IMG/VR virus record: IMGVR_UViG_3300023210_000016
Origin: a virus
Lineage: Duplodnaviria; Heunggongvirae; Uroviricota; Caudoviricetes
DNA length: 64,000 nt
Direction: 5' to 3' (one strand)
In this document: one piece after another, positions 1-64,000 of the stretch
Position numbering within the stretch: the stretch's first letter is position 1
Layout of the letters: the number at the start of each line of letters is the position of its first letter
Notes under the pieces: model-generated
What the model saw: only the letters and a program-made list of their open reading frames with translations
Told to the model about the DNA's origin: nothing
Databases searched by the model: none
Translations under genes and position numbers: made by a program

Positions 1-292
1 CGTACGGTCTGCCACGATGCTAGTAGGGGAAGTTGCTCGAATTGCAAATTCAAAATCGACATCATCGCTGACTTCAGTTGGTTGGCCCTCAAGAATACCC
101 GTTGAACCCAGTCTCAAGCCACTAGGAAGCACCCCAGCAATTTGGGAATATGTGTTGGTGCCACCCGCCGAATCGGTAGAATTGAACTGCAATCTGTAAT
201 ATTCGCGTTCAGAAATTATTCCAAGTGAACCGGCTGTGGTTGTCCATGTCGGAGTGCCCATTTAGTTGTACCTCTTTTGACTATTTATCCGT

Positions 293-1195
293 TCATGGCC
301 GTTGTTTATACGCGGTCATATCGAACCAATTAGGACAACGGTCCTGCTCGCATAACATTGGCAATGCTGGTAACCGATTGGCTAGATTCTCTAATATGTT
401 GGGGTCGGAGATATTACATATTGGCTGTCCTTGGCCGCAATGTGATCTGCGAATGTGTCCAGCATAATCAATGACTAATGTGTCAAGACCAGCATAACAG
501 ATGTATCCCTTGTATGTATTTCTCTTCTCTGATCGAATCTTGTCTACGTGTTCATTTTCGTTGGTGTCCGACGTGGGTAGGTTATTTTCGGTGGTGCCAT
601 ACGCGATTTGTAATTGTTCAGGAGTATAATCCATTAAAACCTGATTGAATGGCATGTCTTTGTATAACAATTGATATGTTATTTGGATTTCGTGCTCTTG
701 AAATTCTTCGTCCCATCTGGTTTTTAACTCTGTCGCGGTTTCAAAATTTTCGGGGGTTGTGGCTATGGTAAGATGAAGATCGCGGTCTTTAAGAAGATCA
801 ATCTTCTCTTCGAGTTCCTCGATATCTACGAAATCCAAATGAACACTTATATTGACGGTGTTTAATGTGTTGGCGTTTTGCTCCCACCAGTCCAGATTTG
901 GTGATCCATTTGTGAGCAATGATGTTTTACAGTTCCTGTTATGAAGCATTCTCAATACCGACTGAAAGTTCGGGATCACCGTTGGTTCGCCGCCAGTGAA
1001 TTGTATCTCCACGGTTTTGCCCAGAGGTTCGTAATGATCAATGAATACTTCACAGATATCTTTGATGGTTTCTGCATCAGGTGGCATTTTTTTGTTCAGA
1101 TTTAGTCTACAATACGAACAACTGTAATTGCATACATCTCCAACTGTCCAAGCTATTCGAACGGTATCGGTTAGCTTAGTATTAATTTCATGCAT
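293..1195 (-). CDS. Radical SAM enzyme, 300 aa
   Basis: CxxxCxxC motif 'CNYSCSYC' followed by 'FTGGEPT' glycine-rich SAM-binding motif; typical radical-SAM core. Confidence 0.75.
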   Translation of the reverse strand: MHEINTKLTDTVRIAWTVGDVCNYSCSYCRLNLNKKMPPDAETIKDICEVFIDHYEPLGKTVEIQFTGGEPTVIPNFQSVLRMLHNRNCKTSLLTNGSPNLDWWEQNANTLNTVNISVHLDFVDIEELEEKIDLLKDRDLHLTIATTPENFETATELKTRWDEEFQEHEIQITYQLLYKDMPFNQVLMDYTPEQLQIAYGTTENNLPTSDTNENEHVDKIRSEKRNTYKGYICYAGLDTLVIDYAGHIRRSHCGQGQPICNISDPNILENLANRLPALPMLCEQDRCPNWFDMTAYKQRP

Positions 1196-1196
1196 A

Positions 1197-2606
1197 TTAG
1201 AACGAAGCCATTAGTGATCGTCGCCAAATAGCGGTTGAACCATCGTACACGCCTGTACAAATATAAATGTACGCGGAATCATATGCGAACATGCCCGGAA
1301 GATCACCAGAAACGCCAACACCTGCGGGCGTTTGAGGGGTTACCACGCGAAAATTATCACCGGCAACTTCGAAGTTCGAGCTTACACTTACTACTCCGGT
1401 TCCATTTGCATCTAATATCAAATTCTCATTGGTGATTGTCGCCCGAACTTGGTTATCAATAAGTTCGACACGTTGATTACTGATATTTCCTTCTACTTCC
1501 AGAACGTATGTATTGGATGGGCCGGTGCCGGAATTGCCTATGATAACATTTCCTAAACCATTAAGTCGAAATCCTTCAACAACATTTAATCCAGCATCTC
1601 GGTACGTTAAACGCAACAACATGGAATTGCCAGTTTCTCTCCACAGAGACATGCCAGAGCCAAGACCATTTTGATCGGCAGAGTAAAACGCACCAACGGT
1701 TTCATCGTTCGCAGCATCAGTGTGGGTGGTTTGTACCCACCCATTGTCGGCACCACCCACGTTCAATACTGGTCCAACAATACCCAATTGAGAATAATCA
1801 CCATTGGTATTACCAACGCTCATATCACCCGCAGCATTGAAACGCATAACTTCAGCAGTATTGGATGTAAAACTCAGAATATTACCATTATGGTCATATT
1901 TGATTTCACCCAAAGTAGCGGAGTTGGCGTCAGTCCATGCAATTGATCCAAATCCGGAGGTCGTATTCAAAAATGTTAATTGTGCCTGTAATGACCCTTC
2001 GATAATAATACCCTTGGCCTGTTGTGCGGTGACGGCGGTTACGGCAGAGCTTGCATTGGTTACGTGTAGATTTGCTAATGGTGTAGCTTGCGTGATACCG
2101 ACCTGTCCGGTCGCATCCATTTTCATGAATTCAGTAGCCACTGTACCAAATGCCAATGTGGAAGAAGCCCCCCGAACGATCAATGATGCTTTACCCGCAT
2201 CGTCAACCGCCACAGATAATCCATCGGTATCGGTTGTGCTGAAGGTATCATTGCCAATAATCAATCCCCAAGGGGTTTGGTCATCTGCAGTAATTTTAAC
2301 CAACATACTAGCGGTGCTGGCGTTATCTTCTACTTCTAATCTTGCCACGGGAGTTGAGGTGCTTATTCCGAGATTGCCACTGGTAATGATCACATCGCCT
2401 GTTCCATTTGGATCAAGAATGATCTGTCCATTGGTGTCATCACTTATTATACTGTTCCCGGTGAGGGATAAATTACTCAAAGAAGCACCACCTAATTCGG
2501 TGTATACTTCCGTGAAGTTATCATTGATTTTTATCATCGAAGTTCTTATAGGATCACCCGTCCCGTCATTGGCGCTACTGCCTACATCTACTACCTGCTG
2601 TGTCAT
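1197..2606 (-). CDS. Tail fibre protein, 469 aa, Gly/Thr/Ser-rich
   Basis: N-terminus 'DPIRTSMIKINDNFTEVY' resembles the conserved tail-fibre N-terminal motif; low-complexity G/T/S-rich beta-rich body. Confidence 0.6.
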   Translation of the reverse strand: MTQQVVDVGSSANDGTGDPIRTSMIKINDNFTEVYTELGGASLSNLSLTGNSIISDDTNGQIILDPNGTGDVIITSGNLGISTSTPVARLEVEDNASTASMLVKITADDQTPWGLIIGNDTFSTTDTDGLSVAVDDAGKASLIVRGASSTLAFGTVATEFMKMDATGQVGITQATPLANLHVTNASSAVTAVTAQQAKGIIIEGSLQAQLTFLNTTSGFGSIAWTDANSATLGEIKYDHNGNILSFTSNTAEVMRFNAAGDMSVGNTNGDYSQLGIVGPVLNVGGADNGWVQTTHTDAANDETVGAFYSADQNGLGSGMSLWRETGNSMLLRLTYRDAGLNVVEGFRLNGLGNVIIGNSGTGPSNTYVLEVEGNISNQRVELIDNQVRATITNENLILDANGTGVVSVSSNFEVAGDNFRVVTPQTPAGVGVSGDLPGMFAYDSAYIYICTGVYDGSTAIWRRSLMASF

Positions 2607-2690
2607 GTCATTTCCTATGTTGTTAGGTATTTATCTAATTTTATAAAACGCTACACCAAGCATAAATAACATATTACAATAGGAGATGTT

Positions 2691-3365
2691 ATGTATATAC
2701 GAGATGTACAAATCGAAAATACCGTTAAAGTGACTCGTGGTGACTGCACGTTCCACAGAAAAAACAAAGCGTATCATGCCCTTTACGAATGTGATGTATG
2801 TGGCATTGAGTTTACTAGAAAAGGGAAGTTCAGAAACAATATGGGATCATCGCACAATTATGAAGAAAGATGTAAAATGAATTCATATTGCAGTAAATGT
2901 TATCATCCGGCAATCACTCATGAGAATTCAGTTAAATCTCGACTTTCAAAACGCATCCTTGGGGAACAAAAAACTGACAAAGATGGCTATGTTCATAGAT
3001 TTGTTGGTCCGGATTGGCCCTATCAAAAAACATGGAATAAGCAAAATAGAAACTGGATACGTGAGCATATATATGTAATGTCCAATCATCTGGCGCGAAT
3101 GTTGTTATGCGGCGAACAGATACATCACATAGACGGTGATAAGAAAAACAACGATATCGATAATTTGGTATTATTATCGGCCAGCGAACATAAAATCGCA
3201 CACGATTCATATGAATTGGTTGGTCGCAATCTGTGTAAAATGGGTCATATTAGATTTGATCGAGGGGCAAACACCTATGTAATAAGCGAAGACCTGATGC
3301 GACAATTATCAGGAACAATAGACGCATCAAGTAATATGACCACAGACATGTCTATCACTATTTAA
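2691..3365 (+). CDS. HNH homing endonuclease, 224 aa
   Basis: Motif 'HHIDGDKKNNDIDNLVLLSASEHKIAH' (HNH); N-terminal CxxC zinc-finger-like pairs. Confidence 0.8.
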   Translation: MYIRDVQIENTVKVTRGDCTFHRKNKAYHALYECDVCGIEFTRKGKFRNNMGSSHNYEERCKMNSYCSKCYHPAITHENSVKSRLSKRILGEQKTDKDGYVHRFVGPDWPYQKTWNKQNRNWIREHIYVMSNHLARMLLCGEQIHHIDGDKKNNDIDNLVLLSASEHKIAHDSYELVGRNLCKMGHIRFDRGANTYVISEDLMRQLSGTIDASSNMTTDMSITI

Positions 3366-3409
3366 TACATAGGCGAACTTATGCTAAATACCATAACAGG
3401 AGTGAACAT

Positions 3410-4483
3410 ATGTCCTTTTTAAAGAGCGTTGCAGTTATCCTGATTAGTGTGTTTTTTGTTACCTCGACAGATGCCCACCATATCAATTTAGCTGATCTAG
3501 TGCAGACGGTGGAGAAGAGCATCGTAATTGTACAAGCTGTTCCGAACGAACAACCAAAACCAATAAAAAACAGCAACCCTTTTAGTCAATACGGACAACC
3601 CCCTGCCAAAAAACCCGATCCTGCACAAAAAGATCAACCAACTAAGTCCGGAACAGGGTTTGTGGTTGAAGGTGGAATCATTGTAACAAACGCTCATGTG
3701 GTTGAAGATTCCAAGTTTGCATACGTGTTATTCAAGAACCAAATGAAACGCCACAAAGTGATAATCAAACATCTCGATAGAAAAGCTGATATCGCCGTTC
3801 TCGTACCCGAAAATAATCAATTATTAGTCAGCATCGCCCCATTATCATTTAGTACTGACCTCTTACGATCAGGTCAGTCGGTGTTTGCTATCGGTCATCC
3901 ACTAGGATTCAAATACACGGTATCTACCGGCATTATCAGTAGCCCAAGTGTTCATTTGCCACAAGATACCAATCCGTTCCGCAGATTCGTACAAACCGAC
4001 ACAAGCATCAATCAAGGAAATTCTGGTGGCCCTTTGATGAACCATAGAGGCGAAGTTGTTGGCGTGAACACAATCATTATTTCACCCGGCAGAGTAGGAT
4101 CAATTGGATTGGGTTTCAGTCTAAGAGGTGATTATGTTCAGCGTGTGTTGAACCATTTTCGTAACTTTGGTGAGATCAAACGTCCGCGCATTGGCATTAA
4201 GTTAGGCTATAACCAAGAAAAAGAACGCCTATATGTTATGGAAATACAACCAAACTCACCTGCATCAAGTAGTGGGATATTGGTCGGAGACCTGATATTG
4301 AAGATCAATGCTGACGAGATAACCCTCATGGAACATATCTTCAATGCATTAGAACAACTGATGCCAAATGATGATATGAGAGTGCAAGTTAGCCGTGATG
4401 GTGTTATCACGACATATTCAGTGATCTTGGGTGATCTACGAGAATTTGAAAAGAAAGAAGCTCTAAAACTTAAAGTACGTTGA
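3410..4483 (+). CDS. HtrA/DegP-like trypsin-family serine protease with C-terminal PDZ domain, 357 aa; N-terminal signal peptide
   Basis: Catalytic motifs 'TNAHVV' (His), 'DIAVL' (Asp) and 'GNSGGPL' (Ser); hydrophobic N-terminus; RBS AGGAG 7 nt upstream. Confidence 0.85.
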   Translation: MSFLKSVAVILISVFFVTSTDAHHINLADLVQTVEKSIVIVQAVPNEQPKPIKNSNPFSQYGQPPAKKPDPAQKDQPTKSGTGFVVEGGIIVTNAHVVEDSKFAYVLFKNQMKRHKVIIKHLDRKADIAVLVPENNQLLVSIAPLSFSTDLLRSGQSVFAIGHPLGFKYTVSTGIISSPSVHLPQDTNPFRRFVQTDTSINQGNSGGPLMNHRGEVVGVNTIIISPGRVGSIGLGFSLRGDYVQRVLNHFRNFGEIKRPRIGIKLGYNQEKERLYVMEIQPNSPASSSGILVGDLILKINADEITLMEHIFNALEQLMPNDDMRVQVSRDGVITTYSVILGDLREFEKKEALKLKVR

Positions 4484-5063
4484 AGCTTTCTGCGAATTCA
4501 TAGAGATTGGTTTCGCGATTGAACGTTATCAATCCAGCCTTGACCATTTCGAATATAAGCTTTTCTGATTTCGCATGACAGTTGTTGTGTTCCTGTACTG
4601 TCATTGTTACTAAATTTTCTAGTTTGTTGTTTTTCTTGTCACCATCTATGTGATGAACAACTTCGCCTTTAGCCATGCTTCTGCCTAAATGTGATTCCAT
4701 GACATACGTATGCTGTCTAGCCCAATATCTGCCACCACCGTTACGAGTAATAAAGTTGTCGTCCAAACCTACGAATACAACATTATATTGGTCCCATGTT
4801 TCCCTCACTTCGCCAATTTCATATCTTTCTAGAATTTTCTTCGCACGATGCGCGGCCAACATCTTAGCTGCCGCCGATGCTCCGCAATCATTGCATACGT
4901 GATTATAATCGTCAGATAATCTGACCGGATCAACCGTGCCTTTTGCTCTGCAAAAAAATGCACTGCAACTATCACATGTGAAGTTGTGCCATGTTTTCTC
5001 TCGGAAATAGCTTCCGGATTTACGAGTAAATTCTGTCTTATTGAGGGTGTCGTTAATATACAT
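4470..5063 (-). CDS. HNH homing endonuclease, 197 aa; paralogue of 2691..3365
   Basis: Motif 'HHIDGDKKNNKLENLV...QEHNNCH'; N-terminal Cys pairs 'CDSCSAFFC', 'CNDC'. Confidence 0.8.
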   Translation of the reverse strand: MYINDTLNKTEFTRKSGSYFREKTWHNFTCDSCSAFFCRAKGTVDPVRLSDDYNHVCNDCGASAAAKMLAAHRAKKILERYEIGEVRETWDQYNVVFVGLDDNFITRNGGGRYWARQHTYVMESHLGRSMAKGEVVHHIDGDKKNNKLENLVTMTVQEHNNCHAKSEKLIFEMVKAGLITFNRETNLYEFAESFNVL

Positions 5064-5136
5064 TATTGTTCCTTTGTGTATTGGTATTTAGCAATACAAA
5101 GTCTCAATTATAACAGCATATTATTCTGTATTAGTA

Positions 5137-5466
5137 TTAGCCGAAAGCCACGCTCTCGCCACAACCACATGAGCTGGTGGAATTAGGATTCACCACCGTT
5201 AGCATTGAACCCATAATATCTGTTTTGTAATCAATTGTAGAACCGATTAAATACATGATTGCAATTACGTCAACTGCAAACACATAATCTGTGTCACGCA
5301 ATTCAATAATTTCCTCGTCTTTAAGTTCATCTTTCTTAATGACATCCCATTCGTATGAGAACCCAGCACAGCCACCACCACGAACACTTAATCTAACCGC
5401 ATCCATGTCATGGGTGCTGCATATTTCAATAAGATGATCTCTTGCGGAGTCTGTTAGTGTAATCAT
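5137..5466 (-). CDS. iscA: IscA/HesB-family Fe-S cluster insertion protein, 109 aa
   Basis: '[11 protein letters not shown]' and C-terminal '[12 protein letters not shown]' match the IscA/ErpA signature cysteines. Confidence 0.85.
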
Positions 5467-5684
5467 TTTTTATGACGGAATGTAATCCGACCTTTCGATA
5501 AATCGTATGGGGTCATTTCGACCGAGACGCTATCACCTACCACTACATTGATACGATGCATGCGCATCTTACCATTCAAGTGTGCTAGTATTTCGTGTTC
5601 GTTCTCTAACAACACGCGGAAGGTGGAATTCGGACATACCTCTAATATCTCACCTTCAAATTCAAGTAATTGCTCTTTCGCCAT
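5463..5684 (-). CDS. infA: Translation initiation factor IF-1, 73 aa
   Basis: Near full-length similarity to bacterial IF-1: 'MAKE...FRV.LEN.H...AH..GKMR......[17 protein letters not shown]'. Confidence 0.9.
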
Positions 5685-5735
5685 TATGGGGTGACGCCGC
5701 CCTGTAACTTAATCTTTTTCTTTAACATATATTAT

Positions 5736-6062
5736 TTAGGACGGTTTGGAGTATTTGACAACTTCTGTGTCAAGATAATCGGCTATTTCATGAAGACGAG
5801 CAACGATGTGACGGAATGTCTCCATATCAACGTCTAAAATCCATTCACCATCATCGGTCGGGGTCAAATACGACTCCACAACTTCATCAATAATCACTTT
5901 TAAAGGGACGATATCCTTGATTGATGGATCATCTTCATTGCCCACGTAAACATAATGGGTGATTGAGATTGGATCGGTTTCGATATCAAGTTCTAGATAT
6001 GAGTTGAATTGTACTGCACTTTTTGACATGTTATCCTGTCCATCCCTTGGCATCGATTTCAA
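5736..6062 (-). CDS. Hypothetical acidic protein, 108 aa
   Basis: ORF with coding-like composition, operonic with infA. Confidence 0.5.
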   Translation of the reverse strand: MKSMPRDGQDNMSKSAVQFNSYLELDIETDPISITHYVYVGNEDDPSIKDIVPLKVIIDEVVESYLTPTDDGEWILDVDMETFRHIVARLHEIADYLDTEVVKYSKPS

Positions 6063-6429
6063 TCGCTCGTTCTTTGCACTTGTTTGTGCCTTCGGTTATG
6101 CCTTTCAGGGCGTTCAAGGCATCTAGGGTTGATGTGTCGGAATTGAGCGGGTACACATAATCTGGTGCCGCTGCGAGTTTGCTGTACTTCAGTGCAAACA
6201 CAGTGAATGTTTGACTGTTCTCGAATCGGAATGTGGTAAATGGCACCCGAAAATCACTCACCTGATATATGATATATCCTTCTAACTGACGTGCGTATTG
6301 CGCCATTGCCAGTGCTTCCGCGTCTGCGAGTGAACGGAGAGTCAATAACGGAAGGCTCATATCCACGAAGAATTTCATCTCGTGATTATCAATCATGGAT
6401 GACGGTATAAAATTCGAATGTCCTAGCAT
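6031..6429 (-). CDS. Hypothetical protein, 132 aa
   Basis: ORF; no recognisable motif. Confidence 0.45.
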   Translation of the reverse strand: MLGHSNFIPSSMIDNHEMKFFVDMSLPLLTLRSLADAEALAMAQYARQLEGYIIYQVSDFRVPFTTFRFENSQTFTVFALKYSKLAAAPDYVYPLNSDTSTLDALNALKGITEGTNKCKERAIEIDAKGWTG

Positions 6430-6604
6430 TATTTGTCCCTTAACAGGAGCGATGATATTCGGTGCTCCAAGAATTCCTTTACGATTGTTCGTTTGTGGGG
6501 TTCATTCCACGGCATGCTCATAAGGTCTAATTCTTCAAGCATGTTTTTACACATTTGCATCTCGTTGTACGAACCGGTATCTAGTGTCACCCTGATCTCC
6601 TACG

Positions 6605-6633
6605 TTGACTTTATAACGACCATCATATATAAT
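6605..6633 (+). promoter_or_regulatory. sigma70 consensus promoter TTGACT-N17-TATAAT driving 6677..8218
   Basis: Read directly: ttgact(6605-6610)...tataat(6628-6633). Confidence 0.6.
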
Positions 6634-6676
6634 TAACAACATCGAGTCAAGCTAAATATCTCGTATAGGAGAGATA

Positions 6677-8218
6677 ATGTTAATAGATGCTACCGGTCAA
6701 AAAGTGATCAATTTACCAAGCATAATCATATCATTTTCGTCGTTTGAACAGAGCGGGGTTGACCTGATAATAATGCTCAATGGGGAAAAAATTATTGTCG
6801 AACAGTATTTTCTGCAAAACCCATTGCCTATCATTCAAGTCGATGGTGCAAATATATACCCCGTGGATACTATTGACAATCATGTCGGTACTGTGGTATA
6901 TGTTACAGGTGACGTAGTGGTAAAGACAGATGATATATCATGGCGTTTAGTGAAAGTAGGCGATAAGCTTTATCAGGATGAAGTGATTATCACCCCCGGC
7001 GATGGTATCGTGAAGATAGCGTTAGATCATGGTTCGTTTATCGAATTGAAACAAGGGCAAAGACTGGTACTGGATGAAGTTATCTTCGACCAAGAAATAC
7101 CACCGATGCCGGGAATGCAATTAGATGTGAGCCAATTCAGTATGCCAGATTTATACGGATTGCATGTATCGATTGATCCAATAATGAAATACATTGATCC
7201 AGATAACGACCATTATGATCCAGATAAGTATTATGAACTCAGACTACAAAGGGATGAAGAACGTGCATCAGATGGACCTGCCACTGAAGTGGTCGATGGC
7301 GAATTTCCACCAAAGTTTAGCTTCGTCTCTGAAGCCAGTGGAAATACCGGAATACTTACAACCAGAGATACCGCCACCGGACCTATTGGCAATTTCACAA
7401 GCATTGAGCTGGATTCGGGACAGGAATTGGCCACCCCAACTGGAGATGAAATTGGAACGACCGTTGGATCGGAGACAACGCAAACCGTCAACGATGTACC
7501 TGACACAAATCCAGTACCAATTCCAGAAGAGCCAGTAGATGATAGTACCGACACCGGATTGGCGGAACACACCGACGACGGATCAACTGGAACTGGAGTT
7601 TCCACGCCTGATCCAGATTGCAACGATGACGCTGGACCCGCAACTGATCCAACCCCTGACACAAGTCCAGTACCAGTTCCTACCCCCGAACCCACCGCAG
7701 TCGTAACTGTTTCAACTGTTACAGAAACATTTGTTACATCTTCTGAACCAACAATAACTACGGTTTGGATTCGTGACACAATCGCAGACGAACTGATCGA
7801 CAACAAACACCCCGATATTGACAACGGCGGCGAAGGTCACGATAAACATAGTGATCTTGTTCGGACAACGTTCAGTCATTTCGTGGATGAGTCAGTTATC
7901 GAAATCACCACGACGGTTGTAGAAACTACCACAACCACAACCGTGATAGGTGATCAGGCCCCGACTATTATTGTCGAGGGGCCAACGGTAATCAATGAGT
8001 CAGTGACTTCTGAAACTTCTGCCAGTTCTCGCACAGAGACAACAAATATCGAATTCATTGATGACCATGATAATGGCCACGGCAACGAAGATGATCATAA
8101 CGATAATTCTAATTCGGGCAAAGGCAAGGGTAAAAAAGATCATGACGAAGATGAGCAAGAAGGGTACACGTTGACGCCACCACATGATACTCCGCACGAT
8201 CCCGAGATCATTCAGTAA
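6677..8218 (+). CDS. Thr/Pro/Asp-rich low-complexity protein, 513 aa, with internal repeats (DTNPVPIPE/DTSPVPVPT); possible surface or structural protein
   Basis: Long ORF behind a consensus promoter; globular N-terminal ~140 aa then T/P/D/E-rich region. Confidence 0.55.
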   Translation: MLIDATGQKVINLPSIIISFSSFEQSGVDLIIMLNGEKIIVEQYFLQNPLPIIQVDGANIYPVDTIDNHVGTVVYVTGDVVVKTDDISWRLVKVGDKLYQDEVIITPGDGIVKIALDHGSFIELKQGQRLVLDEVIFDQEIPPMPGMQLDVSQFSMPDLYGLHVSIDPIMKYIDPDNDHYDPDKYYELRLQRDEERASDGPATEVVDGEFPPKFSFVSEASGNTGILTTRDTATGPIGNFTSIELDSGQELATPTGDEIGTTVGSETTQTVNDVPDTNPVPIPEEPVDDSTDTGLAEHTDDGSTGTGVSTPDPDCNDDAGPATDPTPDTSPVPVPTPEPTAVVTVSTVTETFVTSSEPTITTVWIRDTIADELIDNKHPDIDNGGEGHDKHSDLVRTTFSHFVDESVIEITTTVVETTTTTTVIGDQAPTIIVEGPTVINESVTSETSASSRTETTNIEFIDDHDNGHGNEDDHNDNSNSGKGKGKKDHDEDEQEGYTLTPPHDTPHDPEIIQ

Positions 8219-8219
8219 G

Positions 8220-8676
8220 TTATTGCGGCACGACCATCATGGTTAGTGTTCCAAAATATGAGCCAGCCGGTGCACTTGCGAGATCGCTCCCCTGTATGCG
8301 CACTTCTATTGTGGCCGTACCTGATCTGCAAAACGGCAATTTTCTACCCATCGCTTTTCCGGTAAGATTATGAATAGCAGTTCCTGTAGACAATTGCACT
8401 AAATTTCCTTGTCTGCTTTCTTTATACCAAACTTGAAAAGGTATATCGGCAGGTCCACTAGATACAACAAAGGCACCGGCAGCACCAGACCCTGTTACTG
8501 TTATACTATAAATTTTGTTGGTGGCGGCAACACAATGCACCGACTCACTGATTATTTCAGCAGCCCCCCAGCCATGTACCAAGATTGATATCGTCTATGT
8601 CTTGGATAATTGCATCTGCTGCGTATACAGGGAATGCATACAACATAAGAGCAAGTGCAAGAAATAGCTTTTTCAT
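8220..8676 (-). pseudogene. SCPU-domain (spore-coat-U/Csu-pilin-like) secreted protein split by a frameshift at a G6 (C6 on + strand) tract at 8564..8569
   Basis: 40-aa ORF from ATG 8676 encodes signal peptide 'MKKLFLALALMLYAFPVYAA' plus 'DIDDINLGTW' and stops just after the homopolymer. The TTG-start 120-aa ORF (8220..8582) continues in another frame with the SCPU C-terminus 'GSYFGTLTMMVVPQ'. Removing one G restores a ~152-aa protein collinear with the paralogue 8680..9213. Confidence 0.55.
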
Positions 8677-8679
8677 GGG

Positions 8680-9237
8680 TTATTCAGCGGCAACCAATAA
8701 TGTTAATGTTCCCGTAAAGGTGCCCACTGGTGCAGAGGCAAGGGAACTTTCGGTAACATCGATGCCAAGAGTAGCCGTTAATGCCGAACCACCATTACAG
8801 TTAGTGCTTGTAGCAGATGATGTTTGTCCCGCTAATGCTGAACCAGAAGTCAATGATGTTCCACTAGAAGAACCAGCAACATCATCCCACTTAACGGTGT
8901 AAGGAACCGTGTTAGTTCCGTCTGTCATTTCAAATGCACCGCCCGTTCCACTGCCACTAGCTGTGATAGAATAGCCGGTATTACTTGTCCAAATACAAAC
9001 ATCATCGGTTGATGATAGTGGGCCTGTTCCGGTCCATGTGCCGAAAGCAATATCGTCTATCGCTGTAATTCGAGCCAATGCTGGCACGGTAACGGAGATA
9101 GTACTAGTGCCTGATGATGTTGCGCCCACGTTTCCTTGGGATGCCGCAAATGCTTGAGCATTAATGATTGTTGCAATTGACCCTGCAACAAGGGCTGTTC
9201 TGATAAAAGTCATCGTAGTTCCTGTTATTCTTATCAT
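8680..9237 (-). CDS. SCPU-domain secreted protein, 185 aa in track; probable true start at Met9, 9213
   Basis: Signal peptide 'MTFIRTALVAGSIATIINAQAFAA'; N-terminal 'ITAIDDIAFGTW' and C-terminal 'PVGTFTGTLTLLVAAE' resemble the spore-coat-U/Csu pilin domain; RBS AGGAAC before the second Met. Confidence 0.6.
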   Translation of the reverse strand: MIRITGTTMTFIRTALVAGSIATIINAQAFAASQGNVGATSSGTSTISVTVPALARITAIDDIAFGTWTGTGPLSSTDDVCIWTSNTGYSITASGSGTGGAFEMTDGTNTVPYTVKWDDVAGSSSGTSLTSGSALAGQTSSATSTNCNGGSALTATLGIDVTESSLASAPVGTFTGTLTLLVAAE

Positions 9238-9245
9238 GAACTATT

Positions 9246-9263
9246 TATCTAAAATTTTAGATA
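9246..9263. promoter_or_regulatory. Perfect 18-bp palindrome TATCTAAAATTTTAGATA just upstream of the SCPU gene
   Basis: Read directly; sits ~-30 to -50 relative to the start codon. Confidence 0.5.
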
Positions 9264-9293
9264 AGATATAATAAGCTAGAACTACTCTAAAGG

Positions 9294-9372
9294 TACTAGG
9301 GGCCGGAATCGAACCGACTCGCCTTGCGGATGCCGTTATGAGCGGCAGGACTCCCCATTTGTCTTCCCTAGC
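9294..9372 (-). tRNA. tRNA, anticodon CAU (Met or Ile2-like), 79 nt, atypical 12-nt variable region and 3-bp D-stem; no encoded CCA
   Basis: Manual fold: acceptor GCTAGGG/CCCTAGT, anticodon stem TGCCG/CGGCA with loop CTCATAA, T-arm GTCGG-TTCGATT-CCGGC. Confidence 0.55.
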
Positions 9373-9543
9373 ATTAGTTAATCATCCTTCAATATGTACT
9401 TTTCAATACTCATGGCGAAGTATAACAAAGATGCGTATTGATCGTCTCTATACCGCTCACGTGGTCCGTCATCAGGCACATTATGCCCATAAAAAGTAAT
9501 GGCCTGTTCCATGATAGCAAGACGATCTGCTGGTGTTAAGTAC

Positions 9544-9972
9544 TTAGAATCTGCCACGTTTTTTCCAATACCTCAACCATTTAGGAAATGATTTCGCTGC
9601 CGGTGCCATATCTAGATTGTACTCGGCGCGTTTGATGCGTGTTTCTATTCGCTCCATAGCTTTTCCCAATGGTGATTTGTCGTACCGAAACTGTCGCGGT
9701 AGCTTGGGTACGGAAACAGTTTCTCCCGTGAATTCAGCCATGCTTTGATGACCTTTGGAAGAGTTACATGGAACACACGCGACAACAGTGTTGTCATCAC
9801 GATGGTAACGTCCAGTATCTTTCAATGGAATGATATGATCAACTGTTGCCGTTTTGTAATCAAGTTTGCACTCACAGTAGTAGCATTTAAACCTTTGCTC
9901 CCGAAGCTTCCGGTCCCGATTCAGGCGATAGAAAGCTTTTTCTGTGCGTGATCTGAGTTTAACGTGCCCCAT
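9544..9972 (-). CDS. HNH endonuclease, 142 aa
   Basis: 'CYYCECKLDYKTATVDHIIPLKDTGRYHRDDNTVVACVPCNSSKG' (C-x2-C...H...N...H/C-x2-C). Confidence 0.75.
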   Translation of the reverse strand: MGHVKLRSRTEKAFYRLNRDRKLREQRFKCYYCECKLDYKTATVDHIIPLKDTGRYHRDDNTVVACVPCNSSKGHQSMAEFTGETVSVPKLPRQFRYDKSPLGKAMERIETRIKRAEYNLDMAPAAKSFPKWLRYWKKRGRF

Positions 9973-10180
9973 AGACTTCTACCGCAGAATCCAACATAGT
10001 TGATGCCAGCATGCGGAATTGATCAGCAGCGTCCACTGTTGGGAAAAAGAAAACCTGTTTTAGTTTCCCGAAGCGATCCGTTCCAAGTTCCATGATGTCT
10101 GACGGTCCCATGCCAATTTCAAAATGATCAGTGAAATCGACATTTGTTGCGAACGTCACGATTTTGTTCAATTTATCCAT
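9959..10180 (-). CDS. Hypothetical protein, 73 aa
   Basis: ORF between the AP2 and HNH genes. Confidence 0.4.
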   Translation of the reverse strand: MDKLNKIVTFATNVDFTDHFEIGMGPSDIMELGTDRFGKLKQVFFFPTVDAADQFRMLASTMLDSAVEVYGAR

Positions 10181-10181
10181 C

Positions 10182-10442
10182 TTAGTACCTCATGAATTTC
10201 AAGCGTTCAGGCAAGTTCTTGCGATTTTGGTAGTTCAAGGTAGCAGAAGTGAAGAAACCTTCATCGTTCTTCACCTTCGTCACCAAACCGGCTGCATGCT
10301 TAACTGCAGCTTCTTCAGAACCGTATTTGTAGTTAGTGGTGTACACCAACCGGCGAGACTTGTCCTTGAACACTCGTACGCGCCACTTACCTTTGCGGTG
10401 CTCACGAAATGCTTTGATCTCATATGAATCAACTTTGGTCAT
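10182..10442 (-). CDS. AP2-domain DNA-binding protein, 86 aa
   Basis: 'GKWRVRVFKDKSRRLVYTTNYKYGSEEAAVKHAAGL' fits the AP2/ERF pattern (G.W.A.I.....LG.F.T.EEAA.AYD.AA); RBS AGGAGG. Confidence 0.55.
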   Translation of the reverse strand: MTKVDSYEIKAFREHRKGKWRVRVFKDKSRRLVYTTNYKYGSEEAAVKHAAGLVTKVKNDEGFFTSATLNYQNRKNLPERLKFMRY

Positions 10443-10465
10443 TTGCTTCCTCCTGATTAGTCTAT

Positions 10466-10493
10466 ACTATACCAGAATTTTGCATGGTGTCAA
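10466..10493 (-). promoter_or_regulatory. sigma70-like promoter TTGACA-N16-TATAGT (minus strand) driving the AP2/HNH operon
   Basis: Read directly: tgtcaa at 10488..10493 and actata at 10466..10471 on the + strand. Confidence 0.55.
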
Positions 10494-10774
10494 GTGTTTT
10501 CCTGTAGTGGGATATTAGTAAAGCATATCATCAACTCTGATGCGACAATCGTTCAAGTCTATCGTGCCATCGAGTATCATTTTTTCAACAGAGGCTACAA
10601 TGGCATCTTCTTTATCCCTGAGTCCCGCCAGCGCCACGTTCGGATTTTTGAAACCATGATCTTCGATATCAACGTAGCAGTTAACAATAACAAATCTGTC
10701 CATCGGAAGTCTCCCTAGTTGTTGGTGTTGAAGTATAAATTGAAGTATAACATGGAGTCTCGGGATGTCAACAA

Positions 10775-11899
10775 TTAATCCAATAGAATCTTCAATAATT
10801 CCTGATCTTCGCGCTGTATCTTTGATTTCGCTGGGCGATATGATACCTGTGTGGTGATTTGATCTTGCTCTTCATACAGTTTCAGGTCTAATACAAGTGC
10901 ATCATCTTTAACTCTTCGGTAATGTCCTTGGTCAAAGTATTCTACCTTTGCATGACCATCAATTCGTGCTGCCGATTTGTCACTAGGCGTGAACATATAG
11001 GTTCGTGGCTCAAACTGTAATGATTCACGCTCGGCCTCAATGGCTTGCATTTCCAACTCGAATGCGGTTTCACGTGATGGGGTGAACACAACTTCTGCTG
11101 CACGTGTACTGATTTCAGTTTCTGCTGGTACAAGATACGTATCCAATGGTTTTGTGTAAACTCGCGGAATAATGCCCTTGAACATTGTTTCCGCTGTACC
11201 ATCAAGTTGTAGCGTACGGCGTCTGGACCAACCTTTGTAAATGTAATGGTGTGCTGGCTCGAAGTATTCTGGACGTTTTCTTCTGGCTCGTGTGAACTGA
11301 ATGAAAGCACCTGCACCCCGACCCTGTTCTCCACTGAGTTCTGAAGCAAGTCCCTCGCCGCCTGTAACAAGTCCACCAGTGCCCGTGAATACATTGTGAA
11401 TGTTCTCATCAGCGTTTCCGCCCATAACAATACCACCAACACCAGTCCATTTGTAGACAACATATGCGCCAGCAGTGCCGCCCATCGTAATACCACCAAC
11501 ACCAGTGTAAGGAATGCCCGGTATCCACCCCGTTTGTGGTGAACCGAGAACCTGAATGTTTCCATCTGCATAGTAACGATAAATCGTGTTGGATGCATTT
11601 GTGAATGTCCAATTCGCTGAACCACGAACTTGAATGTTTCCATATGCTGGCCAGTGGTAATGGTACAGTCCATTAAGATATGAAATCCAAGGGGCACAGC
11701 CACCAGTGAAGATGTCACCGCCAACTCCTACTGCGATATATCCGCGAGTTACATCTGCGGCACCGCCGGTATTAATATCGGCAGTTAGATCAGTTACATG
11801 TGATAGTATACCTTGTGTGGCAACACTAAGGGTATCAATTGGTCCCTGTAAACCTTGGGAACCTGTTTGACTTGGATCGTTTTCAGTCGGACCAGCCAT
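10775..11899 (-). CDS. Gly-rich repeat tail fibre/baseplate protein, 374 aa
   Basis: Tandem 'TGVGGI(T/V)MGG' repeats; part of a contiguous minus-strand structural block. Confidence 0.55.
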   Translation of the reverse strand: MAGPTENDPSQTGSQGLQGPIDTLSVATQGILSHVTDLTADINTGGAADVTRGYIAVGVGGDIFTGGCAPWISYLNGLYHYHWPAYGNIQVRGSANWTFTNASNTIYRYYADGNIQVLGSPQTGWIPGIPYTGVGGITMGGTAGAYVVYKWTGVGGIVMGGNADENIHNVFTGTGGLVTGGEGLASELSGEQGRGAGAFIQFTRARRKRPEYFEPAHHYIYKGWSRRRTLQLDGTAETMFKGIIPRVYTKPLDTYLVPAETEISTRAAEVVFTPSRETAFELEMQAIEAERESLQFEPRTYMFTPSDKSAARIDGHAKVEYFDQGHYRRVKDDALVLDLKLYEEQDQITTQVSYRPAKSKIQREDQELLKILLD

Positions 11900-11903
11900 G
11901 CTG

Positions 11904-12530
11904 TTATCCGCTGTCGGTGCGCGTTACCGTTACCGTTGTATCGTCGCCAACAGTGACTTCACCAATAGTCTGTGTAATTGTTCCAGCCGTTCTGGAAGTA
12001 GGATCGACAACCAATGGATTGTCGCTATCCAAGCCGTGAAGTTTGTGGAGATCATCAAGTTCTTGAACAGAATTGATATCGAGAAGAGCACCGGTTTCAA
12101 CAATGTCAACCAAGTTCGACACGTTAAAGGTAATTTGAATGTTCCAATTCTCGATGGTATTTACGAACACGTCATCTCCCTCAACAGTATAAACGTTACC
12201 GTTGATGGCCAAGTTATGATCGCCTTCCCATGTTCTCATGCGCCATCCATTTTCCAAGAAGTACGTGATACCAAGGGTACGTGCTCCGGGGAGTGGGTTA
12301 CCACCAACGGCGGTCATCGCAAATAGGTATTGTGAATTCTGATAATGTGGGTCCATCTGCCACTCTTTCCAGTTCGAATACACATCTTCTTTGAAGTCAA
12401 GACTGGTAACGCCGGGGTTCACTAATATGAGTTTGTTCGGTCCATCAAACGTTACTGCTTGATTGCCAAATACATCATTGACTGCATATGTGTCCCAAAA
12501 TGTCCAATTACCGAAGCCGAGTGCTAGCAT
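11904..12530 (-). CDS. Structural (tail fibre/baseplate-associated) protein, 208 aa
   Basis: Contiguous with neighbouring fibre genes; no motif. Confidence 0.45.
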   Translation of the reverse strand: MLALGFGNWTFWDTYAVNDVFGNQAVTFDGPNKLILVNPGVTSLDFKEDVYSNWKEWQMDPHYQNSQYLFAMTAVGGNPLPGARTLGITYFLENGWRMRTWEGDHNLAINGNVYTVEGDDVFVNTIENWNIQITFNVSNLVDIVETGALLDINSVQELDDLHKLHGLDSDNPLVVDPTSRTAGTITQTIGEVTVGDDTTVTVTRTDSG

Positions 12531-12539
12531 TTAAGCTCC

Positions 12540-14171
12540 TTACAACTGAATTTCTGACCAGTCTACAGAATACAAGAACAGCCCTGTGCCTGTCTCAATA
12601 ACTTGAATACTTATCGACAAGGTTTGTTGTGTAGTGTTATCGCCTTCTAAAATGAACTGCGCAATGTTAAATAATTCGTTGCTGACGTTGTCGGTTAATA
12701 CGTTATAATCAGAGACAGCACTAGCCGAACCAATTCTCGACCAGATTATCTCACCACCACTTACTGCGGTCGCCGTAGTATCCACTTCCACCGCTGAGTT
12801 TGTGGTATCGTGTGGGGCAAAAACTGCGCCAGTCAATACGGATGGGTCTCTGCGAATTCTAATAACATATTGGAAAGCTGCATTGTTGCCGATGCTAAGT
12901 CCAACAAGATTGCTGATAACAGAGTTTCTAATGCCCTGATATGTCGTAGCCGCTCTCAGACTCATAATTGGCTTTTCGCCATCTGTATCCGCGATGCTTT
13001 TTCTTGCAGCGACCACTGCGGTGTGACGTGTTGTGTTTCTAGAAATATTACCCAGAGCTTTTACGGTAGCACAAGCAAAACGCATTTGGCTATTGCCCGA
13101 TGCAATGCCAGTGTTAGTTACTTCCAATCTGATTGGCAATGTGCCTGTGCGCATGTAAACTTGTGTCAGGTTGTTAGCATTTTCAAACGTGTGGCCAACT
13201 CTCTTCTCGCCCCATTCAGTAATCATGCCCATTCGTACCTTACCAGCACCTAACCATTGATAATCAAACCACATGAGATTCATGTTTAATGGGTTCCATG
13301 TAAATGGTCGCGTTGAAGAACCGTCTAATTTATTATCTGAGAAATCTGCTTGCGCAACTCTTGTATCTACTGCCGAAGAACCGTCTGCTGCACTACTACG
13401 AATTACTGCGTACAGTGTTGTTCCATCTAGTTCAAAGAATATTCCATTGTCATCATCGAAATAACCCCAACGACGACGAACGTTTGCTTTGCCGACATCA
13501 CCCATGACAATAGTCATTTCGATCAAGTTACCTGTTCCGGGTTGATACGGATGATACAAATGTGATTGTCTTACCGCACTAGCACCAGAGCCGGTGCCGC
13601 CGGTATCCAATAAAACAGAAGATTCGTTTTGAAGATATGTAATAGAACCTGTTCCTGCAGTGACATCGTACCATGCTTCTGGGTGTTCGGTGTATGTGTG
13701 GCTGTGATCGGAAATTGTGTTTTGTTCTGCAGAAAGCAAATCACCAAACGGACTGAACAATGGCGTACCGTCTTTGAATGTTATCTTCTGCGCACCATCA
13801 GCATCTAGTCGCTGTCTGAATTCTGGATTGTCTGGGTCAGTTAATACCATCAATTGGTATTCAGCATCGATCTGACTCGTGGACAGTGGAACGTTTGCTA
13901 CGCCCTTAGTGACAGCAGATACCTGCAGGTTTTCGTCGTTTGTGAAGGTTCCCGTGACTGTTTTCAGATACAATTCACCATCCGTTCCGGGTGTAAACCC
14001 AGTAACATTGATGGCAGTAACCGTACCTGTTGCAGAAGAGGAAACGCCCGTAACGACATCGCCAATTGCGAAACCGCCGTTTGTTTCGTTATCAAACGGT
14101 ACTAACGATCTGGCAACGGACCCGATTTTCTTACCAGTACTATCTGGTGGGACTCTCACGAATGATGGCAT
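12540..14171 (-). CDS. Large structural protein, 543 aa (tail/baseplate)
   Basis: Long ORF in the structural block; G/T/S-rich. Confidence 0.5.
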   Translation of the reverse strand: MPSFVRVPPDSTGKKIGSVARSLVPFDNETNGGFAIGDVVTGVSSSATGTVTAINVTGFTPGTDGELYLKTVTGTFTNDENLQVSAVTKGVANVPLSTSQIDAEYQLMVLTDPDNPEFRQRLDADGAQKITFKDGTPLFSPFGDLLSAEQNTISDHSHTYTEHPEAWYDVTAGTGSITYLQNESSVLLDTGGTGSGASAVRQSHLYHPYQPGTGNLIEMTIVMGDVGKANVRRRWGYFDDDNGIFFELDGTTLYAVIRSSAADGSSAVDTRVAQADFSDNKLDGSSTRPFTWNPLNMNLMWFDYQWLGAGKVRMGMITEWGEKRVGHTFENANNLTQVYMRTGTLPIRLEVTNTGIASGNSQMRFACATVKALGNISRNTTRHTAVVAARKSIADTDGEKPIMSLRAATTYQGIRNSVISNLVGLSIGNNAAFQYVIRIRRDPSVLTGAVFAPHDTTNSAVEVDTTATAVSGGEIIWSRIGSASAVSDYNVLTDNVSNELFNIAQFILEGDNTTQQTLSISIQVIETGTGLFLYSVDWSEIQL

Positions 14172-14240
14172 ATTTTAATCCTTGACGTATTTTATATATT
14201 TAGCTGTTTTGCACCGTATCTTGGATTTAGTAAATACAGA

Positions 14241-14888
14241 ATGCAAGTGAAAACCGTACTGTACTCCTACAAATACAAGATGTGCTACATTCCGATCTAC
14301 AAAAACGCATCTATAACGTTCACTGAGTTCTTCTTGGAGAATGGATGGTTCAGTATGAGCTTGGATGATGTTCGGGGTAAGGAAGTACAACTATATTTTG
14401 CCCATATACAACACCCATACGCCCGATTCCTGAAAGGTATCACCCAAATACTGTACAGTCGGAATAAACGTGCTGCATTACACGGACCTGAAGGTATTTT
14501 CGCACTTAAAACCTACCATGACCCCCATGTGATGGCGATATCAGACTGGATACCGAAAGACATCCTCAAGGACACACATTTCATACCGATGGATGCACCA
14601 AATGGTTGTAATTCGGCAACTAACAAGTTTTTCGATGATATGTGGATGAATCTGAGTATTCAGACAATCAAGCATCAATCGACCAATGCCCAAAAGAATG
14701 CATTAGAAGAAGTCAAGAAATCGTATGGGTTACATATTGATCCGAAGGGAAATCAGTTGTATCGTGATATCATTCAGGTGTACGCAACTGATCTCGCATT
14801 GCATCAGGAAGCCTTGGTAAGAGAAAATCCCGAACCATCAACTTTCAGGCGGCGAGTCTTGGAGTTTTTCGGCAAATTCGTTTCGTGA
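14241..14888 (+). CDS. Hypothetical protein, 215 aa, opposite strand inside the fibre module (moron-like)
   Basis: Only sizeable +-strand ORF in 10.7-26 kb that does not overlap a minus-strand gene. Confidence 0.45.
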   Translation: MQVKTVLYSYKYKMCYIPIYKNASITFTEFFLENGWFSMSLDDVRGKEVQLYFAHIQHPYARFLKGITQILYSRNKRAALHGPEGIFALKTYHDPHVMAISDWIPKDILKDTHFIPMDAPNGCNSATNKFFDDMWMNLSIQTIKHQSTNAQKNALEEVKKSYGLHIDPKGNQLYRDIIQVYATDLALHQEALVRENPEPSTFRRRVLEFFGKFVS

Positions 14889-15380
14889 GAACATCTGAAC
14901 ATTGCCCAAACCTTCGAGAACTCTAACAAGTTGTTCATTAGTTGGAATATACACAACACCTTGTGCTTTTACGTTCTCTTCCAAGATAGGCCAAACCTCA
15001 TTCCAGTTATAACCCATCAATGTCATAGCAAAACAATCTTGACCTAATGCTTCGATCTTTTGATCAATGCTTTGGAACATCTTGGGTAATCGACCGAAGT
15101 CCATTTTTCCATGAATATCATACATCATGCAATGCGCAATAACGCGATTGTTTCCGGGAGTATGTGTCCATAACACATCGCCTTGTTCTGGTGGATCGCC
15201 CGGAATGTCTGGATTAGCAATGGACCCGATAAGTCCTACAATACTCTCGGTAACACTGGGAAATGTTTCTTCGATCAATGTCTGGTTATCGTTTGGGTTT
15301 TGAAAATCATTCTGACAATCGTACATCACGATCTGTTCACCTGAGTTATTGATTGGCTGTTCTAAGTATAGTAACTTCAT
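14838..15380 (-). CDS. Hypothetical protein, 180 aa
   Basis: ORF. Confidence 0.45.
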   Translation of the reverse strand: MKLLYLEQPINNSGEQIVMYDCQNDFQNPNDNQTLIEETFPSVTESIVGLIGSIANPDIPGDPPEQGDVLWTHTPGNNRVIAHCMMYDIHGKMDFGRLPKMFQSIDQKIEALGQDCFAMTLMGYNWNEVWPILEENVKAQGVVYIPTNEQLVRVLEGLGNVQMFSRNEFAEKLQDSPPES

Positions 15381-15817
15381 ACTGGTCTCTTGTCGGTATA
15401 CATTTGCTCGGTAAATCCTGATGGATACATTGATCCGAATTCATCTACGCCACCACCTGTACTGAACCATTTGTCTTTACGGATCACTTGGAAAGGATTC
15501 TGAACTGATACGTCCCATATCCATGTGAAGGTTCCCCATCGCATGTTCAGGTTATGATCTAATTGGTCTTCGAAAATCTCTTTGAATACCTGTTCACGTA
15601 AACCGGCATCTTCGTATGTTCTGAGTTCGACCTGTTTGGCAATTTTCAATAACATTTTACGAACACGTCTTCTTTGGCGCGAAGCATCTTGGGGTGACTT
15701 CGGCGGTGCCAACCATTCTTGTCTTAGTTTGAGCTTTCGTGCAGCATCAGAAGTACCACCACCTTGTGCTAATTCGAGTAGTTCTTCGGGTGACATATTT
15801 GCTGGATCGACGGTCAT
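15377..15817 (-). CDS. Hypothetical protein, 146 aa
   Basis: ORF; overlaps the upstream stop (ATGA). Confidence 0.45.
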   Translation of the reverse strand: MTVDPANMSPEELLELAQGGGTSDAARKLKLRQEWLAPPKSPQDASRQRRRVRKMLLKIAKQVELRTYEDAGLREQVFKEIFEDQLDHNLNMRWGTFTWIWDVSVQNPFQVIRKDKWFSTGGGVDEFGSMYPSGFTEQMYTDKRPV

Positions 15818-15844
15818 ATTTGGTTCCTTTAATGTATTTATTCA

Positions 15845-15878
15845 TAAAAAATGGAGGGATATAAAATCCCCCCATTAG
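15845..15878 (-). terminator. Rho-independent terminator (GGGGGGAT-TTTAT-ATCCCTCC + T6) downstream of the 1272-aa fibre gene
   Basis: Hairpin plus U-tract read on the minus strand. Confidence 0.55.
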
Positions 15879-15890
15879 TTAACATTTATA

Positions 15891-15941
15891 TTCCTCTCTC
15901 ATGTTATGCTGTATTTATACAACAACGGCATGAGAGAGGAA
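15891..15941 (-). promoter_or_regulatory. 13-bp perfect inverted repeat (TTCCTCTCTCATG/CATGAGAGAGGAA) with a 25-nt loop containing TATAAATA (T4-type late-promoter motif, minus strand)
   Basis: Read directly; immediately 3' of the fibre gene stop (15959). Confidence 0.45.
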
Positions 15942-15958
15942 TTAATTAGATACAACTA

Positions 15959-18900
15959 TTAGGCGTTTGAATAGTTTCTTTCAAGCGCAGCGGTAGCTGA
16001 AATTGTGATACCGGTTGCCTCTGTGATTGTACCTGTTGATACAACGTACTGTGCCAAGGTAAGTCCGATAGCAACCAGCGTAACTGGAGCATCGACTGAC
16101 TTACTTGCGGTACCGCGTTGATCATTACCATCATAATCGTACGTGAACGGGATAAGAATGGTACCAGCGGAGTCAGCGGTTCTTGCTGTTCCTGTGTGGT
16201 TACCAGAACCGTTAACGTCACCTTGGATGGCAACAATCGGACTAGAAGCATCATTCACGATGATAGCATCTTTGGTTCCGTGATCTCGTCCGATGTTTTC
16301 GCCAGCATCGTCGTTCGCGAAGAACAACCAATATTTACTGGAGGCATCATCAGTCAAGTTTTTGTTGAATGCGAGGTTACCAGAACTGGTGAACGGGAAG
16401 TTACGGCCAGTACCGGTAGCATCGTTGAACGTCGCGTTGTTAATATCGCCTGATGCAAGATCATCGATAAACAAGTTCAAACCAGTACCTGTAGGTGTTG
16501 CGAAACTCATCAATAGATCGGTGATATCACCACGCTTGTTAGCGCCTGTGTTATCAATGTCGGTTGATTGACGCATCTGGTGCTGCACTTTCTCGAAGTG
16601 TTGTGTCAGTGTAGCATCGTTTCCTGAAAGTTTCCAGTTAAATCCGAATACAGCAGCGTTACCTTGGATATCCGTACCAATTGTTCGATTGAAACCATTG
16701 AACAGTGTAACGATAGCTGCGGTGTCCACGGTGTCGGTAATACCAAGTCTATCAGTTGCTTCGTTGGCAGTTGTTGACAACAATGTTACAATACCAGTGG
16801 TATTCGACTTAACAGTGTAGATACCATTGTTCGAAGTTTGGGTAGCATTGGTAACTGTTAGAATGGTACCAGCACCCATGCTTGTGGTATCCCATGTTCC
16901 ACCGTTATTATCGATGGTGTCAAGGTTTGTACCTGTGCCTTTGTTGAAGTCATAGCTTGTTGGTGTTGTGGTATCAATATCAAATTGCTTCCACTGTAGC
17001 CACATGCTTGGTTCAAATACTTGATAACCAATAGCTGCTTCGGTTGTTGCGGGGAAGTCACCCTCTACATCAGTTGTATCAAGATATAGGACAGTATCAG
17101 TTGGATTAGAGGCACCTGTTGTGGATGAATCTAGAACCTTGAAAATACCATTGTATTGACCAGAAACAGTTGAGTCGAATGTTGCACCCGTGCCTGTTGG
17201 GGCAGACCATGACGTAATTGTTGGTCCGGTGGCAGATTCTACACCGATACGTTCGATGATGGTCTTTGTGATAACACCACCTGTTACGCCCTTTACGCGA
17301 AGACGTGGAACAGTTGTCCAGTTTGCACCGACAGCAGTGATCAATTCATCAAGAACATAACCTGTTCCACCACCCGTAATCGTGTGATCGATAAGAACTT
17401 CTTTACTGTCCGTGATTTTAACCATGTCGCCCTGTTGTACACCCAAGAATGGCAGACTGTTGTTATTGCCAGCAGTCGTATCTGTGATTGTACCAACTGC
17501 GGTAGTACCAGTGTTTTTGATACCGGTGTTTGCAGTGTAATCCTGTGCAGCATTAGTCTGTGAAGACTTATCAGCAGCAAGGATGTATGAATCAACAGTG
17601 TATGTAATACCAGTTTCATCAAGTGCTGTTACAGAACTCCAATCAGTTGTGAAGTCAGCATCGTCAGCAATTGTCAATGTGGTATCACTAGTGATAGAAC
17701 CAACAGTCCATGAGTTAATCAAAGCTGTTCTTGTGTTGGTCGTTGCCGAAATTGTCACCGTGTCGCCGGGCTGAATTGTGTCAACACGGAAATCGAAGGT
17801 TGCACCTGAACCAGAACCAGAGAGGTTCAGAGCAACGTTTGCCTGAAATGACATTGTGCCAGTTGCGGACCATGCGCCCGGATTAGTGATTGTCACGGTA
17901 GAAATCGCAGAACCACTCAGTGTTGCCACTGTGATAACTGGTGCAATTGTTTCAGTCGCTGTGCCCGGAGTTGGCTCAAAAGTATCACCAACTGCATAAC
18001 CTGTTCCACCGGCAACGATATCGATAGTTACGATATGAAGATCAGTGAAGAATGCATTTGCATCTGTGAAGATGTTATCTGCAGTCGGTGTTGCGTTGAT
18101 GGAACCAGTTGCACTGGTTGCCAATTTGTATACGTTCTTCCAAGGAGCTTTACCAAGGATAGCACCATCGGTTTCAACGATAGCAGCATCAGTAGCGTGA
18201 GCAAGTGGGAAACGGTTAACAATGGTCTGAATGGTTGACACACCAATATCAGAGATTTGCGAACCAGCGTATGTTCTAGCTTTCTTACGTGCGAACAATT
18301 TCAAGAACGTTGTTTTATCTTCGTTTGTGTCGGCAGTACCGTTCTGATCAGTGTCAAGCCAAATACGAATAGGCTCATTCACAACACCAAGGAAGGTAAA
18401 GTCAACTGGCGTGTTAACCACGTGAAGCTGTTGGTAGTACACCTGAGTATCAGAGTCCACATTACCCAGTGTGATGATACCTGTATATCTTTCAAGATCG
18501 GCGGTGTTAACCACGTTCTTATCAGCCCAACCACCCGTACGAACCTTCTTACGAGAGTAATCATTAAACCATGTCCACGCATCGTGAGAAGCACCACCAC
18601 CGATTTCGAACTGCTCCGACGTAATAGCTTCAATTGGAAATTCGAAGCGGATCAAGTCGTTGACATATTGTTCGGTAGCCAAGTTACCTTCGTTAGATAT
18701 GTTATCACTTGGGATATATTCATCAGCAGCAATACTATCATCTTTCCACTCTTCTTTAGAGTATGAGTAAATAGCCTGCATTGTAACACCATCAGCGATA
18801 TCACCAAGGCCATCACCAGAGGTGGTGTTGCCGTTGATTGATTCGGAGGTGTTTGCGCCGTTTGTGTACATTGAGATCAATAGACGATCATGCAATGTGT

Positions 18901-19777
18901 GTACTTGGGATGCTGGTTTAGATGTCAGAGAAATCGGAACCGGCGTGGCTGCGATTGCGTTTGCATATGTAAGAGCAAGCTTGATGCTACCTATTGCATT
19001 ACGAATGACGTAGTATACGCCACCTGTTGCCAATCCGCCAATGTCTGTACCAACAGAACCATCGTAGACAACTTCATCACCATCGTTGTAACCGTGACCG
19101 ACCATTGTGATAACGTTGGTTGATGTATCAACGGCTGTGTTAGCGTTGAATGTTGTATCTGCGACTGTTAGTCCAGCAGAAACTGCACCAGAAGTACCAA
19201 GATCGATGTCTGTTACGATCAATTTTGTAGTATCAACGTTAGTCACATAGTAGTGGCCAGCACCTGCGGAGTTCTGTACGGAAACAACGTCGCCGACAAC
19301 TACGCCGGTTTTAACATAAGTTTCACCAGCTACCAAAGAAATCCAACCGGATGTCAGTGTTGATCCATCCATTGATTCTGCGTATGCATTGACAATGGTA
19401 GAAGTATGAACTGTGTGAGTTCCTGATCCGTCACCAGAAAGCGCGACAGGAGTTGTTCCTGCTACTGCGGCGTCAAATGATGCATACAATTTTGCAGTTG
19501 TTGTTGTGAGGGAACCGACATAATATTCGGTTCCAGCCACATAACCTACTGGAAGAGTACCGACTGTAGTAACATAAACGATGTCACCTGTGTCCCATTT
19601 GGTATCGACAGAACCGCCCGCTGGGGTGATCAAATCTGATGCAAAAGTTGACGTGAATGTTGCGTCTGCGGATACACGTTGTGTGTCTCCGATTGGGTAG
19701 ATACTTACTTGTTGTGACGATGTTCCGAAAATCACATCAAAGCGACTAAGGGTATCTGGATCGGTAATAACAGCCAT
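15959..19777 (-). CDS. Giant tail fibre protein, 1272 aa
   Basis: Very long T/G/S/A-rich ORF; RBS AGGAG; TATAAATA motif at 19816..19823 (minus strand) ~40 nt upstream. Confidence 0.65.
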   Translation of the reverse strand: MAVITDPDTLSRFDVIFGTSSQQVSIYPIGDTQRVSADATFTSTFASDLITPAGGSVDTKWDTGDIVYVTTVGTLPVGYVAGTEYYVGSLTTTTAKLYASFDAAVAGTTPVALSGDGSGTHTVHTSTIVNAYAESMDGSTLTSGWISLVAGETYVKTGVVVGDVVSVQNSAGAGHYYVTNVDTTKLIVTDIDLGTSGAVSAGLTVADTTFNANTAVDTSTNVITMVGHGYNDGDEVVYDGSVGTDIGGLATGGVYYVIRNAIGSIKLALTYANAIAATPVPISLTSKPASQVHTLHDRLLISMYTNGANTSESINGNTTSGDGLGDIADGVTMQAIYSYSKEEWKDDSIAADEYIPSDNISNEGNLATEQYVNDLIRFEFPIEAITSEQFEIGGGASHDAWTWFNDYSRKKVRTGGWADKNVVNTADLERYTGIITLGNVDSDTQVYYQQLHVVNTPVDFTFLGVVNEPIRIWLDTDQNGTADTNEDKTTFLKLFARKKARTYAGSQISDIGVSTIQTIVNRFPLAHATDAAIVETDGAILGKAPWKNVYKLATSATGSINATPTADNIFTDANAFFTDLHIVTIDIVAGGTGYAVGDTFEPTPGTATETIAPVITVATLSGSAISTVTITNPGAWSATGTMSFQANVALNLSGSGSGATFDFRVDTIQPGDTVTISATTNTRTALINSWTVGSITSDTTLTIADDADFTTDWSSVTALDETGITYTVDSYILAADKSSQTNAAQDYTANTGIKNTGTTAVGTITDTTAGNNNSLPFLGVQQGDMVKITDSKEVLIDHTITGGGTGYVLDELITAVGANWTTVPRLRVKGVTGGVITKTIIERIGVESATGPTITSWSAPTGTGATFDSTVSGQYNGIFKVLDSSTTGASNPTDTVLYLDTTDVEGDFPATTEAAIGYQVFEPSMWLQWKQFDIDTTTPTSYDFNKGTGTNLDTIDNNGGTWDTTSMGAGTILTVTNATQTSNNGIYTVKSNTTGIVTLLSTTANEATDRLGITDTVDTAAIVTLFNGFNRTIGTDIQGNAAVFGFNWKLSGNDATLTQHFEKVQHQMRQSTDIDNTGANKRGDITDLLMSFATPTGTGLNLFIDDLASGDINNATFNDATGTGRNFPFTSSGNLAFNKNLTDDASSKYWLFFANDDAGENIGRDHGTKDAIIVNDASSPIVAIQGDVNGSGNHTGTARTADSAGTILIPFTYDYDGNDQRGTASKSVDAPVTLVAIGLTLAQYVVSTGTITEATGITISATAALERNYSNA

Positions 19778-19818
19778 TTTTCTTAACTCCTAAAAGAATA
19801 CTATATATGTTATTGTAT

Positions 19819-21561
19819 TTATACAATCGGAGGAAAAGTGTCTGCTGGGCTATCCACATTCGGTGTTTTCAAAATATCCAATATTTTACGATTTAGAACA
19901 GGTTTTTCTTGCAATCCTTCTCTTAGTGGACCCAGATGTTTGTCGTATTTCTTCCAGAAATCCAATGCAGATCGATACAATGGCTTGCGGACTTGAAACA
20001 AACTGGCTGTCCAGACTGCTCGGTCGGTATTATAGTAGTTCTTTAACTCATCTTCCCAATCAAGGTCCAAGAAATCTAGAACCCGATGAACTTGGTTGTC
20101 AAAATCATCTACCATATCTTCATACTGCAATGACAGGATAGACTCGGGATATAATCGTTCCCAGTGTTCCATCAATGGCTCGTACACTTGGCGATAATAC
20201 TTCCCTACTTCATACAGATCGTATGTGTAATGCCATGTGTCTTCTGATGCCCAGACTTGTTGGAAATTAGAAAAACAACATGCCATTGGGTCACGCTTAC
20301 AATGAATGAATTTGGTGTTCGGCAACATCGACTTGATCAAACCAAGATAGTAATAATTGCTTGGTGTCTTGTCGATCATGTAAGTCTTTTCAGGCCACCG
20401 TTTGGCCAGCGAGTTATCGTATTGTTGTCCTAGTATTCTGAACCTATTTGGAGATACTTGGTTCATTGTATATGGGTGCGGCTGTGGGGGTTCAATGCCT
20501 TGCATGGCAATCTCGCCTTTTAGATCATTCAGAAAATCATTGATGTTGTTCAATTCTCCTTCAGAATGTACCTTTGTATGGGTTGCTAATGCCTGATCAA
20601 TCAGGGTTGTGCCTGATCGTGGCATGCCAATAATATACAACGGCATCGTTTGCTCGTCGCCATGAGGTGGTTGACGCTCTACGAATTCTGGGGTGAATAC
20701 TTCTTTGATGTTGAATTGATATTGCAGTACGTTCTCGAATTTATATCCGTTGTCTTTCATATCTTCGTGGATTTGCTTGTTACCAGCTTCCAGATATTCG
20801 AAGGCGTCATCGATCTCGTCAAACTGTTGATATATTTGTGATATAGCAATATTGATTCGCCCGAAATCGTAGTTCGATTGTGGTGGGCCAGACAACTTAC
20901 TCAACATATCATCAATGAATGCTTTTCCATCTTCTAGGGTATCAAACTTTTTGAATTGGATGAGTGATCGCCACGTTGGGATATGGTCCGGTCGAAATTC
21001 GAGACCTTTTTCCAGATCAAAGATTCCTTGCTCGACGTTACCTGCACTAACATGACAAATTCCTCTGTTGTGCCACGAAAAGAACAATTCGGGATCACGT
21101 TCTAGTGCGAAATCGAATGCTTTGATTGCCTGATCGAGTTGGTTCAATGCTTTGAATGCACCGCCAAGTTCATTGAAATACACAGCGTTGGTATCATCAA
21201 TACGAATTGCATTCAGGAATTGCTCAACCGCTAGGTCCATGTGTCCAGAACTAAAGAACATGAAACCAAGATCGTAATAATATTCGGGATTGTCGGGGTC
21301 GATCTCAACTGCGCCCTTCATTGCCAGTGCTGCGAGTTTGAACTCACCTGCGTGAAAGGCTATCTTGGAAATACCCTTGAATGCAAGAGGTTGTTGAAGG
21401 TCACGTTGTAATACCTCTTTGAGCAACTTCTCTGCTTCTTCGTATTCTTTGGTTTCTACTAGTTCTAACCCGTGTTTGAGTTTTCGTTCGGTTATTACTT
21501 TGTATTCTTTCTTGGCTTGGCGTTCTTGATCTTTCTCTTTAGATTTCTTTGATTTTGCCAT
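19819..21561 (-). CDS. TPR-repeat protein fused to a sulfotransferase domain, 580 aa
   Basis: N-terminal TPR-like repeats (YYYDLGFMFF...AIK); C-terminal 'GMPRSGTTL' 5'-PSB sulfotransferase motif. Confidence 0.6.
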   Translation of the reverse strand: MAKSKKSKEKDQERQAKKEYKVITERKLKHGLELVETKEYEEAEKLLKEVLQRDLQQPLAFKGISKIAFHAGEFKLAALAMKGAVEIDPDNPEYYYDLGFMFFSSGHMDLAVEQFLNAIRIDDTNAVYFNELGGAFKALNQLDQAIKAFDFALERDPELFFSWHNRGICHVSAGNVEQGIFDLEKGLEFRPDHIPTWRSLIQFKKFDTLEDGKAFIDDMLSKLSGPPQSNYDFGRINIAISQIYQQFDEIDDAFEYLEAGNKQIHEDMKDNGYKFENVLQYQFNIKEVFTPEFVERQPPHGDEQTMPLYIIGMPRSGTTLIDQALATHTKVHSEGELNNINDFLNDLKGEIAMQGIEPPQPHPYTMNQVSPNRFRILGQQYDNSLAKRWPEKTYMIDKTPSNYYYLGLIKSMLPNTKFIHCKRDPMACCFSNFQQVWASEDTWHYTYDLYEVGKYYRQVYEPLMEHWERLYPESILSLQYEDMVDDFDNQVHRVLDFLDLDWEDELKNYYNTDRAVWTASLFQVRKPLYRSALDFWKKYDKHLGPLREGLQEKPVLNRKILDILKTPNVDSPADTFPPIV

Positions 21562-23819
21562 TATGCGTTCAAGTAGTTCCTTTCTGTCTGCTGTTGGACG
21601 GGAATAGACTGATCGGATACCGTTAGTGTCAAATCAGCTAAGAAAATATAAGGGTGATTCAAGTGATGAACCACGGCGTAAGCGGCCACATCCGATCCTT
21701 CGAATGGGATATCGACTGCGTGATCGTATGAGAATGAGAATGGTGTTTGGTTCCAGCCAATCTTAACACTCAATAATGTTCCGGAACCGCCTGTCATGGC
21801 ATTAGTATCAACATTGTTGGGACGTAATGTATATGAACCCGCGTCTGTGATCGTGACAGAATCAACCACGCCAGTAGTTACGTTTACCGTACCGGTGGAT
21901 GCGGTACTTGCTGTTCCGCCATTTACCGTAACAGTTTCGCCCTGTACATAACCGCTTCCACCGTTAACAACTGTAAAAGTTGCAACTGTTTCAACACTAT
22001 CTTCGATACCTGTTCCGAGTTCGGTACGTAATCCGTCATCAGTGAACAGTCTAATTTCAGACCCAGCACGTGCACCAGTGATACTAAACGTTGTTTGAAC
22101 TGGTTCTGTTCTAACTGTTCCGCCATTATCCAATGCTTGGTAAAATGCTTTGTCATCGGTGTGAACATTTTTCAATGCAACGCCACGCGCACAGAAGAAG
22201 GTACCACCGGCAAAGGTTCCAAATGGCGCGGCCTTGATCGGAGTAATAGCTTCAATTGTTATACCAGATGACATAGTTATGTTGTCGGTGCCGTCAATTC
22301 CTAGGGTTGCTGCAGCACCATCAGTTTCGAATACGCCTCGGGTATCTCTCAGCATTAGGTATTTGTTGGTAATATCATGTGCGACTATTTCTGTCGTTAG
22401 GGTTGTTCCATCGGCCAATACTTGTGTGATCGTGCTGCCGTCGGCCATATTGGCGGGGGTTCCATTGATTGTTGTGTAATCAATTCGATTATCAATACCG
22501 ATATATTGTTGTCCTTCGATGCCATCCAATGACACAGCGGACCCACGTCGTGTTTGGTATTTCATGCGCTCATACAAATCAGTTAAGCGAATGGTACTGC
22601 TGAGATCAATAACAATACTGTAGTTTTCATTTACAACATCTTGATCAATATCAAGTGAGCTATCAAGCCCAAATGTTGGTGCTAGCGCATCTGCGGGGCC
22701 GGGGCTGGCATTAGCTGCCGCACCTGATGTGCCTATATCACCAGCGATTGATCCGAGAATATTCTCAGAGGCATTGAAATCGGTTAAATCTCCGACCAGA
22801 TAATACGTCAGCAATGTAGCGGAATATGCGGTCACGATAGCGACGGCGGTGGAGGTTTGGCCGGTCGCGATCTCACCTTCCACAAATGCAACAGTCGGTG
22901 TCGTGTGTGCTATTTCTCGGTAACCGGTTGTGTTGTTCAAATCATCACCAGTACCCAATGGAATAGCGGTTCGTCCACCCGTGGCTACGTTAGTTACGAA
23001 GTTATCGAACAGTTTACTGTATTGTCTTGCATAGATCGTCAACAATCCACGATCAGTTAATGTGTCTTGATCGGTGGTCAATACCAAAATATCAATATGA
23101 CCATCGCCCCACCATGCACCGGAGCCGGTGTCTTCTGTGTTGCTGATAGCTGCATTATCTTGAGCAACATAAACACGAGTGTTGGCTTCAATCGTACCAA
23201 TTGAGAAAATGTTGGACCAGATCATTTCACCAGTCGTTCGTGGCCCGCTTTGTGTTCCTGCGGTCGCGGTACCGCCCGTGACATTCATCACTCCGACTGA
23301 ACCAAGCCAATCATGTGCAGATGCCTCACTGGTAGGCCGTATCCATACATATCCTGCAGTGTTGTCATAATCCAATACACGACCGGTAGAGCCTGATGTA
23401 GCATTTGTAACCAATCGGCCACGATCAGTTGTGACGAATAAGCCAGATGTCATGGGCACCTTTACAATACCAGCGGACACCGTGTCTTCTCTTGTCCAAT
23501 TGACCGATGATAGCGCACCACCCGTCAGGTGTTTGATACTTTCTTCGTCAATAAACCACGGTTCACCATCACCCACATCGAATGATCCTATTTGGTACTC
23601 GGTCGGGGTGACGGCTCTCATGGGAGTTGTTAAGTTAGCGGTTGAAACCGGTGTTTGGTTTCCGGGATCATTGAACAAGTGCATTAGTTCTGAGTACAGT
23701 TCATTCACTGTGTTAGTTCCGACACCACCAACCCACACGAGTTGTTTATAACCAACGGTGGCGGCGGCGGTTTCGTCGTAAAACACATCCCAATTTGTGA
23801 GTATGGTTTGCTTAGTCAT
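21561..23819 (-). CDS. Large tail fibre/structural protein, 752 aa
   Basis: Long G/T/S-rich ORF; ATGA overlap with neighbours. Confidence 0.55.
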   Translation of the reverse strand: MTKQTILTNWDVFYDETAAATVGYKQLVWVGGVGTNTVNELYSELMHLFNDPGNQTPVSTANLTTPMRAVTPTEYQIGSFDVGDGEPWFIDEESIKHLTGGALSSVNWTREDTVSAGIVKVPMTSGLFVTTDRGRLVTNATSGSTGRVLDYDNTAGYVWIRPTSEASAHDWLGSVGVMNVTGGTATAGTQSGPRTTGEMIWSNIFSIGTIEANTRVYVAQDNAAISNTEDTGSGAWWGDGHIDILVLTTDQDTLTDRGLLTIYARQYSKLFDNFVTNVATGGRTAIPLGTGDDLNNTTGYREIAHTTPTVAFVEGEIATGQTSTAVAIVTAYSATLLTYYLVGDLTDFNASENILGSIAGDIGTSGAAANASPGPADALAPTFGLDSSLDIDQDVVNENYSIVIDLSSTIRLTDLYERMKYQTRRGSAVSLDGIEGQQYIGIDNRIDYTTINGTPANMADGSTITQVLADGTTLTTEIVAHDITNKYLMLRDTRGVFETDGAAATLGIDGTDNITMSSGITIEAITPIKAAPFGTFAGGTFFCARGVALKNVHTDDKAFYQALDNGGTVRTEPVQTTFSITGARAGSEIRLFTDDGLRTELGTGIEDSVETVATFTVVNGGSGYVQGETVTVNGGTASTASTGTVNVTTGVVDSVTITDAGSYTLRPNNVDTNAMTGGSGTLLSVKIGWNQTPFSFSYDHAVDIPFEGSDVAAYAVVHHLNHPYIFLADLTLTVSDQSIPVQQQTERNYLNA

Positions 23820-26131
23820 TAGATAGTGTCCTTGGCGATGCTATCTACAACAAGTGTAATTGTTGCTGCAAACGCTGTCGCGCCCACTGTTCCAGTTGCT
23901 GAGTTATTGATATAGCGAACAGGATTCAATTCTGGATTGGCAGTTATTGCGCCAAGGGTGATGCCACCACCTGCTGCAATTGCCAATGCTGCCGTAGTGT
24001 ACATTTCAACAACCGTTGTGTTGATAACTTCTACGTAATAGGTTGTGCCAGCCGTTAATTCTGTCATAGAACCATTTGTTTCATCCCACACCACAGCATC
24101 GCCCGTCTGAAATTTGTGTGTCGCAGTTGTGGTAAGTTGATCCACTGAGCGTGATGCTACTTGAGCAGTATTAGCTGATTGACGAACACGATACAGGATT
24201 GCGCCCAAACTTGCCGCCACCGTTGTGGATACTACGCCTAATTCATCAGTCGCTGTCCAATCTTGAATAAGAGTACCATCGCCTTGAGCAAGATAAACCT
24301 CCGCACCAGATAATAAATCACCAGCAGCATTCTGAACAGTAATATCAAGACCGACGTTATTATTAATTGTAAGCGTTGACGAATTTACATTGTCTTGATT
24401 GCCAGATATTAATGCAGTATCAGATGTACACCCTGTTAAATTAATAACTACCGTTGCACCAACCGGAAAATCAACTCTAAAGTCATTGGTATTACCAGAA
24501 AAAGCAAAATTTGTAATATTATAGGTTGTTGTTCCCGCAGAAGTACCTTTTAATAGTACACCCTTAGAACAGTTCTGAATGGTTAAATCTCTAACTGTAT
24601 CGCTTGCCGGATCAGCAGAACCCAAATCAACCGCCGCATGTTTTGCAGGCGTTGTGGATGCGCCGATAGTAGTTTTCTTTAAGAAGGCTCCGTTTCTCAC
24701 TCGTATACTACCCATATTAGCAAGAGTACAACCAACCATATCAACATTTGGATCTTCTAAACGGATATCACCAATCATTCCCACAGAACCTTCATCAATT
24801 AGAGGTACAGTACCAGTGCTGGTGAAAGCTGATATTCTCGCACGTATCCAGTAACGAGTTACGGAGTTAACAGCAACCGTTGCCCAATCATCAGGTATAG
24901 AATATGTAACGGTGTTTGGGCCTGTTGTGGTGAAACCATTAGTGCCATCTGTTAAATCGGTTAATGCAGAATAAGCGGCACCATCCCAATATTCCCATAC
25001 AATCGTATAGGTGCCTGTTTTAGCTGTACCTACGTCAATCGTGATGTTGTAAAATCTTTCATCGTGTCCTACATAGAAAGCATCATTTACCGCAGGAGAA
25101 GGAAAAGGTGATGCATCATTGACACCCGCATCATTAAAATCTCTTGTAATATCTGTGAAACCGGGTGCTGATCTAAACGCTGTTCTTGCTGCATCATTAT
25201 ATATTCCAGCAGATGGACCCAATAAAGTAACACCATAATAATTGACAGCATCCACATTAGCGTCTGTTGCTTCAATACGAAAAGGTACAACACCCGCAGA
25301 CTGGATAACGCCGCCTGATGCACCCGCTTGATCGACACCAGTACCAGATGTTGTTCCTAATTGAAAATGATTTGTGCCTGTTGAGTTACCAACGTGCCTT
25401 AATCTATATATTGAACCCGACATTGTTAAATCTTCAAATACAAGAACTTTATTTGATTCTTCAAAATACGTTGTTGTTGTGCTTACGCTATCGCCAAAAT
25501 CTAATCCTGCGTTAAGATAAAAAACTCCACCAACTGGTCTTAAGATTCCGTAGCCAGAAGCTTCATCGGCTGTACCTATTTCACTAAATAGTCCTCTTGC
25601 GCCAGTTGTGCCGCCTCGAACCACAGCAAAATTTCCCGAAAACAAAGCATCACCGACATCCAAATCTTTACCGTTACCGTTTAGCCACGCCAAGTGGATA
25701 ACCGATCCTGCACTTGTGATTGCCGGAGGTGTACCACCTGTAAAATCAAATGGTTGTAGCGGGTCAGCCGCAAGCATCATCCATCCATTGTAAACAACAA
25801 CTTGTCTTTCTGATCCGTATGTTGACCATCCACCATAGTTGGTGTTAGTTCCTATACCAACTGATGCACCCGGAGTTGCCACAGTGTTAATTGACTGTGC
25901 TAATTTAAGCCAGATTCTAATATGAGTGTCTGTCCAATTACGAGCCGTGCTGTTAGCAATAAATCCTGTGCCTGTGTTCACACGAGCTTGAATATTATTA
26001 GTTCCTTGAACACCGTTGTTTGCGATTGCAATCTTTGACATTGAACCACCTACAGACCAACCACCTATCACCTCTGCACCGTTTAATAGCACGAAATCAC
26101 CATCTGTTATAGGATCATATGTTACTGCCAT
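23819..26131 (-). CDS. Large tail fibre/structural protein, 770 aa
   Basis: Long G/T/S/N-rich ORF. Confidence 0.55.
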   Translation of the reverse strand: MAVTYDPITDGDFVLLNGAEVIGGWSVGGSMSKIAIANNGVQGTNNIQARVNTGTGFIANSTARNWTDTHIRIWLKLAQSINTVATPGASVGIGTNTNYGGWSTYGSERQVVVYNGWMMLAADPLQPFDFTGGTPPAITSAGSVIHLAWLNGNGKDLDVGDALFSGNFAVVRGGTTGARGLFSEIGTADEASGYGILRPVGGVFYLNAGLDFGDSVSTTTTYFEESNKVLVFEDLTMSGSIYRLRHVGNSTGTNHFQLGTTSGTGVDQAGASGGVIQSAGVVPFRIEATDANVDAVNYYGVTLLGPSAGIYNDAARTAFRSAPGFTDITRDFNDAGVNDASPFPSPAVNDAFYVGHDERFYNITIDVGTAKTGTYTIVWEYWDGAAYSALTDLTDGTNGFTTTGPNTVTYSIPDDWATVAVNSVTRYWIRARISAFTSTGTVPLIDEGSVGMIGDIRLEDPNVDMVGCTLANMGSIRVRNGAFLKKTTIGASTTPAKHAAVDLGSADPASDTVRDLTIQNCSKGVLLKGTSAGTTTYNITNFAFSGNTNDFRVDFPVGATVVINLTGCTSDTALISGNQDNVNSSTLTINNNVGLDITVQNAAGDLLSGAEVYLAQGDGTLIQDWTATDELGVVSTTVAASLGAILYRVRQSANTAQVASRSVDQLTTTATHKFQTGDAVVWDETNGSMTELTAGTTYYVEVINTTVVEMYTTAALAIAAGGGITLGAITANPELNPVRYINNSATGTVGATAFAATITLVVDSIAKDTI

Positions 26132-26562
26132 TTTTTACTCCAACGATCCTGAATTGCACTCGATAAGCAACTAAAAGCATGTGCTTCAAACGGCTCTGGA
26201 TGCAAAGTCCGTAATTTTATTTTCGTTCCGTTACTGATATCAGAATCACCAAAACCATAATTATCATGTCCAACTACATATACCACATTATCTTCAGGAT
26301 GATTAAATTCATCAAGGTATGTGGTTGCAGTTGGATCAAAATAGACAAAAGTATAATTAGGATAAGTTTCTTGAACAGCCTCTAATGTCGGAAACTGTGT
26401 CTTACACATAGAGTCATAGTCAGCATCTTCTGGATGAATACACGCCAATTCGCCACCATATAGATAGCAGAGTTGATCAGCAAAAGATGTACTAGCAGGA
26501 GTAGCCATTGACAACATGCCTCCGAACTCGTCACCTTCAGTATGAAATATGTATTTTATCAC
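26122..26562 (-). CDS. Hypothetical protein, 146 aa
   Basis: ORF. Confidence 0.4.
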   Translation of the reverse strand: MIKYIFHTEGDEFGGMLSMATPASTSFADQLCYLYGGELACIHPEDADYDSMCKTQFPTLEAVQETYPNYTFVYFDPTATTYLDEFNHPEDNVVYVVGHDNYGFGDSDISNGTKIKLRTLHPEPFEAHAFSCLSSAIQDRWSKKWQ

Positions 26563-26565
26563 AGG

Positions 26566-26964
26566 CTACTCCAGTGTGATTCTAGGAGTCACGCTAATCT
26601 GGTCACCGTTGTTCGCGATGTTAAAAGGACCGTTTGTGAAGCGTTCTGCCCACATCAACTCGCCACCGGTATCCCGAGTGATGTAATAGCCGTATACGTT
26701 GCCTACAGAGGCACTGAACGTCCATGTGATCACTGTGTGGTCCGCAGCACTTGGAGCGCCTGTGACCACTGTCCAGTTGCCCGGTGTCAATGATTGTGCA
26801 GCATATCCGCCACCAGTTACTTCAGTGTATGAGCCAACGGTGTCTGTTTCGATTGGGGAGTAATCATTTGAATACAATCTGATCGAAAGTTCTTCGGGTA
26901 CATCCTTGTTCAAGATGTAATCAAGCATGATCCCCTCGGCGGTGTTGTTTACTACTAGAGCCAT
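26566..26964 (-). CDS. Hypothetical small structural-like protein, 132 aa
   Basis: ORF; beta-rich composition. Confidence 0.4.
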   Translation of the reverse strand: MALVVNNTAEGIMLDYILNKDVPEELSIRLYSNDYSPIETDTVGSYTEVTGGGYAAQSLTPGNWTVVTGAPSAADHTVITWTFSASVGNVYGYYITRDTGGELMWAERFTNGPFNIANNGDQISVTPRITLE

Positions 26965-27461
26965 TATTCTTGTTCCTCAATTGATTCTTCTATGCGCTCA
27001 ATGTTACCCTGATCGTCGCGGATCACATTCTGTGTTTTCTTTTGGGTGGGCATCGTTACGTTAACGATTGGTGTAGGGATTTCGAACTTCAAGTTCTCGA
27101 TCCGCTTCACGCTCTCAGCTAACATTGATACGGTTTCCGCAAGCCCAGCAAGCATGTTTGACATGTCTTTGCGTTCTTCCAGTAGAAGATTGAGCATCTT
27201 TGCAGAAGCATCCTCGGTCACCGCCTTCTTAGCGCGTGGTTTGCGCTTTTTAGGGGCCGGTCCTGCTTTGACTTCTTCGATTGCTTCTTTGAGTGCGCCG
27301 ATCTCTATCAAAGAACTTTGATTGGCTACCTTCTCGGCTTCCGCTGCAGCCTCGGCCTGTTCGGCAACGACTTTATCCGCAGCCAGACGTGCTTTCTCAG
27401 CGTCTGCTTCGGCAGTTTCTTCAAAGATTTTGGTAAAGTTTGCTTTTGCTTGTGTCACCAT
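26964..27461 (-). CDS. Ala/Glu-rich coiled-coil protein, 165 aa (scaffold-like)
   Basis: AEA/KxE heptad-like composition; basic 'KKRKPRAKK' patch. Confidence 0.4.
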   Translation of the reverse strand: MVTQAKANFTKIFEETAEADAEKARLAADKVVAEQAEAAAEAEKVANQSSLIEIGALKEAIEEVKAGPAPKKRKPRAKKAVTEDASAKMLNLLLEERKDMSNMLAGLAETVSMLAESVKRIENLKFEIPTPIVNVTMPTQKKTQNVIRDDQGNIERIEESIEEQE

Positions 27462-27727
27462 TGATATTCCTGTTATATGTAGTATTTAGCTCAAACATAC
27501 AACAGGAACAGAATTTAACTATGTCCGGACAGCAAAAATCTGGACCTCGGCTTCGTATTTCTCGTCCTGAGAGTCAAATACGTATTCCACTCCCAAAATA
27601 ACATCGTCCACGCTGGCATCATATGTTCGAATTTCAAGGTAGTCATCTATAACTCGGACAACCTGCCCTACCACGATATAATTGATGTTATCCTTCAACA
27701 TCGTCGCCATGACATGCTTGTTTAACA

Positions 27728-28612
27728 TTACTTTTCCTTCTTTCTTGTACGAAAAGATTGCTTGTTGAATCCAGCTTTGTGTATCTTGGTTTCATTGGAA
27801 ACCTCAACCATGACCGGAGAATTCCCGCCAAGTATGCCAGAAATGAACATAGAAAGTTCTTGAAATGCCATGAAGGCATTGAATTTCTTGTAGAACTGGA
27901 TATCCTTCAAAACAGGGTTCTCGGTGACCTCGTGCATATCCGAAAACTGTCCATCAACAATCTTGAACACAGGGATTTTCTTGACGATATGCAGTTCCAA
28001 TAATGCCTTCTCGTTGTGTTGTGTGTCCGCGAACAGAGCATCAACGATGTTACGATGTAAATGTGGCCGCATGAAACTGTATTTGAATGACTCGGTTCCG
28101 TCATAATCGGCCAAATATTTCTTGGTTGAATGTTTCTCTATCAATGCATGAACGGTTTCGGCATCATAACAGTGCACAATTCGTGTGCCATCAACCATCC
28201 GACCAGAATGTTCTGATTGAACCTTGATTGGTTCATTGATCATTAATACAGGATACAATTTCCCGCAAAATAGCACAATAAATCCACCATGATACAATGC
28301 GTCATCGTTGTTCCATCCCCGTACTTGTGGGATGCGTTTGAATAGCCGCTTGATATCAGTGTTTTCCATAAAGGTATTGATGAACACACGAACAACATCA
28401 ATGCCTTTGCGATACCCACCAGCGGCATTAAAATTCTCAGGCGCACGGGTATACACCACGTTGGGGTCAATACCGTACCCCAACGCCGTGTCATAATAGT
28501 CCCGTGTTTTAGAGATTATTCGCATTTCTTCAGTTTCCCAACGACCGATCCAAATGAGTTGATTGAAAGCTGGATTTTGTACCCGCCACCGAATGCAGTA
28601 CAAACGTAGCAT
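27728..28612 (-). CDS. Hypothetical protein, 294 aa in track; likely true start at Met ~28525
   Basis: ORF; the upstream part overlaps the 3' end of 28516..29406. Confidence 0.4.
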   Translation of the reverse strand: MLRLYCIRWRVQNPAFNQLIWIGRWETEEMRIISKTRDYYDTALGYGIDPNVVYTRAPENFNAAGGYRKGIDVVRVFINTFMENTDIKRLFKRIPQVRGWNNDDALYHGGFIVLFCGKLYPVLMINEPIKVQSEHSGRMVDGTRIVHCYDAETVHALIEKHSTKKYLADYDGTESFKYSFMRPHLHRNIVDALFADTQHNEKALLELHIVKKIPVFKIVDGQFSDMHEVTENPVLKDIQFYKKFNAFMAFQELSMFISGILGGNSPVMVEVSNETKIHKAGFNKQSFRTRKKEK

Positions 28613-29406
28613 TCTTTGGTGGAGTTCACTTTCCAGTTCTCTTTGTCATACATCTTGGTCAGAGACGATTTGAATGCGTATTCCAGATCGGTGTCTTCGA
28701 TATCTAAATTACCAAACTTGTCATAAAACCTCTCGAACAATGCAGACTGAATGGCTTTCTGTTCAGCATATTGCTCAATGATATGCTCAAGGGCGTCATC
28801 GTAAGGGAAGTCTGTAAGCTCCGTGGCTTCGCCGAGAACGATGGTAGCTGGTTTCTTGGGGTTCACCCACGGAACACCTAACATTGGGTTCACAGTGCCG
28901 CCCTCGCGGTTACCCTGCCGTTCCATGATCTGTTCTTTCCAATCACTTGGTGGGCGGTGTACCGGCTTCATTACGACATCATCTTCGACATCACTGATCT
29001 GAAATCCACCGTTAATGTCGGTCAATTCGTAATCGTAGTTTTCTGCCGCTTTATTGGCATCCAATTCGGCCTGACGTTCAGGGGTGACTTCGGGTTCCGG
29101 CGCTGCATTGAAAGCATCGGCGGTATCCTTTTTCATTTGATCGAGAAACCCTTGATCCAGCGTGTCGCCATCTTCGTCGGCCAGCTTGCCAACCAGTTCA
29201 CCATCATCGCCTGTGTCAACGATCATCACGCCAGCAACACCGTCGCCAGTGCTCATTGCATCGTATTCCATCTTCATGGCATCCATGACAGTGGCCAATT
29301 CATCCGGGTAGTCAATAACCGCGCTCTGTACTGAATCGATACCGTAAACGGCAAGGCGTTTCGCCATTTCTGCTTTTACGATGGAGTCTTGAAAGTCGAG
29401 TGACAT
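28516..29406 (-). CDS. Hypothetical acidic protein, 296 aa
   Basis: ORF behind a strong promoter. Confidence 0.5.
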   Translation of the reverse strand: MSLDFQDSIVKAEMAKRLAVYGIDSVQSAVIDYPDELATVMDAMKMEYDAMSTGDGVAGVMIVDTGDDGELVGKLADEDGDTLDQGFLDQMKKDTADAFNAAPEPEVTPERQAELDANKAAENYDYELTDINGGFQISDVEDDVVMKPVHRPPSDWKEQIMERQGNREGGTVNPMLGVPWVNPKKPATIVLGEATELTDFPYDDALEHIIEQYAEQKAIQSALFERFYDKFGNLDIEDTDLEYAFKSSLTKMYDKENWKVNSTKECYVCTAFGGGYKIQLSINSFGSVVGKLKKCE

Positions 29407-29434
29407 TGTTCATTCCTTTATGTTTGATAACAAG

Positions 29435-29462
29435 AGTATACCAGAAATTGACGACCTGTCAA
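29435..29462 (-). promoter_or_regulatory. sigma70-like promoter TTGACA-N16-TATACT (minus strand)
   Basis: tgtcaa at 29457..29462 and agtata at 29435..29440 on the + strand. Confidence 0.55.
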
Positions 29463-29629
29463 TGATTATTTGTTAATCATTGCTCGGTTTGTACGAAAGT
29501 TGTTTGTATACGTTCTTCCAATACTGTTTCGCCCATTCCGATGTTGAAGCATACCATGCCATTTGAGCAGACGTGATACGATATTCACGAGCTACACCAG
29601 CATATGGCGGAACACTCGGCGGGTAACCT

Positions 29630-29875
29630 TTATTTGACGATGACATTTAATTCCTCTAGGTCTTCGATCAACACCATGTCGTAAGGCAATTCAACCCCTT
29701 CACCGGCCTTGATCTTGATTGCGGTTTCTCTTGCGGCAACGCTTTGAAGTTTCAAGTTCTTCATTAACGACGAAATGACTTTTTGAGTAGGGAATTCACC
29801 TACGTACCCTTGTACCAACATATTCGAACACCTTATTATATTCATTGATTTTACACCCTTTTGATGTAGCGTCAA
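29630..29875 (-). CDS. Hypothetical protein, 81 aa
   Basis: ORF. Confidence 0.35.
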   Translation of the reverse strand: MTLHQKGVKSMNIIRCSNMLVQGYVGEFPTQKVISSLMKNLKLQSVAARETAIKIKAGEGVELPYDMVLIEDLEELNVIVK

Positions 29876-29881
29876 TATTTA

Positions 29882-30229
29882 TCAGTAGAACCCGTGCTGC
29901 GCTAGTATTGCAACAAAAACAGCCATTTCTTCCTTGCACAATCCACCGGCACTTTTCGGATCGTATGTGTCTTTGCCTTCCACCACATGCGTAACCAATT
30001 GCTTCCATGCCCGTTCGGCAATATCTTCGTTGTCCATCATTACCCGCATCCAACTTCGTGCGACACGTTCTTTCCCAACGAAAAATGAGACAATTCGAAC
30101 AGGCCACGGAAAATACATCAATCCTTCTAATGTAGCCGTGACGATAATTGGGATTTTTACATGTTGTGGGGCACCGTACAATTCGAGGCCCAAGTTAACG
30201 ATCTCCAGTCGGTTTGTGTAGTCAACCAT
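29882..30229 (-). CDS. Hypothetical protein, 115 aa
   Basis: ORF. Confidence 0.4.
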   Translation of the reverse strand: MVDYTNRLEIVNLGLELYGAPQHVKIPIIVTATLEGLMYFPWPVRIVSFFVGKERVARSWMRVMMDNEDIAERAWKQLVTHVVEGKDTYDPKSAGGLCKEEMAVFVAILAQHGFY

Positions 30230-30551
30230 AATTTAACTCCTGTACATCAGCCATATACCAGCAAAGAAAAGTGCCAGTCCGAAATTACCAGACATCATCG
30301 ATATCAGTACTGCGATAGCCATTAAAAACGACATCAGGACCATACCCTCTTGAGTTCAATCCACATCGTGGCCCAAAATCCCTTCGGCTTGCCGTGGCAG
30401 CGTAAGTCAATTGGAATAGCATACTTCCCAGCCTTAACTAGAGCGTTATGATCTTGATGTCCAGTGTGCCTAAGCAGAAATCGCCAATGTGAGTTGGAGA
30501 TTACGACAACATCGTCGCCAAGTTTTTCTTTGATGTTTGAAAGAGTGTTCA

Positions 30552-30932
30552 TTAGCCTACCATTCCGTCAATGATTTCAATCAGGTCTTCGACAAACACG
30601 TTCTCGGAGTTCTTGCGAACTTTGTATTCATGCTTGTATGCTTGTCCGAATTCAACATCATACAGGTCCATGCTGTTCAGGGTAATGCTGACCCAGCCTT
30701 TTTTCTTGACCATGCCGGATGACTTGAAACGAAGGCCATTCTCAATGGCTGTCATGTCTTTGGCACCCCATGCCATCAATGCACAACGATCCATGGCGCG
30801 AATTTGATCTCTGATGATTGTTCCGGTGTTCATTTTGCCACCGTCAGGCCATATTTCTTGGCGTCTTCCAGTGCAGCTTTTTTGGTGTTGTAACGGTCGA
30901 ACTCGGACCCATCGCTGAACTTGGCAACCCAA
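30552..30932 (-). CDS. Hypothetical protein, 126 aa
   Basis: ORF. Confidence 0.35.
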   Translation of the reverse strand: MGCQVQRWVRVRPLQHQKSCTGRRQEIWPDGGKMNTGTIIRDQIRAMDRCALMAWGAKDMTAIENGLRFKSSGMVKKKGWVSITLNSMDLYDVEFGQAYKHEYKVRKNSENVFVEDLIEIIDGMVG

Positions 30933-31003
30933 AAGGTCGATTTGTTTTCGTTATAATCAAAAGTACGGTATCCGGTGCGTTTGCTGATTTCGACGGTGGA
31001 CAT
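30830..31003 (-). CDS. Small early protein, ~58 aa (ATG at 31001..31003; the track ORF extends into the 5'UTR)
   Basis: ATG preceded by RBS AGGAGA and the conserved 5'UTR/promoter module. Confidence 0.45.
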   Translation of the reverse strand: MSTVEISKRTGYRTFDYNENKSTFWVAKFSDGSEFDRYNTKKAALEDAKKYGLTVAK

Positions 31004-31033
31004 GTGATTTCTCCTGTTTGTTTCTACAATTGG

Positions 31034-31061
31034 ATAGTACCACATATTGGGCGCACGTCAA
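31034..31061 (-). promoter_or_regulatory. sigma70-like promoter TTGACG-N16-TACTAT with conserved 5'UTR (copy A)
   Basis: cgtcaa at 31056..31061 and atagta at 31034..31039; the UTR GTAGAAACAAACAGGAGA is shared with copies at 52917..52983 and 53303..53367. Confidence 0.6.
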
Positions 31062-31242
31062 GCTATTTTAGTGTTTTATATCTAACTTTTTGCCGGTGTG
31101 AGGACTTGTCATAGAAGGTGTTCGTGCAACACTGTTAACTTTCTGATCTGAATCAGGTTCGGTTCTGGTTGGTTTGATACGCTTGAAGCGTGTTATCACT
31201 GCTGTGAGTATTCTAATCTCTGGTATCATATAGTATTTACGT

Positions 31243-31267
31243 AAAAAAGGGGCCGAAGCCCCTTTTT
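31243..31267. terminator. Bidirectional rho-independent terminator A6-GGGGC-CGAA-GCCCC-T5
   Basis: Perfect GC hairpin flanked by an A-run and a T-run. Confidence 0.8.
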
Positions 31268-31286
31268 CACTACCACATGGTTAAAC

Positions 31287-32711
31287 TTACTGTTTGCGTG
31301 GTAAGGTTGCCGGTGCGGTAACTGGAGAACTTACCGTTTTGGCACCCATCTTGTCGAGCATACCCAATGTTGCTAGGATATCCATGGAGTTTGGCAGTGC
31401 ACTCTGCGATCCGCCGCCCATAACTACACTATCAGGCATTTCGATCTGGAAGCCGGGGAGTGCCCGATACATTGCGATGCTAACATCCTTCTGCAATTCA
31501 GCCATATAGATGTCACGTGCTGATTGCTTCGCTTGGAGTTTTGCTTTGTCAACTTGTGCTTCGGCAAGACCTTTAGCTAGGATAGCTTGTGCTTCGAACT
31601 TCGCAGCTTGAGCGTTGGCGTCTTGAATGCCAAGGTTAGCTTTTGAAACTGCCAGTACCTTCTCGCGTTCAACAACCGCTACATCTTTTTTACGGTTCTG
31701 GATAACCAGTTCACGCAATGCGATTTGTTGTTCAACTGCAACCAGCTTTTGATTATCGATAACAGCCAATTCTTTTTCGCGCAGTTTGATCTGAATCTGC
31801 TTGGCTTTTTCGATTTCTTGGCGTTGGGTTTCAGCTTTAGCTTCTGCCTTTGCCGTTTCAATCGTCTGGATGGCGTTGATCCGCTTTGCGACTAGTGCCC
31901 GTTTTGTATTCAAAAGATCGTTCAGGCGTTTGCCGGGATTTGGCTTATCAACTGTAACTTGTGACAACACGATGCCATACTGAGCTAGCGGATTATCTAA
32001 TCGTTTCGCTTGGCCCTTGTCATCCGTCAAAACAATATTCTTCCAGACCCGTTGTTGCTGCTGTTCAAGCTTGTTGCCATTTTGTTGTTCACTTGATACT
32101 GGCGCTAGACCGGTGGTTTCAACAACAACTTGGCGACGTTCGGTTTGATACAGACCATTAGCTAGCTGATCTTCAAGCTGAACTTTGAACTCATTCAATC
32201 CGCCTTGGTAGAACTCTTCACCAGTGTACTGTGTTGCAGTAACAACGGTAACGTTCTTCGCATTCTTCACCAACAACGCATCAACGAGGTTTTCGAAGCT
32301 ACGGAATTCTTTGTGAAGTGCGATGATTTCTTGTTCGCCGCGTGGTAATCGGAAACGGAATGTCGCCGGAATATCACCACCATAGGTGTCTGCGAAGGTC
32401 ACGGGCGTGTCTTCTAGTGTCCGTGTGAACTTGCCGCCATCAGGTGTACTGTCCAGCGAAATAGTTGCCACTTGCTTGTAAGGGTATACCTTCGTGAAAA
32501 ACGGTACCTTACCATGGATGCCAACGTCGGACACTCCACTTTCTGTGCCAAACAGACTGTCTTGCACAAAATAGCTATATCCGGAATCGGCTGTCCAGAA
32601 ACTGTTCAGGCCCACGATTAGTGCGGCACCGCCGATGACTACGTATTTGACTTTCGATTTTAGTCCATCGATTGCCTGTACGACTTTATCTTCTCTCGAT
32701 TGATTATCCAT
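31287..32711 (-). CDS. SPFH/band-7 (flotillin/HflK-like) membrane protein, 474 aa
   Basis: N-terminal TM helix, then a globular domain, then a long AEAKAE.../QxxLxxA coiled coil typical of the SPFH family. Confidence 0.45.
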   Translation of the reverse strand: MDNQSREDKVVQAIDGLKSKVKYVVIGGAALIVGLNSFWTADSGYSYFVQDSLFGTESGVSDVGIHGKVPFFTKVYPYKQVATISLDSTPDGGKFTRTLEDTPVTFADTYGGDIPATFRFRLPRGEQEIIALHKEFRSFENLVDALLVKNAKNVTVVTATQYTGEEFYQGGLNEFKVQLEDQLANGLYQTERRQVVVETTGLAPVSSEQQNGNKLEQQQQRVWKNIVLTDDKGQAKRLDNPLAQYGIVLSQVTVDKPNPGKRLNDLLNTKRALVAKRINAIQTIETAKAEAKAETQRQEIEKAKQIQIKLREKELAVIDNQKLVAVEQQIALRELVIQNRKKDVAVVEREKVLAVSKANLGIQDANAQAAKFEAQAILAKGLAEAQVDKAKLQAKQSARDIYMAELQKDVSIAMYRALPGFQIEMPDSVVMGGGSQSALPNSMDILATLGMLDKMGAKTVSSPVTAPATLPRKQ

Positions 32712-32973
32712 TTATGTATCCTTTCAGGATTGTTTTGGATCGTTCAGTTTAGTTACGCTCTTGATTAAACTTCATGCAGTATAGCAAAGGTGTATACCCG
32801 TGTCCACTGTTTATTTCGAGTTTTTTGATTTTCTTAGTTTTTGGAGAATGTCGGCATCAAGGTCATGACCAATCTCTTGGGCTAGCACATTCATGATCTC
32901 TTTTTCTACGTCAAGTCCTATGTAAGATGTACACTCACGGTCCATCCAACGTTTCTGACGTGCTTTGTCTTTT

Positions 32974-33366
32974 TTAGTTTTCATCCGCGCAAGCACACTT
33001 CACTTCATAATCATGAATAGCTGCTTTGATCGCATCTTCCGCTAACACCGAACAGTGAATTTTCACAGGTGGCAATGCCAACTCTTCTGCAATCTGTGTG
33101 TTTTTAATATCACCAGCTTCTGCAAGAGTTTTACCTTTTACCCATTCTGTGACCAAACTAGATGAAGCAATAGCTGACCCGCAACCAAATGTTTTGAACT
33201 TCGCATCTTGAATGATACCGTCCTGAACTTCGATTTGGAGTTTCATCACATCACCACAAGCCGGACTCCCCACTAATCCGGTTCCTACCGTAATTGAGTC
33301 TTTGTCCATAGCGCCAATGTTGCGCAGGTTCTCGTAATGATCTAATAGTTTGTCTGAGTATGCCAT
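32974..33366 (-). CDS. iscU: Fe-S cluster assembly scaffold IscU, 130 aa
   Basis: Near-identity to IscU signature segments: 'GSPACGDVMKLQI', 'FKTFGCGSAIASSSLVTEWVKGK', 'LPPVKIHCSVLAEDAIKAAI'. Confidence 0.95.
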   Translation of the reverse strand: MAYSDKLLDHYENLRNIGAMDKDSITVGTGLVGSPACGDVMKLQIEVQDGIIQDAKFKTFGCGSAIASSSLVTEWVKGKTLAEAGDIKNTQIAEELALPPVKIHCSVLAEDAIKAAIHDYEVKCACADEN

Positions 33367-33537
33367 GTTAATCCACCAATATGTCTTTTGCTTGTATTGC
33401 TGATCGTTTCAGCCATTGCTCAAGCTCTTCGATATCCTTCTTGCATTCGTCGCTAATAGCCCATCGAGCACTTTCCTCTGGAGTGAGCACTCGTTCTTTG
33501 GGGCTAATATTAGGAACCGGAGTTCCAAAAGTTGTCT

Positions 33538-33732
33538 TCATCCGTAATAATAGTGGAACTGTTCAATCTTTATCAAGTGTAGAAGAACTTTGTCCATTCC
33601 TTCCTGTGTTACGCATTTCTTGGATGGTGTTGTGCCAAGTGAATCACTTACCTTAACCATCCAGTCTTCCGCTCTATCTTTGTTACCAAATACCTCTTCC
33701 GCCCGATCTAATATAGTTTCATAATTCGACAT
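33538..33732 (-). CDS. Hypothetical protein, 64 aa
   Basis: ORF. Confidence 0.35.
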   Translation of the reverse strand: MSNYETILDRAEEVFGNKDRAEDWMVKVSDSLGTTPSKKCVTQEGMDKVLLHLIKIEQFHYYYG

Positions 33733-33928
33733 CAGTGTTCTCCAAGAGTCTAGTAACTTTACTTATCTGTTTAGCTACTCGTTTCATGGTTTGGACCGAT
33801 ATTTTGTCATGATTCTCTTGGCGTTCGATATCGTGTATCGCACCCTGAAGGTTCAAATACGCATCATGTTCGTTGCCGACACCCAATGCGTCTTTAATGT
33901 TGGCTCTGAGGTCACATAGCTCACACAC
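33719..33928 (-). CDS. Hypothetical protein, 69 aa
   Basis: ORF. Confidence 0.35.
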   Translation of the reverse strand: MCELCDLRANIKDALGVGNEHDAYLNLQGAIHDIERQENHDKISVQTMKRVAKQISKVTRLLENTDVEL

Positions 33929-34769
33929 GAGTAGCAGCCCTCATTCCTCGGGTTTGGCCACATGCAGCCCCGATATTGGAACCATCTGTCATGTGATATT
34001 CAACAGATACGCCACGCTCACGTAGATGCATTACGAATGCACCAATATCAGCATCTGATGCAGATTCGAGCTTACTGCGGATGATCGGATTGAACTGACT
34101 GATTTTGATATGCTCATTCGGGAATGTATCGGCTATTTCCTCGGCATCAGCAATACTATCATTGACGCCCTTGAGCAATGCGAAATTCAATTCAACTGGT
34201 CGATCTTCGAACTCGGTGATCATGTGATATTCATGAATAGCTTGTGCTATATCATCAATAGGTTTGGCGAGTGGGATCAACCATTCGCGTACATCGGGGT
34301 CCATCGAGTGGATCGATACCTGCAGCTTGAATGGTACTGAGAATTTCTCACGTGCCAAATCCACAATACGATCAGTTGCCACACCAGATGTTGAGACAGA
34401 AATCCGACAGTTCTCATGTTGCTCTAGATGGCGCATGGTGCCTAAAACATTTTTGTAATTCAGCAATGGTTCGCCTTCGCCCATAAAGCTGAACAATACG
34501 ACTTTTCCGTCTTCGGCATCGGTCGAATGTCTAGACATCATTGAATAGATTTGGTTCAGCATTTCGCCAGTGGTCAAGTTCACGGTTGTTTTCTCGGCAT
34601 CAGGAGATGCGCAAAAAGCACACCCAACGGCACAATTTAATTGTGTTGAGAAACATACAACTTGTTTTTCTGGTCGATTGAAATAGATTGCTTCGGCGTG
34701 GTTGCCGTTGAAAACCTCGATCAGGTCTTTTTGTACTTGGGCTTCGCCCATCGGTATTTGATCCATCAT
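33921..34769 (-). CDS. RlmN/Cfr-family radical SAM methyltransferase (N-terminally short), 282 aa
   Basis: 'LNCAVGCAFCAS' (Cx3Cx2C in the RlmN context), 'FMGEGEPLLN', 'VSTSGV' match RlmN blocks. Confidence 0.75.
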   Translation of the reverse strand: MMDQIPMGEAQVQKDLIEVFNGNHAEAIYFNRPEKQVVCFSTQLNCAVGCAFCASPDAEKTTVNLTTGEMLNQIYSMMSRHSTDAEDGKVVLFSFMGEGEPLLNYKNVLGTMRHLEQHENCRISVSTSGVATDRIVDLAREKFSVPFKLQVSIHSMDPDVREWLIPLAKPIDDIAQAIHEYHMITEFEDRPVELNFALLKGVNDSIADAEEIADTFPNEHIKISQFNPIIRSKLESASDADIGAFVMHLRERGVSVEYHMTDGSNIGAACGQTRGMRAATRV

Positions 34770-34775
34770 ATGTTC

Positions 34776-35879
34776 CTAATTCTTTTTCCATATCCAAGTT
34801 GGTTCAGCAAACGATCCAACTTTGTCTTTCAGCGCACCTGAATTCGGTCGTTTTCTCATTTCGTAACCAATACAACCAACGTATGTCGCCCCTGTTTTTT
34901 GTTGTATTTTGTCATTCATTCTATCACATATCTGATTGATAGTGTGATTCGAGTACACATCACTGATATTGAGAATCAAATGGCCGGAAGTTTCTAATCG
35001 ATCCCACATGTTATCAATGGTGGCAAACATGAATTTATTCATCCAGTCATCAAACTTTCTGAACTCTTTAAACGATTGATCCTCTTCTTGGGTATATCGT
35101 TCAATGTTGTAATACGGCGGCGATGTGAAAATGGTATCATACGTATTTCCAGTGTCGGGAAACTCTTGGGCTTTACCCACATTCATGTCGATAGTCTTGT
35201 TTCCGCCGTACATCTTAATTTGATCTTTGTATCCTTGTACTAAGGTTTGGTTTGGATCGATTCCGGTATATGATGTCGCATTAGATGCACAAAATCCCGC
35301 AAGTCGATCTCCCCATCCAGAACTGAAATCCAAAACATTAACTGATTCAAACTTATTATACACCGCCTTTGCAGCACTAGGTCTAAACTGACTCGCGATA
35401 TACTTTCTCAACGCAATACAAGACCTAAGTGTTTTTGTGTCAACTTTTGTAACCTTCAGCGACCAGAGAGCATTAAGCATCGTCATTCTAAATTTCTTGA
35501 TATACCAAGATCGGTATGGGCTAGGAGCATTGATGCTGTCACATTTCCATCTGTTCTCTTGGTGAAAATAATCTGATGCTTTGTTGCCAACACTGGACGA
35601 TTTAATGATGGTGTCTGTGCTGTCGTATTTGTAATCATACCTACTGAAAAATGGAGTATCTATGAACAGGCTTTGCTCGTCCAAATCTTTCAGACTTTGA
35701 AAAGCATCCATAGCTTCTTCTTTGGTAATGGTTCGCATGGGCATAGGCAATTGATCAATTGCGTCTGATATCATTTCCTTAATGTATTCTTTGTCGTGAT
35801 TTTGGTTAAGCTCCACCCACTGTTCGGGGGTTATGCTGATTTCGCTGTTTTGTATAATATTCATTCTTAAGTGTATCAC
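34776..35879 (-). CDS. SAM-dependent DNA methyltransferase (N4C/N6A type), 367 aa
   Basis: Motif I 'DFSSGWGDR' and motif IV 'FTSPPYYN'. Confidence 0.6.
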   Translation of the reverse strand: MIHLRMNIIQNSEISITPEQWVELNQNHDKEYIKEMISDAIDQLPMPMRTITKEEAMDAFQSLKDLDEQSLFIDTPFFSRYDYKYDSTDTIIKSSSVGNKASDYFHQENRWKCDSINAPSPYRSWYIKKFRMTMLNALWSLKVTKVDTKTLRSCIALRKYIASQFRPSAAKAVYNKFESVNVLDFSSGWGDRLAGFCASNATSYTGIDPNQTLVQGYKDQIKMYGGNKTIDMNVGKAQEFPDTGNTYDTIFTSPPYYNIERYTQEEDQSFKEFRKFDDWMNKFMFATIDNMWDRLETSGHLILNISDVYSNHTINQICDRMNDKIQQKTGATYVGCIGYEMRKRPNSGALKDKVGSFAEPTWIWKKN

Positions 35880-35934
35880 ATTGTCTATTCAGATCACAAT
35901 ACATATTTTTGATGATAATGCATTTTTGAACCTG

Positions 35935-36126
35935 TTAGGTTAAAGGATTTTCTGTTTCATCTAACGTATGACCATTTTGTGCGGCGTTGGATACTTTGAA
36001 GGCGATGATCTTAGCATAGTTCACCAAATCATCATGTGATAGCCTGTATTCTTTTGTGATGGTGTCATATGTTAAATCAGAAGATGATTCACCGGCCAGT
36101 GCCACCATATCAACTTTGCTTGTCAT
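35935..36126 (-). CDS. Hypothetical protein, 63 aa
   Basis: ORF downstream of a promoter. Confidence 0.35.
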   Translation of the reverse strand: MTSKVDMVALAGESSSDLTYDTITKEYRLSHDDLVNYAKIIAFKVSNAAQNGHTLDETENPLT

Positions 36127-36230
36127 GTCATTCCTCTTTGGTTGGAGCCTGTATTCGGTACCGCCCCGAATTCTTAACCTTGGAAGGGTTATACATCACT
36201 TTAATGCTTTACAGGCTTATATTAACGTAT

Positions 36231-36259
36231 ATAGTACATTGTTATTTATACCATGTCAA
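36231..36259 (-). promoter_or_regulatory. sigma70-like promoter TTGACA-N17-TACTAT (minus strand)
   Basis: tgtcaa at 36254..36259 and atagta at 36231..36236. Confidence 0.5.
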
Positions 36260-36276
36260 GTTTAATTATCAATTAG

Positions 36277-36348
36277 AGCGGCCAGTCGGGTTCGAACCGA
36301 CGACATTTTCGTTGGCAACGAAATATTCTACCACTGAATTATGGCCGC
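36277..36348 (-). tRNA. tRNA-Gly (anticodon GCC), 72 nt, no encoded CCA
   Basis: Canonical cloverleaf: acceptor GCGGCCA/TGGCCGC, D-arm ATTC-AGTGGTA-GAAT, anticodon loop TTGCCAA, T-arm GTCGG-TTCGAAC-CCGAC. Confidence 0.85.
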
Positions 36349-36632
36349 ATATCCTTTAAGGGGGTAACATCAAGTATCCTATATCCCTTGGTGCCTCGTT
36401 TCACGTAATTACGATTTAGGTTCCTTTCTTTGCAGTAGTCCGTTAGATTGGTGGTTATATCAATATTCCCATGCGGGGTTTGTATCGTATATTGATTTCT
36501 AGGGCGTGTCTTGTTCTTGTATTTACTATTGAATACCCCTTCGGATATTTTCTTTCGATATGATGCATCTTTTGGCAGGTTGCATGGATGATTTTCATAA
36601 TTCACTTTTTCATGTAAAGTGTTCCCCATCAT
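36339..36632 (-). CDS. Hypothetical basic protein, 97 aa (start uncertain; overlaps the 5' end of tRNA-Gly)
   Basis: ORF. Confidence 0.3.
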   Translation of the reverse strand: MMGNTLHEKVNYENHPCNLPKDASYRKKISEGVFNSKYKNKTRPRNQYTIQTPHGNIDITTNLTDYCKERNLNRNYVKRGTKGYRILDVTPLKDMRP

Positions 36633-36826
36633 TCGCTGTCTTTGTTGCCGTTGTTGACTTCACAAAATAATGTTCTGGTGATTTGGTATGGGTCTGTCAT
36701 GTAATGATTCGGGATCAACTTATTCGCAGCGATATAATACTCGGCGGTATTGCCGGTTTGGCTGAACAATAGCATCAGGCTGATCATCAACAGCATGCCT
36801 ACGAGTGATATTGCCTTTTCCATCAT
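36629..36826 (-). CDS. Small secreted/membrane protein, 65 aa
   Basis: Hydrophobic N-terminus 'MMEKAISLVGMLLMISLMLLF'. Confidence 0.4.
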   Translation of the reverse strand: MMEKAISLVGMLLMISLMLLFSQTGNTAEYYIAANKLIPNHYMTDPYQITRTLFCEVNNGNKDSE

Positions 36827-37341
36827 GATCTCCCTATGAAGATGGTTTCAGAGTTGTCGTTCTTATCAAATAAATGCCAGCAACAGTTATCTTTTCCTGA
36901 CATTTTCGAATCTGGAATCCACTTAATTCTACCGATACTTACGATTTTGGAACAGTACTGCATGTACGGAACCGATTGTTTTGTGTGACACCAGTCACTA
37001 TCGAAGAGTAACCATGTAGGAGCAATTCCCGCTAAAGTTTCTATTATGGGATGTAATAATTTTCTGTCCCATGGTGGGTTCGTAATGAAGTAATCTCCGC
37101 TACAGTGTTGAATGTCAAAGATATCGTATTGTTCGATATCGCCCCGTTGTGGTTCAATGTCAGACATCGAAGTACAAAGATGTCCATGAGTTATAAGATG
37201 TTCAACAAGTTGACCATCGCCAGCACAGGGTTCATCGAACTTAGTGCCGGGTAACAAATGTGGTAACAGTGGCTCCACTGCTTTCATCGGAGTGGGGTAC
37301 CAGTCCCTTTCTTTTCTAACAAAATCACTTCGTTTTCCCAT
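36823..37341 (-). CDS. N6-adenine (or N4-cytosine) DNA methyltransferase, 172 aa
   Basis: 'DWYPTP', motif I 'DEPCAGDGQ', motif IV 'ITNPPW'. Confidence 0.7.
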   Translation of the reverse strand: MGKRSDFVRKERDWYPTPMKAVEPLLPHLLPGTKFDEPCAGDGQLVEHLITHGHLCTSMSDIEPQRGDIEQYDIFDIQHCSGDYFITNPPWDRKLLHPIIETLAGIAPTWLLFDSDWCHTKQSVPYMQYCSKIVSIGRIKWIPDSKMSGKDNCCWHLFDKNDNSETIFIGRS

Positions 37342-37455
37342 TATTTCCTTTCGGTTCGTAGATGCTCTTCAATGTGTGTCAATGACGAGCAACTGTACAT
37401 GCTAGATACAGCGATAATCAGTAGGAGTATCACTATTGCTCTGCTAGGGTCGGTT

Positions 37456-37866
37456 TTACGTCTGTTGTTCATTTTGATCTTCTATAAACTGTTCATCTTT
37501 TTTGGTCTTCTCGCCTTGTATGAGTTTTTTCATTCGGCGTCTAGATTTCCCGGCCTCAAATTTGATCACCGGTCGCCATACCATCACATCTATATATACT
37601 CGTTCAAGTCTAGTGAAAAATTCTTGATAACCGCCTGTATTGGCACTGTACATGTCAGTGGATAGTCCATGGCAAGTTACCGATAGTTTAGTGATTACAA
37701 GCGTTCTTGACCATTTATCCAATGGGTTCACCACGACGAGGATCGAAGTTGTCTCGTTGTTGAACTTGATTGGACATTCTTTGCCAGCGAGATCATACAT
37801 CACTTTGTTTTTTCTGTGATCAGAAATCAGCTTCCCTAATTCTCGAACGAATGGTCGGATGAACAT
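37456..37866 (-). CDS. Hypothetical protein, 136 aa
   Basis: ORF. Confidence 0.4.
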   Translation of the reverse strand: MFIRPFVRELGKLISDHRKNKVMYDLAGKECPIKFNNETTSILVVVNPLDKWSRTLVITKLSVTCHGLSTDMYSANTGGYQEFFTRLERVYIDVMVWRPVIKFEAGKSRRRMKKLIQGEKTKKDEQFIEDQNEQQT

Positions 37867-38243
37867 TATTGATCCTGATTCTGTCTATTTTGCATTGCTT
37901 CGTATTGTTTTTTCGTATTGTTATTCCAGTTCAGTGCACCAGTGATAGCACTCGCAAACCCGCGCCAAATCCGTCCAATTAGCATTCCAATCAAAATTAC
38001 CAATACCACAATGAGTCCAGAGAAGATCGCCCCAAAGACCGGAGATAAAATGTTCTGCAGGATATTATCACTGGACATCAGGAATACAGTGGTTAAGAAC
38101 ATGAATATGATCGGTCCACCAATCCACATCCACGCCTTGGCCGGATTAGACAGAAACCATTCTACGGATTTCATTACTAGAAACATTGGATATGACATCT
38201 TGACTTCTTTCGGTGCTAAATCAAAGGATATATATCGTCCCAT
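37866..38243 (-). CDS. Integral membrane protein, 125 aa (3 predicted TM helices)
   Basis: Hydrophobic segments. Confidence 0.45.
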   Translation of the reverse strand: MGRYISFDLAPKEVKMSYPMFLVMKSVEWFLSNPAKAWMWIGGPIIFMFLTTVFLMSSDNILQNILSPVFGAIFSGLIVVLVILIGMLIGRIWRGFASAITGALNWNNNTKKQYEAMQNRQNQDQ

Positions 38244-38269
38244 GATAATTGATCTTTAGTTAATATTAG

Positions 38270-38361
38270 TACCCCCGCCGAGACTCGAACTCGGAACGCT
38301 CTCTAATCTGGAGACTGTGCTGATTATAAATCAGGGGTTTTACCAATTAAACTACGGGGGC
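38270..38361 (-). tRNA. Atypical tRNA, 92 nt: anticodon loop TTTATAA (UAU, Ile-AUA-like), long 24-nt variable arm with its own stem-loop; no CCA
   Basis: Acceptor GCCCCCG/CGGGGGT (G1-U72), D-arm GTTT-AATTGGTA-AAAC, anticodon stem CTGA/TCAG, T-arm CCGAG-TTCGAGT-CTCGG. Confidence 0.5.
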
Positions 38362-38368
38362 AAGGGTG

Positions 38369-38707
38369 TTAGCGCGATATCTTCTTGATGATATTATTGT
38401 ACTCTATCGCGGTCTTCTTGTCTATCTGATCCTTGCGAAACATGTCGAAAAACTTGCGCCACCACGATGATGGTTTTTGTGCTAATTTATCGGACATCGA
38501 CTGTAGTATCACCATTTCTGAATGGGTCAACACCGTTAACGTATCTTCTTCTTCTGGTATCACCGACTGTAGGATATTCTCTGATCCTTCTGGAACTTGC
38601 ACACCGTACTCACTCAATACGGCATGCGCAGTTGTGCGATTGCGAGTGAATGCTCTCTTTTTCTTTTTGCCGACTGTGTGGCCGGGAATGAAGCTGCGTG
38701 GGTCCAT
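38369..38707 (-). CDS. Hypothetical protein, 112 aa
   Basis: ORF. Confidence 0.4.
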   Translation of the reverse strand: MDPRSFIPGHTVGKKKKRAFTRNRTTAHAVLSEYGVQVPEGSENILQSVIPEEEDTLTVLTHSEMVILQSMSDKLAQKPSSWWRKFFDMFRKDQIDKKTAIEYNNIIKKISR

Positions 38708-39105
38708 AGTATTATTTAGCTTTCTGGTGGATCACCAGACGGTTCCTTACCCACACCAACATATCCCCATCGTTCTGGCTGAGATTCAAAAAACTCGATT
38801 GCCAGTGGAGAATACCCCTTCGACCGTCCGATCACCCATCCAAGGCAGTACCCAATAAGGGTACCGCCGATGGCAGATAGGATAATATTGGTCATAGTTC
38901 AGTCCTATCCACTGGCCACGCTTCTTCGTGCGTTTCCAAATTGTCGAGTGCTTCCCACAACGCCGCAATGTGCGGACAATACGGCTCTTCGCCGGGATAT
39001 TCGTTGTGCCACCACGTTTTGAATTTTATGGCACGATCAACGACCTGTTCATAATGACCCATGTGGTTATCCATCCCCTCTAGGTCTATCGTCACCGTTT
39101 CAAAT

Positions 39106-39714
39106 TCACCCATCGGTTTTTTCCAATTCTTTATCTAGTTCTTTGAACAGTTTTTCCTTGGTCGCATCTTTCATTTTCAGTTGCTTGTTCTTCAAGATAT
39201 TCTTCATTACCTCGTTGATTTCAGCATCAGGATACTCCAAGAGAACGTACACACGGAACCGATGTTGGACCTGTTGGACTTCCATTTCCTTGCGGTTGTA
39301 ACCATACACCGGAGTGTTTCGGATCACATTCGCAGTCACACGTTCAAAGTCCTGCATAACTTGAGCATCGTCGTCCAATCCTGCTTCGGTGGAGAACTCA
39401 CGAATTTTCTCGGTCAATCGTCCATTGACCCGATCAGCGAGTTTTCGCTTCGCAGTCAAGGTGGCCTTGGTTTCGGCCATTTCCAGATCGGTGCTGATGC
39501 CCGAACCGGCGCTGTATACAGCATGATCGGATGTAGGCAGTTCAATGTACCAGTCTGGAAGATCATCGATTTGATCATCAACGGCTTCGGCCTGTTGTTC
39601 GCGCTTCTCCTGCAGAATCTCATACTTTGCTTCTGGAGAACCCGGCTCGTTTGACCATGGGGTTGAGCAAGCGCCCAATGCCACGGTGATAGCAATCGCG
39701 ATAATTTTCTTCAT
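39106..39714 (-). CDS. Lipoprotein, 202 aa
   Basis: Signal peptide plus lipobox 'ITVALGAC'. Confidence 0.6.
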   Translation of the reverse strand: MKKIIAIAITVALGACSTPWSNEPGSPEAKYEILQEKREQQAEAVDDQIDDLPDWYIELPTSDHAVYSAGSGISTDLEMAETKATLTAKRKLADRVNGRLTEKIREFSTEAGLDDDAQVMQDFERVTANVIRNTPVYGYNRKEMEVQQVQHRFRVYVLLEYPDAEINEVMKNILKNKQLKMKDATKEKLFKELDKELEKTDG

Positions 39715-39715
39715 G

Positions 39716-39976
39716 TTATTTTCTTTCTACTTTGTTGCAGGACAACCCGCCCTTATTTTCACCGGCCACATAGAGGCAGTACAAGCCACTTGCTGGATCA
39801 ATCCAAGCGTATGCCCGAAGATTCCAGCCTTTGGCCTCGACCGTATATGTTTTGGTGTCAACGGTTTCATCAATTAATGAACCTAGTGATTCTAAAAACC
39901 CTGCCTGTGCTGAACCGAATGCGATGCCAGCGGTGATGATAACGGATGCGGCAATAACGCCAAGTGTCTGTCTCAT
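39716..39976 (-). CDS. Small secreted protein, 86 aa
   Basis: Signal peptide 'MRQTLGVIAASVIITAGIAFGSAQA'. Confidence 0.5.
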   Translation of the reverse strand: MRQTLGVIAASVIITAGIAFGSAQAGFLESLGSLIDETVDTKTYTVEAKGWNLRAYAWIDPASGLYCLYVAGENKGGLSCNKVERK

Positions 39977-40328
39977 TTGTTAACCTTTCAATAATTAACG
40001 GGTAGTGTATCACAAAGAATACGGGGTTGTCAAGTCACCATTACAACAACAGCGTTAAAAGTTTCAACTGCTGTTCTGGCAACGTACGGACCAAATGCCG
40101 GATTAACGTAAGCTACTGTCAATCCAGCGGCGAAACCAAGTACATATTTAAGCATGTTTCCTCCGGTAATAATGATTGATGATACGCATTGACGCCTTCT
40201 CGCGGTCGGGGTACACGGTATCCTCGGCTAAAATGTAGTCGTCCCTTTTGGAGACGCCATCCAGAACTTCCAAAATCTGAACGTTGTTCTCGTTGCCATT
40301 TGGATGGACTAGCAAAAATGTACTGACT

Positions 40329-40559
40329 TTACTCATTGCACAACTCCACTTTTGACTCTCTGTTTAATTTCACAGTGATTGCTCGACCATGCCGGTATGA
40401 AATATACATAACACCATCGATACAAACGTTTCGAGCATCCCCCACTGAGGTCTTGACGTAAGTAATGGGGTCTTGTTTATATGCCCACATATGTAGACCA
40501 CCAAGTGGTATCAACACTAGAAAAAACGACACAACAGATATGATAATTTTAGTTCTCAT
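40329..40559 (-). CDS. Small membrane-anchored protein, 76 aa
   Basis: N-terminal TM helix. Confidence 0.4.
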   Translation of the reverse strand: MRTKIIISVVSFFLVLIPLGGLHMWAYKQDPITYVKTSVGDARNVCIDGVMYISYRHGRAITVKLNRESKVELCNE

Positions 40560-40571
40560 GAGTTAATCCTT

Positions 40572-41264
40572 TTAGAACTTGTCAATAACTTCCCAAGAAA
40601 CTTCATCTTTTTGGTTTGGGATCACACAAGCGATGATGTTCCATTGATATAAGTCCGTGCCTTCTCTGACGGTATGGAAGAACCAACGACACCAGCGGCC
40701 TTTGTAATCGAACGCATTGGGTTTCTTTGGGTTCGCCTGTAACCCTTCGCCAGTGTTCCGCTTCGCCTTGTCCTGATCCCCGCAGACCATTACATGATCT
40801 GATTGAACTTCTTGTGGAAATAATTCTTGAAGCAAATCAACTTTACCGTTCTTCAATGCTCTGGTACATCCGGCGTCTTCGGTTTCATCTGATTTGAAGA
40901 TACTGTCACCATAACCAGTGTTCCAATTTCCCTCGACCAATGCATCAAACTCGACAACACATTTCCTGCCGTTCTTCCATGGGAACAACGTGCGCTCCAC
41001 GTTCTTGATCGACATGATCGATCCTTCGGTGTGGGATGCAGTTACCTCTTTCAGATAACATTTAGCTGATACCGATGTTGAAAACAACACAAGTACTGCT
41101 GTGGTGATCATGAATTTATTCATCGTCGTCATCCTGTTCGTCCAACTCGATATCTGCATGGTGTAACCAAGGCACCACTTTTGTGTTATACGTCTTGGAT
41201 GTTTTAGCATGCGACCATGCTTTATCATCATATGAAATATCGCATTTACGTTCGCCGTTGCCAT
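40572..41264 (-). CDS. Secreted protein (probable true start MNKFMI at ~41123, ~184 aa)
   Basis: Signal peptide 'MNKFMITTAVLVLFSTSVSA'; Cys-rich. Confidence 0.5.
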   Translation of the reverse strand: MATANVNAIFHMMIKHGRMLKHPRRITQKWCLGYTMQISSWTNRMTTMNKFMITTAVLVLFSTSVSAKCYLKEVTASHTEGSIMSIKNVERTLFPWKNGRKCVVEFDALVEGNWNTGYGDSIFKSDETEDAGCTRALKNGKVDLLQELFPQEVQSDHVMVCGDQDKAKRNTGEGLQANPKKPNAFDYKGRWCRWFFHTVREGTDLYQWNIIACVIPNQKDEVSWEVIDKF

Positions 41265-41420
41265 TTTCCATCAGCGTGTAATAAATGATAGACGATTCTC
41301 CCGTGGGTTTCATCTCACCATCCGTAGGATTGCACCAAGTGATTTTCTGCTGAAGCGTTCGCGCAAAGCGAAATATCTTGCGCTCTTTGCGCTGATACCA
41401 CCAGTGAATTATATCATTTA

Positions 41421-41810
41421 TCATCCGCAGTGTGTCCTTATTCCCCAAATCATGCCCTTGGCCGACGAATCATATTCGCGGTGATAGATGCGTTGATTAT
41501 TGTCGTAAGTGCCGTTGATTTTCTGACCTATGATGCCCAGCAATCCAGAAGAATTGAATGCCAGAAATGATCGCTCACCCGGCGTTGACATTTGGGTTTG
41601 AAGAAATCGAATTTGTGCATCTTTGTTCGAACAATCAATTTTCATTCGGATCAGATCATTGTATGCCATACGCTGTCGGGGTGCCCCGCACCCTGCCAAC
41701 AAACTAACGACTACAATCGCCATCAATAGTTTTGTCATTTTACTTCTCCAGTAAACGTTTGACTTCTTCACTGCAAGGAACGCTAGCAAGAAGTTTTGGG
41801 CCTTGGGCAA
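41421..41810 (-). CDS. Lipoprotein (probable true start MTKLLM at ~41738)
   Basis: Lipobox 'LLAGCGAP'. Confidence 0.5.
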   Translation of the reverse strand: MPKAQNFLLAFLAVKKSNVYWRSKMTKLLMAIVVVSLLAGCGAPRQRMAYNDLIRMKIDCSNKDAQIRFLQTQMSTPGERSFLAFNSSGLLGIIGQKINGTYDNNQRIYHREYDSSAKGMIWGIRTHCG

Positions 41811-41985
41811 AGCATAATCCCGTGCGCGGGTCTTGCTGATAAATCAATTGATCCGCAGTTACACGGAAAAGACTTGCGCCGACATTATTTCGGTTCGCGT
41901 ATATGGTAATGGAAACACCCACTATCATGAGAACGGCCACAAAACCGATAGATACTAAAGCTTTCATTTTTCTTTCTTTCCGCAA
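41740..41985 (-). CDS. Small membrane/secreted protein, 81 aa
   Basis: Hydrophobic N-terminus. Confidence 0.4.
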   Translation of the reverse strand: MRKERKMKALVSIGFVAVLMIVGVSITIYANRNNVGASLFRVTADQLIYQQDPRTGLCFAQGPKLLASVPCSEEVKRLLEK

Positions 41986-42043
41986 TAGTGATTAATCCAA
42001 AATGCTGAATAGGCCAGCACGATAACGATTAACAAAATACCAA

Positions 42044-42490
42044 TCATACACCTAGTGCTTTTTTCAATGCGTCCGACGAAGCTACGTACCGCTTCATGAG
42101 TGAATCTTTGATCTTGAATGACCGGCGAGGGTCCATGTTGTGCATGTTGTCAGCCAGTTTGATTTGCATCGCCCCGACATTTCCACCAGCGATCAATGCT
42201 TCGATCCGTTCCTGATACGTCATGCCATCAGCTTTATCTTTAGTGACCGCCATGACCATCTTGATAACGTTTCCGTTGTAGCCCATCTTCTGGAGATCAG
42301 CCGCTGTATAGTGCGTGTCTTCTACAACATCGTGCAACAGTGCAGCATGCCGAACATCATCCGATACATTGGCGGGAAGATTTCCCATAACCGCAACAGG
42401 GTGTTTCCAATATGGCGCACCGGATTTATCTGTTACCCCGGCGTGGGCATCGTTCTTAATGAAGGCAAGTGTTTCTTTTAAACTGTTCAC
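42044..42490 (-). CDS. HD-domain hydrolase, RelA/SpoT-type (p)ppGpp hydrolase-like, 148 aa
   Basis: 'HPVAVMGNL...ALLHDVVEDT' matches the SpoT/Mesh1 hydrolase HD motif. Confidence 0.65.
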   Translation of the reverse strand: MNSLKETLAFIKNDAHAGVTDKSGAPYWKHPVAVMGNLPANVSDDVRHAALLHDVVEDTHYTAADLQKMGYNGNVIKMVMAVTKDKADGMTYQERIEALIAGGNVGAMQIKLADNMHNMDPRRSFKIKDSLMKRYVASSDALKKALGV

Positions 42491-42628
42491 TGAATTTCCT
42501 TTTTGTGCTTGTTCTTACGAGAATACGCGGGTTTGGGTGAGTCGTCGTGAACCTTGCCCTTGTAAGGACAATCCTTCATGAACATAAACTTATGTAGACG
42601 AGGCTTTATGGGTTTACGCGCTTTCATC

Positions 42629-42976
42629 TTACTTTCCAATTAATTCCTTGATACGATCTTGACTGTCGTATCCGATACCTGCGAGATAGCAGAAGTATCC
42701 AATGTCGGTTTTCGCTTGTTCGTCTTCATATGAGTCCATCAACCAACGGAGATATGTGCCTTGATCAACCTCGAACTCGGCGGCTTTGTTGTTTACGTTC
42801 GTCCAGAATTCATTTACCGCCTGTTTTTCGGCATCAATGGCTTCCTCGACGCGCTCGTCATAACCTTCGAAATAATTCGCGATCTCAGCGTCAGACCAAT
42901 ACCCACGGGGCCGTACTCCGATTTCAGATTTGTAGCAATCCGAGAAGTGGTCATGATCGATCAGGTGCGTATTCAT
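42629..42976 (-). CDS. Hypothetical acidic protein, 115 aa
   Basis: ORF. Confidence 0.4.
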   Translation of the reverse strand: MNTHLIDHDHFSDCYKSEIGVRPRGYWSDAEIANYFEGYDERVEEAIDAEKQAVNEFWTNVNNKAAEFEVDQGTYLRWLMDSYEDEQAKTDIGYFCYLAGIGYDSQDRIKELIGK

Positions 42977-43053
42977 TGGTTGTTTCCCTGTTTTGTTGTT
43001 AACTTAATTACTAATATACAGTACTTATTGATATTGTCAAGCTTTTTGGACTG

Positions 43054-43446
43054 TTAATCAACATCCGCGCCCATGTTCCCTAGGTATTCCCGAAATGTTT
43101 CCAGACCTTCGCGGGTTTGATACTTATTAGATAGCATGGTAATGTCGATAGTGCAGGGGCCTTTGGCCAAGGCCATGGCATCCTTTAGTCCAAGGTTAGT
43201 GAACTGTCGAATGGTCTTTACAACAGAAACTTGTTTGCCTTCGCGCCATCCGTGATACTGAATACTGGACGAGTAATTTGCCATCGTGCCGAACAAGATA
43301 TCACCAGCAACATCGTCACCCATGGCTTCGCGCATGGAATCCCATACAGCCATACCTTTTTCTTTGCCGTAATGCTTCTGGAGTTCCTGCAAGAATCGCA
43401 TGCCCTGTATAACAATACCGGACGAAGTTACTGGTTTATAAGTCAT
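43054..43446 (-). CDS. Ribosomal protein L7/L12 C-terminal-domain-like protein, 130 aa
   Basis: 'QVSVVKTIRQFTNLGLKDAMALAKG...LGNMGADVD' parallels the L7/L12 CTD '[25 protein letters not shown]...LEEAGAEVEV'. Confidence 0.45.
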   Translation of the reverse strand: MTYKPVTSSGIVIQGMRFLQELQKHYGKEKGMAVWDSMREAMGDDVAGDILFGTMANYSSSIQYHGWREGKQVSVVKTIRQFTNLGLKDAMALAKGPCTIDITMLSNKYQTREGLETFREYLGNMGADVD

Positions 43447-43737
43447 TTTTGCCCCATCCTATTAATTTGGCCCATGTTAGTTCATTGACAATCAACCGAA
43501 ATACATTAGCCGATTCGTTCCGCACATATATATTGATTACCCACATGCCATTGTTTTCGGGCCTGTGGTCTGAATATCTAAGATTTTCAATGTGACAGTC
43601 CCATGCATCTTCGCCCATCAATTGGTCCAACTTCGCAGAAACCGCAGTCCAAAATTGGGTTTCGGCGGCGAAATGGAGCCGTGGCCATTGCAATTTGAAT
43701 GTCGTGTTGTTTTCACCAACGGTGGTGTTTAGTAATT

Positions 43738-44313
43738 TCATAACCATGCACTCACTGTTTCGCGAACTTCATCATCCGTCATATCCCCGAGATCAGTTTC
43801 CTCGGGCATAGTGATTACGTAATCCCCAAGCTTGGCAAGTTTCTTACCAGCTTTGTCACCATCACATACCGCGACCTTAGTCTGCAGTAACGTCCGGAGC
43901 CAACTGGACAACATCTTGGGATCATTGGATAAGGTTGCTATCGCCGGTAATCCGAGATTATGCAAGCGACAAGCATCAAACAATCCTTCGGTCAAGAACA
44001 CAACATCATCACGATACGACAATGTTTCCAAGCCGAATGAGACTAATGTATGTTTCGGTCGGTACGTGAAGTATCGACTTTCCTTGGGATCGTTGCTTTG
44101 TTGTTTGGGAGCACCACGGCGATAGTTCTGGAAGCCGCACAATTGCCCTGCAAGATTGAAGCATATAACGGACATGACCTCTTCATCCCAACTGCAATTA
44201 TACAGATCAGGATCGAAATATCGTCCGTCTAAATGTTCTTTCATTGTTTCCATGATTTGAATTATACATGAGTTTTCGATTCTGTCAAGAAGGATATCCA
44301 AAAGGGAGTTCAT
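43738..44313 (-). CDS. Toprim-domain protein (primase-like), 191 aa
   Basis: 'VVFLTEGLFDAC' (conserved Glu) and 'VAVCDGDKAGKK' (DxD) Toprim motifs. Confidence 0.5.
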   Translation of the reverse strand: MNSLLDILLDRIENSCIIQIMETMKEHLDGRYFDPDLYNCSWDEEVMSVICFNLAGQLCGFQNYRRGAPKQQSNDPKESRYFTYRPKHTLVSFGLETLSYRDDVVFLTEGLFDACRLHNLGLPAIATLSNDPKMLSSWLRTLLQTKVAVCDGDKAGKKLAKLGDYVITMPEETDLGDMTDDEVRETVSAWL

Positions 44314-44752
44314 CTATGTAATATCGAATCGCGTTGATTTCGTCACTAGTCATGTTTCGAATCAACTCTTCAAACAAGAACGCACGTTCTCGCCATTCAT
44401 CCATTTCTTCAAGATGGTATTTGTATGATTGGATATATTGATCTTCCCAATACTTCTTGAACTGCCATGAGTCGTTTGATTTTGTACATTTCGGGCAGTC
44501 GATCACACGCCGCATTTTGTTGCCTTCAATGACATCTGGCGGATCAGTGGGATCATAAATGAGTTGACTGCCATTGCACTCGGGACATGGATATGGGTTT
44601 AGTGACTGTGTTGTGGTATTTGATCTGCCGCAGTAGCCCCACCCGCCTTTGTAACCAATGAAGTCTTCAAGTTTATCCATTGACTCCGTTGGATTTTTGT
44701 CATATTTCCAGATAGGCTTATCGTCGTCTAATATCTGTTGTAGTTTGTTCAT
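44285..44752 (-). CDS. Zinc-finger protein, 155 aa
   Basis: 'CPECNGS...CPKC' Cys pairs. Confidence 0.4.
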   Translation of the reverse strand: MNKLQQILDDDKPIWKYDKNPTESMDKLEDFIGYKGGWGYCGRSNTTTQSLNPYPCPECNGSQLIYDPTDPPDVIEGNKMRRVIDCPKCTKSNDSWQFKKYWEDQYIQSYKYHLEEMDEWRERAFLFEELIRNMTSDEINAIRYYIDELPFGYPS

Positions 44753-44994
44753 GTCATTTCCACATTAATCTAAACATTGTTGCATGTTGTTCGTCTTTGA
44801 ATTTAACTCTCAATTCCAATATGCCATATCGTTGAGGCGTAAATCCTTGACTATCCTTGTACACATTTATACAAGAACGCTTGTAATCAGCCCCATACGT
44901 TTACACAGGGCATCTGCTTTGCCTCGTTCCACCATCATCAAGGCAACAATGTTTCCAGAAACTTCCTTGGTGTGTTTAATAACTGTGCGCATTC

Positions 44995-46482
44995 TCATGT
45001 CTTGAGGCATACTTTAACTCCGTATTCTACTTCGAATTCTTGAGCATCATGCTCATCGTTAACCATCGGCATGCCGCGAATGTTCAAGGATGTATTCAAC
45101 AACATCGGACATCCAGTCGCTTGATACCATTGTTCCAACAGTTTACGTAACCCCGAATTGTCATCTTTGCCAACAGTTTGAACTCTTGAGGTACCATCTT
45201 TGTGAATAATAGCAGGGAAATCCATTGGTCGTTTGCATGGCATTGTGTATTGCATCCATGTCGATTTATGAATACCAGACGGAACATAGAAATAATCCGT
45301 CAGATGCTCTTCCAAAATCACTGGCGCAAATGGTCGGAATTGTTGTCTACGTTTGATCTCGTTTACCTTGTCCTTGATCTCTGGACCTCGGGGATCAGCC
45401 AGCAATGAACGATTGCCCAAAGCACGTGGACCATATTCGGCTCGACCATTGGCGACACCAACAATCTTGTTCCTTAGTAGTTCATCCAACAACGCTTTAA
45501 CGGGATAATCTCCCTCGATATCAGTTCCAAGGAAGGTGCTAGGTACCGTTATTTTTCCACCATGTGCCAGTGCGGCGGCACCCAATGCAGACCCAGCATC
45601 ACCCGGATTAGGCATGATGTACATACGATCAAATATCTTGGCGTTGGCCAATCGGGTGTTCAATACACAATTCAATGCGACACCGCCCATGAATACAACG
45701 TTGGTGCATCCGGATAGCTTTTTAGCGAGTGCAAACACTTCCATCATTTCTGTTTCTAAGACATATTGCACACTTGCTGCTAAATCATTTATGTCAGCTT
45801 CAGGTTTCCAATCACCAATCCCACGATGTAGATTGGCACCGAGGAAGTCATCTCTAATATCTTGTGCATATTTTGGTCCACCATATGCAGCCATGCCCAT
45901 CAAGATGTATTCTTCATCCATTGGCTTCAAACCACATCGTTCAGTGAATGCGGAATACAACAGCCCGAGCGATTTAGGGTATTTGGCTGAATACAGTTTC
46001 TTGTACAATGCTCTGCCGTTATGATATCTTGCATGCCATATAGTTGTGCAATCAAATTCACCAATAGCATCAACCACAACGACACATGCTTCATTGAAGC
46101 CAGATGTTTGGAACCCTGCGGCAGCATGCGATTTGTGATGCGTGTAATAATAGATAGGTGGATTGCTGACAGTGTTATTGATTGCTTTGAATAAGCGAAT
46201 ATGTGAACTAGGCCATACCGTTGACATATGGTTATGGAATATCTCACCTGAGAGAAGCTGTCTTGCCTTCTTAAGCAACGGTCTCTCATAGTAAGCAATC
46301 TTGTCAAAGCCACTACCACTAACCCTTAAAGCTTCTTCAAGCATCCCATCGTTGAGATATTTGTCGAATTTCTTGCCACTGTACCGCTCTGCATGTGCTG
46401 CAAACGTAACCGTATCGTCTTGTATCAATGCACAAGCAGCATCGTGATGACCGAATGATAGTCCTAGAATGTTAGTAGACAT
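44995..46482 (-). CDS. NodU/CmcH-family carbamoyltransferase, 495 aa
   Basis: N-terminal 'ILGLSFGHHDAACALIQDD...AHAERYSGKK' and overall length fit the carbamoyltransferase family. Confidence 0.8.
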   Translation of the reverse strand: MSTNILGLSFGHHDAACALIQDDTVTFAAHAERYSGKKFDKYLNDGMLEEALRVSGSGFDKIAYYERPLLKKARQLLSGEIFHNHMSTVWPSSHIRLFKAINNTVSNPPIYYYTHHKSHAAAGFQTSGFNEACVVVVDAIGEFDCTTIWHARYHNGRALYKKLYSAKYPKSLGLLYSAFTERCGLKPMDEEYILMGMAAYGGPKYAQDIRDDFLGANLHRGIGDWKPEADINDLAASVQYVLETEMMEVFALAKKLSGCTNVVFMGGVALNCVLNTRLANAKIFDRMYIMPNPGDAGSALGAAALAHGGKITVPSTFLGTDIEGDYPVKALLDELLRNKIVGVANGRAEYGPRALGNRSLLADPRGPEIKDKVNEIKRRQQFRPFAPVILEEHLTDYFYVPSGIHKSTWMQYTMPCKRPMDFPAIIHKDGTSRVQTVGKDDNSGLRKLLEQWYQATGCPMLLNTSLNIRGMPMVNDEHDAQEFEVEYGVKVCLKT

Positions 46483-46600
46483 ATGGGTCTCTTTTCTTTA
46501 GGGCACGGATTTTCAATCGATACTTGATTTCTCGGTATGGCCACGTTAGTATTCTAATTAATTGTTTCATACTGTATTATAACAAATTCTCACACTGTTG

Positions 46601-47359
46601 TCAAAAACGTTTTGGCCGTGGTTCCAAATTGTTCATTCGGTCGTCTGATTGTTTACGTGCAATGCCATTTTCGAAACCATATGCCATCAGCCCCTTGAAT
46701 TCATCAAGCAAATCGTGACACCCTTTTATATCAAGATTGTAGTTCGGCAATTCGTCTTGCAGCCATTTCAGATGCATTTCTGGAGTTGGATGTGTGTCGG
46801 GTATTTCGGCGTCCCAGCGATGATACTCTTCGTCGGCGGTGGAGTCGTAACATCGTATTTGATTACACCAATTATCTGGATACCTGTCCAATACCTTTCC
46901 AAACACATGGAGATCGGTATTGGTTTGGTATGTGAAATCTAAAAGATCATCCATGGCGCACATGTGCCATGTTGTTTTATTGTTCAGCAATTCTTGTGAA
47001 GCATGAATGAAATTGAAAGTGTGCATCACTGCTGCGTCCATGGACCAGTACTTCGTAATCCATGGATGATCAACTTCGGGATTACTAAATATGCTTCCCC
47101 ATGTTTTCCATTCGCCCTCAATTTCGTGATAAAAATCGAACCTCTGATGGCTGGACCACTCAACGATCACAACATCATCTGGTGTGAAATTATGGCGAAG
47201 ATCGGCTTCCATCAGTGAGTCGAAAATGTATCTATTTCCGGCACCCGGTTTGCCCCAATTTTCATACAAATCGAAGTCGCCATACAGTCCCAAAAAAGTA
47301 GCCCATGTGGGCCATGTGTATTTGGTGTAACTGCATCCAAAGGTAAATAATCTCTTCAT
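46601..47359 (-). CDS. Hypothetical protein, 252 aa
   Basis: ORF; Trp-rich. Confidence 0.4.
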   Translation of the reverse strand: MKRLFTFGCSYTKYTWPTWATFLGLYGDFDLYENWGKPGAGNRYIFDSLMEADLRHNFTPDDVVIVEWSSHQRFDFYHEIEGEWKTWGSIFSNPEVDHPWITKYWSMDAAVMHTFNFIHASQELLNNKTTWHMCAMDDLLDFTYQTNTDLHVFGKVLDRYPDNWCNQIRCYDSTADEEYHRWDAEIPDTHPTPEMHLKWLQDELPNYNLDIKGCHDLLDEFKGLMAYGFENGIARKQSDDRMNNLEPRPKRF

Positions 47360-47366
47360 AATGTAT

Positions 47367-47672
47367 TTATTTGTTGAAGGTCAAGCAAAACCAATGGTAC
47401 ATATCCCGATCCTTGAAGTGTATTCTGTTATTGCTCAGATAAAATTCGACATTGTTCCGTTTAAAAAATGCATACTTCTTGGTTTGAATTGCGCATATCA
47501 AATCAATATTACCACAATCTCCCATGATCTTCCATGCAAAATATTCTGGCTCACCCAAAAGACCCGGTAGTTCTCGCATCCGATTCTTACAGGTAGTGGC
47601 ATCAACCTCATTCCAATCAGAGTAAAGGTGGATTTGAGTAATAACACCGGGTTGTCTAGGATTTCTTCCCAT
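47367..47672 (-). CDS. Hypothetical protein, 101 aa
   Basis: ORF. Confidence 0.35.
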   Translation of the reverse strand: MGRNPRQPGVITQIHLYSDWNEVDATTCKNRMRELPGLLGEPEYFAWKIMGDCGNIDLICAIQTKKYAFFKRNNVEFYLSNNRIHFKDRDMYHWFCLTFNK

Positions 47673-48201
47673 GATGATCTTTCGGCTTCCATGTCTTCTT
47701 GTTCATTGCCCGTTTGAGGTCTTCGAATGATACAGGATGATAATTCCATACATCTACCCCAACGTCTAAACTCAATGCTGTCGGATCATCTGATAATGAG
47801 CCGTGAGAGTGCCCGTAAAGCTGCCATGCGCCGTAGTGAGAGCGATTCCAGACCCTCATGGCGTAGTGGAACAGAACAATGCTTTGCTTCTCTATGGTGA
47901 CCTCAAGGTACGGGTTAACTGATTCCCAGCCCATACCGGAATGATACTGAATACGGCGATCATGATTGCCAGTGATCAAATGCTTTTTACCATTCAATCG
48001 AGCCGTGAACCAACTTGCTCTCGACTGATTCGAGAACGCAAAGTCACCACAATGATAAACCGTGTCATCTGGATCAACAACACTGTTCCAATTCGAGATC
48101 AATGCCTCATTCATATCATCACGGTCCTTGAACGGACGATCACAATATTCAATCACCTTACTATGATCGAAATGTGTGTCTGATGTGAAATGTACGGTCA
48201 T
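47656..48201 (-). CDS. Calcineurin-like metallophosphoesterase (Ser/Thr phosphatase-like), 181 aa
   Basis: 'DTHFDH', 'HCGDFAF', 'GNHD' metallophosphatase motifs. Confidence 0.8.
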   Translation of the reverse strand: MTVHFTSDTHFDHSKVIEYCDRPFKDRDDMNEALISNWNSVVDPDDTVYHCGDFAFSNQSRASWFTARLNGKKHLITGNHDRRIQYHSGMGWESVNPYLEVTIEKQSIVLFHYAMRVWNRSHYGAWQLYGHSHGSLSDDPTALSLDVGVDVWNYHPVSFEDLKRAMNKKTWKPKDHHGKKS

Positions 48202-48617
48202 TCGTAAACTCTATCCCTGACTAGATGTCCTGATAAATGCAATCGAAACACAGTCGCTTCTTCGCTGTTGGTGAAATGTATTTTGATAGTGTCTGCCTTT
48301 TGTGACACATAAAACGTATTGAAGATTGTTTGCTCGAAGAACTTAACCAATGCAGGATTCTTGAGTGCGATGTACTCAACTCCCAAATCCATAAGCCTTG
48401 CGCCGTTCTCATACGTGTTGCCGGGGTTGCGTGGATTATGCTTATGGGGATTAGTCCATATACTCGGTGATTTGAATTTAACCGTGTGGACCTTTCGGAG
48501 GAACATAACAAACGATAACACCTTCGTGCAACACGGATGATCTAGAATCGTCTTCATCCAAAGATGATCATGACTGCCGCGTATCCCGCAATGGGTAGCG
48601 CACATGCCCAAATCCAT
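48198..48617 (-). CDS. Hypothetical protein, 139 aa
   Basis: ORF. Confidence 0.35.
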   Translation of the reverse strand: MDLGMCATHCGIRGSHDHLWMKTILDHPCCTKVLSFVMFLRKVHTVKFKSPSIWTNPHKHNPRNPGNTYENGARLMDLGVEYIALKNPALVKFFEQTIFNTFYVSQKADTIKIHFTNSEEATVFRLHLSGHLVRDRVYE

Positions 48618-48946
48618 GACTTGTATTCATTGAGTGCTCGTTTAATCTTGTACATGTTCATGATATTTTCCTTCTTGTATATCACACCTGAAATCATCCA
48701 TCTTCTTCATTCGAGTCTGCATCGCGTTATCTATATTGTATTGAGGATCAGCGTTGTTCAACTCATGCATTGCGTCAAGTTGATCGAATGTAGATTGACA
48801 AATTTGATCATTGAAGGTAGACCATGCGAACCATATCGTCCCAAAGAAGATAACAGGCCAGACAATCATCATAGCCCATTCCAATCGACCGATAGGTCTC
48901 CGTATGGTACCTACCTCGGCAACAAGTTCCGGAGCGTCAAGCATAA

Positions 48947-49633
48947 TTATTTCCTCTTCAAGATAGCCATAGTTCCCAAACCATCGTTTATGCGAATGCA
49001 ATCTTTTGCATTAACAGTCATCGTTGCGCCCGAACCTTTGGCAGTTTTCTTTGCACCGGCTGTAACAACCTTAACCACAATCAATGTATCACGCATTTCG
49101 ACAACCAAACACAGTTTATGACCGACATCTTTCAGGTACACGTAATCACCTTTGCTGATCAAGTTGTCAACAAAATCTGGAAGTTGATTGCCAGACCGAT
49201 CCGGAACCGTGTCAACAATCACCGAATCCTCGTTCAGAACTAATGCAAGGCCAGCCTGATTTACGTTCAGGTTTTTACGAGTCATCTTTGCCGCACCGTC
49301 ATGCATCATTCGTTTGGTATCAGCAAGTTCAGTGGTTTTGATTTTATCATAAGTTTCGCCGTACTTCCCCGAACGCGGGATGTATACGAACTGATCCTTT
49401 TTAGCATCCAAGTTAGTTTGAATATCACGCATCCATTGTGGGAAGTTCCGCTTCAATGGAAGGCGTTGAACAGACTTTTTACGTGGCTTTGTCTTTGGTG
49501 GATCAAGTATGATTCTGCCGCCGTATTGAATGGATGCTCTCCACATGTATTCCCGTTCCGACCCGGCCTTGTTGTGGTTTACTCGGTCGATCTTTTTAAG
49601 TAGTTCGTCTATTTCGTTGCTGATAGTGGCCAT
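48947..49633 (-). CDS. Hypothetical protein, 228 aa, behind a consensus promoter
   Basis: ORF downstream of TTGACA-N16-TATAAT. Confidence 0.5.
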   Translation of the reverse strand: MATISNEIDELLKKIDRVNHNKAGSEREYMWRASIQYGGRIILDPPKTKPRKKSVQRLPLKRNFPQWMRDIQTNLDAKKDQFVYIPRSGKYGETYDKIKTTELADTKRMMHDGAAKMTRKNLNVNQAGLALVLNEDSVIVDTVPDRSGNQLPDFVDNLISKGDYVYLKDVGHKLCLVVEMRDTLIVVKVVTAGAKKTAKGSGATMTVNAKDCIRINDGLGTMAILKRK

Positions 49634-49662
49634 AGTTCTTCTTTCATAGTTACATTTCGACC

Positions 49663-49690
49663 ATTATACAGGAACCATCGATGATGTCAA
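49663..49690 (-). promoter_or_regulatory. sigma70 consensus promoter TTGACA-N16-TATAAT (minus strand)
   Basis: tgtcaa at 49685..49690 and attata at 49663..49668. Confidence 0.6.
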
Positions 49691-50607
49691 CAAAAAAATG
49701 CCGCCCACAAGGGACGACATTTAGTTTGATTGTAGTATGTTATTATTTTTCTTCGAAGACTTTGCGCATTCCCAAGTAATGCTCTTCGCCGATCTTTGCC
49801 ATCTTCTCGACAAATGCGATGTTGTTGCCGCGAATTTCCAAAAGCTTTGCCTTTGCATCTTCGTCGGTGACAAATGTTGCTACTGTCAAATCTGAAAGAT
49901 TCTTGTACGTGTCCAACATTGTCTTTACTGCTACTCGTGCTTGGTATGTTCCCATTATAGTAATCCTTTGTATGAGTCTAAAAAGTGTTCTGAACGGCGT
50001 CTTGCTTCCGCAGTTCTAGCTTTGATTATTGCGTTAAGCAGACGTTTGCATAGACGCTTAAACACAACCGTTACCCCTGTCGGATAACAATGAATACGGG
50101 TACCGATCAACGTGCGTAGGAGCACGAAGATGTGGCTCGTTCCTGAATTCAATTTCGAGATATCTTTGGTAACCAATGCGCTGCTGACGCTCACGCTGGT
50201 ATTTTGTTACCATGCACCATAGTTTCTTAAACATTACCAGCGAAACGCATTATGGTCATATGGCTGGCATCCGGGATTGGATTGGCAGCGTTGGTTGTAC
50301 ATCCATGGATATTCAGAATGGAGGTATGCCATATAGTCTTGATAGTTCTGTTTAGCGAGTTTACGTTCTTTCCACGCTTGTATTAGTTTCTTGATCATTG
50401 TATTTGCCCTTTCTTGCTTACATCATTTAAGTATTATACACAGTTATTTAGTATTTTACTACGGAAATGTTGCAGTGCTTCACGCTTTTGCTGCTGGCCG
50501 GATTTGCTATTAATTTGGCTAAATACATGAGTGGGGATGTTATAGCATCCCACGGTCACCGAAAGGAATGACCTCACTCATATTGTATTTACACGAAAGG
50601 AATCACA

Positions 50608-51129
50608 ATGAAGCAATACTACGTATACGAACTATATAATCCAAATTCCGCATCACCGTTCTATGTCGGCTGGGCAGATGCTGGAAGAACTCGCCACAAA
50701 CCAAGAGAAACAGAACATCTAACAGAAGCCAAGCGGTATGCTAGAAAACTGAAAAATAACGAAGTGATCAAGAATATCAATATCGACAAATGTTGTGAAA
50801 TATTGCGTATTCTCGATTATGATCAGATGTATAGGGTGGAGTATCCATTTTCCAGCGATGACCGCGATGAAGCTTTTGCTATGGAAAAACAACTGATTTC
50901 CAAATGGGGCAGATCATGTGATGGGGGATTGTTGACCAATGTTACGTGTGGTGGCACGGGTGCGAATGGTTCGGTATCAAAAAAACTAGAATCCAATGAG
51001 ATTAAAGCATTGCGGCAACAAGCACGTGAAGCACGGGAACTTATTGCCAAGATAGAATTTGACAGATATATTAAGCCTATGATGGTTGATCCCTTTGTTC
51101 TTTGGCGCGAAATGATGGGTCTCAGGTAA
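50608..51129 (+). CDS. GIY-YIG homing endonuclease, 173 aa
   Basis: N-terminal 'YYVYELYNP...PFYVGWA' GIY-YIG motif. Confidence 0.6.
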   Translation: MKQYYVYELYNPNSASPFYVGWADAGRTRHKPRETEHLTEAKRYARKLKNNEVIKNINIDKCCEILRILDYDQMYRVEYPFSSDDRDEAFAMEKQLISKWGRSCDGGLLTNVTCGGTGANGSVSKKLESNEIKALRQQAREARELIAKIEFDRYIKPMMVDPFVLWREMMGLR

Positions 51130-51411
51130 ACGTTTTACCGTACGCATTCGCGACCATAATCATTGAATTAGCATGTTCTTGGGATTTGGGAACTACAACA
51201 CTGTCGCCATCGTAAACTTCTTGATATTCTAGAAGAGTTTCGCCAACACCTATCAGTTCATAAGCGAATCCTCTGGTAACGGCGAGAACAGTTCTCATTT
51301 CCTCGGGATCGATTTCCCCAGCACGAAGTCTGATCTCTTCGGCATTGGTCCATCGTTCGATAACTTTTTCGAGTTCAGCATTGAAATCAGTCATCTTTAA
51401 TCTTCCATAAT

Positions 51412-51678
<267 letters not shown>

Positions 51679-52296
51679 GAAGATACATGCCGAGGCCGGT
51701 CAAGAACACAGCTATAATTGTTATGATTATGTTCTCAATCATCGGAGTATCCTAATTCGATCAGTTTAATCATTTCGTTTACACTTTGCTAATGTTACAT
51801 TTGCCAGTGCTGCAATAAACATACAACTACCAGCCACCCAATCAATATATAGTGCGGTCAACATTAAACTGATCGCTGCTAGATGTATTAGGTGACCCCA
51901 CCATGGAAATTTATTCATTATTTCGCCCTTTCCGTCAACAGATGAATACGTAGAGTGTCGGGGCACCCCATGTATTTGTTGACCATATGAACGATGCAAT
52001 GATCTGTTCCGATATCATATCGCTTGCCGTGTGGTGCGCTTTCTTCGATTTCCAGTGGAAGGTCTTTGTCGTAAATACTCAAGACTTCCACAAGATCACC
52101 AACTGTTTTGATAGATTTCATGAGAGTTCTCCCTTCAATGGAACCCATGCGTAAATGTTTGCAGCCAGAACCTGTTTATGTTGGTCTTCTGTCAGTTCAA
52201 TCGCGGCATGGAATTCACCTATTCCAAGAACCTTGATTGCACCAACAATATCGCACACTGGCACGATATTGTCAATAGTAATCATGTATGTGTTCA

Positions 52297-52917
52297 CTAT
52301 TCGATCCCTTCCAAGATTTTCAGAGCAGAGTGCAGACCATCCAGTTCACCAGCGAACTGGTCGTAGTTTTCGTTGGAAACACTCCAAGCACAATCATCCA
52401 TCCGGGCGATTTCGGCTTTGATGGCACCGATGGCGACTGCAAACTTTGAAACTTTCTTGACGATCTTTTTCTTGGCGACCTTCTTTTCGGTAACGACAAA
52501 AGGCTTGTCGTACTGACCGATGTTCACATTCAGGTACCACCCAACATCGAAGTAGTCCGACTGGATGTCGCTGTTGTTGTGATTTCCATCGTTGGCACCG
52601 TCGATGATGGCCGCTAACATCCGCTTGGCGGCACCAGTGAAATGATCTTGATACCAAAACTCGTTGACTTGAAGGTAGGTACGGGTGGCGAGATTGAAGG
52701 CATCGTATTCGGTGCCTTGATTGATGGCCTTGACGCCTTCACGTGCGTTGGCGTTGGCGATCAGGTCGATGTCGCTTGATTTGATGTTCACAACCAGTAC
52801 TGAACCGTGACGTACGCCCAAGGTATACTTGACGCGGCCAGTCATGCCAGCTTCTTCCAGATTTTTGTCGATCTCGATCTTGATCCGCTTCTTTTCGACT
52901 TGGGTCATGTAGGCCAT
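52297..52917 (-). CDS. Early protein, ~206 aa (ATG at 52915..52917, MAYMTQ...)
   Basis: Preceded by RBS AGGAGAG, the conserved 5'UTR and promoter copy C (TTGACG-N16-TATACT, 52956..52983). Confidence 0.5.
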   Translation of the reverse strand: MAYMTQVEKKRIKIEIDKNLEEAGMTGRVKYTLGVRHGSVLVVNIKSSDIDLIANANAREGVKAINQGTEYDAFNLATRTYLQVNEFWYQDHFTGAAKRMLAAIIDGANDGNHNNSDIQSDYFDVGWYLNVNIGQYDKPFVVTEKKVAKKKIVKKVSKFAVAIGAIKAEIARMDDCAWSVSNENYDQFAGELDGLHSALKILEGIE

Positions 52918-52984
52918 GTGGTCTCTCCTGTTTGTTTGTTTCTTTCTACTCTTTGAGTATACACCAAAAGTGAAATACGTCAAC

Positions 52985-53305
52985 CTATTTTAGCTGCTCA
53001 CTTAGGTATGCCGTATATTTTGCCAAGATTTTATATTTGAGTTTCAGTGTGGCCTTGCTATCAAACACTAGGCAAAAGCCCCACATTGTACGGCCAGTTT
53101 TCCTGATAGGCTGTTTGATGATAGTACTCGCATTGCCGTAGACATTGATATCGGCATTGACTGCCACGTACAGTTCAGTCGAATATTCACGGGAATTCTT
53201 TGAAATAGAACCTATTACTGTGCGCTCTTTGCCATTGGCCCAAACGACCTTCCCGATCTTGTTGCGACTGTCGGTCTTGTCCCATTTAAACATGATCTTG
53301 GCCAT
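52985..53305 (-). CDS. Early protein, 106 aa
   Basis: ATG with RBS AGGAGAG, conserved 5'UTR and promoter copy B. Confidence 0.5.
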   Translation of the reverse strand: MAKIMFKWDKTDSRNKIGKVVWANGKERTVIGSISKNSREYSTELYVAVNADINVYGNASTIIKQPIRKTGRTMWGFCLVFDSKATLKLKYKILAKYTAYLSEQLK

Positions 53306-53339
53306 GTGGTCTCTCCTGTTTGTTTCTTTCTACAATCAG

Positions 53340-53367
53340 ATAGTACCACATATCCCTAAGATGTCAA
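53340..53367 (-). promoter_or_regulatory. sigma70-like promoter TTGACA-N16-TACTAT with conserved 5'UTR (copy B)
   Basis: tgtcaa at 53362..53367 and atagta at 53340..53345. Confidence 0.6.
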
Positions 53368-53368
53368 T

Positions 53369-54019
53369 CTATTTGAACAGTTTAATGTTATCGAACTCTA
53401 TTTGTTTGAAGTTCGGGTATTGTTTCCATGTTTGTGGGGGTTTCCACGAGTCTGGTTGAACTTGCCAGAACGTTGTGTTAGGAAAATACGCAAAGATAAT
53501 CTCGGAATGCCTGATCCATAATCTTGGATCAACTGGTGGGTTTGGTTTGTACAACTGCACACCGTTGTGCTCGACATCTTGAAACATATTGTTCTTACAC
53601 TCGACGTGGGGCCAAAGATCGAACCCTACCATATAAATTTCCTCGATTTGCATAATTAATGCGGTATGAATCAAGGTAAGTTGACCGGTTCCCCAATTCC
53701 GTGGCTCAAGATCGCGTTCGTATTGGTCACAATGTTTTTCAATCCAGTCATAGGCGTAAATCGTATTGCTGTTGTCGAGCAGATGTTCTGGTCTGGTAAA
53801 CAGTTTATGGGGATCGAAATTCTCTCGAACCATTTTCGCTACTTGTAAATCTGCAGCGAACACATAATCGGCGGGGGAATTTTGATAACTTAAATTACAG
53901 CCATGAAAGCTGGGACGGTTGGCAATAGATGTTTGATCTCGGGGATGTGGTTGGACGTTTGACCAATTGTAATCTCTGCGACTTTCACCGTTTCCAATTA
54001 CAAATACCGGCTGTCCCAT
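53369..54019 (-). CDS. Hypothetical protein, 216 aa
   Basis: ORF. Confidence 0.4.
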   Translation of the reverse strand: MGQPVFVIGNGESRRDYNWSNVQPHPRDQTSIANRPSFHGCNLSYQNSPADYVFAADLQVAKMVRENFDPHKLFTRPEHLLDNSNTIYAYDWIEKHCDQYERDLEPRNWGTGQLTLIHTALIMQIEEIYMVGFDLWPHVECKNNMFQDVEHNGVQLYKPNPPVDPRLWIRHSEIIFAYFPNTTFWQVQPDSWKPPQTWKQYPNFKQIEFDNIKLFK

Positions 54020-55044
54020 TAAAACTTACCGAAGTCAGCCCATCGATTACCACCAAGGCAAATCCAGCCAACACAATGCTCGGCTTTCTTGTTGAACACG
54101 ATATCGCCCTTGGTTCCAGACGTTGATGGGACTTTGGTGTCAACACTAAGGCGAATTCCGCCCAAGATAATCGCATCCATGTTAACAGTGCCATCATCTT
54201 TGATCTCGATAGCGCGTTTATTGTTCACACCGATCACCAAACCAGATTTACGAATAGTTCCGATGTATCCAACTTGTTGTTTGAACTTTTTCATCACCAC
54301 TTCGGTCTCTTCATCCCAAACAGACAATGCCGCTGATGGTTCATCGGTGTTTACGCCAACTCTTCCTGATGGTGTGATATACAAGACATCACTTAATAAG
54401 GTTTCGCCTGATGTTTGGAGTTCATGTAGGTTACCAACTGATCTGATGTTGCTCTGTGTGATTCTTGGAGACAATGTGTTGTTGTCTACCACTAACGGAA
54501 CATCTCCGACTTTCACATCGCTTGATTGAACTCCGGTATCCGACAAGTACGCATCGATATCAGATTTCTGATCACCCAATAGTTCTTGAACTTGGGTCCG
54601 GACGTTTCCCTTGACTGATTGGTAGAACTTTGAATCGGTATTGATGTCGCCATGCAGGGCTAAGTCACCCTTCACGATTAAGTCTTGTTCATATCTGCCT
54701 TGTTGTGCTACCAGATTGTTTTCAAACACGGTAGCTTTGTCCATGATGGTTACAATAGTTCCAGATGCTTGATCATTGATACCGACTGAGCGGAAATCTG
54801 TGATATGATCTTTCTGAACGATTTTCGACATGAAGTGGTTGTCGAAATCGATGGCATTGAACGGGATACTGTGATCAGGGAAGCTGATCTTTGTCATCTT
54901 GTCTTTGAATGCGGCTTCGATCACAGGGCGAATAACCTCATGGAGATCGAGTTGATCGAGTTTACGTCTAATTGTAGTGCTAACGAGTTGTTCAACCTTC
55001 TCGTCAATCAGTCCTTCGACCATTGTTTGTACAGTGTCGGTCAT
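54019..55044 (-). CDS. Hypothetical (possibly structural) protein, 341 aa
   Basis: ORF. Confidence 0.45.
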   Translation of the reverse strand: MTDTVQTMVEGLIDEKVEQLVSTTIRRKLDQLDLHEVIRPVIEAAFKDKMTKISFPDHSIPFNAIDFDNHFMSKIVQKDHITDFRSVGINDQASGTIVTIMDKATVFENNLVAQQGRYEQDLIVKGDLALHGDINTDSKFYQSVKGNVRTQVQELLGDQKSDIDAYLSDTGVQSSDVKVGDVPLVVDNNTLSPRITQSNIRSVGNLHELQTSGETLLSDVLYITPSGRVGVNTDEPSAALSVWDEETEVVMKKFKQQVGYIGTIRKSGLVIGVNNKRAIEIKDDGTVNMDAIILGGIRLSVDTKVPSTSGTKGDIVFNKKAEHCVGWICLGGNRWADFGKF

Positions 55045-55243
55045 TAGTCGTCGGTAATATCTATATGAAGGCCATTCACTGGTTCATCCAAGATGCCTAA
55101 CTTTTCTTCTAACCGAATTTCTTCATCGATTGCTTTGGCCATCTCGCCTAAAACATTAATGCCTATCTTGTGCATTTCATTGTATGCTGTTCGAGTTACT
55201 TTAACCCGTGCGATACCATCTTTAACATTCATCGTTGAACTCC

Positions 55244-55981
55244 TTAAAATTGGACGCTGATCACGTGCTCGAACGTCTTCTTGAATACACTCTTATATAG
55301 CTGTTCTTTATGCACAGTGAAATTTTTCCCACCCATATCAGACGTGAACTTAGCCAACTGTTTGAAGTACATTGTACGTCTAGAGATTGGCCCAATTGTT
55401 TCCAAATTCGAATGATCTTTGATGGCATAGAAATGATGATCCCAATGCTGACGATCTTTACGATCCCACATATATTGATCCATGAACAACATACTTTCGT
55501 TATCATCGGTCAGAAACATAAATGGTTCCTCGAAATTACGTCGATGAGATGACATATTCTTGTAATCTTTCACTGTCGTGATCAATTGACGAGAAGACAT
55601 CCGGCACAACTGTTCAATTATTTCTAATTGATGTGCTTCGGTATCAGCATACGTGGTGAATTCATCTGCCGCAATAACGGTGTCGTATTTCAACGAGGGA
55701 GTTCCAATCGGATCATCCAGATATGTGATATTAACCCCGAGATCAGTGGATATTCTGGCAGATTCTGCCGTACCCTGACATACCGCGATGTCATAGCCCT
55801 TCAGGGCCAATCCTAACGCGACTACGCCCATACCCACGCTTAGAATGGGCGTTGAACGATCAATCAAAATATCTTCGAAGATTTCTGCTTTGCGTATTGC
55901 TACGTCTTTAAACTTACTACTCTGTGAGGCATATCCACAAACGAAATCAAAGTATTCCTGCCTCTTACCAACTGTACTCAT
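55244..55981 (-). CDS. Putative class-I SAM-dependent methyltransferase, 245 aa
   Basis: Rossmann-like 'ILSVGMGVVALGLALKGYDIAVCQG'. Confidence 0.35.
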   Translation of the reverse strand: MSTVGKRQEYFDFVCGYASQSSKFKDVAIRKAEIFEDILIDRSTPILSVGMGVVALGLALKGYDIAVCQGTAESARISTDLGVNITYLDDPIGTPSLKYDTVIAADEFTTYADTEAHQLEIIEQLCRMSSRQLITTVKDYKNMSSHRRNFEEPFMFLTDDNESMLFMDQYMWDRKDRQHWDHHFYAIKDHSNLETIGPISRRTMYFKQLAKFTSDMGGKNFTVHKEQLYKSVFKKTFEHVISVQF

Positions 55982-56189
55982 TAAAACTTCTCCATTACAG
56001 AGTATTTATCGAGAAAGCTGTGCGCATTTAGCGCCATACAAGTAGTATGCGTGATCTTTTTCATCCAGATCGAAATGAATACTCCATGTGAGCTTGAAAC
56101 GCCCACCCTGTACATAGTATCCGTCTGGAAATTCGTGTAGTTCTATTAGGTTTTTATTATACTCTTGTTGTTCTTTTATCATACAGTAT

Positions 56190-56789
56190 TTAGGTTATAC
56201 GGAATTTCTCATCATGGTTTTTCTTACCCAGCATTAACTTGATAGTGACTTCGCTATCCGGCAGAAACCCTTTTTTGATGTACTTTTTGATACGCCGCTC
56301 GACATTATCCCATCCATGATCGGCGATGGACTTATTCACGTCGATGAAATGTAATGTACCTGTTTCCAAATCGGCAATTGCTTCCGGAGTATGAATAACC
56401 TGCTTCCCATCGGTGGCGAATTGACATACCGTGATATCGAAACTATTGATACAATCAATTGCGGTTTCCTCTGAACGGAAGCCAACACAATTCAATACGT
56501 ATCCAATATAATTCAACCAGCACAGTGCGCCGTGGCCATAATCATTGCCTTGTCGTTGCTGATGGTTGTCGGTTGCGCCGCAATCATACAGGGTTTGCTT
56601 GAATTCTTGGTATTGCGCTTTGTTGGCGAAGTAGATGTCCACATCATTCGCATTCAAGAAGTTACCATCCTGATGGAAGTTCAATGCGGCACCGCCAGCG
56701 ATCCATGGCCCGTTGTTCAGGTCCATCAATGGGAGCAAGTTGGTGATGTTGTATGGCTTATGTGATAGATTCATCATCGTCTTCATCAT
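56190..56789 (-). CDS. Pol-beta-superfamily nucleotidyltransferase; head-domain motifs resemble tRNA CCA-adding/poly(A) polymerase, 199 aa
   Basis: 'IAGGAALNFHQDGNFLNANDVDIYF' (GG...DxD) and 'INSFDITVCQFA' (cf. RDFTINA). Confidence 0.4.
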   Translation of the reverse strand: MMKTMMNLSHKPYNITNLLPLMDLNNGPWIAGGAALNFHQDGNFLNANDVDIYFANKAQYQEFKQTLYDCGATDNHQQRQGNDYGHGALCWLNYIGYVLNCVGFRSEETAIDCINSFDITVCQFATDGKQVIHTPEAIADLETGTLHFIDVNKSIADHGWDNVERRIKKYIKKGFLPDSEVTIKLMLGKKNHDEKFRIT

Positions 56790-57792
56790 TCTCTACATCT
56801 GATAAAAAGTTGTTCTCGTATTTCCAATACACAAACGCTTTATGGAACTCTTTGTAAGCAGTTTTGAATGGTATCGTTTCGTCTGAATTGGAACCATAAA
56901 GTGCGCGTTCAATACGCAACAGCGAAGAATTTACTTCACTGATAACCTCACGCTGACGAACTCGCCTACGTTTCATTTCGGCGCTGGCGGCATGATCATA
57001 CTGATCATCATAATGCCCCATTATGTCATCACAACAAATAAGGTATACAGCACGACGCTGATAATAAGGATCGAAACAGCCCATGATGTTGTCATTGGCT
57101 TAACAGGTTCCTTTGGACCTTTGCCCCAAGATACCTCTTGCTCAAACCAATCTCTAGCCATAAGGTTGGGATAGTTCCATGCTCTGCGAACTGATGGATT
57201 TATTGGTGTGGGTGTGTTCGCAGGGTCTACCTGTACTTTATTCACGGTGTTCATAATACTCTCGCTCCAATTGTTTGATAAAGATCAGATAAAATCAAAA
57301 TGGCCTTCTGAGCCTGAACTTGCTCTTCGGGTGTGAATCCGCTATGACCTGTCAACATCACGTCCAGAATTGCAACAGCATTGGCGGTGCGGTCAAGCGC
57401 CTCATGCGAATGGAATGGATCAATACGAGACGACGCTTCCCGAATGATCTTCTGGTGGCGTTCGTCGGTTGACTGGAACATTTCACACCGTTCGGCATCT
57501 TCGAGATCGGTACATTCCGATTCAACATCACCGCAAAATTTGCATAAATCAACCATCACGTTTCAACTTTCTACTGGCGTAATTGTAAATTCGATAGCAT
57601 CGGTTTTTCGCATTCACGTATAATTGGTCCTGAATGCCCGAATTTGCATTCAATGTTGACTCGTGCGCATGAATAAGGCAATCGGTGCGCTCATTTATTA
57701 GGGCATTGTGGGCAGAATATCCGGAATATAGCACCATGCCGAATACCATGGCAACGCCGAATACCAGTGCCAGCCCCACCAATGAAGCTGTA

Positions 57793-58554
57793 TTATAGCT
57801 CAAAGGTCTGGCCTTTCACAACCCAACCACGGAACCCATCCTGAATACAATCAGCTTTGTCGCCGGGTTGATAATGATATAGCCACATTTTGGCTTTGGT
57901 TTCTTCGTCCAGTGTCACCAGTTCATTGTAGTGAGCATGTACGCCAGATGGGAACGGAGAGGTTTCACTGTCCTGAAAAATTATGTCAGACATGTTGTAG
58001 AAATCTCTGATCTGGTTCGGATTGAATTGGGTGTCGGTTGTAATGAAATACGAAACTTCATTCACGGTGAACATCAATCCATACGAAGGTACGATGTCAA
58101 ACCCATCCATATAATGAACAACTTGAACCAACGTAAATGACACGCCTTCCCACAGGAATGATCCGTTCTTCTCGATAGCTTCGACAACAAAGTAATCATC
58201 CAACGATGTGATTTTGGTTTGAATTGATCCTGCGCCACCAGACAAGGTATGAGTCCATAGATCGGGTGCAAGATTTTCATTCACAAACAACGTAGGGCGC
58301 TTTAGCGTAGGATTGAAATACGTACTGAACATCAAGTATTCCATTCCGCCAACATGATCGGCGTGTTGGTGACTGACGTACACAGCATCAATGGTATCCA
58401 GTTCGATCCCCTGATCTCGCAGTGAGAACCTGATATCAGTTCCACAATCAATCAACAGACGTTTGCCGTTGTCCGCTTCGATGATCATATTGGATTGATA
58501 GTTATTTGGCTCTAGCGTAAAGGCCGAACCTGCGCCTAAGAATATGAGTTTCAT
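57793..58554 (-). CDS. Metallo-beta-lactamase-fold hydrolase (RNase Z/BN-like), 253 aa
   Basis: 'LIFLGAGSAF...LLIDCGTDIRF...VYVSHQHADHVGG' (HxHxDH). Confidence 0.7.
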   Translation of the reverse strand: MKLIFLGAGSAFTLEPNNYQSNMIIEADNGKRLLIDCGTDIRFSLRDQGIELDTIDAVYVSHQHADHVGGMEYLMFSTYFNPTLKRPTLFVNENLAPDLWTHTLSGGAGSIQTKITSLDDYFVVEAIEKNGSFLWEGVSFTLVQVVHYMDGFDIVPSYGLMFTVNEVSYFITTDTQFNPNQIRDFYNMSDIIFQDSETSPFPSGVHAHYNELVTLDEETKAKMWLYHYQPGDKADCIQDGFRGWVVKGQTFEL

Positions 58555-59003
58555 TCTGTTTCTTCCTCGTAAATATAGTAGTGCTTTTGAATGTTCGCTG
58601 GCATTGCGTCATACCGCTTCGAGTGAATGGTCACGTTTCCATCATAGGAGCCGACAAGACAGGCGATGTGCTGCATCTCTTCTGAAAGATTAGTTGTGTC
58701 GAGTCTATAATATACCGGATTTTCTGGCTCACCTGCGTTAATTCGATCAATGCGACGTTGATGCTCTTCCTTGGTGTCTCTGAAAGCATCCCAACACGCA
58801 AATCCAAAGGCCGACACAAATAGTAAAATGCCGAACCCTGCCGCAATATTTCCGAATAGTTCTTTCCCAGCCATAGCATAAATGCCAAACCCGAATCCGA
58901 CAACCAAAGCTACCGCCAGAGCGACGACGACAGTGCCTACGATTAGGCCCTTCCACGTAGAACATGTGGCATTCATATAGCAACGCTCAAGCCATGCTTT
59001 CAT
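58551..59003 (-). CDS. Membrane protein, 150 aa
   Basis: Two long hydrophobic helices. Confidence 0.4.
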   Translation of the reverse strand: MKAWLERCYMNATCSTWKGLIVGTVVVALAVALVVGFGFGIYAMAGKELFGNIAAGFGILLFVSAFGFACWDAFRDTKEEHQRRIDRINAGEPENPVYYRLDTTNLSEEMQHIACLVGSYDGNVTIHSKRYDAMPANIQKHYYIYEEETE

Positions 59004-59174
59004 GATTCAAATCCTTTTGGTGCTAGGTTTTTGTAGTATTCTAACTCTTTTTCAAGTTCTTCGATAACATAGTACGCTTTATTGATGGTGTTATACATGA
59101 TGTAGATACAAATAAATTGGATCGACATTGCAATTATTAAAGCTATGAGTAACATATGATCGCTTTCTAAAGAG

Positions 59175-59332
59175 TGGTGGGTCTTGACGGGATCGAACCG
59201 CCGACATTCTCGGTGTCATTTGAACCTCAAAGATTTCCCTTCTTGGTTCCCCAATGCAGAGTTCGATGAACTCCGGAGACTTTATGGAAGTCTCACATAA
59301 ACGAGATGCTCTACCATCTGAGCTAAAGACCC
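59175..59332 (-). tRNA. tRNA-like gene, 158 nt with encoded CCA: canonical acceptor/D/T arms but an ~82-nt insertion (putative intron) in the anticodon loop; the spliced loop would be TTTATGC (UAU)
   Basis: 5' exon GGGTCTT-TA-GCTC-AGATGGTA-GAGC-A-TCTCG; 3' exon CGAGA-ATGTC-GGCGG-TTCGATC-CCGTC-AAGACCC-A-CCA; 89 nt lie between the paired anticodon-stem halves. Confidence 0.55.
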
Positions 59333-59385
59333 TTACTATATTTTGATCATTGTAATGTATTTAGCAAACACTGTCAAGTGATATT

Positions 59386-60285
59386 TTAATCATGTTCATT
59401 CTTCGGTATGTATTGCTTGACTACGCATGGTGTATTACCCCACCCCTTTTGCTCTGCTTCTTTTCTCGTTTTGAATAACAAGGGTGGTTCCTCCCAGCTA
59501 CCGCCGTGATTGAGCCAACCTTCCCAATACCGGCTGCGGCTGTCGGGGCCATGATTCAGTATTATCCAAACTCCGTACTTCACCATATCATTTCCATATC
59601 TTATACAGGTTCTTCTCAATATATTGTTCAACTCGATACATTGATTTACTCATTGTTGATCGCCAAAAACTTTTACCGCGCAAATGCTCTTCTGCTTGCT
59701 TGCGGGTATCAAATAACAACGGCGATGTGTTCTTGCCGTAATCATGTGTGTAACTGATACGTTTTGCAAACCATCCCTCACGTTGGCCAGTTGTGGTATA
59801 CGTGACGATATAATATCTAACGCACATACGTGCTGCGATCTTTGCTACGATACTGCCAATTATCAACCGATGTGACCGGAACAATTTTGATATGATGTGC
59901 CCATGTTGTCATTCGATCTTTCATGTATCGTTCTGCGTGAACCCGATTCTTGAACACATACAACTGATCATAACGATCATCTTTATCGTATGGTTTGGTC
60001 ACGTATTCCCATTTGCAATTCGGCTGCGTCTTTGGGTCAGTGGCGTATTTGATTACGAACTTTTGCATGTTTGTCTTTCTTCGGGATGTATTGCTTGACG
60101 CTGAATTGATGCACGAATTGTCTTCCAATTTCTCTGGCCACTACAGTTTCAATAAAACGTTCGCCTTCTTCTCTGGTGTTGAACAGTACTCGATTCAAGG
60201 GATTACGAAAAAATTGCCACCCGCCTTTTCTAAACCCAATAATAAGAGTGGTATGATGTCTTCGCCATAGTCCGTACTTTACCAC
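59386..60285 (-). repeat. Tandem array of four paralogous small genes (~75-85 aa each; track ORFs 59386..59631, 59588..59884, 59817..60128, 60037..60285)
   Basis: Shared motifs MVKYG.W ... LLF.TR.EAE ... VKQYIPK across all four translations. Confidence 0.6.
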
Positions 60286-60300
60286 CGAGAACTCCTGATG

Positions 60301-60669
60301 TCAAACGGTGGTTTGGGTAGCTGAAACGAAATAACCTTTCCAGTCATCCGGAACACCAGATGCCTGTAATTCTTCGGCGCGTGTTTTCATCACCTGATAG
60401 TATTCGCGCATGTCTTCCCCGAACCTGATCTCCAACTGTTCTGCCATCTGTGCAACAAACTCGAACTGTTTGTCCCGATAGTTCTCTAATAGTTTGTCAT
60501 GCATTTGCTTGTAGTGATCTAGATTGATCAGAGTTGGTGCTGGGATTTCTGACAACACACAGTATGCCGTGATGGTATCTTCGGTCTCTAACAAAAAGGT
60601 ATCGAGTTCAAGCACCGTGTATTTGTCTTCGATACTTGCTAATTCGTGGTTGCCCCAAATGATATTCAT
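60301..60669 (-). CDS. Hypothetical acidic protein, 122 aa
   Basis: ORF. Confidence 0.4.
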   Translation of the reverse strand: MNIIWGNHELASIEDKYTVLELDTFLLETEDTITAYCVLSEIPAPTLINLDHYKQMHDKLLENYRDKQFEFVAQMAEQLEIRFGEDMREYYQVMKTRAEELQASGVPDDWKGYFVSATQTTV

Positions 60670-60671
60670 GA

Positions 60672-60986
60672 TTACATTCCCGTAGGATAATAAGGTTGAA
60701 CGCCAGAGTCTTGATCTTCAATACTTTCCACAAGTTGAACTTCTGGAATGAAATGAGTCAACATGTTTTGGACGCCGTATTTGATTGTGGCGTTAGAACT
60801 AGCACACCCGGCACACGCGCCTGACATGAACATGGTAGCCACGCCATCTTTATATGATTCAAGGGTGACTGAGCCGCCGTGTTGGGCCACCATAGGTGCA
60901 ACGTGAATTTCTAATAGGTCATTAATCTCTTGTGTGATCTCTTCGTCGGTCTTATCGGTCATCTGTTTTTTCCGTTCGTTCTTCAA
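60672..60986 (-). CDS. Nfu/NifU-C-terminal-domain Fe-S cluster carrier, 104 aa
   Basis: 'MVAQHGGSVTLESYKDGVATMFMSGACAGCASS' matches the Nfu CxxC domain. Confidence 0.75.
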   Translation of the reverse strand: MKNERKKQMTDKTDEEITQEINDLLEIHVAPMVAQHGGSVTLESYKDGVATMFMSGACAGCASSNATIKYGVQNMLTHFIPEVQLVESIEDQDSGVQPYYPTGM

Positions 60987-61293
60987 GAATTGTTTCTGTT
61001 TTCACCACCCGTTTATCGATGGCGTGTACTTCTTCTGTCATTGTATCTACCCGTTGATACAGTCTCAAATTCGACGTTTTGCCACGTTCTGCCTGTTCAT
61101 CGATCAATGACACAAGCTGGTCATGCTTACTCGACACATGCCTAAGAATACCCACTACAACGGCTACTAGGGAGCCAATCCCTGTAAACATCAAACCGGC
61201 AAACGCCATTAACAACTCAAAAATACCAATACTATCCATGCAGTATTTAGATGTTTTGTAGTGGCAGCACCTGTACGTAATCAAGACCAACAT
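60952..61293 (-). CDS. Membrane-anchored coiled-coil protein, 113 aa
   Basis: TM helix then coiled coil. Confidence 0.4.
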   Translation of the reverse strand: MLVLITYRCCHYKTSKYCMDSIGIFELLMAFAGLMFTGIGSLVAVVVGILRHVSSKHDQLVSLIDEQAERGKTSNLRLYQRVDTMTEEVHAIDKRVVKTETILEERTEKTDDR

Positions 61294-62068
61294 TCAATGA
61301 TTTTTCATGTTCGGGCATTTCCCAAAGATAATGTTCCCCACCATCTTTACCACCGGCAAAAATAAAACCCGAATCGACCTCACTGAAGCCTTTATACAGA
61401 CACACCAGCTTATCTTTTGGACAATTCTTAGTGGGGTGCATCCTCATGTTAACGGGCCTTGAGAAAGAACCGAGTGTACCACCCTTAATCAAATCCTCGT
61501 TAGATGGATGATACACCAATACATTACCTGCGCCACGCCGGGTCTTTTGTGCAATTTTGTTACCCATACGAACGATCATTGGACCCAATCTTTTACCGCC
61601 GTGCAAATAACGCCCTTCGGTTAGTTTTATGTCTTCAATCACGGTAGGATCATAGATATCACGCGATGGCGCGTTCTTGCAAACATTATGCAGAAAATGA
61701 TATTCGGCATGGCCTAGCGATTTGACTGGAGTACAGTTTTTACCGTCCGGACCAACGATATCATTCAGAATAGAACTGTTCAATTGGCCGGGAGAAGTAG
61801 TAGCCCCTACGTTGTGTAGGGTGTCGAAATTCTCGTTGCGGATATATTGTGTTCGCAATGAAAATATCATATGATTATTAAAGGAAGTGCCATTTGGCCG
61901 GTTTGAGAAAAACGCCCCGTCATTGCGATCCGGTGTTTTCCATGATTGATTAGCAAAGAATGATTCTTCAACCTCATACCAATCTGGTTTAATCAACAGT
62001 GATACGCTGGGAATGGCTAATACAGTGGATGCTACAAGACCTTTTAAAAATCCCCTACGAGTAATCAT
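61247..62068 (-). CDS. Tat-signal secreted protein, 273 aa
   Basis: Twin-arginine motif 'TRRGFLKGLVASTVLA'. Confidence 0.5.
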   Translation of the reverse strand: MITRRGFLKGLVASTVLAIPSVSLLIKPDWYEVEESFFANQSWKTPDRNDGAFFSNRPNGTSFNNHMIFSLRTQYIRNENFDTLHNVGATTSPGQLNSSILNDIVGPDGKNCTPVKSLGHAEYHFLHNVCKNAPSRDIYDPTVIEDIKLTEGRYLHGGKRLGPMIVRMGNKIAQKTRRGAGNVLVYHPSNEDLIKGGTLGSFSRPVNMRMHPTKNCPKDKLVCLYKGFSEVDSGFIFAGGKDGGEHYLWEMPEHEKSLNVGLDYVQVLPLQNI

Positions 62069-62256
62069 TAACCTATCCGATCATTATTCTTGGACTCGCG
62101 GATTATCTTCAATGCCCACAAGATTCCTTGTAGCAGCAAATATGCAAAACCTGCGATGATAATCGGGATGATCATTACTCGCCAGATTGGTCCAAACGCT
62201 ACGGTAACTGCTGCGAGACACGCGAACAGAACCACCCATGCTATATATTTCTTCAT
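62068..62256 (-). CDS. Small 2-TM membrane protein, 62 aa (holin-like)
   Basis: Two hydrophobic helices, basic C-terminus. Confidence 0.4.
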   Translation of the reverse strand: MKKYIAWVVLFACLAAVTVAFGPIWRVMIIPIIIAGFAYLLLQGILWALKIIRESKNNDRIG

Positions 62257-62477
62257 TCTTGTTCTCCTTTTGTGTCGGGTTCTTGTATTTTGAAATCAAC
62301 CCTATTGAATGCCCACTTAATAGTTTCGGAAACAGCACCAATAGCCAGACATACGCCGAGAATTATCATTATTGGTTTCCACCAATAATACACCAAAGTT
62401 GCCACTGCAGCAATACAACATGCAATGGTTGCAATAGCGATCAACGTGGCTAGACCTTGTTTGAATTGTTCCATCAA
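62253..62477 (-). CDS. Small 2-TM membrane protein, 74 aa (holin/antiholin-like)
   Basis: Two hydrophobic helices, charged C-terminus. Confidence 0.4.
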   Translation of the reverse strand: MMEQFKQGLATLIAIATIACCIAAVATLVYYWWKPIMIILGVCLAIGAVSETIKWAFNRVDFKIQEPDTKGEQE

Positions 62478-62729
62478 TTTAGCTTCCCTATGATTTTGTC
62501 ACATTTCTGAACCATTTCTTGCAGGGAAGATACTTGGGCTTCGCCGATATTGGCGTCTTCCAGCAAGCGTTCGCCTTCACGCTTATACAGCATTGCCCGT
62601 GATTTTTTATCAAGGCTTGCGATACAAACTTCAATTACCGTAGGATCAGATTGCATGGTCATGATTGCAGCATCCGCGTCATTTGTTGCGAACTCGCACA
62701 TCTCCCGAAGCTCTGTTAAAAACTGAAAA

Positions 62730-63155
62730 CTATACATCTTCTTCCCTTTGCTTTACGCCTAAACGCGCATTCACCATTTGTTCAAACTCTTTGTCTAAAT
62801 CACTGTATTGGATTGTTTCACCACTTGCATGATCTTTGACAATGTTACGAGGCTCATGATAGGTTCGAATGGTTTCATCAGATTCGTAACGTTTACGCGA
62901 CTCTTTTTGATTATACAGGTTTACTACCCGATGTGCAAGTTTTGTGAACGCCTCTTTTTGATTACGGGATCGTTCACGGAAATTCTGACCGGTTTCCATC
63001 ATGCCAGATTCGATATGGGTGATCCTGCAACAGTTCTGATGTTTGTTGCGATGCTGCCCACCTGCGCCGGTACCACTGAACCAATCGATCTTGAAATCTT
63101 TCTTGGTGAACGATAGATGCGGTATTCGCTCTAAGTGCATGTTAGTTTTGACCAT
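62730..63155 (-). CDS. ArfB/class-I release-factor-like GGQ-domain peptidyl-tRNA hydrolase, 141 aa
   Basis: 'SGTGAGGQHRNKHQNCCRITHIESGMMETGQNFRERSRNQKEA' matches the RF GGQ domain (SG.GGQ.VNK....R..H.P.G..V.CQ..RSQ..N). Confidence 0.75.
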   Translation of the reverse strand: MVKTNMHLERIPHLSFTKKDFKIDWFSGTGAGGQHRNKHQNCCRITHIESGMMETGQNFRERSRNQKEAFTKLAHRVVNLYNQKESRKRYESDETIRTYHEPRNIVKDHASGETIQYSDLDKEFEQMVNARLGVKQREEDV

Positions 63156-63193
63156 AGGTCGTGCGCCTCTTGTTTGGCTTCGTCAAGTTGTTC

Positions 63194-63580
63194 TTATGAC
63201 CATGTTTGTTTGAACGTGATGAATTCGAGATCATTTGTGAAATAGAAAGTTCGGAGCCTAAAGTATGTTCCTTCGCGGCAGTTCCCATATTCTTCGATGG
63301 GAATTTGTGCGTCTTCTAAATACATCTCACGCATCTCGTACCATTCCGGATTCGCCAGCCCGAATGTTAGATCAGGTGATCCAACTAAAACAACGTCCGC
63401 ATACATGCCAAGGATTTCAAAATCTCCGGTATCGGGGTCTTCTTCGCCATACTCGATGTCCGTTATACATCCGTCATACTCATATACCATGTGCTCTTGC
63501 GATGGGGGTGGATACTCCCAATGTGGATTAGGTTCGTCTCCATAATTTGAAAGAAACACCTTTGTTTCGGTATCGGTCAT
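63194..63580 (-). CDS. Hypothetical acidic protein, 128 aa
   Basis: ORF. Confidence 0.4.
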   Translation of the reverse strand: MTDTETKVFLSNYGDEPNPHWEYPPPSQEHMVYEYDGCITDIEYGEEDPDTGDFEILGMYADVVLVGSPDLTFGLANPEWYEMREMYLEDAQIPIEEYGNCREGTYFRLRTFYFTNDLEFITFKQTWS

Positions 63581-63894
63581 TCTTCTTCGACTTTGACCTC
63601 AAGTGGAAATTCTGCCTGTCTGGCGGCGACCATGATCTCAGTACGCTTCTGTTCTGCGATCTCATACACAAAGGACGCAACAACGGCTGAACCATTTTCA
63701 TGGATTTCTACCGCTTTATCCTCGGCGCGATCATATGTGTAATTCAATACACCAACCAATGATTCAATGACGAACTCAAACGATGTTTGTTCATCGTTCA
63801 TGTAGATCACGCTGAACATACTTGGTAGCGCCACCTTGACTTTGGTGATTGTTTTGGTTTTTTCAATGGTATCTGTTGTCATTTTATCACTCAT
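63577..63894 (-). CDS. clpS: ClpS-like ATP-dependent Clp protease adaptor, 105 aa
   Basis: 'PSMFSVIYMNDEQTSFEFVIESLVGVLNY...AEDKAVEIHENGSAVVASFVYEIAEQK' matches the ClpS fold signature (P.MY.V.L.NDDYTPM.FV...L...F). Confidence 0.75.
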   Translation of the reverse strand: MSDKMTTDTIEKTKTITKVKVALPSMFSVIYMNDEQTSFEFVIESLVGVLNYTYDRAEDKAVEIHENGSAVVASFVYEIAEQKRTEIMVAARQAEFPLEVKVEEE

Positions 63895-64000
63895 TGTTAG
63901 TTCAAGGGTTCTTTCGGCATCAATTCTTGGAATGGAAAATCATACACTTGGAAATCTTTCCAAGGTGAGGTTGATATTTCCGCTGGTTTCTTATCGCCTT

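Follow-up and report, generated by a model that had tools for sequence, protein, structure and literature searches.

A widespread family of phage tRNA(UAU) genes with a GAU-looped extra arm: candidate TilS-independent decoders of AUA

Background

AUA, a rare isoleucine codon, is to our knowledge the sense codon that bacteria find hardest to read. Its standard decoding requires the essential enzyme TilS, and the anticodon UAU is normally rejected by isoleucyl-tRNA synthetase (IleRS) and also misreads AUG. In the TilS system the task of reading AUA as Ile without reading AUG falls to tRNA-Ile2(CAU), in which C34 is converted enzymatically to lysidine (LAU), itself an IleRS determinant; the phage tRNA described here would share the task but has no C34.

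The strong isoleucine determinants of E. coli are A73, the anticodon G34/L34-A35-U36, t6A37 and A38, and the minor ones are C4-G69, U12-A23 and C29-G41 (PMC9976931). A UAU anticodon is charged inefficiently by E. coli IleRS, the discriminating Trp being conserved in tilS-bearing bacteria, and on a normal bacterial ribosome a UAU tRNA cannot distinguish AUA from AUG (PMC3575796). In Mycoplasma mobile and other bacteria that lack tilS, tRNA-Ile2(UAU) reads AUA with no need of lysidine or TilS; A73 and a t6A37-type anticodon loop are common to it and the present tRNA, but its variable loop is an ordinary one of 5 nt, and the adaptation resides in IleRS (Arg865) and in the ribosome (PMC3575796). 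The family reported below differs in carrying an added arm with a GAU loop on the tRNA itself, and in that its carriers, phages and tRNA arrays, belong to hosts in which TilS and a standard IleRS are expected.

Long variable arms are known from other groups too. The class II tRNAs (bacterial Leu, Ser, Tyr and Sec) share with the present family a base-paired arm between the anticodon and T stems and core pairs that include 15-48, but they are of other isotypes and their arms have a tetraloop-type loop of 3-4 nt and a 3' linker of 1-2 nt, whereas the loop here is a GAU loop of 7 nt and the linker is 5-6 nt long; the body type of the tRNA studied here has a 4-bp D stem. Nematode nev-tRNA-Ile(UAU) likewise joins UAU to a long variable arm in a normally arm-less isotype, but it is eukaryotic, derived from tRNA-Leu and leucylated in vitro, with no anticodon-like loop reported (PMC3333845, PMC4300185); the codon evidence for the present family points to Ile. 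The allo-tRNAs(UAU) of Acidobacteria and metagenomes, as presented in the main text of Mukai et al. 2017 (PMC5389517), are bacterial or phage-borne, have UAU as their commonest anticodon, a long arm and possible five-stem junctions, and share with one of our body types (B) a tRNA-Sec-like D arm and an anticodon stem of 6-7 bp; acidobacterial genomes are home to both groups. According to that text the allo-tRNAs have an 8/4 or 9/3 acceptor/T-stem geometry, G73 or U73 (Ser identity) and an association with toxin-antitoxin genes, in contrast to the 7/5 geometry, invariant A73 and complete tRNA arrays of the present family, although a partial overlap is possible.

Methods

The window is a stretch of 64,000 nucleotides of viral DNA (Caudoviricetes; IMG/VR record IMGVR_UViG_3300023210_000016). 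tRNA genes were called using ARAGORN and scored using the Rfam models and a covariance model, R1, that was constructed from 22 relatives of the UAU tRNA with the window sequence and its nearest relatives left out. The UAU family was defined by a YUUAUAM loop containing UAU, A73, an extra stem of 3-5 bp, a 7-nt extra loop with GAU at positions 3-5 and a 3' linker of 5-6 nt; at these places the window tRNA has UUUAUAA, A73, UCUC/GAGA, CAGAUUA and GCGUU. A separate family of CAU tRNAs was defined by a CUCAUAA loop and a 2-4 bp variable stem with a GNRA tetraloop, followed by a canonical T arm.

Results and Discussion

Structure of the tRNA(UAU) gene

The interval 38270..38361, on the minus strand, is a confirmed, genuine tRNA gene of 92 nt. 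It was called as tRNA-Ile(tat) by ARAGORN (38269-38361) and was matched over its full length by RF00005 (38270-38361, model positions 1-71; 56.6 bits, E 1.6e-9), the extra arm being handled as an insertion, and R1 gave 87.4 bits (E 1.5e-19) for the same interval compared with about 40 bits for the other tRNAs of the window. The initial annotation had proposed a 92-nt tRNA with the anticodon UAU in a TTTATAA loop and had named tRNAscan-SE/ARAGORN scoring as the check and covariance-model scores below the tRNA threshold as a refutation; both the call and the two model scores bear it out, the Rfam score lying above the gathering score of 29 bits. In an independent assembly of the same phage (L338) the gene is identical over its full length, and in a second one (L339) the match ends at the contig end.

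The gene is complete, covers tRNA positions 1-73 and does not encode CCA; all of its parts are given here on the minus strand. The acceptor stem is formed by the 5' strand GCCCCCG (38355..38361) and the 3' strand CGGGGGU (38271-38277) with a G1.U72 wobble, and in 26 relatives 99.5% of this helix is paired and double changes occur at 7/7 pairs. The D arm, GUUU-AAUUGGUA-AAAC (38337..38352), is canonical and includes G18G19. Its A15 is able to pair with U48, the final base of the variable region, and in relatives read by eye base 15 and the last variable-region base are linked, mostly as A15-U48 and as G15-C48 in two of them (L070 and L091). The anticodon arm, CCUGA-UUUAUAA-UCAGC (38319..38335), has a C27.C43 mismatch and bears the anticodon UAU, which reads AUA, at 38326..38328 with U33 and A37 on either side; the YUUAUAM loop is kept in all 66 parsed members of the family. 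The T arm, CCGAG-UUCGAGU-CUCGG (38278..38294), was assigned from sequence and covariation, and the discriminator A73 (38270) is A in 65/65 readable members. A 7-bp acceptor stem and a 5-bp T stem are found in the window tRNA and in 66/66 parsed relatives, and neither the eighth acceptor pair nor the G73/U73 that the main text of Mukai et al. gives for allo-tRNAs is available in the window tRNA. Thermodynamic folding of the single window sequence did not recover the D arm or the extra arm (z = -2.5), and covariation was therefore used for the structure.

The variable region of 24 nt (38295..38318) reads ACAG-UCUC-CAGAUUA-GAGA-GCGUU, that is, linker, stem, loop, stem and linker. UCUC (38311..38314) is paired with GAGA (38300..38303) in a stem of 4 bp, closed by the 7-nt loop CAGAUUA (38304..38310), in which GAU (38306-38308) occupies the positions equivalent to 34-36 of an anticodon loop. 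The 3' linker, GCGUU (38295..38299), has the 5 nt of an ordinary variable loop, its last base serving as position 48, and is 5-6 nt long in 62 of the 66 family members. The first reading of the sequence had described the region in exactly this form, as a 4-bp stem closed by a loop of 7 nt, and the class-II-like placement of the arm, unusual for Ile, that was claimed with it agrees with the length of 24 nt and the covarying 4-bp stem. By length the paired arm exceeds the 10 nt that mark class II, while the anticodon (UAU), the 7-nt loop and the 5-nt linker are not those of a Leu, Ser or Tyr tRNA. The invariant GAU at the anticodon-equivalent positions of the arm is the key feature that was overlooked at that stage.

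Distribution of the family

Collection of relatives gave about 70 distinct sequences, whose sources are phage contigs, three phages in culture and, on bacterial chromosomes, tRNA arrays; the phages of the family are large ones, and the arrays are mobile. When viral contigs were scanned with a pattern, 114 loci came up, 84 of which contained a tRNA(tat) of the long type, and a scan in which the loop was left unspecified still returned NNGAUNN loops (CCGAUUA, CGGAUUA, UAGAUGA and UAGAUGG). Among loci that had been collected with an unrelated CAU pattern there were 14 tRNA(tat) genes; nine were long, and CAGAU(U/A)A loops were present in seven of the nine. The cultured carriers are Sinorhizobium phage Phosso and Synechococcus phages S-SRM01 and S-SKS1; the genes lack annotation in the records of the two cyanophages and are easily taken for oddities. 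On bacterial chromosomes, GAU-loop tRNA(UAU) genes are carried by tRNA arrays of Pyrinomonadaceae and Bryobacterales, and the genes of the family lie within ordinary tRNA arrays beside a full isoacceptor complement.

Body plans vary. In the B type the D arm resembles that of tRNA-Sec, its 4-bp stem being capped by a tetraloop, the anticodon stem is 6-7 bp long, and the UAU stem directly abuts the GAU stem. In the L015/L234 relative the T stem and the acceptor stem are imperfect, and an L015-type relative was all that a scan of metagenomes for the extra-arm sequence of the window tRNA brought up. A megablast search of the region against cultured phages gave no near-identical phage; BLAST searches of cultured phages with the window tRNA and two further body types as queries returned generic partial tRNA matches or none, and BLAST of a short UAU tRNA, run as a host-association test, gave unrelated isoacceptors only. 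No description of a GAU-loop tRNA(UAU) was found in full-text searches of the literature, including the main text of Mukai et al., where a GAU loop is not mentioned (PMC5389517), and this widespread family is apparently undescribed.

Conservation and specificity of the extra arm

In 26 relatives the extra-arm helix is 94% paired, with changes on both sides at 4/4 pairs, and in 66 sequences the second pair of the stem is GC in 34, UA in 10, CG in 10, AU in 10 and UG in 2. The whole-structure covariation score was 0.90 as against 0.24 in shuffles, none of 500 shuffles scoring as high. Since about 70 distinct sequences share the arm and show covariation in it, the arm is neither an artefact nor an insertion that makes the gene a pseudogene, an outcome that the initial annotation had left as a way to be refuted.

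The extra loop has G at position 3 in 65, A at position 4 in 65 and U at position 5 in 64 of 66 sequences, with C/U at position 1 and A/G at position 7 (consensus Y-N-G-A-U-N-R, 7 nt, on a stem of 4-5 bp), figures that are partly so by construction because many of the sequences came from patterns requiring CAGAT and the members are phylogenetically non-independent, although the two less biased samples agree. With a stem and loop of these lengths the extra hairpin is as large as an anticodon arm. In the set of tRNAs whose variable region has 10 nt or more, the 7-nt NNGAUNN loop occurs in 67 of 70 UAU tRNAs as against 1 of about 370 others, and the other long-armed tRNAs of the compared set, the arms of Leu, Ser and Tyr tRNAs in the same phage loci included, have GNRA or UUCG tetraloops.

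The commonest pairs of the extra stem, counted from the loop, are C-G, G-C and C-G, and the same pairs are the commonest at 31:39, 30:40 and 29:41 in the anticodon stems of tRNA-Ile(GAU) from the same loci; the own anticodon stem of the GAU-loop tRNA(UAU) differs from that consensus. In short UAU tRNAs that are without the arm, 31:39 and 29:41 are C-G in most cases, as in tRNA-Ile(GAU). The likeness of the extra stem to tRNA-Ile(GAU) extends to the place of C29-G41, a determinant for E. coli IleRS. The length of the extra stem follows that of the anticodon stem in a weak trend (r = 0.31). The GAU arm was also considered as the true decoding arm and was rejected: its loop is without U33 and usually without a purine at 37, and the UAU loop is canonical.

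Meaning of AUA in carrier phages

AUA codons of the carrier phages align to Ile in 51%, Val in 15% and Leu in 13% of cases. The corresponding figures (Ile/Val/Leu) are 56/18/11 for AUU and 64/13/10 for AUC, while the Leu codons of the same phages align to Leu in 58-73%. As judged from these alignments, AUA evolves like Ile codons and unlike Leu codons. In the window, where AUA makes up 18% of Ile codons (11.7 per 1000 codons), one AUA of the carbamoyltransferase gene falls at a column that is Ile in 118 of the 119 homologues. Of the six AUA codons in this gene, two are at Tyr-rich columns, both in variable or indel-adjacent segments; the pooled profile has no Tyr signal, and AUA as Tyr was rejected.

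Isoleucine identity and alternative explanations

The window tRNA has A73, A35, U36, A37 and A38 of the Ile determinants, with U at position 34. Among the minor positions, C4-G69 (variable across the family) and U12-A23 are present, and 29:41 is U-A, not C-G; its equivalent in the extra arm is C-G in the window tRNA and in 50 of 66 relatives. A functional elongator tRNA with a UAU anticodon would decode AUA as Ile without lysidine synthesis by TilS; this independence, suggested by the initial annotation for the three tRNAs together, holds by definition, since a U34 tRNA requires no lysidine. Bacterial IleRS reads G34/L34-A35-U36 and charges UAU tRNAs poorly. The extra arm may mimic the anticodon arm of tRNA-Ile(GAU) and offer a surrogate GAU identity signal, jointly with A73, in which case IleRS would isoleucylate the tRNA and the true UAU anticodon would be left free for AUA. 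We infer the charging and the role of the loop, and give a TilS-independent AUA-to-Ile decoder with an IleRS-recruiting GAU arm a little less than an even chance. Somewhat more tentatively, the identity anticodon, a decoy GAU read by the host IleRS, may be physically separate from the decoding anticodon UAU. It is a possibility that such a five-helix tRNA switches which arm is stacked under the D stem, with one state for charging and the other for decoding.

The mimicry proposal assumes that the anticodon-binding domain of IleRS reaches the loop of the extra arm. In a canonical class II tRNA the extra arm is directed away from the anticodon. Further points against mimicry are that the loop is without U33 and usually without a purine at 37, t6A37 being itself an IleRS determinant, and that a class II shape with A73 and A15-U48 presents LeuRS features too. 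The arm is not obligatory, since short arm-less UAU tRNAs also occur in phages.

An invariant loop sequence implies sequence-specific recognition by some factor, and that partner need not be IleRS: the GAU arm could be a handle for an enzyme that modifies U34 against AUG misreading or for one of processing or of repair, or it could protect against host tRNA nucleases as a decoy or a shield, with Ile charging through the tRNA's own anticodon loop and A73. The inability of a UAU tRNA to separate AUA from AUG (PMC3575796) is indeed a second problem to be solved; the real anticodon loop retains U33, A37 and A38, compatible with direct contact by IleRS, and the occurrence of arm-less UAU tRNAs fits as well. 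A metallophosphoesterase gene recurs near GAU-loop tRNAs (about 17 loci), but it goes with tRNA clusters generally, and among the loci examined no candidate enzyme co-varies with the arm. A handle of this kind would also leave the choice of an Ile-anticodon triplet, its anticodon-equivalent position and the stem that matches tRNA-Ile(GAU) unexplained, and it seems rather unlikely. Charging by another synthetase, with AUA read wholly or partly as Leu, is a clearly weaker candidate. LeuRS, SerRS and TyrRS ignore or barely read the anticodon, and A73 with A15-U48 is a LeuRS-type combination (E. coli Leu identity) that here accompanies a class II arm placement. Precedents exist in nematode nev-tRNA-Ile(UAU), leucylated in vitro (PMC3333845), and in the allo-tRNAs, which according to the main text of their description put Ser at Leu codons (PMC5389517). 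The arm-stripped window tRNA has no clear Ile-like nearest neighbour, although nearest-neighbour typing of the arm-stripped tRNA(UAU) body was uninformative, giving Thr, Leu and others. A Leu identity is opposed by the Ile-type, not Leu-type, substitution profile of AUA in the carrier phages, by the AUA at an invariant Ile of the window carbamoyltransferase, by the unexplained invariant GAU heptaloop and by the arms of true phage tRNA-Leu and tRNA-Ser, which have GNRA or UUCG tetraloops and 3' linkers of 1-2 nt; for SerRS the required G73 is missing, and for TyrRS the anticodon is without the required U35.

The arm might instead be a relic, the original GAU anticodon arm having been displaced by an inserted or duplicated UAU arm and retained for folding only. 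Its anticodon-arm size, the following 5-6 nt linker sized like a normal variable loop, the likeness of its stem consensus to tRNA-Ile(GAU) anticodon stems and the direct adjoining of UAU and GAU stems in the B body type would all fit. A purely structural hairpin, however, would be expected to drift to stable tetraloops, as in all other phage extra arms, whereas GAU is fixed while the stem turns over fully by compensatory change, in two very different bodies and in distant hosts, and a relic is as improbable as charging by another synthetase. Least probable of all is a tRNA-like RNA outside translation, regulatory or associated with mobile elements. In the main text of Mukai et al., a non-translational role is proposed for most acidobacterial allo-tRNA(UAU) species, variants being inactive in E. 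coli and possibly forming five-stem junctions (PMC5389517), and the tRNA-Sec-like D arm and long anticodon stem of the B type and the imperfect T and acceptor stems of L015/L234 could be read in the same way. Against it, conservation with covariation extends to all helices, to the 7/5 geometry and to U33, A37, G18G19, the T loop and A73; the genes lie in ordinary tRNA arrays with the full isoacceptor complement adjacent, and AUA is in use in the window at the rate given above.

If recruitment of IleRS by the GAU arm is correct, a new principle of tRNA identity would be at hand, in which the identity element is placed in a surrogate arm. Phages and mobile tRNA arrays would then be able to equip any host for AUA decoding that is independent of TilS, with its synthetase unaltered, which would account for the supply of AUA decoding by AT-richer phages across very different hosts, and the design, with synthetase recognition separated from codon reading, would be portable to synthetic biology. 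The presence of the element in three cultured phage-host pairs makes the surrogate-arm idea directly testable.

Other tRNA genes and flanking reading frames of the window

The initial annotation had joined the UAU gene to two further tRNAs in a three-gene system for AUA. The CAU tRNA of this proposal is present on the minus strand at 9294..9372 (anticodon 9338-9340), with the CUCAUAA loop and 12-nt variable region that had been noted, a 3-bp D stem, G1.U72 and A73 (ARAGORN). Its variable region, UCCGCAAGGCGA (9319-9330, minus strand), forms a short stem under a GCAA tetraloop. The Rfam tRNA model gave no match to 9294-9372 at E<=1, the sole match being to tRNA-Sec with 17 bits; the D stem and the variable stem nevertheless covary among relatives in other phages, the closest of which (L063, L276, L267 and L312) have the D, extra and T arms in common with it. 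The family comprises 66 distinct sequences from 89 viral loci with GNRA-capped short extra arms, and the window sequence at this place is UCC-GCAA-GG-CGA. On this evidence of sequence the CAU tRNA is one of a distinct and widespread family of phage tRNAs and a putative acceptor of Met or Ile2. The intron-containing tRNA at 59178-59332 had been taken as a second UAU tRNA, which did not hold: the sequence of its exons is nearly identical, base by base, to that of phage tRNA-Val(UAC), and joining them yields the anticodon loop UUUA|CAC with the anticodon UAC. A search for its relatives gave one chance match only. With the intron tRNA not UAU and the CAU tRNA in a separate family, the three-gene system is unsupported.

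The reading frames that flank the tRNA(UAU) gene (37456-38243 and 38369-38707) had no meaningful matches in PHROG, Pfam, NCBIfam or PDB. Within the former, 37456-37866 has a weak AsnA-like (class II synthetase-like) match, below the cut-off in Pfam (E 5e-5) and at 0.09 in PDB.

The tRNA(UAU) gene and its family

When scored as a tRNA, the gene at 38270-38361 (-) was matched by ARAGORN and scored 56.6 bits with the Rfam tRNA model, which accommodates the 20-odd additional bases as an insert within the variable region. The acceptor, D, and anticodon arms read GCCCCCG UA GUUU AAUUGGUA AAAC C CCUGA UUUAUAA UCAGC, followed by ACAG-UCUC-CAGAUUA-GAGA-GCGUU CCGAG UUCGAGU CUCGG CGGGGGU A, and all of the structural elements described in the initial annotation are present. 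The same tRNA was found in two more assemblies of this phage from other samples, full-length and identical in one (L338) and ended by the contig end in the other (L339), a finding that rules out an assembly artefact. When a covariance model was made from 22 type A sequences (see below), with the window and its closest relatives excluded, the gene scored 87.4 bits (E 1.5e-19), compared with ~40 bits for the other window tRNAs. The gene is a genuine representative of a tRNA family that is widespread and apparently undescribed.

The anatomy of the family was determined from 66 distinct parsed sequences. Every member has a 7-bp acceptor stem, a 5-bp T stem, and the anticodon loop Y-U-U-A-U-A-M, and the discriminator is A73 in 65/65. 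The variable region comprises a 5' linker of 1-5 nt, a stem of 3-5 bp, a 7-nt loop, and a 3' linker of 5-6 nt, the final base of which varies together with nucleotide 15 (A15-U48 in most members, G15-C48 in those of loci L070/L091) and therefore acts as position 48 of a normal core. The loop consists of C/U, mostly A, G (65/66), A (65/66), U (64/66), any base, and A/G. This common extra arm is carried by two very different bodies. The type A body, which includes the window gene, has a canonical D arm. The type B body, present in L002-type loci and in phages S-SRM01 and S-SKS1, has a D stem of 4 bp capped by a UGGU tetraloop, a 1-nt linker, and an anticodon stem of 6-7 bp, the 7-bp form of which abuts the GAU arm; in these respects it is like tRNA-Sec and allo-tRNA.

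For covariation analysis, 26 type A sequences were aligned with MAFFT and assessed against a cloverleaf with the extra helix added. This structure was 94.8% paired and its covariation score was 0.90, versus 0.24 for shuffled alignments (0/500 reached 0.90) and ~0.15 for slid controls. The extra helix alone was 94% paired, and at each of its 4 pairs both bases had changed. The 27:43 pair of the anticodon stem (columns 29/46 of this alignment, A1) is either mismatched (as C.C in the window gene) or G.U in 20/26 sequences, which leaves a stem of effectively 4 bp where the extra arm emerges. Anticodon stems of 4 bp have been linked to relaxed decoding in a 2026 paper (PMC13092985).

Distribution

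An initial scan of IMG/VR with an exact pattern (anticodon loop, CAGAU, and T loop) returned 114 loci, in 84 of which ARAGORN predicted a tRNA(tat) of 88-98 nt. Because this pattern forced CAGAU, two less biased samples were taken. A second scan, in which only UUUAUAA and the T loop were specified, recovered UAU tRNAs of two sizes, short (72-77 nt) and long. Those long tRNAs that the first pattern had missed had the loops CCGAUUA, CGGAUUA, UAGAUGA, and UAGAUGG, all of 7 bases with GAU central, and the lone exception was CGGACGG. In loci retrieved with an unrelated CAU-tRNA pattern there were 14 tRNA(tat), 9 of them long, with CAGAU(U/A)A in 7/9; the stem-loop UCUC-CAGAUUA-GAGA at three of these loci (L312, L318, and L327) is that of the window.

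Among cultured phages, members were found in Sinorhizobium phage Phosso, where the gene is annotated as tRNA-Ile(tat), and in Synechococcus phages S-SRM01 (MW015081, ~32943-33032) and S-SKS1 (HQ633071), where it is unannotated; in S-SKS1 a tRNA(CAU) directly follows. Cellular members occur in arrays of 20-30 tRNA genes on Pyrinomonadaceae and Bryobacterales chromosomes, and on contigs assigned to Caulobacterales, Bdellovibrio, and Melainabacteria. A relative in L015, L084, L094, L234, and L235 carries the complete extra arm of the window gene (same stem-loop, linkers alike but for one base) and is ~80% identical overall. Its T stem is defective and its acceptor stem bulged, yet it is identical across the five contigs; either decay of the copy or a variant geometry would account for this. 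These contigs also share a tRNA-Gly(GCC) 81% identical to that of the window.

Likeness of the extra arm to tRNA-Ile(GAU)

Distinct tRNAs of the fetched loci with variable regions of at least 10 nt were compared. A hairpin with a 7-nt NNGAUNN loop was present in 67 of 70 UAU tRNAs versus 1 of ~370 others; Leu, Ser, and Tyr tRNAs and long Met, Lys, and Thr tRNAs have GNRA or UUCG-type tetraloops instead. In bacteria, the major tRNA-Ile has the anticodon GAU; in the extra arm this triplet takes up loop positions 3-5, the place equivalent to an anticodon. Counting from the loop, the commonest pairs of the extra-arm stem are C-G, G-C, and C-G, which are also the commonest at 31:39, 30:40, and 29:41 of tRNA-Ile(GAU) from the same loci, and the match includes the equivalent of the E. 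coli IleRS determinant C29-G41. The family's own UAU anticodon stem differs (U-A, G-C, then G-C or A-U). Short phage UAU tRNAs that have no extra arm mostly carry C-G at their own 31:39 and 29:41, as in tRNA-Ile(GAU). Compared with a real anticodon loop, the GAU loop has A rather than U at position 33 and mostly U rather than a purine at 37. The UAU loop is fully canonical, and the UAU arm would therefore serve in decoding and the GAU arm as a recognition element.

Small GNRA-like-capped extra arms were also seen on phage Lys(UUU/CUU), Thr(UGU), Trp, Arg(UCU), and Asn tRNAs (L043, L092, L099, L101, L205, L210, L230, and other loci), many of which read ANN codons. In phage tRNA clusters, it appears common for normally class I isotypes to bear extra arms.

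Meaning of AUA and charging of the tRNA

AUA makes up 18% of Ile codons in the window, a frequency of 11.7 per 1000 codons. ORFs of loci carrying the long tRNA were compared all-vs-all, and codon partners were counted in pairs at 35-85% identity. AUA was aligned with Ile codons in 51% of cases, Val in 15%, and Leu in 13%, and the corresponding values were 56%, 18%, and 11% for AUU and 64%, 13%, and 10% for AUC. Leu codons were aligned with Ile codons in 5-10% and with Leu codons in 58-73%. The window carbamoyltransferase, aligned with 119 homologues, contains six AUA codons: one at an Ile found in 118/119 homologues, one at an I/V column, one at an L/V/I column, and three in variable or indel-adjacent segments. 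Judged from these alignments, AUA in the carrier phages looks like an Ile codon; the Ile-like profile counts against a Leu or Ser recoding tRNA, and the tRNA is probably a functional AUA/Ile decoder.

Ile identity depends strongly on A73 and the anticodon, with t6A37 and a few stem pairs as further determinants (PMC9976931). A UAU anticodon is charged inefficiently by E. coli IleRS, the Trp stacking on base 34 is conserved across tilS-bearing bacteria, and on the E. coli ribosome a UAU tRNA cannot tell AUA from AUG (PMC3575796). A phage supplying a TilS-independent AUA reader would therefore face a charging problem. An Ile(GAU)-like stem bearing a GAU heptaloop could supply the missing IleRS anticodon signal. 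The arm may instead be recognized by a U34-modifying enzyme or some other enzyme, or be a structural relic, and the molecule might be a non-translational RNA; given the invariance of the heptaloop, its specificity to UAU tRNAs, and its Ile(GAU)-like stem, a role as an IleRS signal is the simplest explanation, which we put forward tentatively. Charging by LeuRS is a further alternative, against which stands the AUA partner profile, Ile-like and not Leu-like. Nematode nev-tRNA(UAU), among the closest published oddities, is leucylated in vitro.

The other closest oddity is the acidobacterial allo-tRNA(UAU) of Mukai et al., defined in the main text of that paper by 8/4 or 9/3 geometry and G73/U73, and mostly judged inactive (PMC5389517). 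Compared with that text, the GAU-loop family departs in both defining features, being 7/5 with A73. The tRNA-Ile2(UAU) of Mycoplasma mobile has the same codon task but lacks the extra arm. Class II tRNAs look similar, and the window gene differs from them in isotype, loop, and linker anatomy. Full-text literature searches found no account of a tRNA-Ile(UAU) whose extra arm has a GAU loop, and the passages covered of a 2023 review of tRNA identity make no mention of it.

Other tRNA genes and genomic context

The window derives from a novel large phage, with no near relative among cultured phages, that encodes T4-like baseplate and virion proteins and a Nol-like carbamoyltransferase, for the most part on the minus strand. 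ARAGORN and Rfam each predicted 3 tRNAs, the union being 4: the tRNA(UAU), a tRNA-Gly(GCC) at 36277-36348, a CAU tRNA at 9292-9372 (-) predicted by ARAGORN, and an interrupted tRNA at 59178-59332 (-).

The CAU gene (tRNA proper at 9294-9372) fails the Rfam tRNA model, and its sole Rfam match is tRNA-Sec at 17 bits. It belongs to a second recurrent phage family of 66 distinct CAU tRNAs from 89 viral loci (among L236-L337, L062, L063, and L067), in which the extra arm is short, with 2-4 bp and a GNRA tetraloop (CC-GCAA-GG in the window copy). This family has at least 3 subgroups, one of which is initiator-like (NGCGGGG...CCCCGCNAC, 1:72 mismatch). The unusual D arm of the window copy and its T arm recur in its nearest relatives, and the window copy may be Met or Ile2. 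The exons of the interrupted gene are almost base for base those of phage tRNA-Val, and the joined loop UUUA|CAC reads UAC rather than the UAU assigned initially; the gene is tRNA-Val(UAC). Its 82-nt anticodon-loop insert folds as three hairpins and is far below typical group I intron size; no Rfam family was matched, and no relative was found in IMG/VR by pattern scan. The initial annotation had suggested that these two genes may form an AUA-decoding system with the gene at 38270-38361. Its observation of the latter holds and its interpretation is borne out in part, but three cooperating genes are unsupported, the interrupted gene being assigned to tRNA-Val(UAC) and the CAU gene to a separate family.

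The tRNA(UAU) lies between two same-strand ORFs (adjoining gaps 38243-38270 and 38361-38369), 7 nt past the stop of one and 26 nt ahead of the start of the next, and has no encoded CCA; excision from a polycistronic mRNA and a host CCA-adding enzyme would therefore be required. Two genes downstream, a 136-aa ORF at 37456-37866 (-) has matches to the class II synthetase-like AsnA (Pfam E 5e-5, below cut-off) and to a PDB asparagine synthetase (E 0.09) that are too weak to interpret. A calcineurin-like metallophosphoesterase (Pfam Metallophos_2) is encoded at 47656-48201 (-); homologues lie within a few kb of a long tRNA(UAU) in ~17 otherwise unrelated viral loci, and the enzyme may act in repair or processing in association with tRNA clusters. 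A 141-aa RF-1-domain protein at 62730-63155 (-), a peptidyl-tRNA hydrolase or ArfB-like ribosome-rescue factor, has homologues close to tRNA clusters in loci L083, L075, and L092.

Follow-up and report, generated by a model that had tools for sequence, protein, structure and literature searches.

A probable counter-defence cassette with Apyc1-family and Gad2-family members in an uncultured marine T4-like phage

Introduction

Published phage anti-defence genes cluster among small uncharacterised ORFs. One family among them is Apyc1 (SBSphiJ gene 147; 7T28, 7U2R, 7U2S; Pfam PF23023), first discovered in the SBSphiJ group of phages (PMC9117128). Members of this family cleave all four cyclic mononucleotides (cNMPs) (PMC11370490, PMC9117128). 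Most are chromosomal bacterial enzymes (over 80% of the family's genes), and they are thought to regulate housekeeping cNMP signalling (PMC11370490); because of this, membership in the family does not prove an anti-Pycsar role. A Legionella Apyc1 homolog was tested by Tesson et al. Another family is Gad2 (SPbetaL7 ORF159, 400 aa; PF26128), whose mechanism is still not established (PMC12904381).

Here we describe a locus from an uncultured marine T4-like myovirus (IMG/VR record IMGVR_UViG_3300023210_000016) that encodes a metallo-beta-lactamase-fold (MBL) protein and a nucleotidyltransferase (NTase). The locus resembles phage anti-defence islands, such as acb1-ipI of T4 and the gad1/gad2 locus of SPbeta-like phages, in being a lineage-specific variable block of small ORFs, in containing more than one anti-defence family, and in its insertion into an otherwise syntenic backbone. 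It differs from them in that it is known from sequence alone and in that both of its family members are divergent.

An earlier, sequence-only reading of the gene block proposed a self-encoded pair of CCA enzyme and RNase Z for tRNAs whose genes lack CCA. Such a pair would be only mildly new, since hundreds of phages encode CCA enzymes; genuine ones are common and recognisable by sequence, with 442 phage records. The protein families, the pairing and the distance to the tRNA genes give that proposal no support.

Results

Layout of the gene block and its backbone

The window is the whole stretch of DNA that was analysed, 64,000 nt in length. The features discussed here are the following.

9292..9372, 36276..36348 and 38269..38361: tRNA genes without encoded CCA
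54019..55044: tail-fibre-like gene, paired with the 245-aa gene
55244..55981, minus strand: 245-aa protein with a class-I SAM-methyltransferase fold
56006..56182, minus strand: 58-aa ORF
56190..56789, minus strand: NTase, 199 aa, short Gad2-family member with GG...DxD intact
56758..57084, minus strand: 108-aa ORF, acidic
57021..57254, minus strand: 77-aa ORF, membrane helix at the C-terminus
57251..57559, minus strand: 102-aa ORF, acidic (19 D+E against 9 K+R)
57549..57803, minus strand: 84-aa ORF, membrane helix at the N-terminus
57793..58554, minus strand: MBL protein, 253 aa, Apyc1-family metallo-beta-lactamase fold
58551..59003, minus strand: 150-aa ORF, two predicted membrane helices
59000..59155, minus strand: 51-aa ORF, one predicted membrane helix
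59175..59332, minus strand: tRNA-like gene, tRNA-Ile with anticodon UAU (ARAGORN), 3' CCA encoded
59349..59377, minus strand: sigma-70-like promoter match, TTGACA-17-TACAAT, 11/12, the best in the region, a consensus match only

An ORF check of the window recovered all of the minus-strand ORFs that had been described for the block, at the same coordinates, and the NTase, the MBL protein and the 245-aa protein each have many homologs. The genes are tightly packed, neighbours overlapping by 1-64 nt or standing no more than 24 nt apart, in one co-directional minus-strand run that lies 3' of a good sigma-70-like site (59377->59349). This site falls a short distance upstream of the gene block and its adjoining tRNA-like gene. 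The description of the block as an operon holds as far as the tight co-directional arrangement goes, but the window is mostly minus-strand beyond the block too, and promoter-like sites in the region number 18 against 18.0 expected from shuffled sequence.

The stop of the 150-aa ORF overlaps the start of the MBL gene by 4 nt. The 150-aa ORF, which has no family in Pfam, PHROG or PADLOC, was seen in this phage lineage only, and the 51-aa ORF was seen in copies of the same phage only. The 77-aa gene call is repeated in independent assemblies of this phage. In other assemblies the 108-aa ORF is called at 87 aa (56758..57021), which removes its overlap with the 77-aa ORF, and in some the NTase is called at 178 aa from an internal Met. 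PADLOC returned no meaningful match for any cassette protein. Neither megablast of the region nor tblastn with the NTase or the 245-aa protein as query matched any of 50,697 phage records, among which the phage has no close cultured relative.

The cassette is inserted in a conserved backbone with the order ClpS ... methyltransferase-fold gene, tail-fibre-like gene ... carbamoyltransferase. A relative, L096, keeps ClpS, the 245-aa gene, a p341 homolog and carbamoyltransferase in order, without any cassette gene, and in it the 245-aa gene stays with the tail-fibre-like gene. The 245-aa protein (115 homologs) has a Rossmann-like seven-strand class-I SAM-methyltransferase fold. In its family the motif I consensus is LFxGFNP, of which only G50 is nearly invariant; no acidic residue is conserved after strand 2, D106 is nearly invariant, and no methyltransferase model in Pfam or NCBIfam matched the protein. 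The label of putative methyltransferase, under which this gene had been taken to complete the operon, is right at the level of fold, but the gene is part of the conserved backbone and not of the variable cassette. Its membership in the module was rejected because it is kept beside the tail-fibre-like gene where the cassette is absent. Auxiliary-metabolic-type genes are abundant in this region of the window (ClpS, NifU, carbamoyltransferase, Metallophos).

tRNA genes

ARAGORN with default settings finds three tRNA genes in the window. A fourth, 155-nt tRNA-like gene was found by Rfam and by ARAGORN -i, an intron/insert-tolerant search, so the earlier count of four, three of them without CCA, stands only when inserts are tolerated. 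The CCA-less genes had been placed beside the NTase/MBL block. They lie about 18-47 kb from it, and the only tRNA-like gene that adjoins the block is the one that encodes CCA, its 3' end reading ...AAGACCC-A-CCA. This gene carries a structured insertion of about 65-85 nt within the anticodon loop. It scores 51.8 bits against Rfam RF00005 with an 85-nt insert, and ARAGORN -i reads it as tRNA-Ile(tat) with a 65-nt intron. The MFE fold retains the cloverleaf and forms the insert into three hairpins (z = -2.7). A 20-mer query found no relatives of the tRNA-like gene in IMG/VR.

The MBL protein and the Apyc1 family

On the alignments that follow, the MBL protein belongs to the Apyc1 family of cyclic-nucleotide phosphodiesterases and not to RNase Z/BN. 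It has more than 1,434 homologs. It scores 94 bits against PF23023, for which the gathering cut-off is 50, with residues 4-229 aligned to model positions 6-222 of 250. Full-length matches to three crystallised Apyc1 proteins score 1e-22 to 1e-25, against only 7e-3 for B. subtilis YhfI, and the N-terminal part alone matches RNase Z and ELAC2. The best phage tblastn matches are to the SBSphiJ group. When the protein is aligned with the Apyc1 proteins of SBSphiJ and BSP38, residues H62, H64, D66, H67, H147, D174, H206 and H227 are invariant, and E72 stands at the position of E74 of SBSphiJ Apyc1, which, like Y112, is a catalytic residue contributed by the facing protomer. The position of Y112 in SBSphiJ Apyc1 holds S110, a Ser across the clade of the MBL protein; as the crystallised Paenibacillus Apyc1 7u2s also has no Tyr there, this residue is not a general feature of the family. 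Residues 105-125, the segment that aligns with the Apyc1-specific loop, which in Apyc1 extends into the nucleotide pocket, show no gaps against 7u2s; the SBSphiJ and BSP38 counterparts are longer by 1-2 residues.

In length (253 aa against 245-257 aa), in full-length collinearity, in the HxHxDH motif with its downstream His and Asp ligands and E74 equivalent, and in being phage-encoded among small uncharacterised ORFs, the MBL protein is like Apyc1. It differs in being only about 30-33% identical to the verified proteins and in falling within a separate aquatic/proteobacterial clade, where its closest named homologs are bacterial (Legionella, 55% identity). Its phage is marine and T4-like, whereas SBSphiJ is a Bacillus phage. 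Hydrolysis of cyclic mononucleotides is its predicted activity.

With RNase Z/BN (ElaC; TIGR02651, TIGR02649) the protein shares a branch of the MBL superfamily and the N-terminal blocks through the HxHxDH motif; the motifs LIFLGAGSAF, IDCGTD and SHQHADH, on which the RNase-Z-like label was based, are indeed present. However, it is about 50-70 residues shorter (253 aa against 305-320 aa) and has no segment recognisable as the tRNA-binding flexible arm (exosite). It falls 200-550 bits under the curated cut-offs, scoring 51.8 against 252 for NF000801 (an NCBIfam equivalog for RNase Z), 50.7 against 293 for TIGR02651, and 17.4 against 564 for TIGR02649, which represents true RNase BN. Matches to RNase Z models of about 305 positions span only residues 1-77 to 1-112, and those to 1y44 and 2fk6 only residues 1-88. 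The sequence-only reading had itself named an unrelated phosphodiesterase family as the placement that would tell against it, and the Apyc1 phosphodiesterase family is where the protein falls. The name 'ribonuclease BN/Z' is given to phage proteins of the Apyc1 family by automatic pipelines and in several GenBank records.

The NTase and the Gad2 family

A profile search with the NTase matched 7,711 cluster representatives. Its motif is GG-x15-DxD (G32 G33 ... D49 V D51), followed by SFDITVCQFA; a spacing of x12 had been given earlier, while the DxD and the second motif were read correctly. The family alignment shows no variation at G32, G33, D49 or D51. Pfam PF26128 (Gad2) is assigned to the 99%-identical protein P0001, to all 14 homologs and to the copies of the gene in four further assemblies of this phage, in each case as a precomputed annotation and not as a score computed here; our direct Pfam scan, against a set that did not include PF26128, gave noise only. 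With verified Gad2 (SPbetaL7 ORF159, taken from the published supplement), hhalign gave a probability of 97.5% (E = 5.3e-12) over 134 columns, covering Gad2 residues 23-162. BLASTP gave E = 3e-5, and identity is about 26% over 104 residues. Both proteins are phage-encoded, match PHROGs 27100, 4400 and 1614, and share the motifs IAGGA...DVDIYF and FD[IF]TVC.

Unlike Gad2, the NTase is half-size. It lacks about 235 C-terminal residues of the architecture of about 400 aa, for which the window offers no replacement. The short form is usual in its subfamily, the best 150 of the 7,711 matches being 170-270 aa long. In 51-54 of 82 relatives a conserved partner gene of about 133 aa follows the NTase. 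That place is occupied here by the 58-aa ORF, which is unrelated to the partner, and an HMM of the partner matched none of the window's ORFs at E <= 10. The partner was considered as a split-off C-terminal half of Gad2 and rejected, with HMM scores of about 0 against Gad2. The best reading is that the NTase represents a stand-alone version of the Gad2 catalytic domain, with predicted activity as a Pol-beta-type enzyme.

A PDB sequence search with the NTase returned nothing. By fold, it is a class-II CCA/poly(A)-polymerase head plus neck, and among solved structures tRNA CCA/A-adding enzymes come closest to it. The resemblance to a class-II head that had been read from the motifs is thus borne out, and the best fold and profile matches lie outside MNT/MenT toxins and CD-NTases. 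The head/neck alignment uses up nearly all of the 199 aa, against 344-517 aa for the targets, and the tRNA-binding body and tail domains are absent. To class-II tRNA nucleotidyltransferases and poly(A) polymerases (PF01743; Aeromonas phage CC2 gp108, Synechococcus phage S-CBWM1 gp018) the NTase has no significant sequence similarity. The PolyA_pol head model PF01743 found no match at E <= 1 to 10 in the NTase or six relatives. Real phage CCA enzymes match the tRNA-NTase families phrog_2244 or phrog_24229 at 1e-40 to 1e-102; the NTase matches neither. Probabilities by hhalign against CCA enzymes were not significant, at 3% and 0.2% compared with 97.5% for Gad2. A weak collinear alignment to the CC2 enzyme (3.3%, E = 0.013) pairs GGAA with GGAV, FDITVCQ with RDFTMNA, and DIxxRNLRF with DIGKKRIRM. 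The RRD and NA residues of motif B are not conserved in the NTase family, SFD..VCQ standing where CCA enzymes have RRD...NA. By these comparisons, the NTase is not a genuine phage CCA enzyme.

Genomic context of relatives

No MBL gene was found within 10 kb on either side of the NTase at any of 82 NTase loci, and no NTase gene within the same distance at any of 42 MBL loci; positive controls worked in both searches. Conservation in related phages, which had been proposed as a check on the pair, is therefore absent, and the two genes were seen together nowhere but in near-identical copies of the phage.

Among 41 MBL relatives, five are located in tRNA islands, and two adjoin NTases of the RNA-repair or CCA type, namely RlaP in L114 and PolyA_pol in L116. 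CCA is mostly encoded in two such islands (20/22, 16/20) and mostly absent in two (1/20, 3/11), and with the islands split in this way MBL relatives show no link to CCA-less tRNAs. Because the islands take up 8-16 kb in genomes of 60-200 kb and act as accessory-gene hot spots, 5/41 is not clearly above chance. An RNase Z role for the MBL protein, suggested by tRNA-island adjacency, was considered and rejected as the main reading: no RNase Z test that was run came out in its favour, and the islands, besides their size, encode CCA in about as many cases as they lack it. Another MBL homolog, in L113, has an NMNAT/Nudix gene and a NAMPT gene at 1-2 kb, neighbours that form an NARP2-type NAD-reconstitution architecture.

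Discussion

The best explanation, to which we assign a probability of about 0.6, is that the region at about 56.0-59.2 kb is a lineage-specific accessory cassette, probably for counter-defence, with two independent enzymes of the Apyc1 and Gad2 families. Besides these two counter-defence-family enzymes, the cassette would comprise six small ORFs, four with predicted membrane helices. The MBL protein would act as a homodimer, holding two metal ions on HxHxDH, His and Asp ligands, and would convert 3',5'-cyclic mononucleotides to 5'-NMPs. In this way cCMP or cUMP, the Pycsar-type triggers of abortive infection, or other cNMP signals could be removed. The NTase would be a Pol-beta-type enzyme built as the head and neck of a CCA enzyme without its tRNA-binding body and tail. 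An anti-Pycsar effect of the one protein and an anti-Gabija effect of the other are predicted from their families. The two most likely act independently and not as a coupled tRNA 3'-end maturation pair. The sequence-only reading had mentioned anti-defence as an alternative role for a pair; the Apyc1 and Gad2 assignments favour the role, and joint action finds no support. Counting against the best explanation are the low identities to verified Apyc1 (about 31%) and Gad2, the mostly chromosomal distribution of Apyc1-family genes, the Ser at the Y112 position, the nearest solved folds of the NTase, which are tRNA CCA/A-adding enzymes, its lack of the Gad2 C-terminal part and of the partner of about 133 aa, and the MBL relatives found in tRNA islands.

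An RNA or tRNA end-repair or maturation module, a milder version of the sequence-only proposal, is unlikely. In such a module the MBL protein would act on RNA 3' ends, trimming them by removing trailers or healing them by hydrolysing 2',3'-cyclic phosphates, and the NTase would add nucleotides, maturing phage tRNAs or mending tRNAs hit by tRNA-targeting host defences. The occurrence of some MBL relatives in tRNA islands next to other NTases favours this possibility, but the five island relatives are not clearly above chance, and their islands show no link to CCA-less tRNAs. Moreover, the MBL protein is Apyc1-like over its full length and misses the RNase Z/BN equivalog models by hundreds of bits. 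The NTase has neither a PF01743 or tRNA-NTase PHROG match nor body and tail domains, and hhalign puts it with Gad2 rather than with CCA enzymes. NTase relatives occur near tRNA genes at only 6/82 loci, the two genes are never together outside this phage lineage, and the CCA-less tRNA genes of the window are far off, with CCA encoded in the adjoining one. Equally improbable, in our judgement, is a takeover of host signalling, in which the MBL protein would degrade housekeeping cAMP/cGMP and so reprogram the metabolism or gene regulation of the infected host, with the NTase as an unrelated accessory enzyme. The chemistry would be the same as in the best explanation, and only the physiological target would differ. 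The mostly chromosomal family with its proposed role in cNMP signalling, its cleavage of all four cNMPs, the bacterial origin of the closest named homologs, and the auxiliary-metabolic-type genes of the region are all consistent with a takeover. However, the MBL gene lies in a lineage-specific small-ORF cassette next to a Gad2-family gene, which is the pattern of an anti-defence locus, and one of its relatives adjoins the NARP2-like pair.

Very unlikely is a role for the NTase in host shut-off or as a toxin-like enzyme, in which it would modify the 3' ends of host RNA or tRNA in the manner of MenT or MNT and would serve neither counter-defence nor repair. More speculatively, and with low probability, Gad2-family NTases in general, among them the very large subfamily of stand-alone proteins of about 200 aa that includes this one, may be stripped-down class-II CCA/PAP-type enzymes that act on RNA (tRNA) 3' ends, with Apyc1-like MBL proteins healing the ends. 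If so, Gad2-family counter-defence would act through RNA-end modification or repair, and the Apyc1-like clade of aquatic phages, whose genes sometimes lie within tRNA islands beside RlaP or CCA-type NTases, could supply the matching cyclic-phosphodiesterase step of end healing. The sequence-only idea of an NTase and an MBL enzyme working on tRNA ends would then hold in essence, with the module serving counter-defence through RNA repair.

Under the best explanation, both enzymes are fairly ordinary new examples of known phage counter-defence families. They widen the range of Apyc1- and Gad2-family genes to a lineage of uncultured marine T4-like phages, and suggest that immunity of the cyclic-nucleotide and Gabija types, or signalling related to it, is important to the host of this phage. 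The case also illustrates a recurrent annotation trap, in which Apyc1-family proteins are taken for 'ribonuclease BN/Z' both by pipelines and by eye. For the Gad2 family, the class-II CCA/PAP head-plus-neck fold of the catalytic domain offers a lead to a mechanism that is still unsolved. The short stand-alone Gad2-like form, widespread across thousands of sequence clusters and usually accompanied by the partner of about 133 aa, offers a second.

Gene block and source phage

Co-directional ORFs run along the minus strand at about 53.4-59.4 kb, tightly packed, with overlaps of 1-64 nt or gaps of at most 24 nt. The sequence-only reading proposed here an operon for tRNA 3'-end maturation, composed of a CCA-enzyme-like nucleotidyltransferase (NTase) and an RNase-Z-like metallo-beta-lactamase-fold (MBL) hydrolase. 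The ORFs it named, and the small ORFs between them, do exist, and the three below are real genes, because many homologs of each occur in public data.

Principal features of the block
56190..56789, minus strand: ORF, NTase, 199 aa, Gad2-family
57793..58554, minus strand: ORF, MBL protein, 253 aa, Apyc1-family
55244..55981, minus strand: ORF, 245-aa protein, methyltransferase fold
59175..59332, minus strand: tRNA-like gene, Ile (UAU), CCA encoded (Rfam, intron-tolerant ARAGORN)

With a probability of roughly 0.6, we read the cassette formed by the NTase, the MBL protein and six small ORFs (four with predicted membrane helices) as accessory and probably counter-defence, its two enzymes acting independently: an Apyc1-family cyclic-mononucleotide phosphodiesterase and a stand-alone Gad2-type nucleotidyltransferase. 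The source phage is an uncultured myovirus of marine origin and a distant relative of the T4-like cyanophages. One of its virion proteins is about 33% identical to S-RIM-type cyanophage counterparts, and a baseplate-wedge PHROG is matched. A nucleotide-level search against deposited phages gave no match; at least 17 metagenomic contigs carry near-identical copies.

The MBL protein belongs to the Apyc1 family

By sequence comparison, the MBL protein is a predicted phosphodiesterase of the anti-Pycsar Apyc1 family and not an RNase Z. It scores 94 bits against the Pfam model Anti-Pycsar_Apyc1 (gathering cut-off 50) and aligns over its whole length to three crystallised Apyc1 proteins (E = 1e-22 to 1e-25), whereas matches to RNase Z and ELAC2 chains are confined to its first 75-90 residues. 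The E-value to B. subtilis YhfI is 7e-3. All 101 tblastn matches in the phage collection fall in Bacillus-type phages, with the SBSphiJ group, the phages of the Apyc1 discovery (PMC9117128), on top. As in Apyc1 of SBSphiJ and BSP38, the HxHxDH motif is kept, and so are the remaining His/Asp metal ligands and the counterpart of catalytic E74; the equivalent of SBSphiJ Y112 is Ser, and the crystallised Paenibacillus Apyc1 likewise lacks Tyr there.

The motifs that suggested RNase Z/BN are present as quoted, but the resemblance does not extend to family level: NCBIfam RNase Z equivalog models give 51-52 bits against cut-offs of 252-293, over the N-terminal quarter of the models only, and the "true RNase BN" model gives 17 bits against 564. 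Apyc1-family proteins are widely mislabelled in public annotation of homologs. JGI labels them "ribonuclease BN (tRNA processing enzyme)" or "phosphoribosyl 1,2-cyclic phosphodiesterase", and several Bacillus phage GenBank records have "ribonuclease BN" or "ribonuclease Z". The original impression thus repeats a common annotation error, which arises from N-terminal MBL blocks that Apyc1 and RNase Z have in common. The Apyc1 family is large, mostly chromosomal in bacteria, and probably regulates housekeeping cyclic mononucleotides (cNMPs) (PMC11370490); membership therefore predicts chemistry (cNMP hydrolysis) better than biological target.

The NTase belongs to the Gad2 family

The NTase is a protein of the Gad2 family, named for the Gabija anti-defence nucleotidyltransferase, with a CCA-enzyme-like fold. 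PF26128 ("Gad2") is annotated on its homologs; among these are a 99%-identical protein and the copies of this gene in other assemblies of the phage. For a direct comparison, the sequence of verified Gad2 (ORF159 of phage SPbetaL7) was taken from the supplement of Yirmiya et al.: the NTase family profile aligns to it over residues 23-162 (probability 97.5%, E = 5e-12), pairwise BLASTP gives E = 3e-5, and both proteins match PHROGs 27100, 4400 and 1614. Some 235 C-terminal residues of Gad2 are absent from the NTase. An exhaustive profile search with the NTase family returned 7,711 cluster representatives, the best 150 all of 170-270 aa; the short form is typical of the NTase's own subfamily. A February 2026 review calls the mechanism of Gad2 unknown (PMC12904381).

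The proposed likeness to the head of class-II CCA-adding and poly(A) polymerases holds for the fold but not for a CCA enzyme recognisable by sequence. The NTase does not match PF01743 or any tRNA-NTase PHROG, which real phage CCA enzymes match at 1e-40 to 1e-102, and the body and tail domains of CCA enzymes are missing from it. Against two such phage enzymes hhalign gives probabilities of only 3% and 0.2%, the weak alignment being motif-collinear. The NTase motifs themselves are present, although the spacing is GG-x15-DxD, not GG-x12-DxD.

Gene pairing and neighborhood

Conservation of the pair in relatives, suggested as a check, was not found. No Apyc1-like MBL gene lies within 10 kb on either side of a Gad2-like NTase in 82 independent loci (80 from IMG/VR and two others), and no Gad2-like NTase occurs at 42 IMG/VR loci of Apyc1-like MBL genes; positive controls were recovered in 82/82 and 41/42. 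MBL homologs with 65-67% identity have quite different gene contexts.

A conserved ORF of about 133 aa immediately follows the short Gad2-like NTase, on the same strand, in 51-54 of the 82 loci, and the two may constitute a two-gene module. This ORF has no Pfam or PHROG match and is absent from the window. It was considered as a separated Gad2 C-terminus and rejected, being unrelated by comparison.

Examples of the partner ORF (related loci L012-L091)
L072:10497-10892, strand of the NTase
L001:10656-11102, strand of the NTase

The 245-aa protein has a confident class-I methyltransferase fold with degenerate SAM-binding motifs. Its gene adjoins a tail-fibre-like gene (54019..55044, minus strand), an adjacency kept across distant relatives. 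The family (about 243 aa, 115 homologs, without Pfam) is conserved in marine phages. Elsewhere on the minus strand, four tandem, partly overlapping small ORFs of 81-103 aa (59386..60285) are paralog-like, with a common "...LLF.TR.EAE ... VKQYIPK" pattern. Upstream on the same strand are an RF-1-domain protein (62730..63155; 141 aa, peptidyl-tRNA-hydrolase type, ArfB/PrfH-like, PF00472 66 bits), a ClpS adaptor homolog (63577..63894) and a NifU-domain protein (60672..60986), which are translation/proteostasis-related auxiliary genes. Downstream lie a Nol-like carbamoyltransferase (44995..46482, minus strand) and a small Metallophos_2 phosphoesterase (47656..48201, minus strand). Several relatives (L107, L116, L118-L120) likewise have a small Metallophos gene within 1-2 kb of their MBL gene, and in 14 of the 82 NTase loci such a gene adjoins the Gad2-like NTase.

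tRNA genes and RNA-end repair

Default ARAGORN finds three tRNA genes in the window; the tRNA-like gene at 59175..59332 is picked up in addition by Rfam and by ARAGORN when introns are permitted. That three of four lack CCA is borne out. These three ordinary genes are not beside the NTase and MBL genes but about 18-47 kb away, and the adjoining tRNA-like gene encodes CCA. It stands directly upstream of the block and downstream of the region's best promoter-like site, and keeps all four cloverleaf stems around a structured anticodon-loop insert of 65-85 nt with three hairpins. The insert is below group I intron size, and we know of no tRNA-splicing endonuclease in bacteria. A 20-mer search of IMG/VR with this gene found no match. 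The window phage has two UAU-anticodon genes, differing from each other; in the second tRNA-Ile(UAU) (38269..38361, minus strand; 93 nt) the variable arm is long, an atypical feature for tRNA-Ile. A tRNA-Met (9292..9372, minus strand; 81 nt) falls below the Rfam gathering score.

That the NTase and MBL protein serve RNA-end repair is improbable in our estimate; the tRNA-island evidence for and against, taken together, keeps it as a minority rival. In 5 of 41 MBL loci, each belonging to the closer clade (40-54% identity), the MBL gene lies inside a tRNA island 8-16 kb long, but such islands make up a tenth or more of their genomes and are accessory-gene hot spots, and CCA is encoded in two of them (20/22, 16/20) and missing in two (1/20, 3/11), not as an RNase Z role predicts. 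Counting the window, the MBL gene lies within about 1-2 kb of a Pol-beta NTase in three relatives: in L114 (10001-11591) an RlaP "RNA repair pathway" NTase directly follows it, and in L116 (8414-13505) its flanking genes encode a Metallophos protein, a true PolyA_pol-head NTase of the CCA type and a further Pol-beta NTase. The NTase family is different each time. NTase relatives show no tRNA association, only 6 of 82 being near tRNAs. One island (L113:10001-14293) has the MBL gene inside a 20-gene tRNA array with encoded CCA almost wholly missing and an integrase adjoining. The same island also holds, adjoining the MBL gene, NMNAT/Nudix and NAMPT genes, an arrangement that resembles NARP2, a known counter-defence pathway of NAD reconstitution, and so speaks against giving the tRNA islands much weight.

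Under the counter-defence reading, the cassette enzymes are divergent new members of known families and not a new kind of system. Genuine CCA enzymes are already known from many phages (442 phage records), so even the original tRNA-maturation hypothesis would not have been unprecedented. As by-products, the analysis demonstrates a CCA/poly(A)-polymerase head-and-neck-like build for the Gad2 catalytic domain, and brings out how large the short Gad2-like subfamily is, along with its conserved partner gene and the odd, insert-bearing tRNA-like gene that heads the block.

Follow-up and report, generated by a model that had tools for sequence, protein, structure and literature searches.

A predicted tRNA-Val(UAC) gene of a T4-like phage interrupted inside its anticodon by an 82-nt candidate intron with a homologue in a phage tRNA-Thr gene

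In the window (the whole 64,000-nt stretch of Caudoviricetes DNA analysed here), a tRNA gene on the minus strand is interrupted within its anticodon by 82 nt. On balance, this insert is best explained as a true intron, belonging to a small family not described before whose members split phage tRNA genes inside the anticodon, which in this case would be that of a tRNA-Val(UAC), after U34 or A35. A compact tRNA intron had already been proposed in a sequence-only reading of this DNA, and that part of the proposal has gained support, among other things from the homologous insert of another tRNA gene, although the isotype and the splice site given at that time were wrong. The interrupted gene is composed of the following parts:

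59175..59332, minus strand: interrupted tRNA-Val(UAC) gene, a 158-nt precursor including the encoded CCA, recognised by the Rfam tRNA match, the fold and the joined exons.
59299..59332, minus strand: 5' exon, tRNA positions 1-34, ending in ...UCUCG UUU (with the 35/36 junction, its end is 59298).
59217..59298, minus strand: 82-nt intervening sequence, AUGUGAGAC...GGUUCAAAUG, in the 34/35 reading, homologous to the 88-nt insert of locus L197.
59175..59216, minus strand: 3' exon, tRNA positions 35-76, ACAC CGAGA ... AAGACCC A CCA.

Read from 59332 to 59175, the precursor starts with GGGUCUU UA GCUC AGAUGGUA GAGC A UCUCG and, after 89 nt, continues with CGAGA AUGUC GGCGG UUCGAUC CCGUC AAGACCC A CCA. 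The acceptor stem (GGGUCUU/AAGACCC), the D arm, the T arm (GGCGG-UUCGAUC-CCGUC), the 5-nt variable loop, A73 and the CCA are all canonical, and the two halves of the anticodon stem (UCUCG / CGAGA) are separated by 89 nt instead of the normal 7, a spacing noted earlier and confirmed here on the minus strand. In a local search, the Rfam tRNA model (RF00005) spans 59332..59178 of this strand over model positions 1-71 with 51.8 bits (E=3.5e-10), above its gathering score of 29 bits, leaving a block of 85 nt unaligned in the anticodon loop. This Rfam/Infernal comparison, which the sequence-only reading had put forward as a check, confirms its description of an intact tRNA gene with encoded CCA and an 82-nt anticodon-loop insert, and gave no match of the group I or group II models at E<=10. 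ARAGORN with default settings does not report the gene. In the predicted fold of the precursor (-54.8 kcal/mol, z=-2.7), the tRNA arms are intact and three hairpins emerge within the closed anticodon stem.

The insert is not an assembly artefact, because independent assemblies from ENA, JGI and Logan, a 93.5-kb contig among them, agree with the locus at 100% identity over stretches of up to 4.5 kb; all these copies are clonal, with zero variation among them. A chance origin is also excluded, taking into account the full-length tRNA match and the fact that another tRNA gene carries a homologous insert.

The joined exons are recognised by ARAGORN as a 76-nt tRNA-Val(tac), whose 7-nt loop, UUUACAC, has U33, the anticodon UAC and a purine at position 37. 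They share an identical run of 42 nt (UGGUAGAGCAUCUCGUUUACACCGAGAAUGUCGGCGGUUCGA), which includes this loop, with the intron-less phage tRNA-Val of L154, and another intron-less phage tRNA-Val(UAC), that of L090, reads ...GAGCA UCUCG UUUACAC CGAGG. The best match in E. coli is again a tRNA-Val (loop CUUACAA, 82.9% identity over 76 nt). When the tRNA bodies were compared with the loop masked, 21 of the best 40 matches among 1,244 distinct phage tRNAs were Val(tac) and 0/40 were Ile, in a set partly enriched in Val(UAC) through the search patterns used; the E. coli match is independent of that set. From these comparisons, the exons are those of a tRNA-Val(UAC) and not of a tRNA-Ile(UAU), with the insert placed after U34 (34/35) or after A35 (35/36) and not at 37/38. 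Excision of 82 nt allows seven alternative 7-nt loops. The 34/35 and 35/36 junctions are indistinguishable because one A is shared, and an excision two nucleotides further 5' leads to the anticodon GAC, which is again that of a valine tRNA. The spliced-junction sequences predicted from the joined exons are UCUCGUUUACACCGAGA and GAGCATCTCGTTTACACCGAGAATGTC.

Splicing at 37/38, as initially suggested, would release a tRNA with the loop UUUAUGC and the anticodon UAU (Ile), which is contradicted by the Val(UAC) exon matches. The intron mode of ARAGORN, another check named together with that suggestion, does return Ile(tat), but only by means of a 65-nt intron and a spurious long variable arm. Thus, the assignment to Ile(UAU) at 37/38, common to the earlier reading and to ARAGORN -i, was dropped, since L154 and L090, the E. 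coli match and the body matches all indicate Val. The proposal of a permuted or split tRNA is likewise unsupported. Nor is there a link through UAU with the tRNA at 38270, given that the anticodon of the interrupted gene is a different one. The latter gene (38269-38361, minus strand) is a 93-nt UAU tRNA with a variable arm of ~23 nt (class II-like), which scores 56.6 bits on the Rfam tRNA model and has no relation to the interrupted tRNA-Val; a 92-nt UAU tRNA resembling it is found at 8274-8365 of L068. A further tRNA of the window, an 81-nt tRNA-Met(cat) called by ARAGORN at 9292-9372 (minus strand), has an enlarged variable region and scores below the gathering score of the Rfam tRNA model.

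The second member of the family was reached via the RF-1-domain gene located 3.4 kb upstream of the tRNA, whose two closest homologues (74% and 68% identity) led to L197 and L198. A block of genes for S21, HSP20, MotA, ClpS and RF-1 is common to the window phage and these two loci, and a 122-aa gene of the window has a homologue immediately upstream of the tRNA locus in both. At 13175-13338 of L197 there is a tRNA gene with an 88-nt insert in the anticodon loop, between the stem halves ACGCA / UGCGU. The gene begins with GCCAGUA UA GCUC AGUUGGUA GAGC A ACGCA and, after 95 nt, ends with UGCGU AGGUC CGGGA UUCGAGU UCUCG UGCUGGC A CCA. As judged from gene order and sequence, this insert occupies a locus orthologous to the tRNA locus of the window. 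The Rfam tRNA model is blind to the interrupted gene of L197 even at E<=1, and its tRNA has an unusual A53-U61 pair.

The identity of the L197 tRNA was established by its body and by synteny. With the loop masked, 17 of its best 40 matches among the 1,244 phage tRNAs were Thr and 3 were Lys; it has G1-C72 and C2-G71, and it is identical at 58/77 positions to the tRNA-Thr of L198, where the syntenic locus carries an intron-less tRNA-Thr(UGU) together with a tRNA-Ser. Removal of the 88 nt at 32/33, 33/34 or 34/35 gives the loop CUUGUAA and a clean 76-nt tRNA-Thr(tgt). A reading of this host as tRNA-Lys(UUU), under which both inserts would follow a U and end in G, was dropped, since body and synteny indicate Thr(UGU), and therefore the terminal G is not conserved. 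The only insertion site common to both genes is 34/35, in which case the L197 insert ends in U and that of the window in G. Over the two members, the junctions are ambiguous by 1-3 nt.

The insert of the window is organised as follows:

59276..59294, minus strand: hairpin Pa, GAGACUU-CCAUA-AAGUCUC, 7 bp, from the MFE fold, with a counterpart in L197.
59257..59275, minus strand: hairpin Pb, CGGAGUUC-AUC-GAACUCUG, 8 bp with a 3-nt loop, from the MFE fold, with a counterpart in L197.
59217..59256, minus strand: domain Pc, an extended hairpin that contains a GAAA loop and two internal loops, which is the sequence-conserved core and ends at the 3' junction.
59218..59232, minus strand: 15-nt block CUUUGAGGUUCAAAU, which does not differ between the two members and stops 1 nt short of the 3' junction.

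Besides the identical 15-mer, the two inserts have CGGAGUU in common, as well as the greater part of the 45 nt at their 3' end. Their local alignment reaches z=9.6 against shuffles, and falls to background (z=1.3) outside the 3' block. In spite of this drift, independent MFE folds of the two inserts give the same three-hairpin layout (Pa, Pb, Pc). In Pa, which has 7 positions in each member, 5 pairs are changed on both sides and one is a U-U mismatch in L197; in Pb, with 8 bp and a 3-nt loop in each, 5/8 pairs are compensatory and one is changed on one side; in Pc, where the conserved block forms the 3' strand, G-U is replaced by C-G at one pair and C-G by U-G at another. When Pb and Pc are aligned, 95.5% of cells are paired, compared with 23-54% when the partners are slid by 1-3 columns, and six pairs are changed on both sides, compared with 0-1 in these slid controls. 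The covariation comes from one pair of sequences, window and L197, and is thus suggestive rather than a statistical proof; it suggests that the hairpins are kept by compensatory change and may be under selection as RNA structure. A covariance model of Pb and Pc (R1) gives 76.9 bits for the window and 81.7 bits for L197. Both members have the insert at the wobble position, Pa, Pb, the conserved Pc, CUUUGAGGUUCAAAU at the 3' junction and an exact restoration of the tRNA, and by sequence comparison they are homologous, a two-member family in different tRNAs.

Other pairings were also considered. The UCUC/GAGA pairing between exon and intron, pointed out in the sequence-only reading, has a counterpart in the homologue, but a weak one of 3 bp. 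[quoted passage not shown] RNAalifold suggested an H-type pseudoknot spanning Pa (UUUAUG/CAUAAA) as well as a UUCC/GGAG pairing, which were rejected as sterically implausible or at non-equivalent positions.

No further relatives have been found. A search with R1 at E<1 over ~2.0 Mb of loci, including ~1,400 phage tRNAs, retrieved nothing beyond the two known members, and an exact 26-mer search gave no relatives. Among the matches listed, gapped patterns from D arm to T arm retrieved tandem tRNAs alone, scans with junction patterns gave chance matches in coding regions, corrected patterns applied to IMG/VR and JGI metagenomes gave tandem tRNA-Val genes and one giant-virus intron, and scans of IMG/VR and GTDB genomes with the family motif (CTTTGAGGTTCAAAT) gave chance matches. 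Blastn against INPHARED yielded tRNA exon matches or nothing. The neighbouring 150-aa gene (58551-59003) has no homologue among 5.8 billion proteins and offers no route to relatives, and homologues of Apyc1, as well as three further RF-1 homologues, lie in non-syntenic phages, where no related insert was reached. ARAGORN in intron mode, run over all loci, made ~200 calls that resemble tandem-tRNA artefacts.

It could be argued that the insert is a selfish DNA element, for instance a mini-element spread by homing endonucleases, that breaks non-essential tRNAs and leaves a pseudogene with no removal at the RNA level. This would fit with the HNH endonuclease gene that adjoins the interrupted tRNA in L197 (phrog_1271, 6e-22), with the several HNH and GIY-YIG genes of the window phage, with the fact that neither a catalytic core nor a splicing enzyme was found, and with the invisibility of the L197 gene to the Rfam tRNA model. 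However, compensatory hairpins in a sequence that has drifted to background (z=1.3) speak for selection on RNA structure, and in the window the exons, CCA and promoter are intact. Moreover, inspection revealed no terminal inverted repeats and no target-site duplication beyond 1 nt, on which grounds a MITE-like element was also rejected. This explanation is therefore considered rather improbable. We infer instead that the intron is removed at the RNA level, because both host tRNAs are perfect upon its deletion and the structure seems to be under selection. Thus, the insert would be cut out of the precursor RNA while the tRNA body keeps the exons together, and their rejoining would produce a working tRNA-Val. 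At the DNA level, the element might shift between tRNA genes, possibly by means of free-standing homing endonucleases.

To our knowledge, every bacterial or phage tRNA intron whose mechanism is known belongs to the group I ribozymes or, in rare cases, to those of group II, with a length of at least ~180 nt. The site 34/35 is the classic one of the group I intron of tRNA-Leu(UAA), and group I introns and homing endonucleases are frequent in T4-like phages. [quoted passage not shown] Those surveyed in bacterial tRNA genes measure 184-894 bp, start after U and end in G (PMC13011429), so that the first impression of an insert far too short for this class (82 nt versus 184-894) was correct, 82-88 nt being less than half the size of the smallest one in that survey (PMC13011429). 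The U/G rule is obeyed by the window (UUU|A...G|ACAC), while L197, read as Thr, has the U before the insert and ends in U or A.

One might still imagine a group I intron in minimal or degenerate form, self-spliced with guanosine, taking into account the site, the final U of the 5' exon in both members, the G at the end of the window insert and the abundance of such introns, and of homing endonucleases, among T4-like phages (PMC13011429). Nevertheless, 82-88 nt leave no space for P3-P9, the Intron_gpI model has no match in the window element at E<=10, L197 ends in U or A, and no P1 with a U-G wobble conserved in both members could be drawn by hand, all of which makes this alternative very improbable. 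As for group II introns, which are characterised by six domains including domain V, a 5' GUGYG and a 3' AY, there is no Rfam match and the size is incompatible.

An intron of the archaeal or eukaryal type, carried by an archaeal or eukaryal virus and cut by a splicing endonuclease at a bulge-helix-bulge (BHB), is hardly credible. The BHB consists of two 3-nt bulges on opposite strands with a 4-bp helix between them, and requires EndA and a ligase. The size of the insert is typical of such introns, which share with it the use of non-canonical positions of the anticodon loop, and the giant-virus tRNA-Lys of L150/L174 has a canonical 37-nt intron. By contrast, the 4-bp central helix cannot be paired by hand at any of the junctions k=1-4 (for example UCGU/CAAA, CGUU/AAAU or UCUC/UUCA), so that no BHB motif can form here, as the sequence-only reading had anticipated for a phage, and the promoter of bacterial type, the encoded CCA, the T4-like genes and the neighbours directed against bacterial defences all point to a bacterial host. 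The L150/L174 locus itself (IMG/VR, giant-virus MAG) shows a tRNA-Lys(UUU) with a duplicated 5' half and its 37-nt insert at 37/38, in the style of eukaryotes.

Searches for known small RNAs were also negative. With the Rfam models, both strands of 58900-59600 gave no family besides tRNA at E<=10, and the L197 element matched no family at E<=1; these searches discarded hammerhead, HDV-like/theta, twister, twister-sister, pistol, hatchet and hairpin ribozymes. The hammerhead core CUGAUGA...GAAA is absent from either strand on inspection, and the eye likewise detected no core motif of the HDV, twister, pistol, hatchet or hairpin type. The insert family has no counterpart in Rfam or in the literature searched.

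The closest analogy is to be found in the 'enigmatic' tRNA introns of Lak megaphages, which are 79-141 nt long, have no Rfam match, show high conservation from genome to genome and occur in several tRNAs (PMC6784885 Table S6). Both groups are short anticodon-loop inserts in phage tRNAs with neither an Rfam match nor an explained removal (PMC6784885). However, the Lak inserts lie apparently at ~36/37 and are AT-rich, with a small 5' hairpin, an A-rich linker and a tRNA-like acceptor/T-arm minihelix (PMC6784885), whereas the family described here is found at 34/35 and has three plain hairpins, a conserved 3' domain, no T-arm and no sequence likeness to them; the Lak hosts are Prevotella megaphages, and those of the window and L197 inserts are aquatic T4-like phages. 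Small structured RNAs coupled to phage tRNAs have also been described in the case of theta (minimal HDV-like) ribozymes, which, according to two reports, adjoin phage tRNAs and are implicated in their maturation (PMC10879173; bioRxiv 10.1101/2023.06.13.544163); as described there, these ribozymes are adjacent to the tRNA, and the insert is inside the loop.

Regarding the mechanism of removal, we tentatively favour, with low confidence, an RNA-centred excision, in which Pc would be the active or recognition core, over a known protein pathway. This preference arises because conservation resides in the intron rather than in a junction motif, and because a tRNA splicing endonuclease is, as far as we know, absent from bacteria. 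A nuclease of the phage or the host that cleaves the precursor, with subsequent ligation of the RtcB or Rnl type, is a possibility nearly as likely as the RNA-centred one. The ~40 larger ORFs of the window and the precomputed Pfam annotations of the flanking loci revealed neither an RNA ligase nor a kinase/phosphatase or a splicing endonuclease. It is conceivable, if doubtful, that the 82-88-nt element represents a new intron class independent of all known machinery: either an autocatalytic RNA much smaller than group I, in which the folded tRNA body would hold the exons and the ~40-nt Pc would be the core, or the first case of enzymatic cleave-and-ligate tRNA splicing in bacteria or phages.

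A structured and conserved intron of 82-88 nt that restores perfect tRNAs in two genes would stand outside every known removal route, and together with the Lak megaphage introns it suggests that compact tRNA introns spliced by an as yet unexplained chemistry may be present in phages. In addition, standard annotation fails with these genes (ARAGORN says Ile(tat), and Rfam misses L197), so phage tRNA repertoires and the codon-usage inferences made from them may err.

The genomic surroundings of the interrupted tRNA have to be considered with respect to a further explanation. Upstream of it, a single promoter-like site was found:

59349..59377, minus strand: sigma-70-type promoter, TTGACA-17 nt-TACAAT, with 11/12 positions of the consensus and its end 16 nt before tRNA position 1.

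This putative promoter, to which a function can be attributed only by inference, is the sole site of this kind within 58800-59700. On the same strand and downstream of the tRNA there are a 51-aa ORF, the 150-aa ORFan (58551-59003), Apyc1 (57793-58554) and Gad2 (56190-56789). The region 56190-58554 (minus strand), directly 3' of the tRNA, is an anti-defence cluster encoding the Apyc1 anti-Pycsar hydrolase and the Gad2 anti-Gabija protein.

Taking this context into account, it has been considered that the transcript might remain unspliced, a stable RNA of chimeric nature whose tRNA body would serve as a scaffold for processing and stability (RNase P, CCA, folding) that displays Pc, the functional part in this case being Pc, for example as a protein-binding decoy or an anti-defence RNA. 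Engineered tRNA scaffolds are known to stabilise RNAs placed at the anticodon. The explanation, which we regard as unlikely although it deserves attention, agrees with the facts that Pc is the conserved part, that the gene possesses a strong promoter of its own and stands first in an operon with Apyc1 and Gad2, and that T4 rnaC is a stable RNA with a tRNA-like acceptor and T arm. However, the Val and Thr hosts each keep a flawless 7-nt loop and canonical exons upon removal of the insert, neither of which a scaffold needs, and the neighbours of the interrupted tRNA in L197 are not anti-defence genes. The T4 RNAs rnaC and rnaD (species 1 and 2), of 119-139 nt, are located in the tRNA cluster and their function is unexplained; rnaC resembles the interrupted gene in its T-arm, acceptor-like ends and extra hairpins, but rnaC and rnaD are incomplete tRNAs, removal of no block from them yields a tRNA and they have no sequence similarity to the insert. 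A removable intron continues to be the preferred reading.

The window phage is a distant T4-like or cyanomyovirus-like virus, with genes similar to those for IF1, ArfB/RF-1, ClpS, NifU and S21, as well as several HNH and GIY-YIG endonucleases. On the minus strand, the IF1-like gene (eIF-1a fold) lies at 5137-5684, the NifU-like Fe-S assembly gene at 60672-60986, the RF-1-domain (ArfB-like) gene at 62730-63155 and ClpS at 63577-63894; the S21 and HSP20 genes come immediately past the window end (L193).

Other observations concern the neighbourhoods of these loci. In L197, a UGA tRNA with a long variable arm is present at 14066-14151 and scores 46.8 bits on the tRNA-Sec model (gathering score 47), and the equivalent position of L198 (14042-14129) is occupied by a tRNA-Ser-like gene. 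In the window, two HNH genes (2691-3365, plus strand, and 4470-5063, minus strand) flank a trypsin-PDZ protease gene (3410-4483, plus strand) in an otherwise minus-strand region, and a 580-aa TPR and sulfotransferase protein (19819-21561, minus strand) is found among the large genes without a Pfam match. Beyond the window start, the same phage shows at 18617-19910 of L190 a DNA_pol3_alpha fragment of 175 aa followed by a NUMOD3-containing ORF, which suggests that this polymerase gene has been split by the insertion of a homing endonuclease or an intron.

Follow-up and report, generated by a model that had tools for sequence, protein, structure and literature searches.

A phage family of predicted mini release factors that retains domains 3 and 4 of RF1 without the stop-codon reader

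The protein described here, a mini release factor (mini-RF) encoded by a tailed phage, is predicted from its sequence and from a structure model to consist of domains 3 and 4 of the release factor RF1, without domains 1 and 2, which read the stop codon. Sequence comparison places it in a large and uncharacterised family, apparently comprising at least 2000 metagenomic proteins of 120-165 amino acids, in which the catalytic GGQ motif is near-universal. The explanation favoured here, with a probability of roughly 55%, is that the mini-RF is a phage-specific minimal class-I release factor: a peptidyl-tRNA hydrolase that would act independently of stop codons and rescue stalled ribosomes.

The gene lies near one end of the window, i.e., the whole stretch of 64,000 nucleotides that was analysed (IMG/VR record IMGVR_UViG_3300023210_000016). 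The window is phage DNA: among its products are a virion structural protein, a baseplate-wedge connector and a protein with a weak Gp23-like match, and three tRNAs are present, the nearest of which is ∼24 kb from the mini-RF gene. The features of interest are collected in Table 1.

Table 1. Coordinates of the mini-RF gene, its parts and its neighbours in the window
Feature	Position	Strand	Basis
Mini-RF gene, 141 aa, ATG start	62730..63155	-	ORF list, Pfam RF-1, RF1/RF2 model match
Putative Shine-Dalgarno-like AAGAGG, 10 nt 5' of the mini-RF ATG	63166..63171	-	Read from the sequence; inferred only
Codons of the GGQ catalytic motif, aa 32-34	63054..63062	-	Read from the sequence
Domain 3, aa 17-90: beta-strands, GGQ loop, long helix alpha7	62886..63107	-	AlphaFold2 model, RF1 alignment
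Domain 4 homologue, aa 94-140, net acidic, with the IRTYHEPRNIVKDH hairpin, a third strand and a C-terminal helix	62736..62876	-	RF1 alignment, AlphaFold2 model
End of alpha7 and shortened switch-loop equivalent, aa 81-93	62877..62915	-	Gap in RF1 and phmmer alignments
Acidic ORF of 128 aa between the ClpS and GGQ genes	63194..63580	-	ORF list
ClpS homologue of 105 aa, or 101 aa in public gene calls, which begin at Met5	63577..63894	-	Pfam ClpS
ORF of 87 aa 3' of the GGQ gene; its start overlaps the GGQ-gene stop by 8 nt	62474..62737	-	Coordinates

The overlap between the stop of the mini-RF gene and the start of the 87-aa ORF suggests translational coupling within one operon, and it places the GGQ gene in a tightly packed group on the minus strand. 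Public gene calls give the same order, and the 87-aa ORF has no family match in Pfam or PHROG. A scan of positions 59000-64000 for sigma-70 promoters and terminators stayed at chance level, and no near-identical DNA to positions 60000-64000 was found among the INPHARED phages.

What kind of GGQ protein is this? The Pfam RF-1 model (PF00472) matches amino acids 15-109 with 66.4 bits (cutoff 35, E=2.7e-18), so that the GGQ domain is no chance resemblance. An earlier note on this DNA had recognised a phage-encoded class-I release factor GGQ protein and had proposed exactly this search as a check; in this respect its reading stands. Among the NCBIfam models, RF1 is matched at positions 209-336 of 347 with 55.6 bits and RF2 at positions 222-348 of 353 with 54.4 bits. 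The equivalog cutoffs, 400 and 370, respectively, are not reached, and both matches cover only the C-terminal domains 3-4, as they do in all of the 91 aligned family members. The PrfH model scores 41.9 bits against a cutoff of 166.65 and is matched in its GGQ domain only (positions 103-179 of 200), and the ArfB model, whose cutoff is 100, reaches 23 bits, and none of the stretches that match it passes the threshold by itself. The ranking RF1/RF2, PrfH, ArfB is common to all 91 members. The PCRF region (domains 1-2, with the PxT/SPF reader) is found in the canonical relatives and has no Pfam match in the mini-RF.

Alignments lead to the same assignment. A phmmer search of PDB sequences pairs amino acids 16-130 with residues 230-356 of RF1, and the RF1 hallmark segment IRTYNFPQNRVTDHRIG reads IRTYHEPRNIVKDHASG in the mini-RF. 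Against canonical RF1 fragments, the protein spans the region from the boundary of domains 2 and 3 to the end of domain 4, with 9-10 residues deleted just before 'GDRSEKIRTYN', at the end of alpha7 and the switch loop. In an AlphaFold2 model computed with 91 homologues as input (pLDDT 87), the GGQ loop of domain 3 is surrounded by strands at 21-26, 42-47 and 53-56, and a helix of 28 residues spans 62-89 (pLDDT ∼90 for these elements), while in domain 4 a hairpin (97-100/105-108) is followed by a third strand and then by a C-terminal helix (pLDDT 91-97). Only 16 residues precede the GGQ domain in this model, and the geometry between its domains is uncertain (pTM 0.54). The top 50 PDB matches of the model in Foldseek are RF1, RF2, mtRF1(a) and PrfH, with the top 47 being RF1, RF2, mtRF1a or mtRF1 apart from PrfH at rank 38, and many of the release factor matches are aligned over ∼135-150 columns; no ArfB or ICT1 structure is among them. 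It is because of the NCBIfam, phmmer, AlphaFold2 and Foldseek results and the direct RF1 alignment that the mini-RF is assigned to domains 3 and 4 of RF1, and its C-terminal third is predicted to be folded, acidic and homologous to domain 4 of RF1/RF2.

The conservation of the family is strict. The GGQ motif is invariant in the 91 aligned homologues, and 250 of 261 short relatives have it; 10 of the 11 others look N-terminally truncated, and one full-length member has GGH. Careful alignment, which the earlier note had named as the step at which the motif might fail, has therefore upheld it. Besides GGQ, the residues W25, R97, Y99 and D108 are invariant in the 91 homologues. The dN/dS ratio is ∼0.07, an estimate from one usable gene pair for which dS is saturated.

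As for the size of the family, a word-indexed search returned 2018 matches, a total that also includes canonical release factors. The best 120 of them have 124-168 amino acids, with identities of 49-74% across 77-94% of the query. When 1.84 billion representatives of clusters formed at 50% were searched exhaustively with a profile, the picture was similar, since nearly all of the best 150 have 100-165 amino acids. The few long proteins among these 150 were considered as informative fusions and rejected, as they are ordinary release factors with PCRF and RF-1 regions. One of them is fused to PrmC_N, an arrangement reminiscent of prfA-prmC loci that fits an origin of the mini-RF from RF1.

The family is restricted to phages. 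In IMG/VR, its members occur at 68 viral loci on contigs of up to 360 kb, and the word-indexed search added a further member on a contig of 384 kb. By comparison, 185,579 species genomes yielded six matches only, all on contigs of 1.8-36 kb from metagenome-assembled genomes (MAGs) of unrelated phyla, and these are most simply explained as mis-binned phage DNA. A tblastn search of the INPHARED phages gave 66 records, none of which reaches 60% identity (25-36% for those listed); two of them were inspected and encode full-length host-type release factors, an RF2 beside lysS and an RF1. No close member of the family was found in this collection.

These data bear on two explanations of the gene. 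One is that it is a true ArfB/YaeJ-type factor, whose GGQ domain is joined to a basic helix at the C-terminus, with which such factors probe the mRNA channel left empty in non-stop ribosomes. The earlier note took this view, which has some points in its favour: the length of 141 amino acids is close to that of ArfB, the GGQ domain is present, and a weak match to the ArfB model is detectable in 78 of the 91 family members (best E=2e-6). Against it stand the low equivalog score, the predicted fold of the C-terminal region with its homology to domain 4, the composition of the Foldseek list and, not least, the charge. The basic tail that had been described does not exist: the net charge of the last 30 amino acids is -4, the family median is -2, and a value of +3 or higher is found in only 3% of the members. 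The corresponding charge of E. coli ArfB is +9. The most basic stretch of 15 amino acids in the mini-RF is found at positions 76-90 (+4), where it overlaps the start of the segment 81-93. Sequence and fold together effectively refute the ArfB reading, and we regard it as very improbable. The other explanation is a non-functional remnant of a captured host prfA, and its appeal is that the mini-RF corresponds to the 3' third of that gene. A pseudogene fragment would hardly be expected to have thousands of homologues with the same boundaries and length, invariant residues in both the catalytic part and domain 4, a low dN/dS in the sole estimate, its own start codon with an SD-like site, and a distribution limited to phages. 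This explanation, to which we assign next to no likelihood, is rejected by the conservation pattern, and the sequence data point to a gene that is functional and selected.

How does the mini-RF compare with the systems already described? With RF1 (PrfA) it shares the whole of domains 3-4, namely the GGQ loop, alpha7, the 'IRTY..P.N.V.DH' hairpin and the C-terminal helix, so that the homology extends over its full length, and its best-scoring canonical relatives are of the RF1 type. Unlike RF1, it has no PCRF region and consequently neither the PxT/SPF codon reader nor the domain that interacts with RF3, it is ∼10 residues shorter at the junction of alpha7 and the switch loop, and it occurs only in phages. 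Like mtRF-R (C12orf65), a GGQ-only release factor homologue that acts without codon recognition, it dispenses with a codon reader, and there is a weak sequence match between the two. The C-terminus of mtRF-R is a basic helix, and the protein works with MTRES1 on split large subunits, in line with the title of PDB entry 7a5h; the C-terminus of the mini-RF is a release factor domain 4. Like ArfB (YaeJ) and ICT1, the mini-RF is a small GGQ protein of ∼140 amino acids without a codon-recognition domain, and so it presumably works independently of stop codons. The basic helix of ArfB, which comes with a flexible linker, inserts into the empty mRNA channel (PMC7427801, PMC7641280), in contrast to the folded and acidic domain 4 at the C-terminus of the mini-RF. 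PrfH, too, is a truncated release factor homologue that lacks domain 1 and keeps the catalytic GGQ, and it performs rescue in a setting of biological conflict (PMC12829566, PMC9304027). Its N-terminal domain recognises rRNA and is derived from the codon-recognition domain, and some PrfH proteins add a basic tail (PMC12829566); the mini-RF has neither the rRNA-recognition domain nor the tail. Domains 3 and 4 in combination, with no tail, are an architecture found in none of the classes described so far, i.e., RF1/2, PrfH, ArfB/ICT1 and mtRF-R.

Phage genes of this general kind have been recorded before, and the statement of the earlier note that they are essentially undescribed was too strong. 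Release factors RF1/RF2, together with RRF, tmRNA and SmpB, are listed for huge phages (Al-Shayeb 2020, PMC7162821), and genes with an RF-1 domain have been noted in the tRNA arrays of mycobacteria and mycobacteriophages, with Pth and tmRNA genes likewise recorded in tRNA arrays (Morgado & Vicente 2018, PMC5966550). PHROGs families with an RF-1 domain and phage GGQ proteins in BFVD are likewise phage-encoded, of unknown function and in some cases located in tRNA arrays (PMC5966550). The PHROGs families match the GGQ core of the mini-RF only (amino acids 12-82) and the BFVD proteins 60-81 columns, in both cases without the domain 4 part. The only one to resemble the full architecture is an 'uncultured Caudovirales PrfB' in BFVD, with 164 amino acids and 35% identity over 128 columns. 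The searchable literature yielded no study in which the function of a phage GGQ protein was examined.

Another line of evidence comes from the genomic surroundings of the family. Among 68 distinct GGQ loci, there are 28 with tRNA or tmRNA genes at a distance of up to 8 kb, 13 with such a gene no more than 1 kb from the GGQ gene, and 17 with five or more of them. Some of the GGQ genes lie inside arrays of 16-31 tRNAs. An array extends on both flanks of the gene at L008, L029, L036, L043, L049 and L051, 30 of the 31 tRNAs of L013 are upstream of it, and L003 has a tmRNA. As a control, tRNAs were found at none of 64 ClpS loci (0/64 vs 28/68, Fisher p=3e-10). A second, small control gave tRNAs at 3 of 12 loci of Apyc1, with one Apyc1 gene inside an array of 19 tRNAs, so that the association with tRNAs is not unique to the GGQ gene; a position close to tRNA arrays may be something that several accessory genes of large phages have in common. 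HSP20 and a virion protein were scanned as further controls and gave too few loci for use. Protein-coding genes show no comparable pattern, as clustering of 1359 ORFs revealed no neighbour conserved at more than 7 of 62 loci. Arrays of tRNAs in phages have been linked to the evasion of defences that cleave tRNAs (PMC10264068, PMC11555353).

The neighbourhood in the window itself had been interpreted differently. The earlier note had proposed that the GGQ gene and the adjacent ClpS gene form a mini-module for translation quality control and proteolysis. The ClpS homologue is genuine (Pfam 75 bits, cutoff 23) and nearby. Its score against the NCBIfam equivalog is 62 with a cutoff of 149, which makes it a divergent member. 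It aligns with residues 18-104 of E. coli ClpS, with 'viLVNDDYTPMEFV...AVHYQG' paired with 'viYMNDEQTSFEFV...EIHENG', and it keeps N34, D35 and H66 of the N-degron pocket (E. coli numbering), with D36 replaced by E and M40 by F; the roles of N34, D35 and H66 in the pocket are those known from ClpS structures. The two genes are not strictly adjacent, as the 128-aa ORF lies between them. This ORF has no match in Pfam or PHROG and is not homologous to the ORFs of 113 and 118 amino acids found at the same position in the relatives L077 and L001.

As to the module, it stands only within the phage's own lineage, represented by three genomes with GGQ proteins that are 68-100% identical. The gene order there is S21, HSP20, a MotA/ExbB-like gene, two ORFs, ClpS, one or two variable ORFs and the GGQ gene, and it is kept in L078-L080, where the GGQ protein is identical, in L077 (74%) and in L001 (68%). 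In L077 and L001, a gene of the IMPDH family and PTH2 occur just 3' of the conserved block; no homologue of the PTH2, IMPDH and S21 of these related phages is encoded inside the window. RtcB, the operon partner of PrfH, has no family mark in the gene tables for the mini-RF neighbourhood in L001, L077 and L078-L080. When ClpS, eight other proteins of the window and the 128-aa ORF were compared with all GGQ loci, ClpS was shared with L001 only, and L001, of the same lineage, is the only one of 76 GGQ loci (68 from IMG/VR) with ClpS within 8 kb. Conversely, none of 64 other distinct phage ClpS loci has an RF-1-like or GGQ gene. With an intervening gene that is not conserved and this distribution, the proximity of ClpS is lineage-specific and not the interesting part of the locus. 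A survey of jumbo phages has noted phage ClpS and PTH2 (PMC7824862).

How, then, would a release factor without a codon reader work? As the codon-recognition domain is absent, a hydrolase that is independent of the stop codon and acts in rescue is the natural reading. The mini-RF would enter the A site of a ribosome with peptidyl-tRNA in the P site, and its GGQ motif would be placed in the peptidyl-transferase centre, where the ester bond would be hydrolysed without any reading of a stop codon. In free RF1 and RF2, domain 3 stays packed against domains 2/4 as long as no stop codon is recognised; after recognition, the switch loop repacks against A1492/A1493 of h44, A1913 of H69, and S12. The mini-RF is probably constitutively 'open', because the domain 2 surface that closes free RF1/RF2 is absent and the switch loop is shortened. 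Binding near h44, H69 and S12 would be provided by domain 4 together with the basic end of alpha7, since this is their place in RF1/RF2, and the basic stretch mentioned above overlaps the part that in release factors sits at the h44/H69 junction. Ribosome binding through domain 4 alone is hypothetical.

The role of the mini-RF would be to recycle ribosomes and tRNAs that are stalled during infection. Such stalling may have its origin in the decay of host or phage mRNAs or in host defences that cleave tRNAs or mRNAs, and the mini-RF would complement the tRNAs, tmRNA and PTH2 of the phages. Such a role fits the current views of tRNA arrays (PMC10264068, PMC11555353) and the remark on RF-1, Pth and tmRNA genes (PMC5966550).

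The weak point of this explanation is how the protein would find its substrate. A codon- or rRNA-recognition domain, as present in RF1/2 and PrfH, is missing, and so is the basic tail for the mRNA channel known from ArfB, ArfA, BrfA, SmpB and PrfH-CT (PMC12829566); both observations count against the preferred explanation. In PrfH, removal of the tail abolishes the rescue of intact non-stop ribosomes (PMC12829566), and a release factor without targeting could be harmful to the translation of the phage itself.

On a tentative view, to which a low probability is given, the mini-RF family could represent a new rescue class for a type of stall with which the known bacterial factors cope poorly: ribosomes that wait at sense codons on intact mRNA after an anti-phage nuclease has eliminated the cognate tRNA. 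With no codon reader and no channel tail, it might tolerate an A site filled with mRNA, and it would win by kinetic competition only when no ternary complex arrives. The ribosomes and P-site tRNAs freed in this way would make it the protein partner of phage tRNA arrays and an anti-defence device.

The same data can be read in other ways. Does the mini-RF depend on a partner? It might be the catalytic half of a split release factor that needs a second protein, from the phage or the host, for docking at the decoding centre and for specificity, and candidates would be an adaptor like ArfA or BrfA, or a module like domain 2 that binds the exposed edge of the domain 4 sheet. Domain 4 of RF1/2 works only within the superdomain formed by domains 2 and 4, all known rescue systems need a targeting element, and in the mini-RF domain 4 is conserved as strongly as the catalytic core, including the invariant R97, Y99 and D108. 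However, the most common real cluster of neighbours reaches 7 of the 62 loci, and the gene directly upstream differs even among close relatives. The partner might still be encoded elsewhere or by the host, and overall this arrangement seems rather unlikely. Or, does the mini-RF act away from translating 70S ribosomes, on peptidyl-tRNA that is held by a split 50S subunit, as for mtRF-R/C12orf65 and bacterial RQC, or that has dropped off? The lack of a reader for the decoding centre is consistent with such an activity, as are the phmmer match to C12orf65 (7a5h_C, E=5e-6) and the co-occurrence of PTH2 in two relatives. Yet beyond the GGQ domain that match is a generic helix, free peptidyl-tRNA is already covered by PTH2, and in sequence and fold the protein is much closer to RF1/RF2, including a domain 4 that belongs on the 30S side; the odds of an action off the 70S ribosome are low.

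A last reading turns the protein against the host: it could release nascent chains prematurely on host ribosomes, or occupy the A site and remodel translation. In principle, a release factor without codon recognition is promiscuous, and the gene is found among genes for host takeover and anti-defence, e.g., Apyc1, ClpS and S21. On the other hand, the mini-RF could not distinguish host from phage mRNAs, the placement of the family with tRNAs, tmRNA and PTH2 points to support of translation, and the strict conservation of GGQ speaks against a pure blocker, so that a weapon of this kind appears improbable.

The characterised GGQ rescue factors each have a targeting element, be it a codon reader, a reader of rRNA damage or a basic channel tail, and the mini-RF family has none of those known, yet its GGQ motif and domain 4 are strongly conserved. 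Knowledge of how the substrate is found would reveal the least that a release factor needs in order to work, and the same answer would show which kind of ribosome stalling large phages must overcome. For annotation, the labels RF1, RF2 and ArfB are all unsuitable for this family. The value of the mini-RF lies in its unexplained targeting and in a possible link to counter-defence: its placement in tRNA arrays and near S21, PTH2 and tmRNA ties it to the ways in which phages defeat immunity directed at tRNAs and translation.

Besides the GGQ gene, which encodes the mini release factor (mini-RF), several other features of the window and of related loci were noted (see the table). About 4 kb downstream of it lies an ORF that matches the anti-Pycsar protein Apyc1, and so an anti-defence gene is present at this distance. 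Relatives of its product are carried by phage contigs of up to 435 kb. As for a second candidate of this type, the public gene call bears a precomputed Gad2 (anti-Gabija) mark, but a Pfam scan of the 199-aa version of the same ORF gave no match at E<=0.001.

A 273-aa protein encoded near the GGQ gene begins with a twin-arginine (Tat)-like signal peptide, and its sole match, to Gp23, scores 22.5 bits and so falls short of the 24.4-bit cutoff. Such signal peptides are uncommon in phage proteins; an ORF near the GGQ gene of another family locus, L033, has a comparable RR-type N-terminus. The NifU-like gene is likewise phage-encoded and lies within the same operon-like block, and, elsewhere in the window, the Nol-like carbamoyltransferase gene is an auxiliary metabolic gene.

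Locus L078 represents the same phage and extends immediately past the right end of the window; the block that it adds upstream of ClpS is also kept in two related phages, L077 and L001. [quoted passage not shown]

Features in the window and at other loci carrying members of the GGQ-gene family
Locus	Coordinates	Strand	Feature	Evidence or remark
Window	9292..9372	-	tRNA Met(CAT)	
Window	36276..36348	-	tRNA Gly(GCC)	
Window	38269..38361	-	tRNA Ile(TAT)	93 nt long
Window	44995..46482	-	Nol-like carbamoyltransferase	phrog_1601, E=2.5e-95
Window	56190..56726	-	Gad2 mark	PF26128, precomputed on public gene call (L078)
Window	57793..58554	-	Apyc1-like protein, 253 aa, metallo-beta-lactamase fold	PF23023, 94 bits, cutoff 50
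Window	60672..60986	-	NifU-like domain protein	PF01106, 68 bits
Window	61247..62068	-	273-aa protein, Tat-like signal peptide	N-terminus MITRRGFLKGLVASTVLAIPSV
L078	6582..9259		S21, HSP20, MotA/ExbB-like membrane protein, two unknown ORFs	upstream of ClpS
L077; L001	8401..10562; 6398..8271		IMPDH/GMP-reductase-family gene and PTH2	
L003 (also L004)	2112..2481		tmRNA	tag ANDNFKAFDYALAA
L006; L022	3522..3597; 13700..13798		tRNAs with four-base anticodons (ctta, tagt)	ARAGORN

The three tRNA genes of the window are scattered rather than arrayed, and all are distant from the GGQ gene. At two other loci, the mini-RF gene has a phage tRNA array nearby in which ARAGORN predicts a tRNA with a four-base anticodon; these could be frameshift-suppressor-like tRNAs or else prediction artefacts. 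A phage-encoded tmRNA is located 5.5 kb from the mini-RF gene in L003. Finally, although GGQ is near-universal in this family, one full-length metagenomic member, P0233, has GGH at this position ('GGNGGHNVNN') and may be a variant with altered catalysis.
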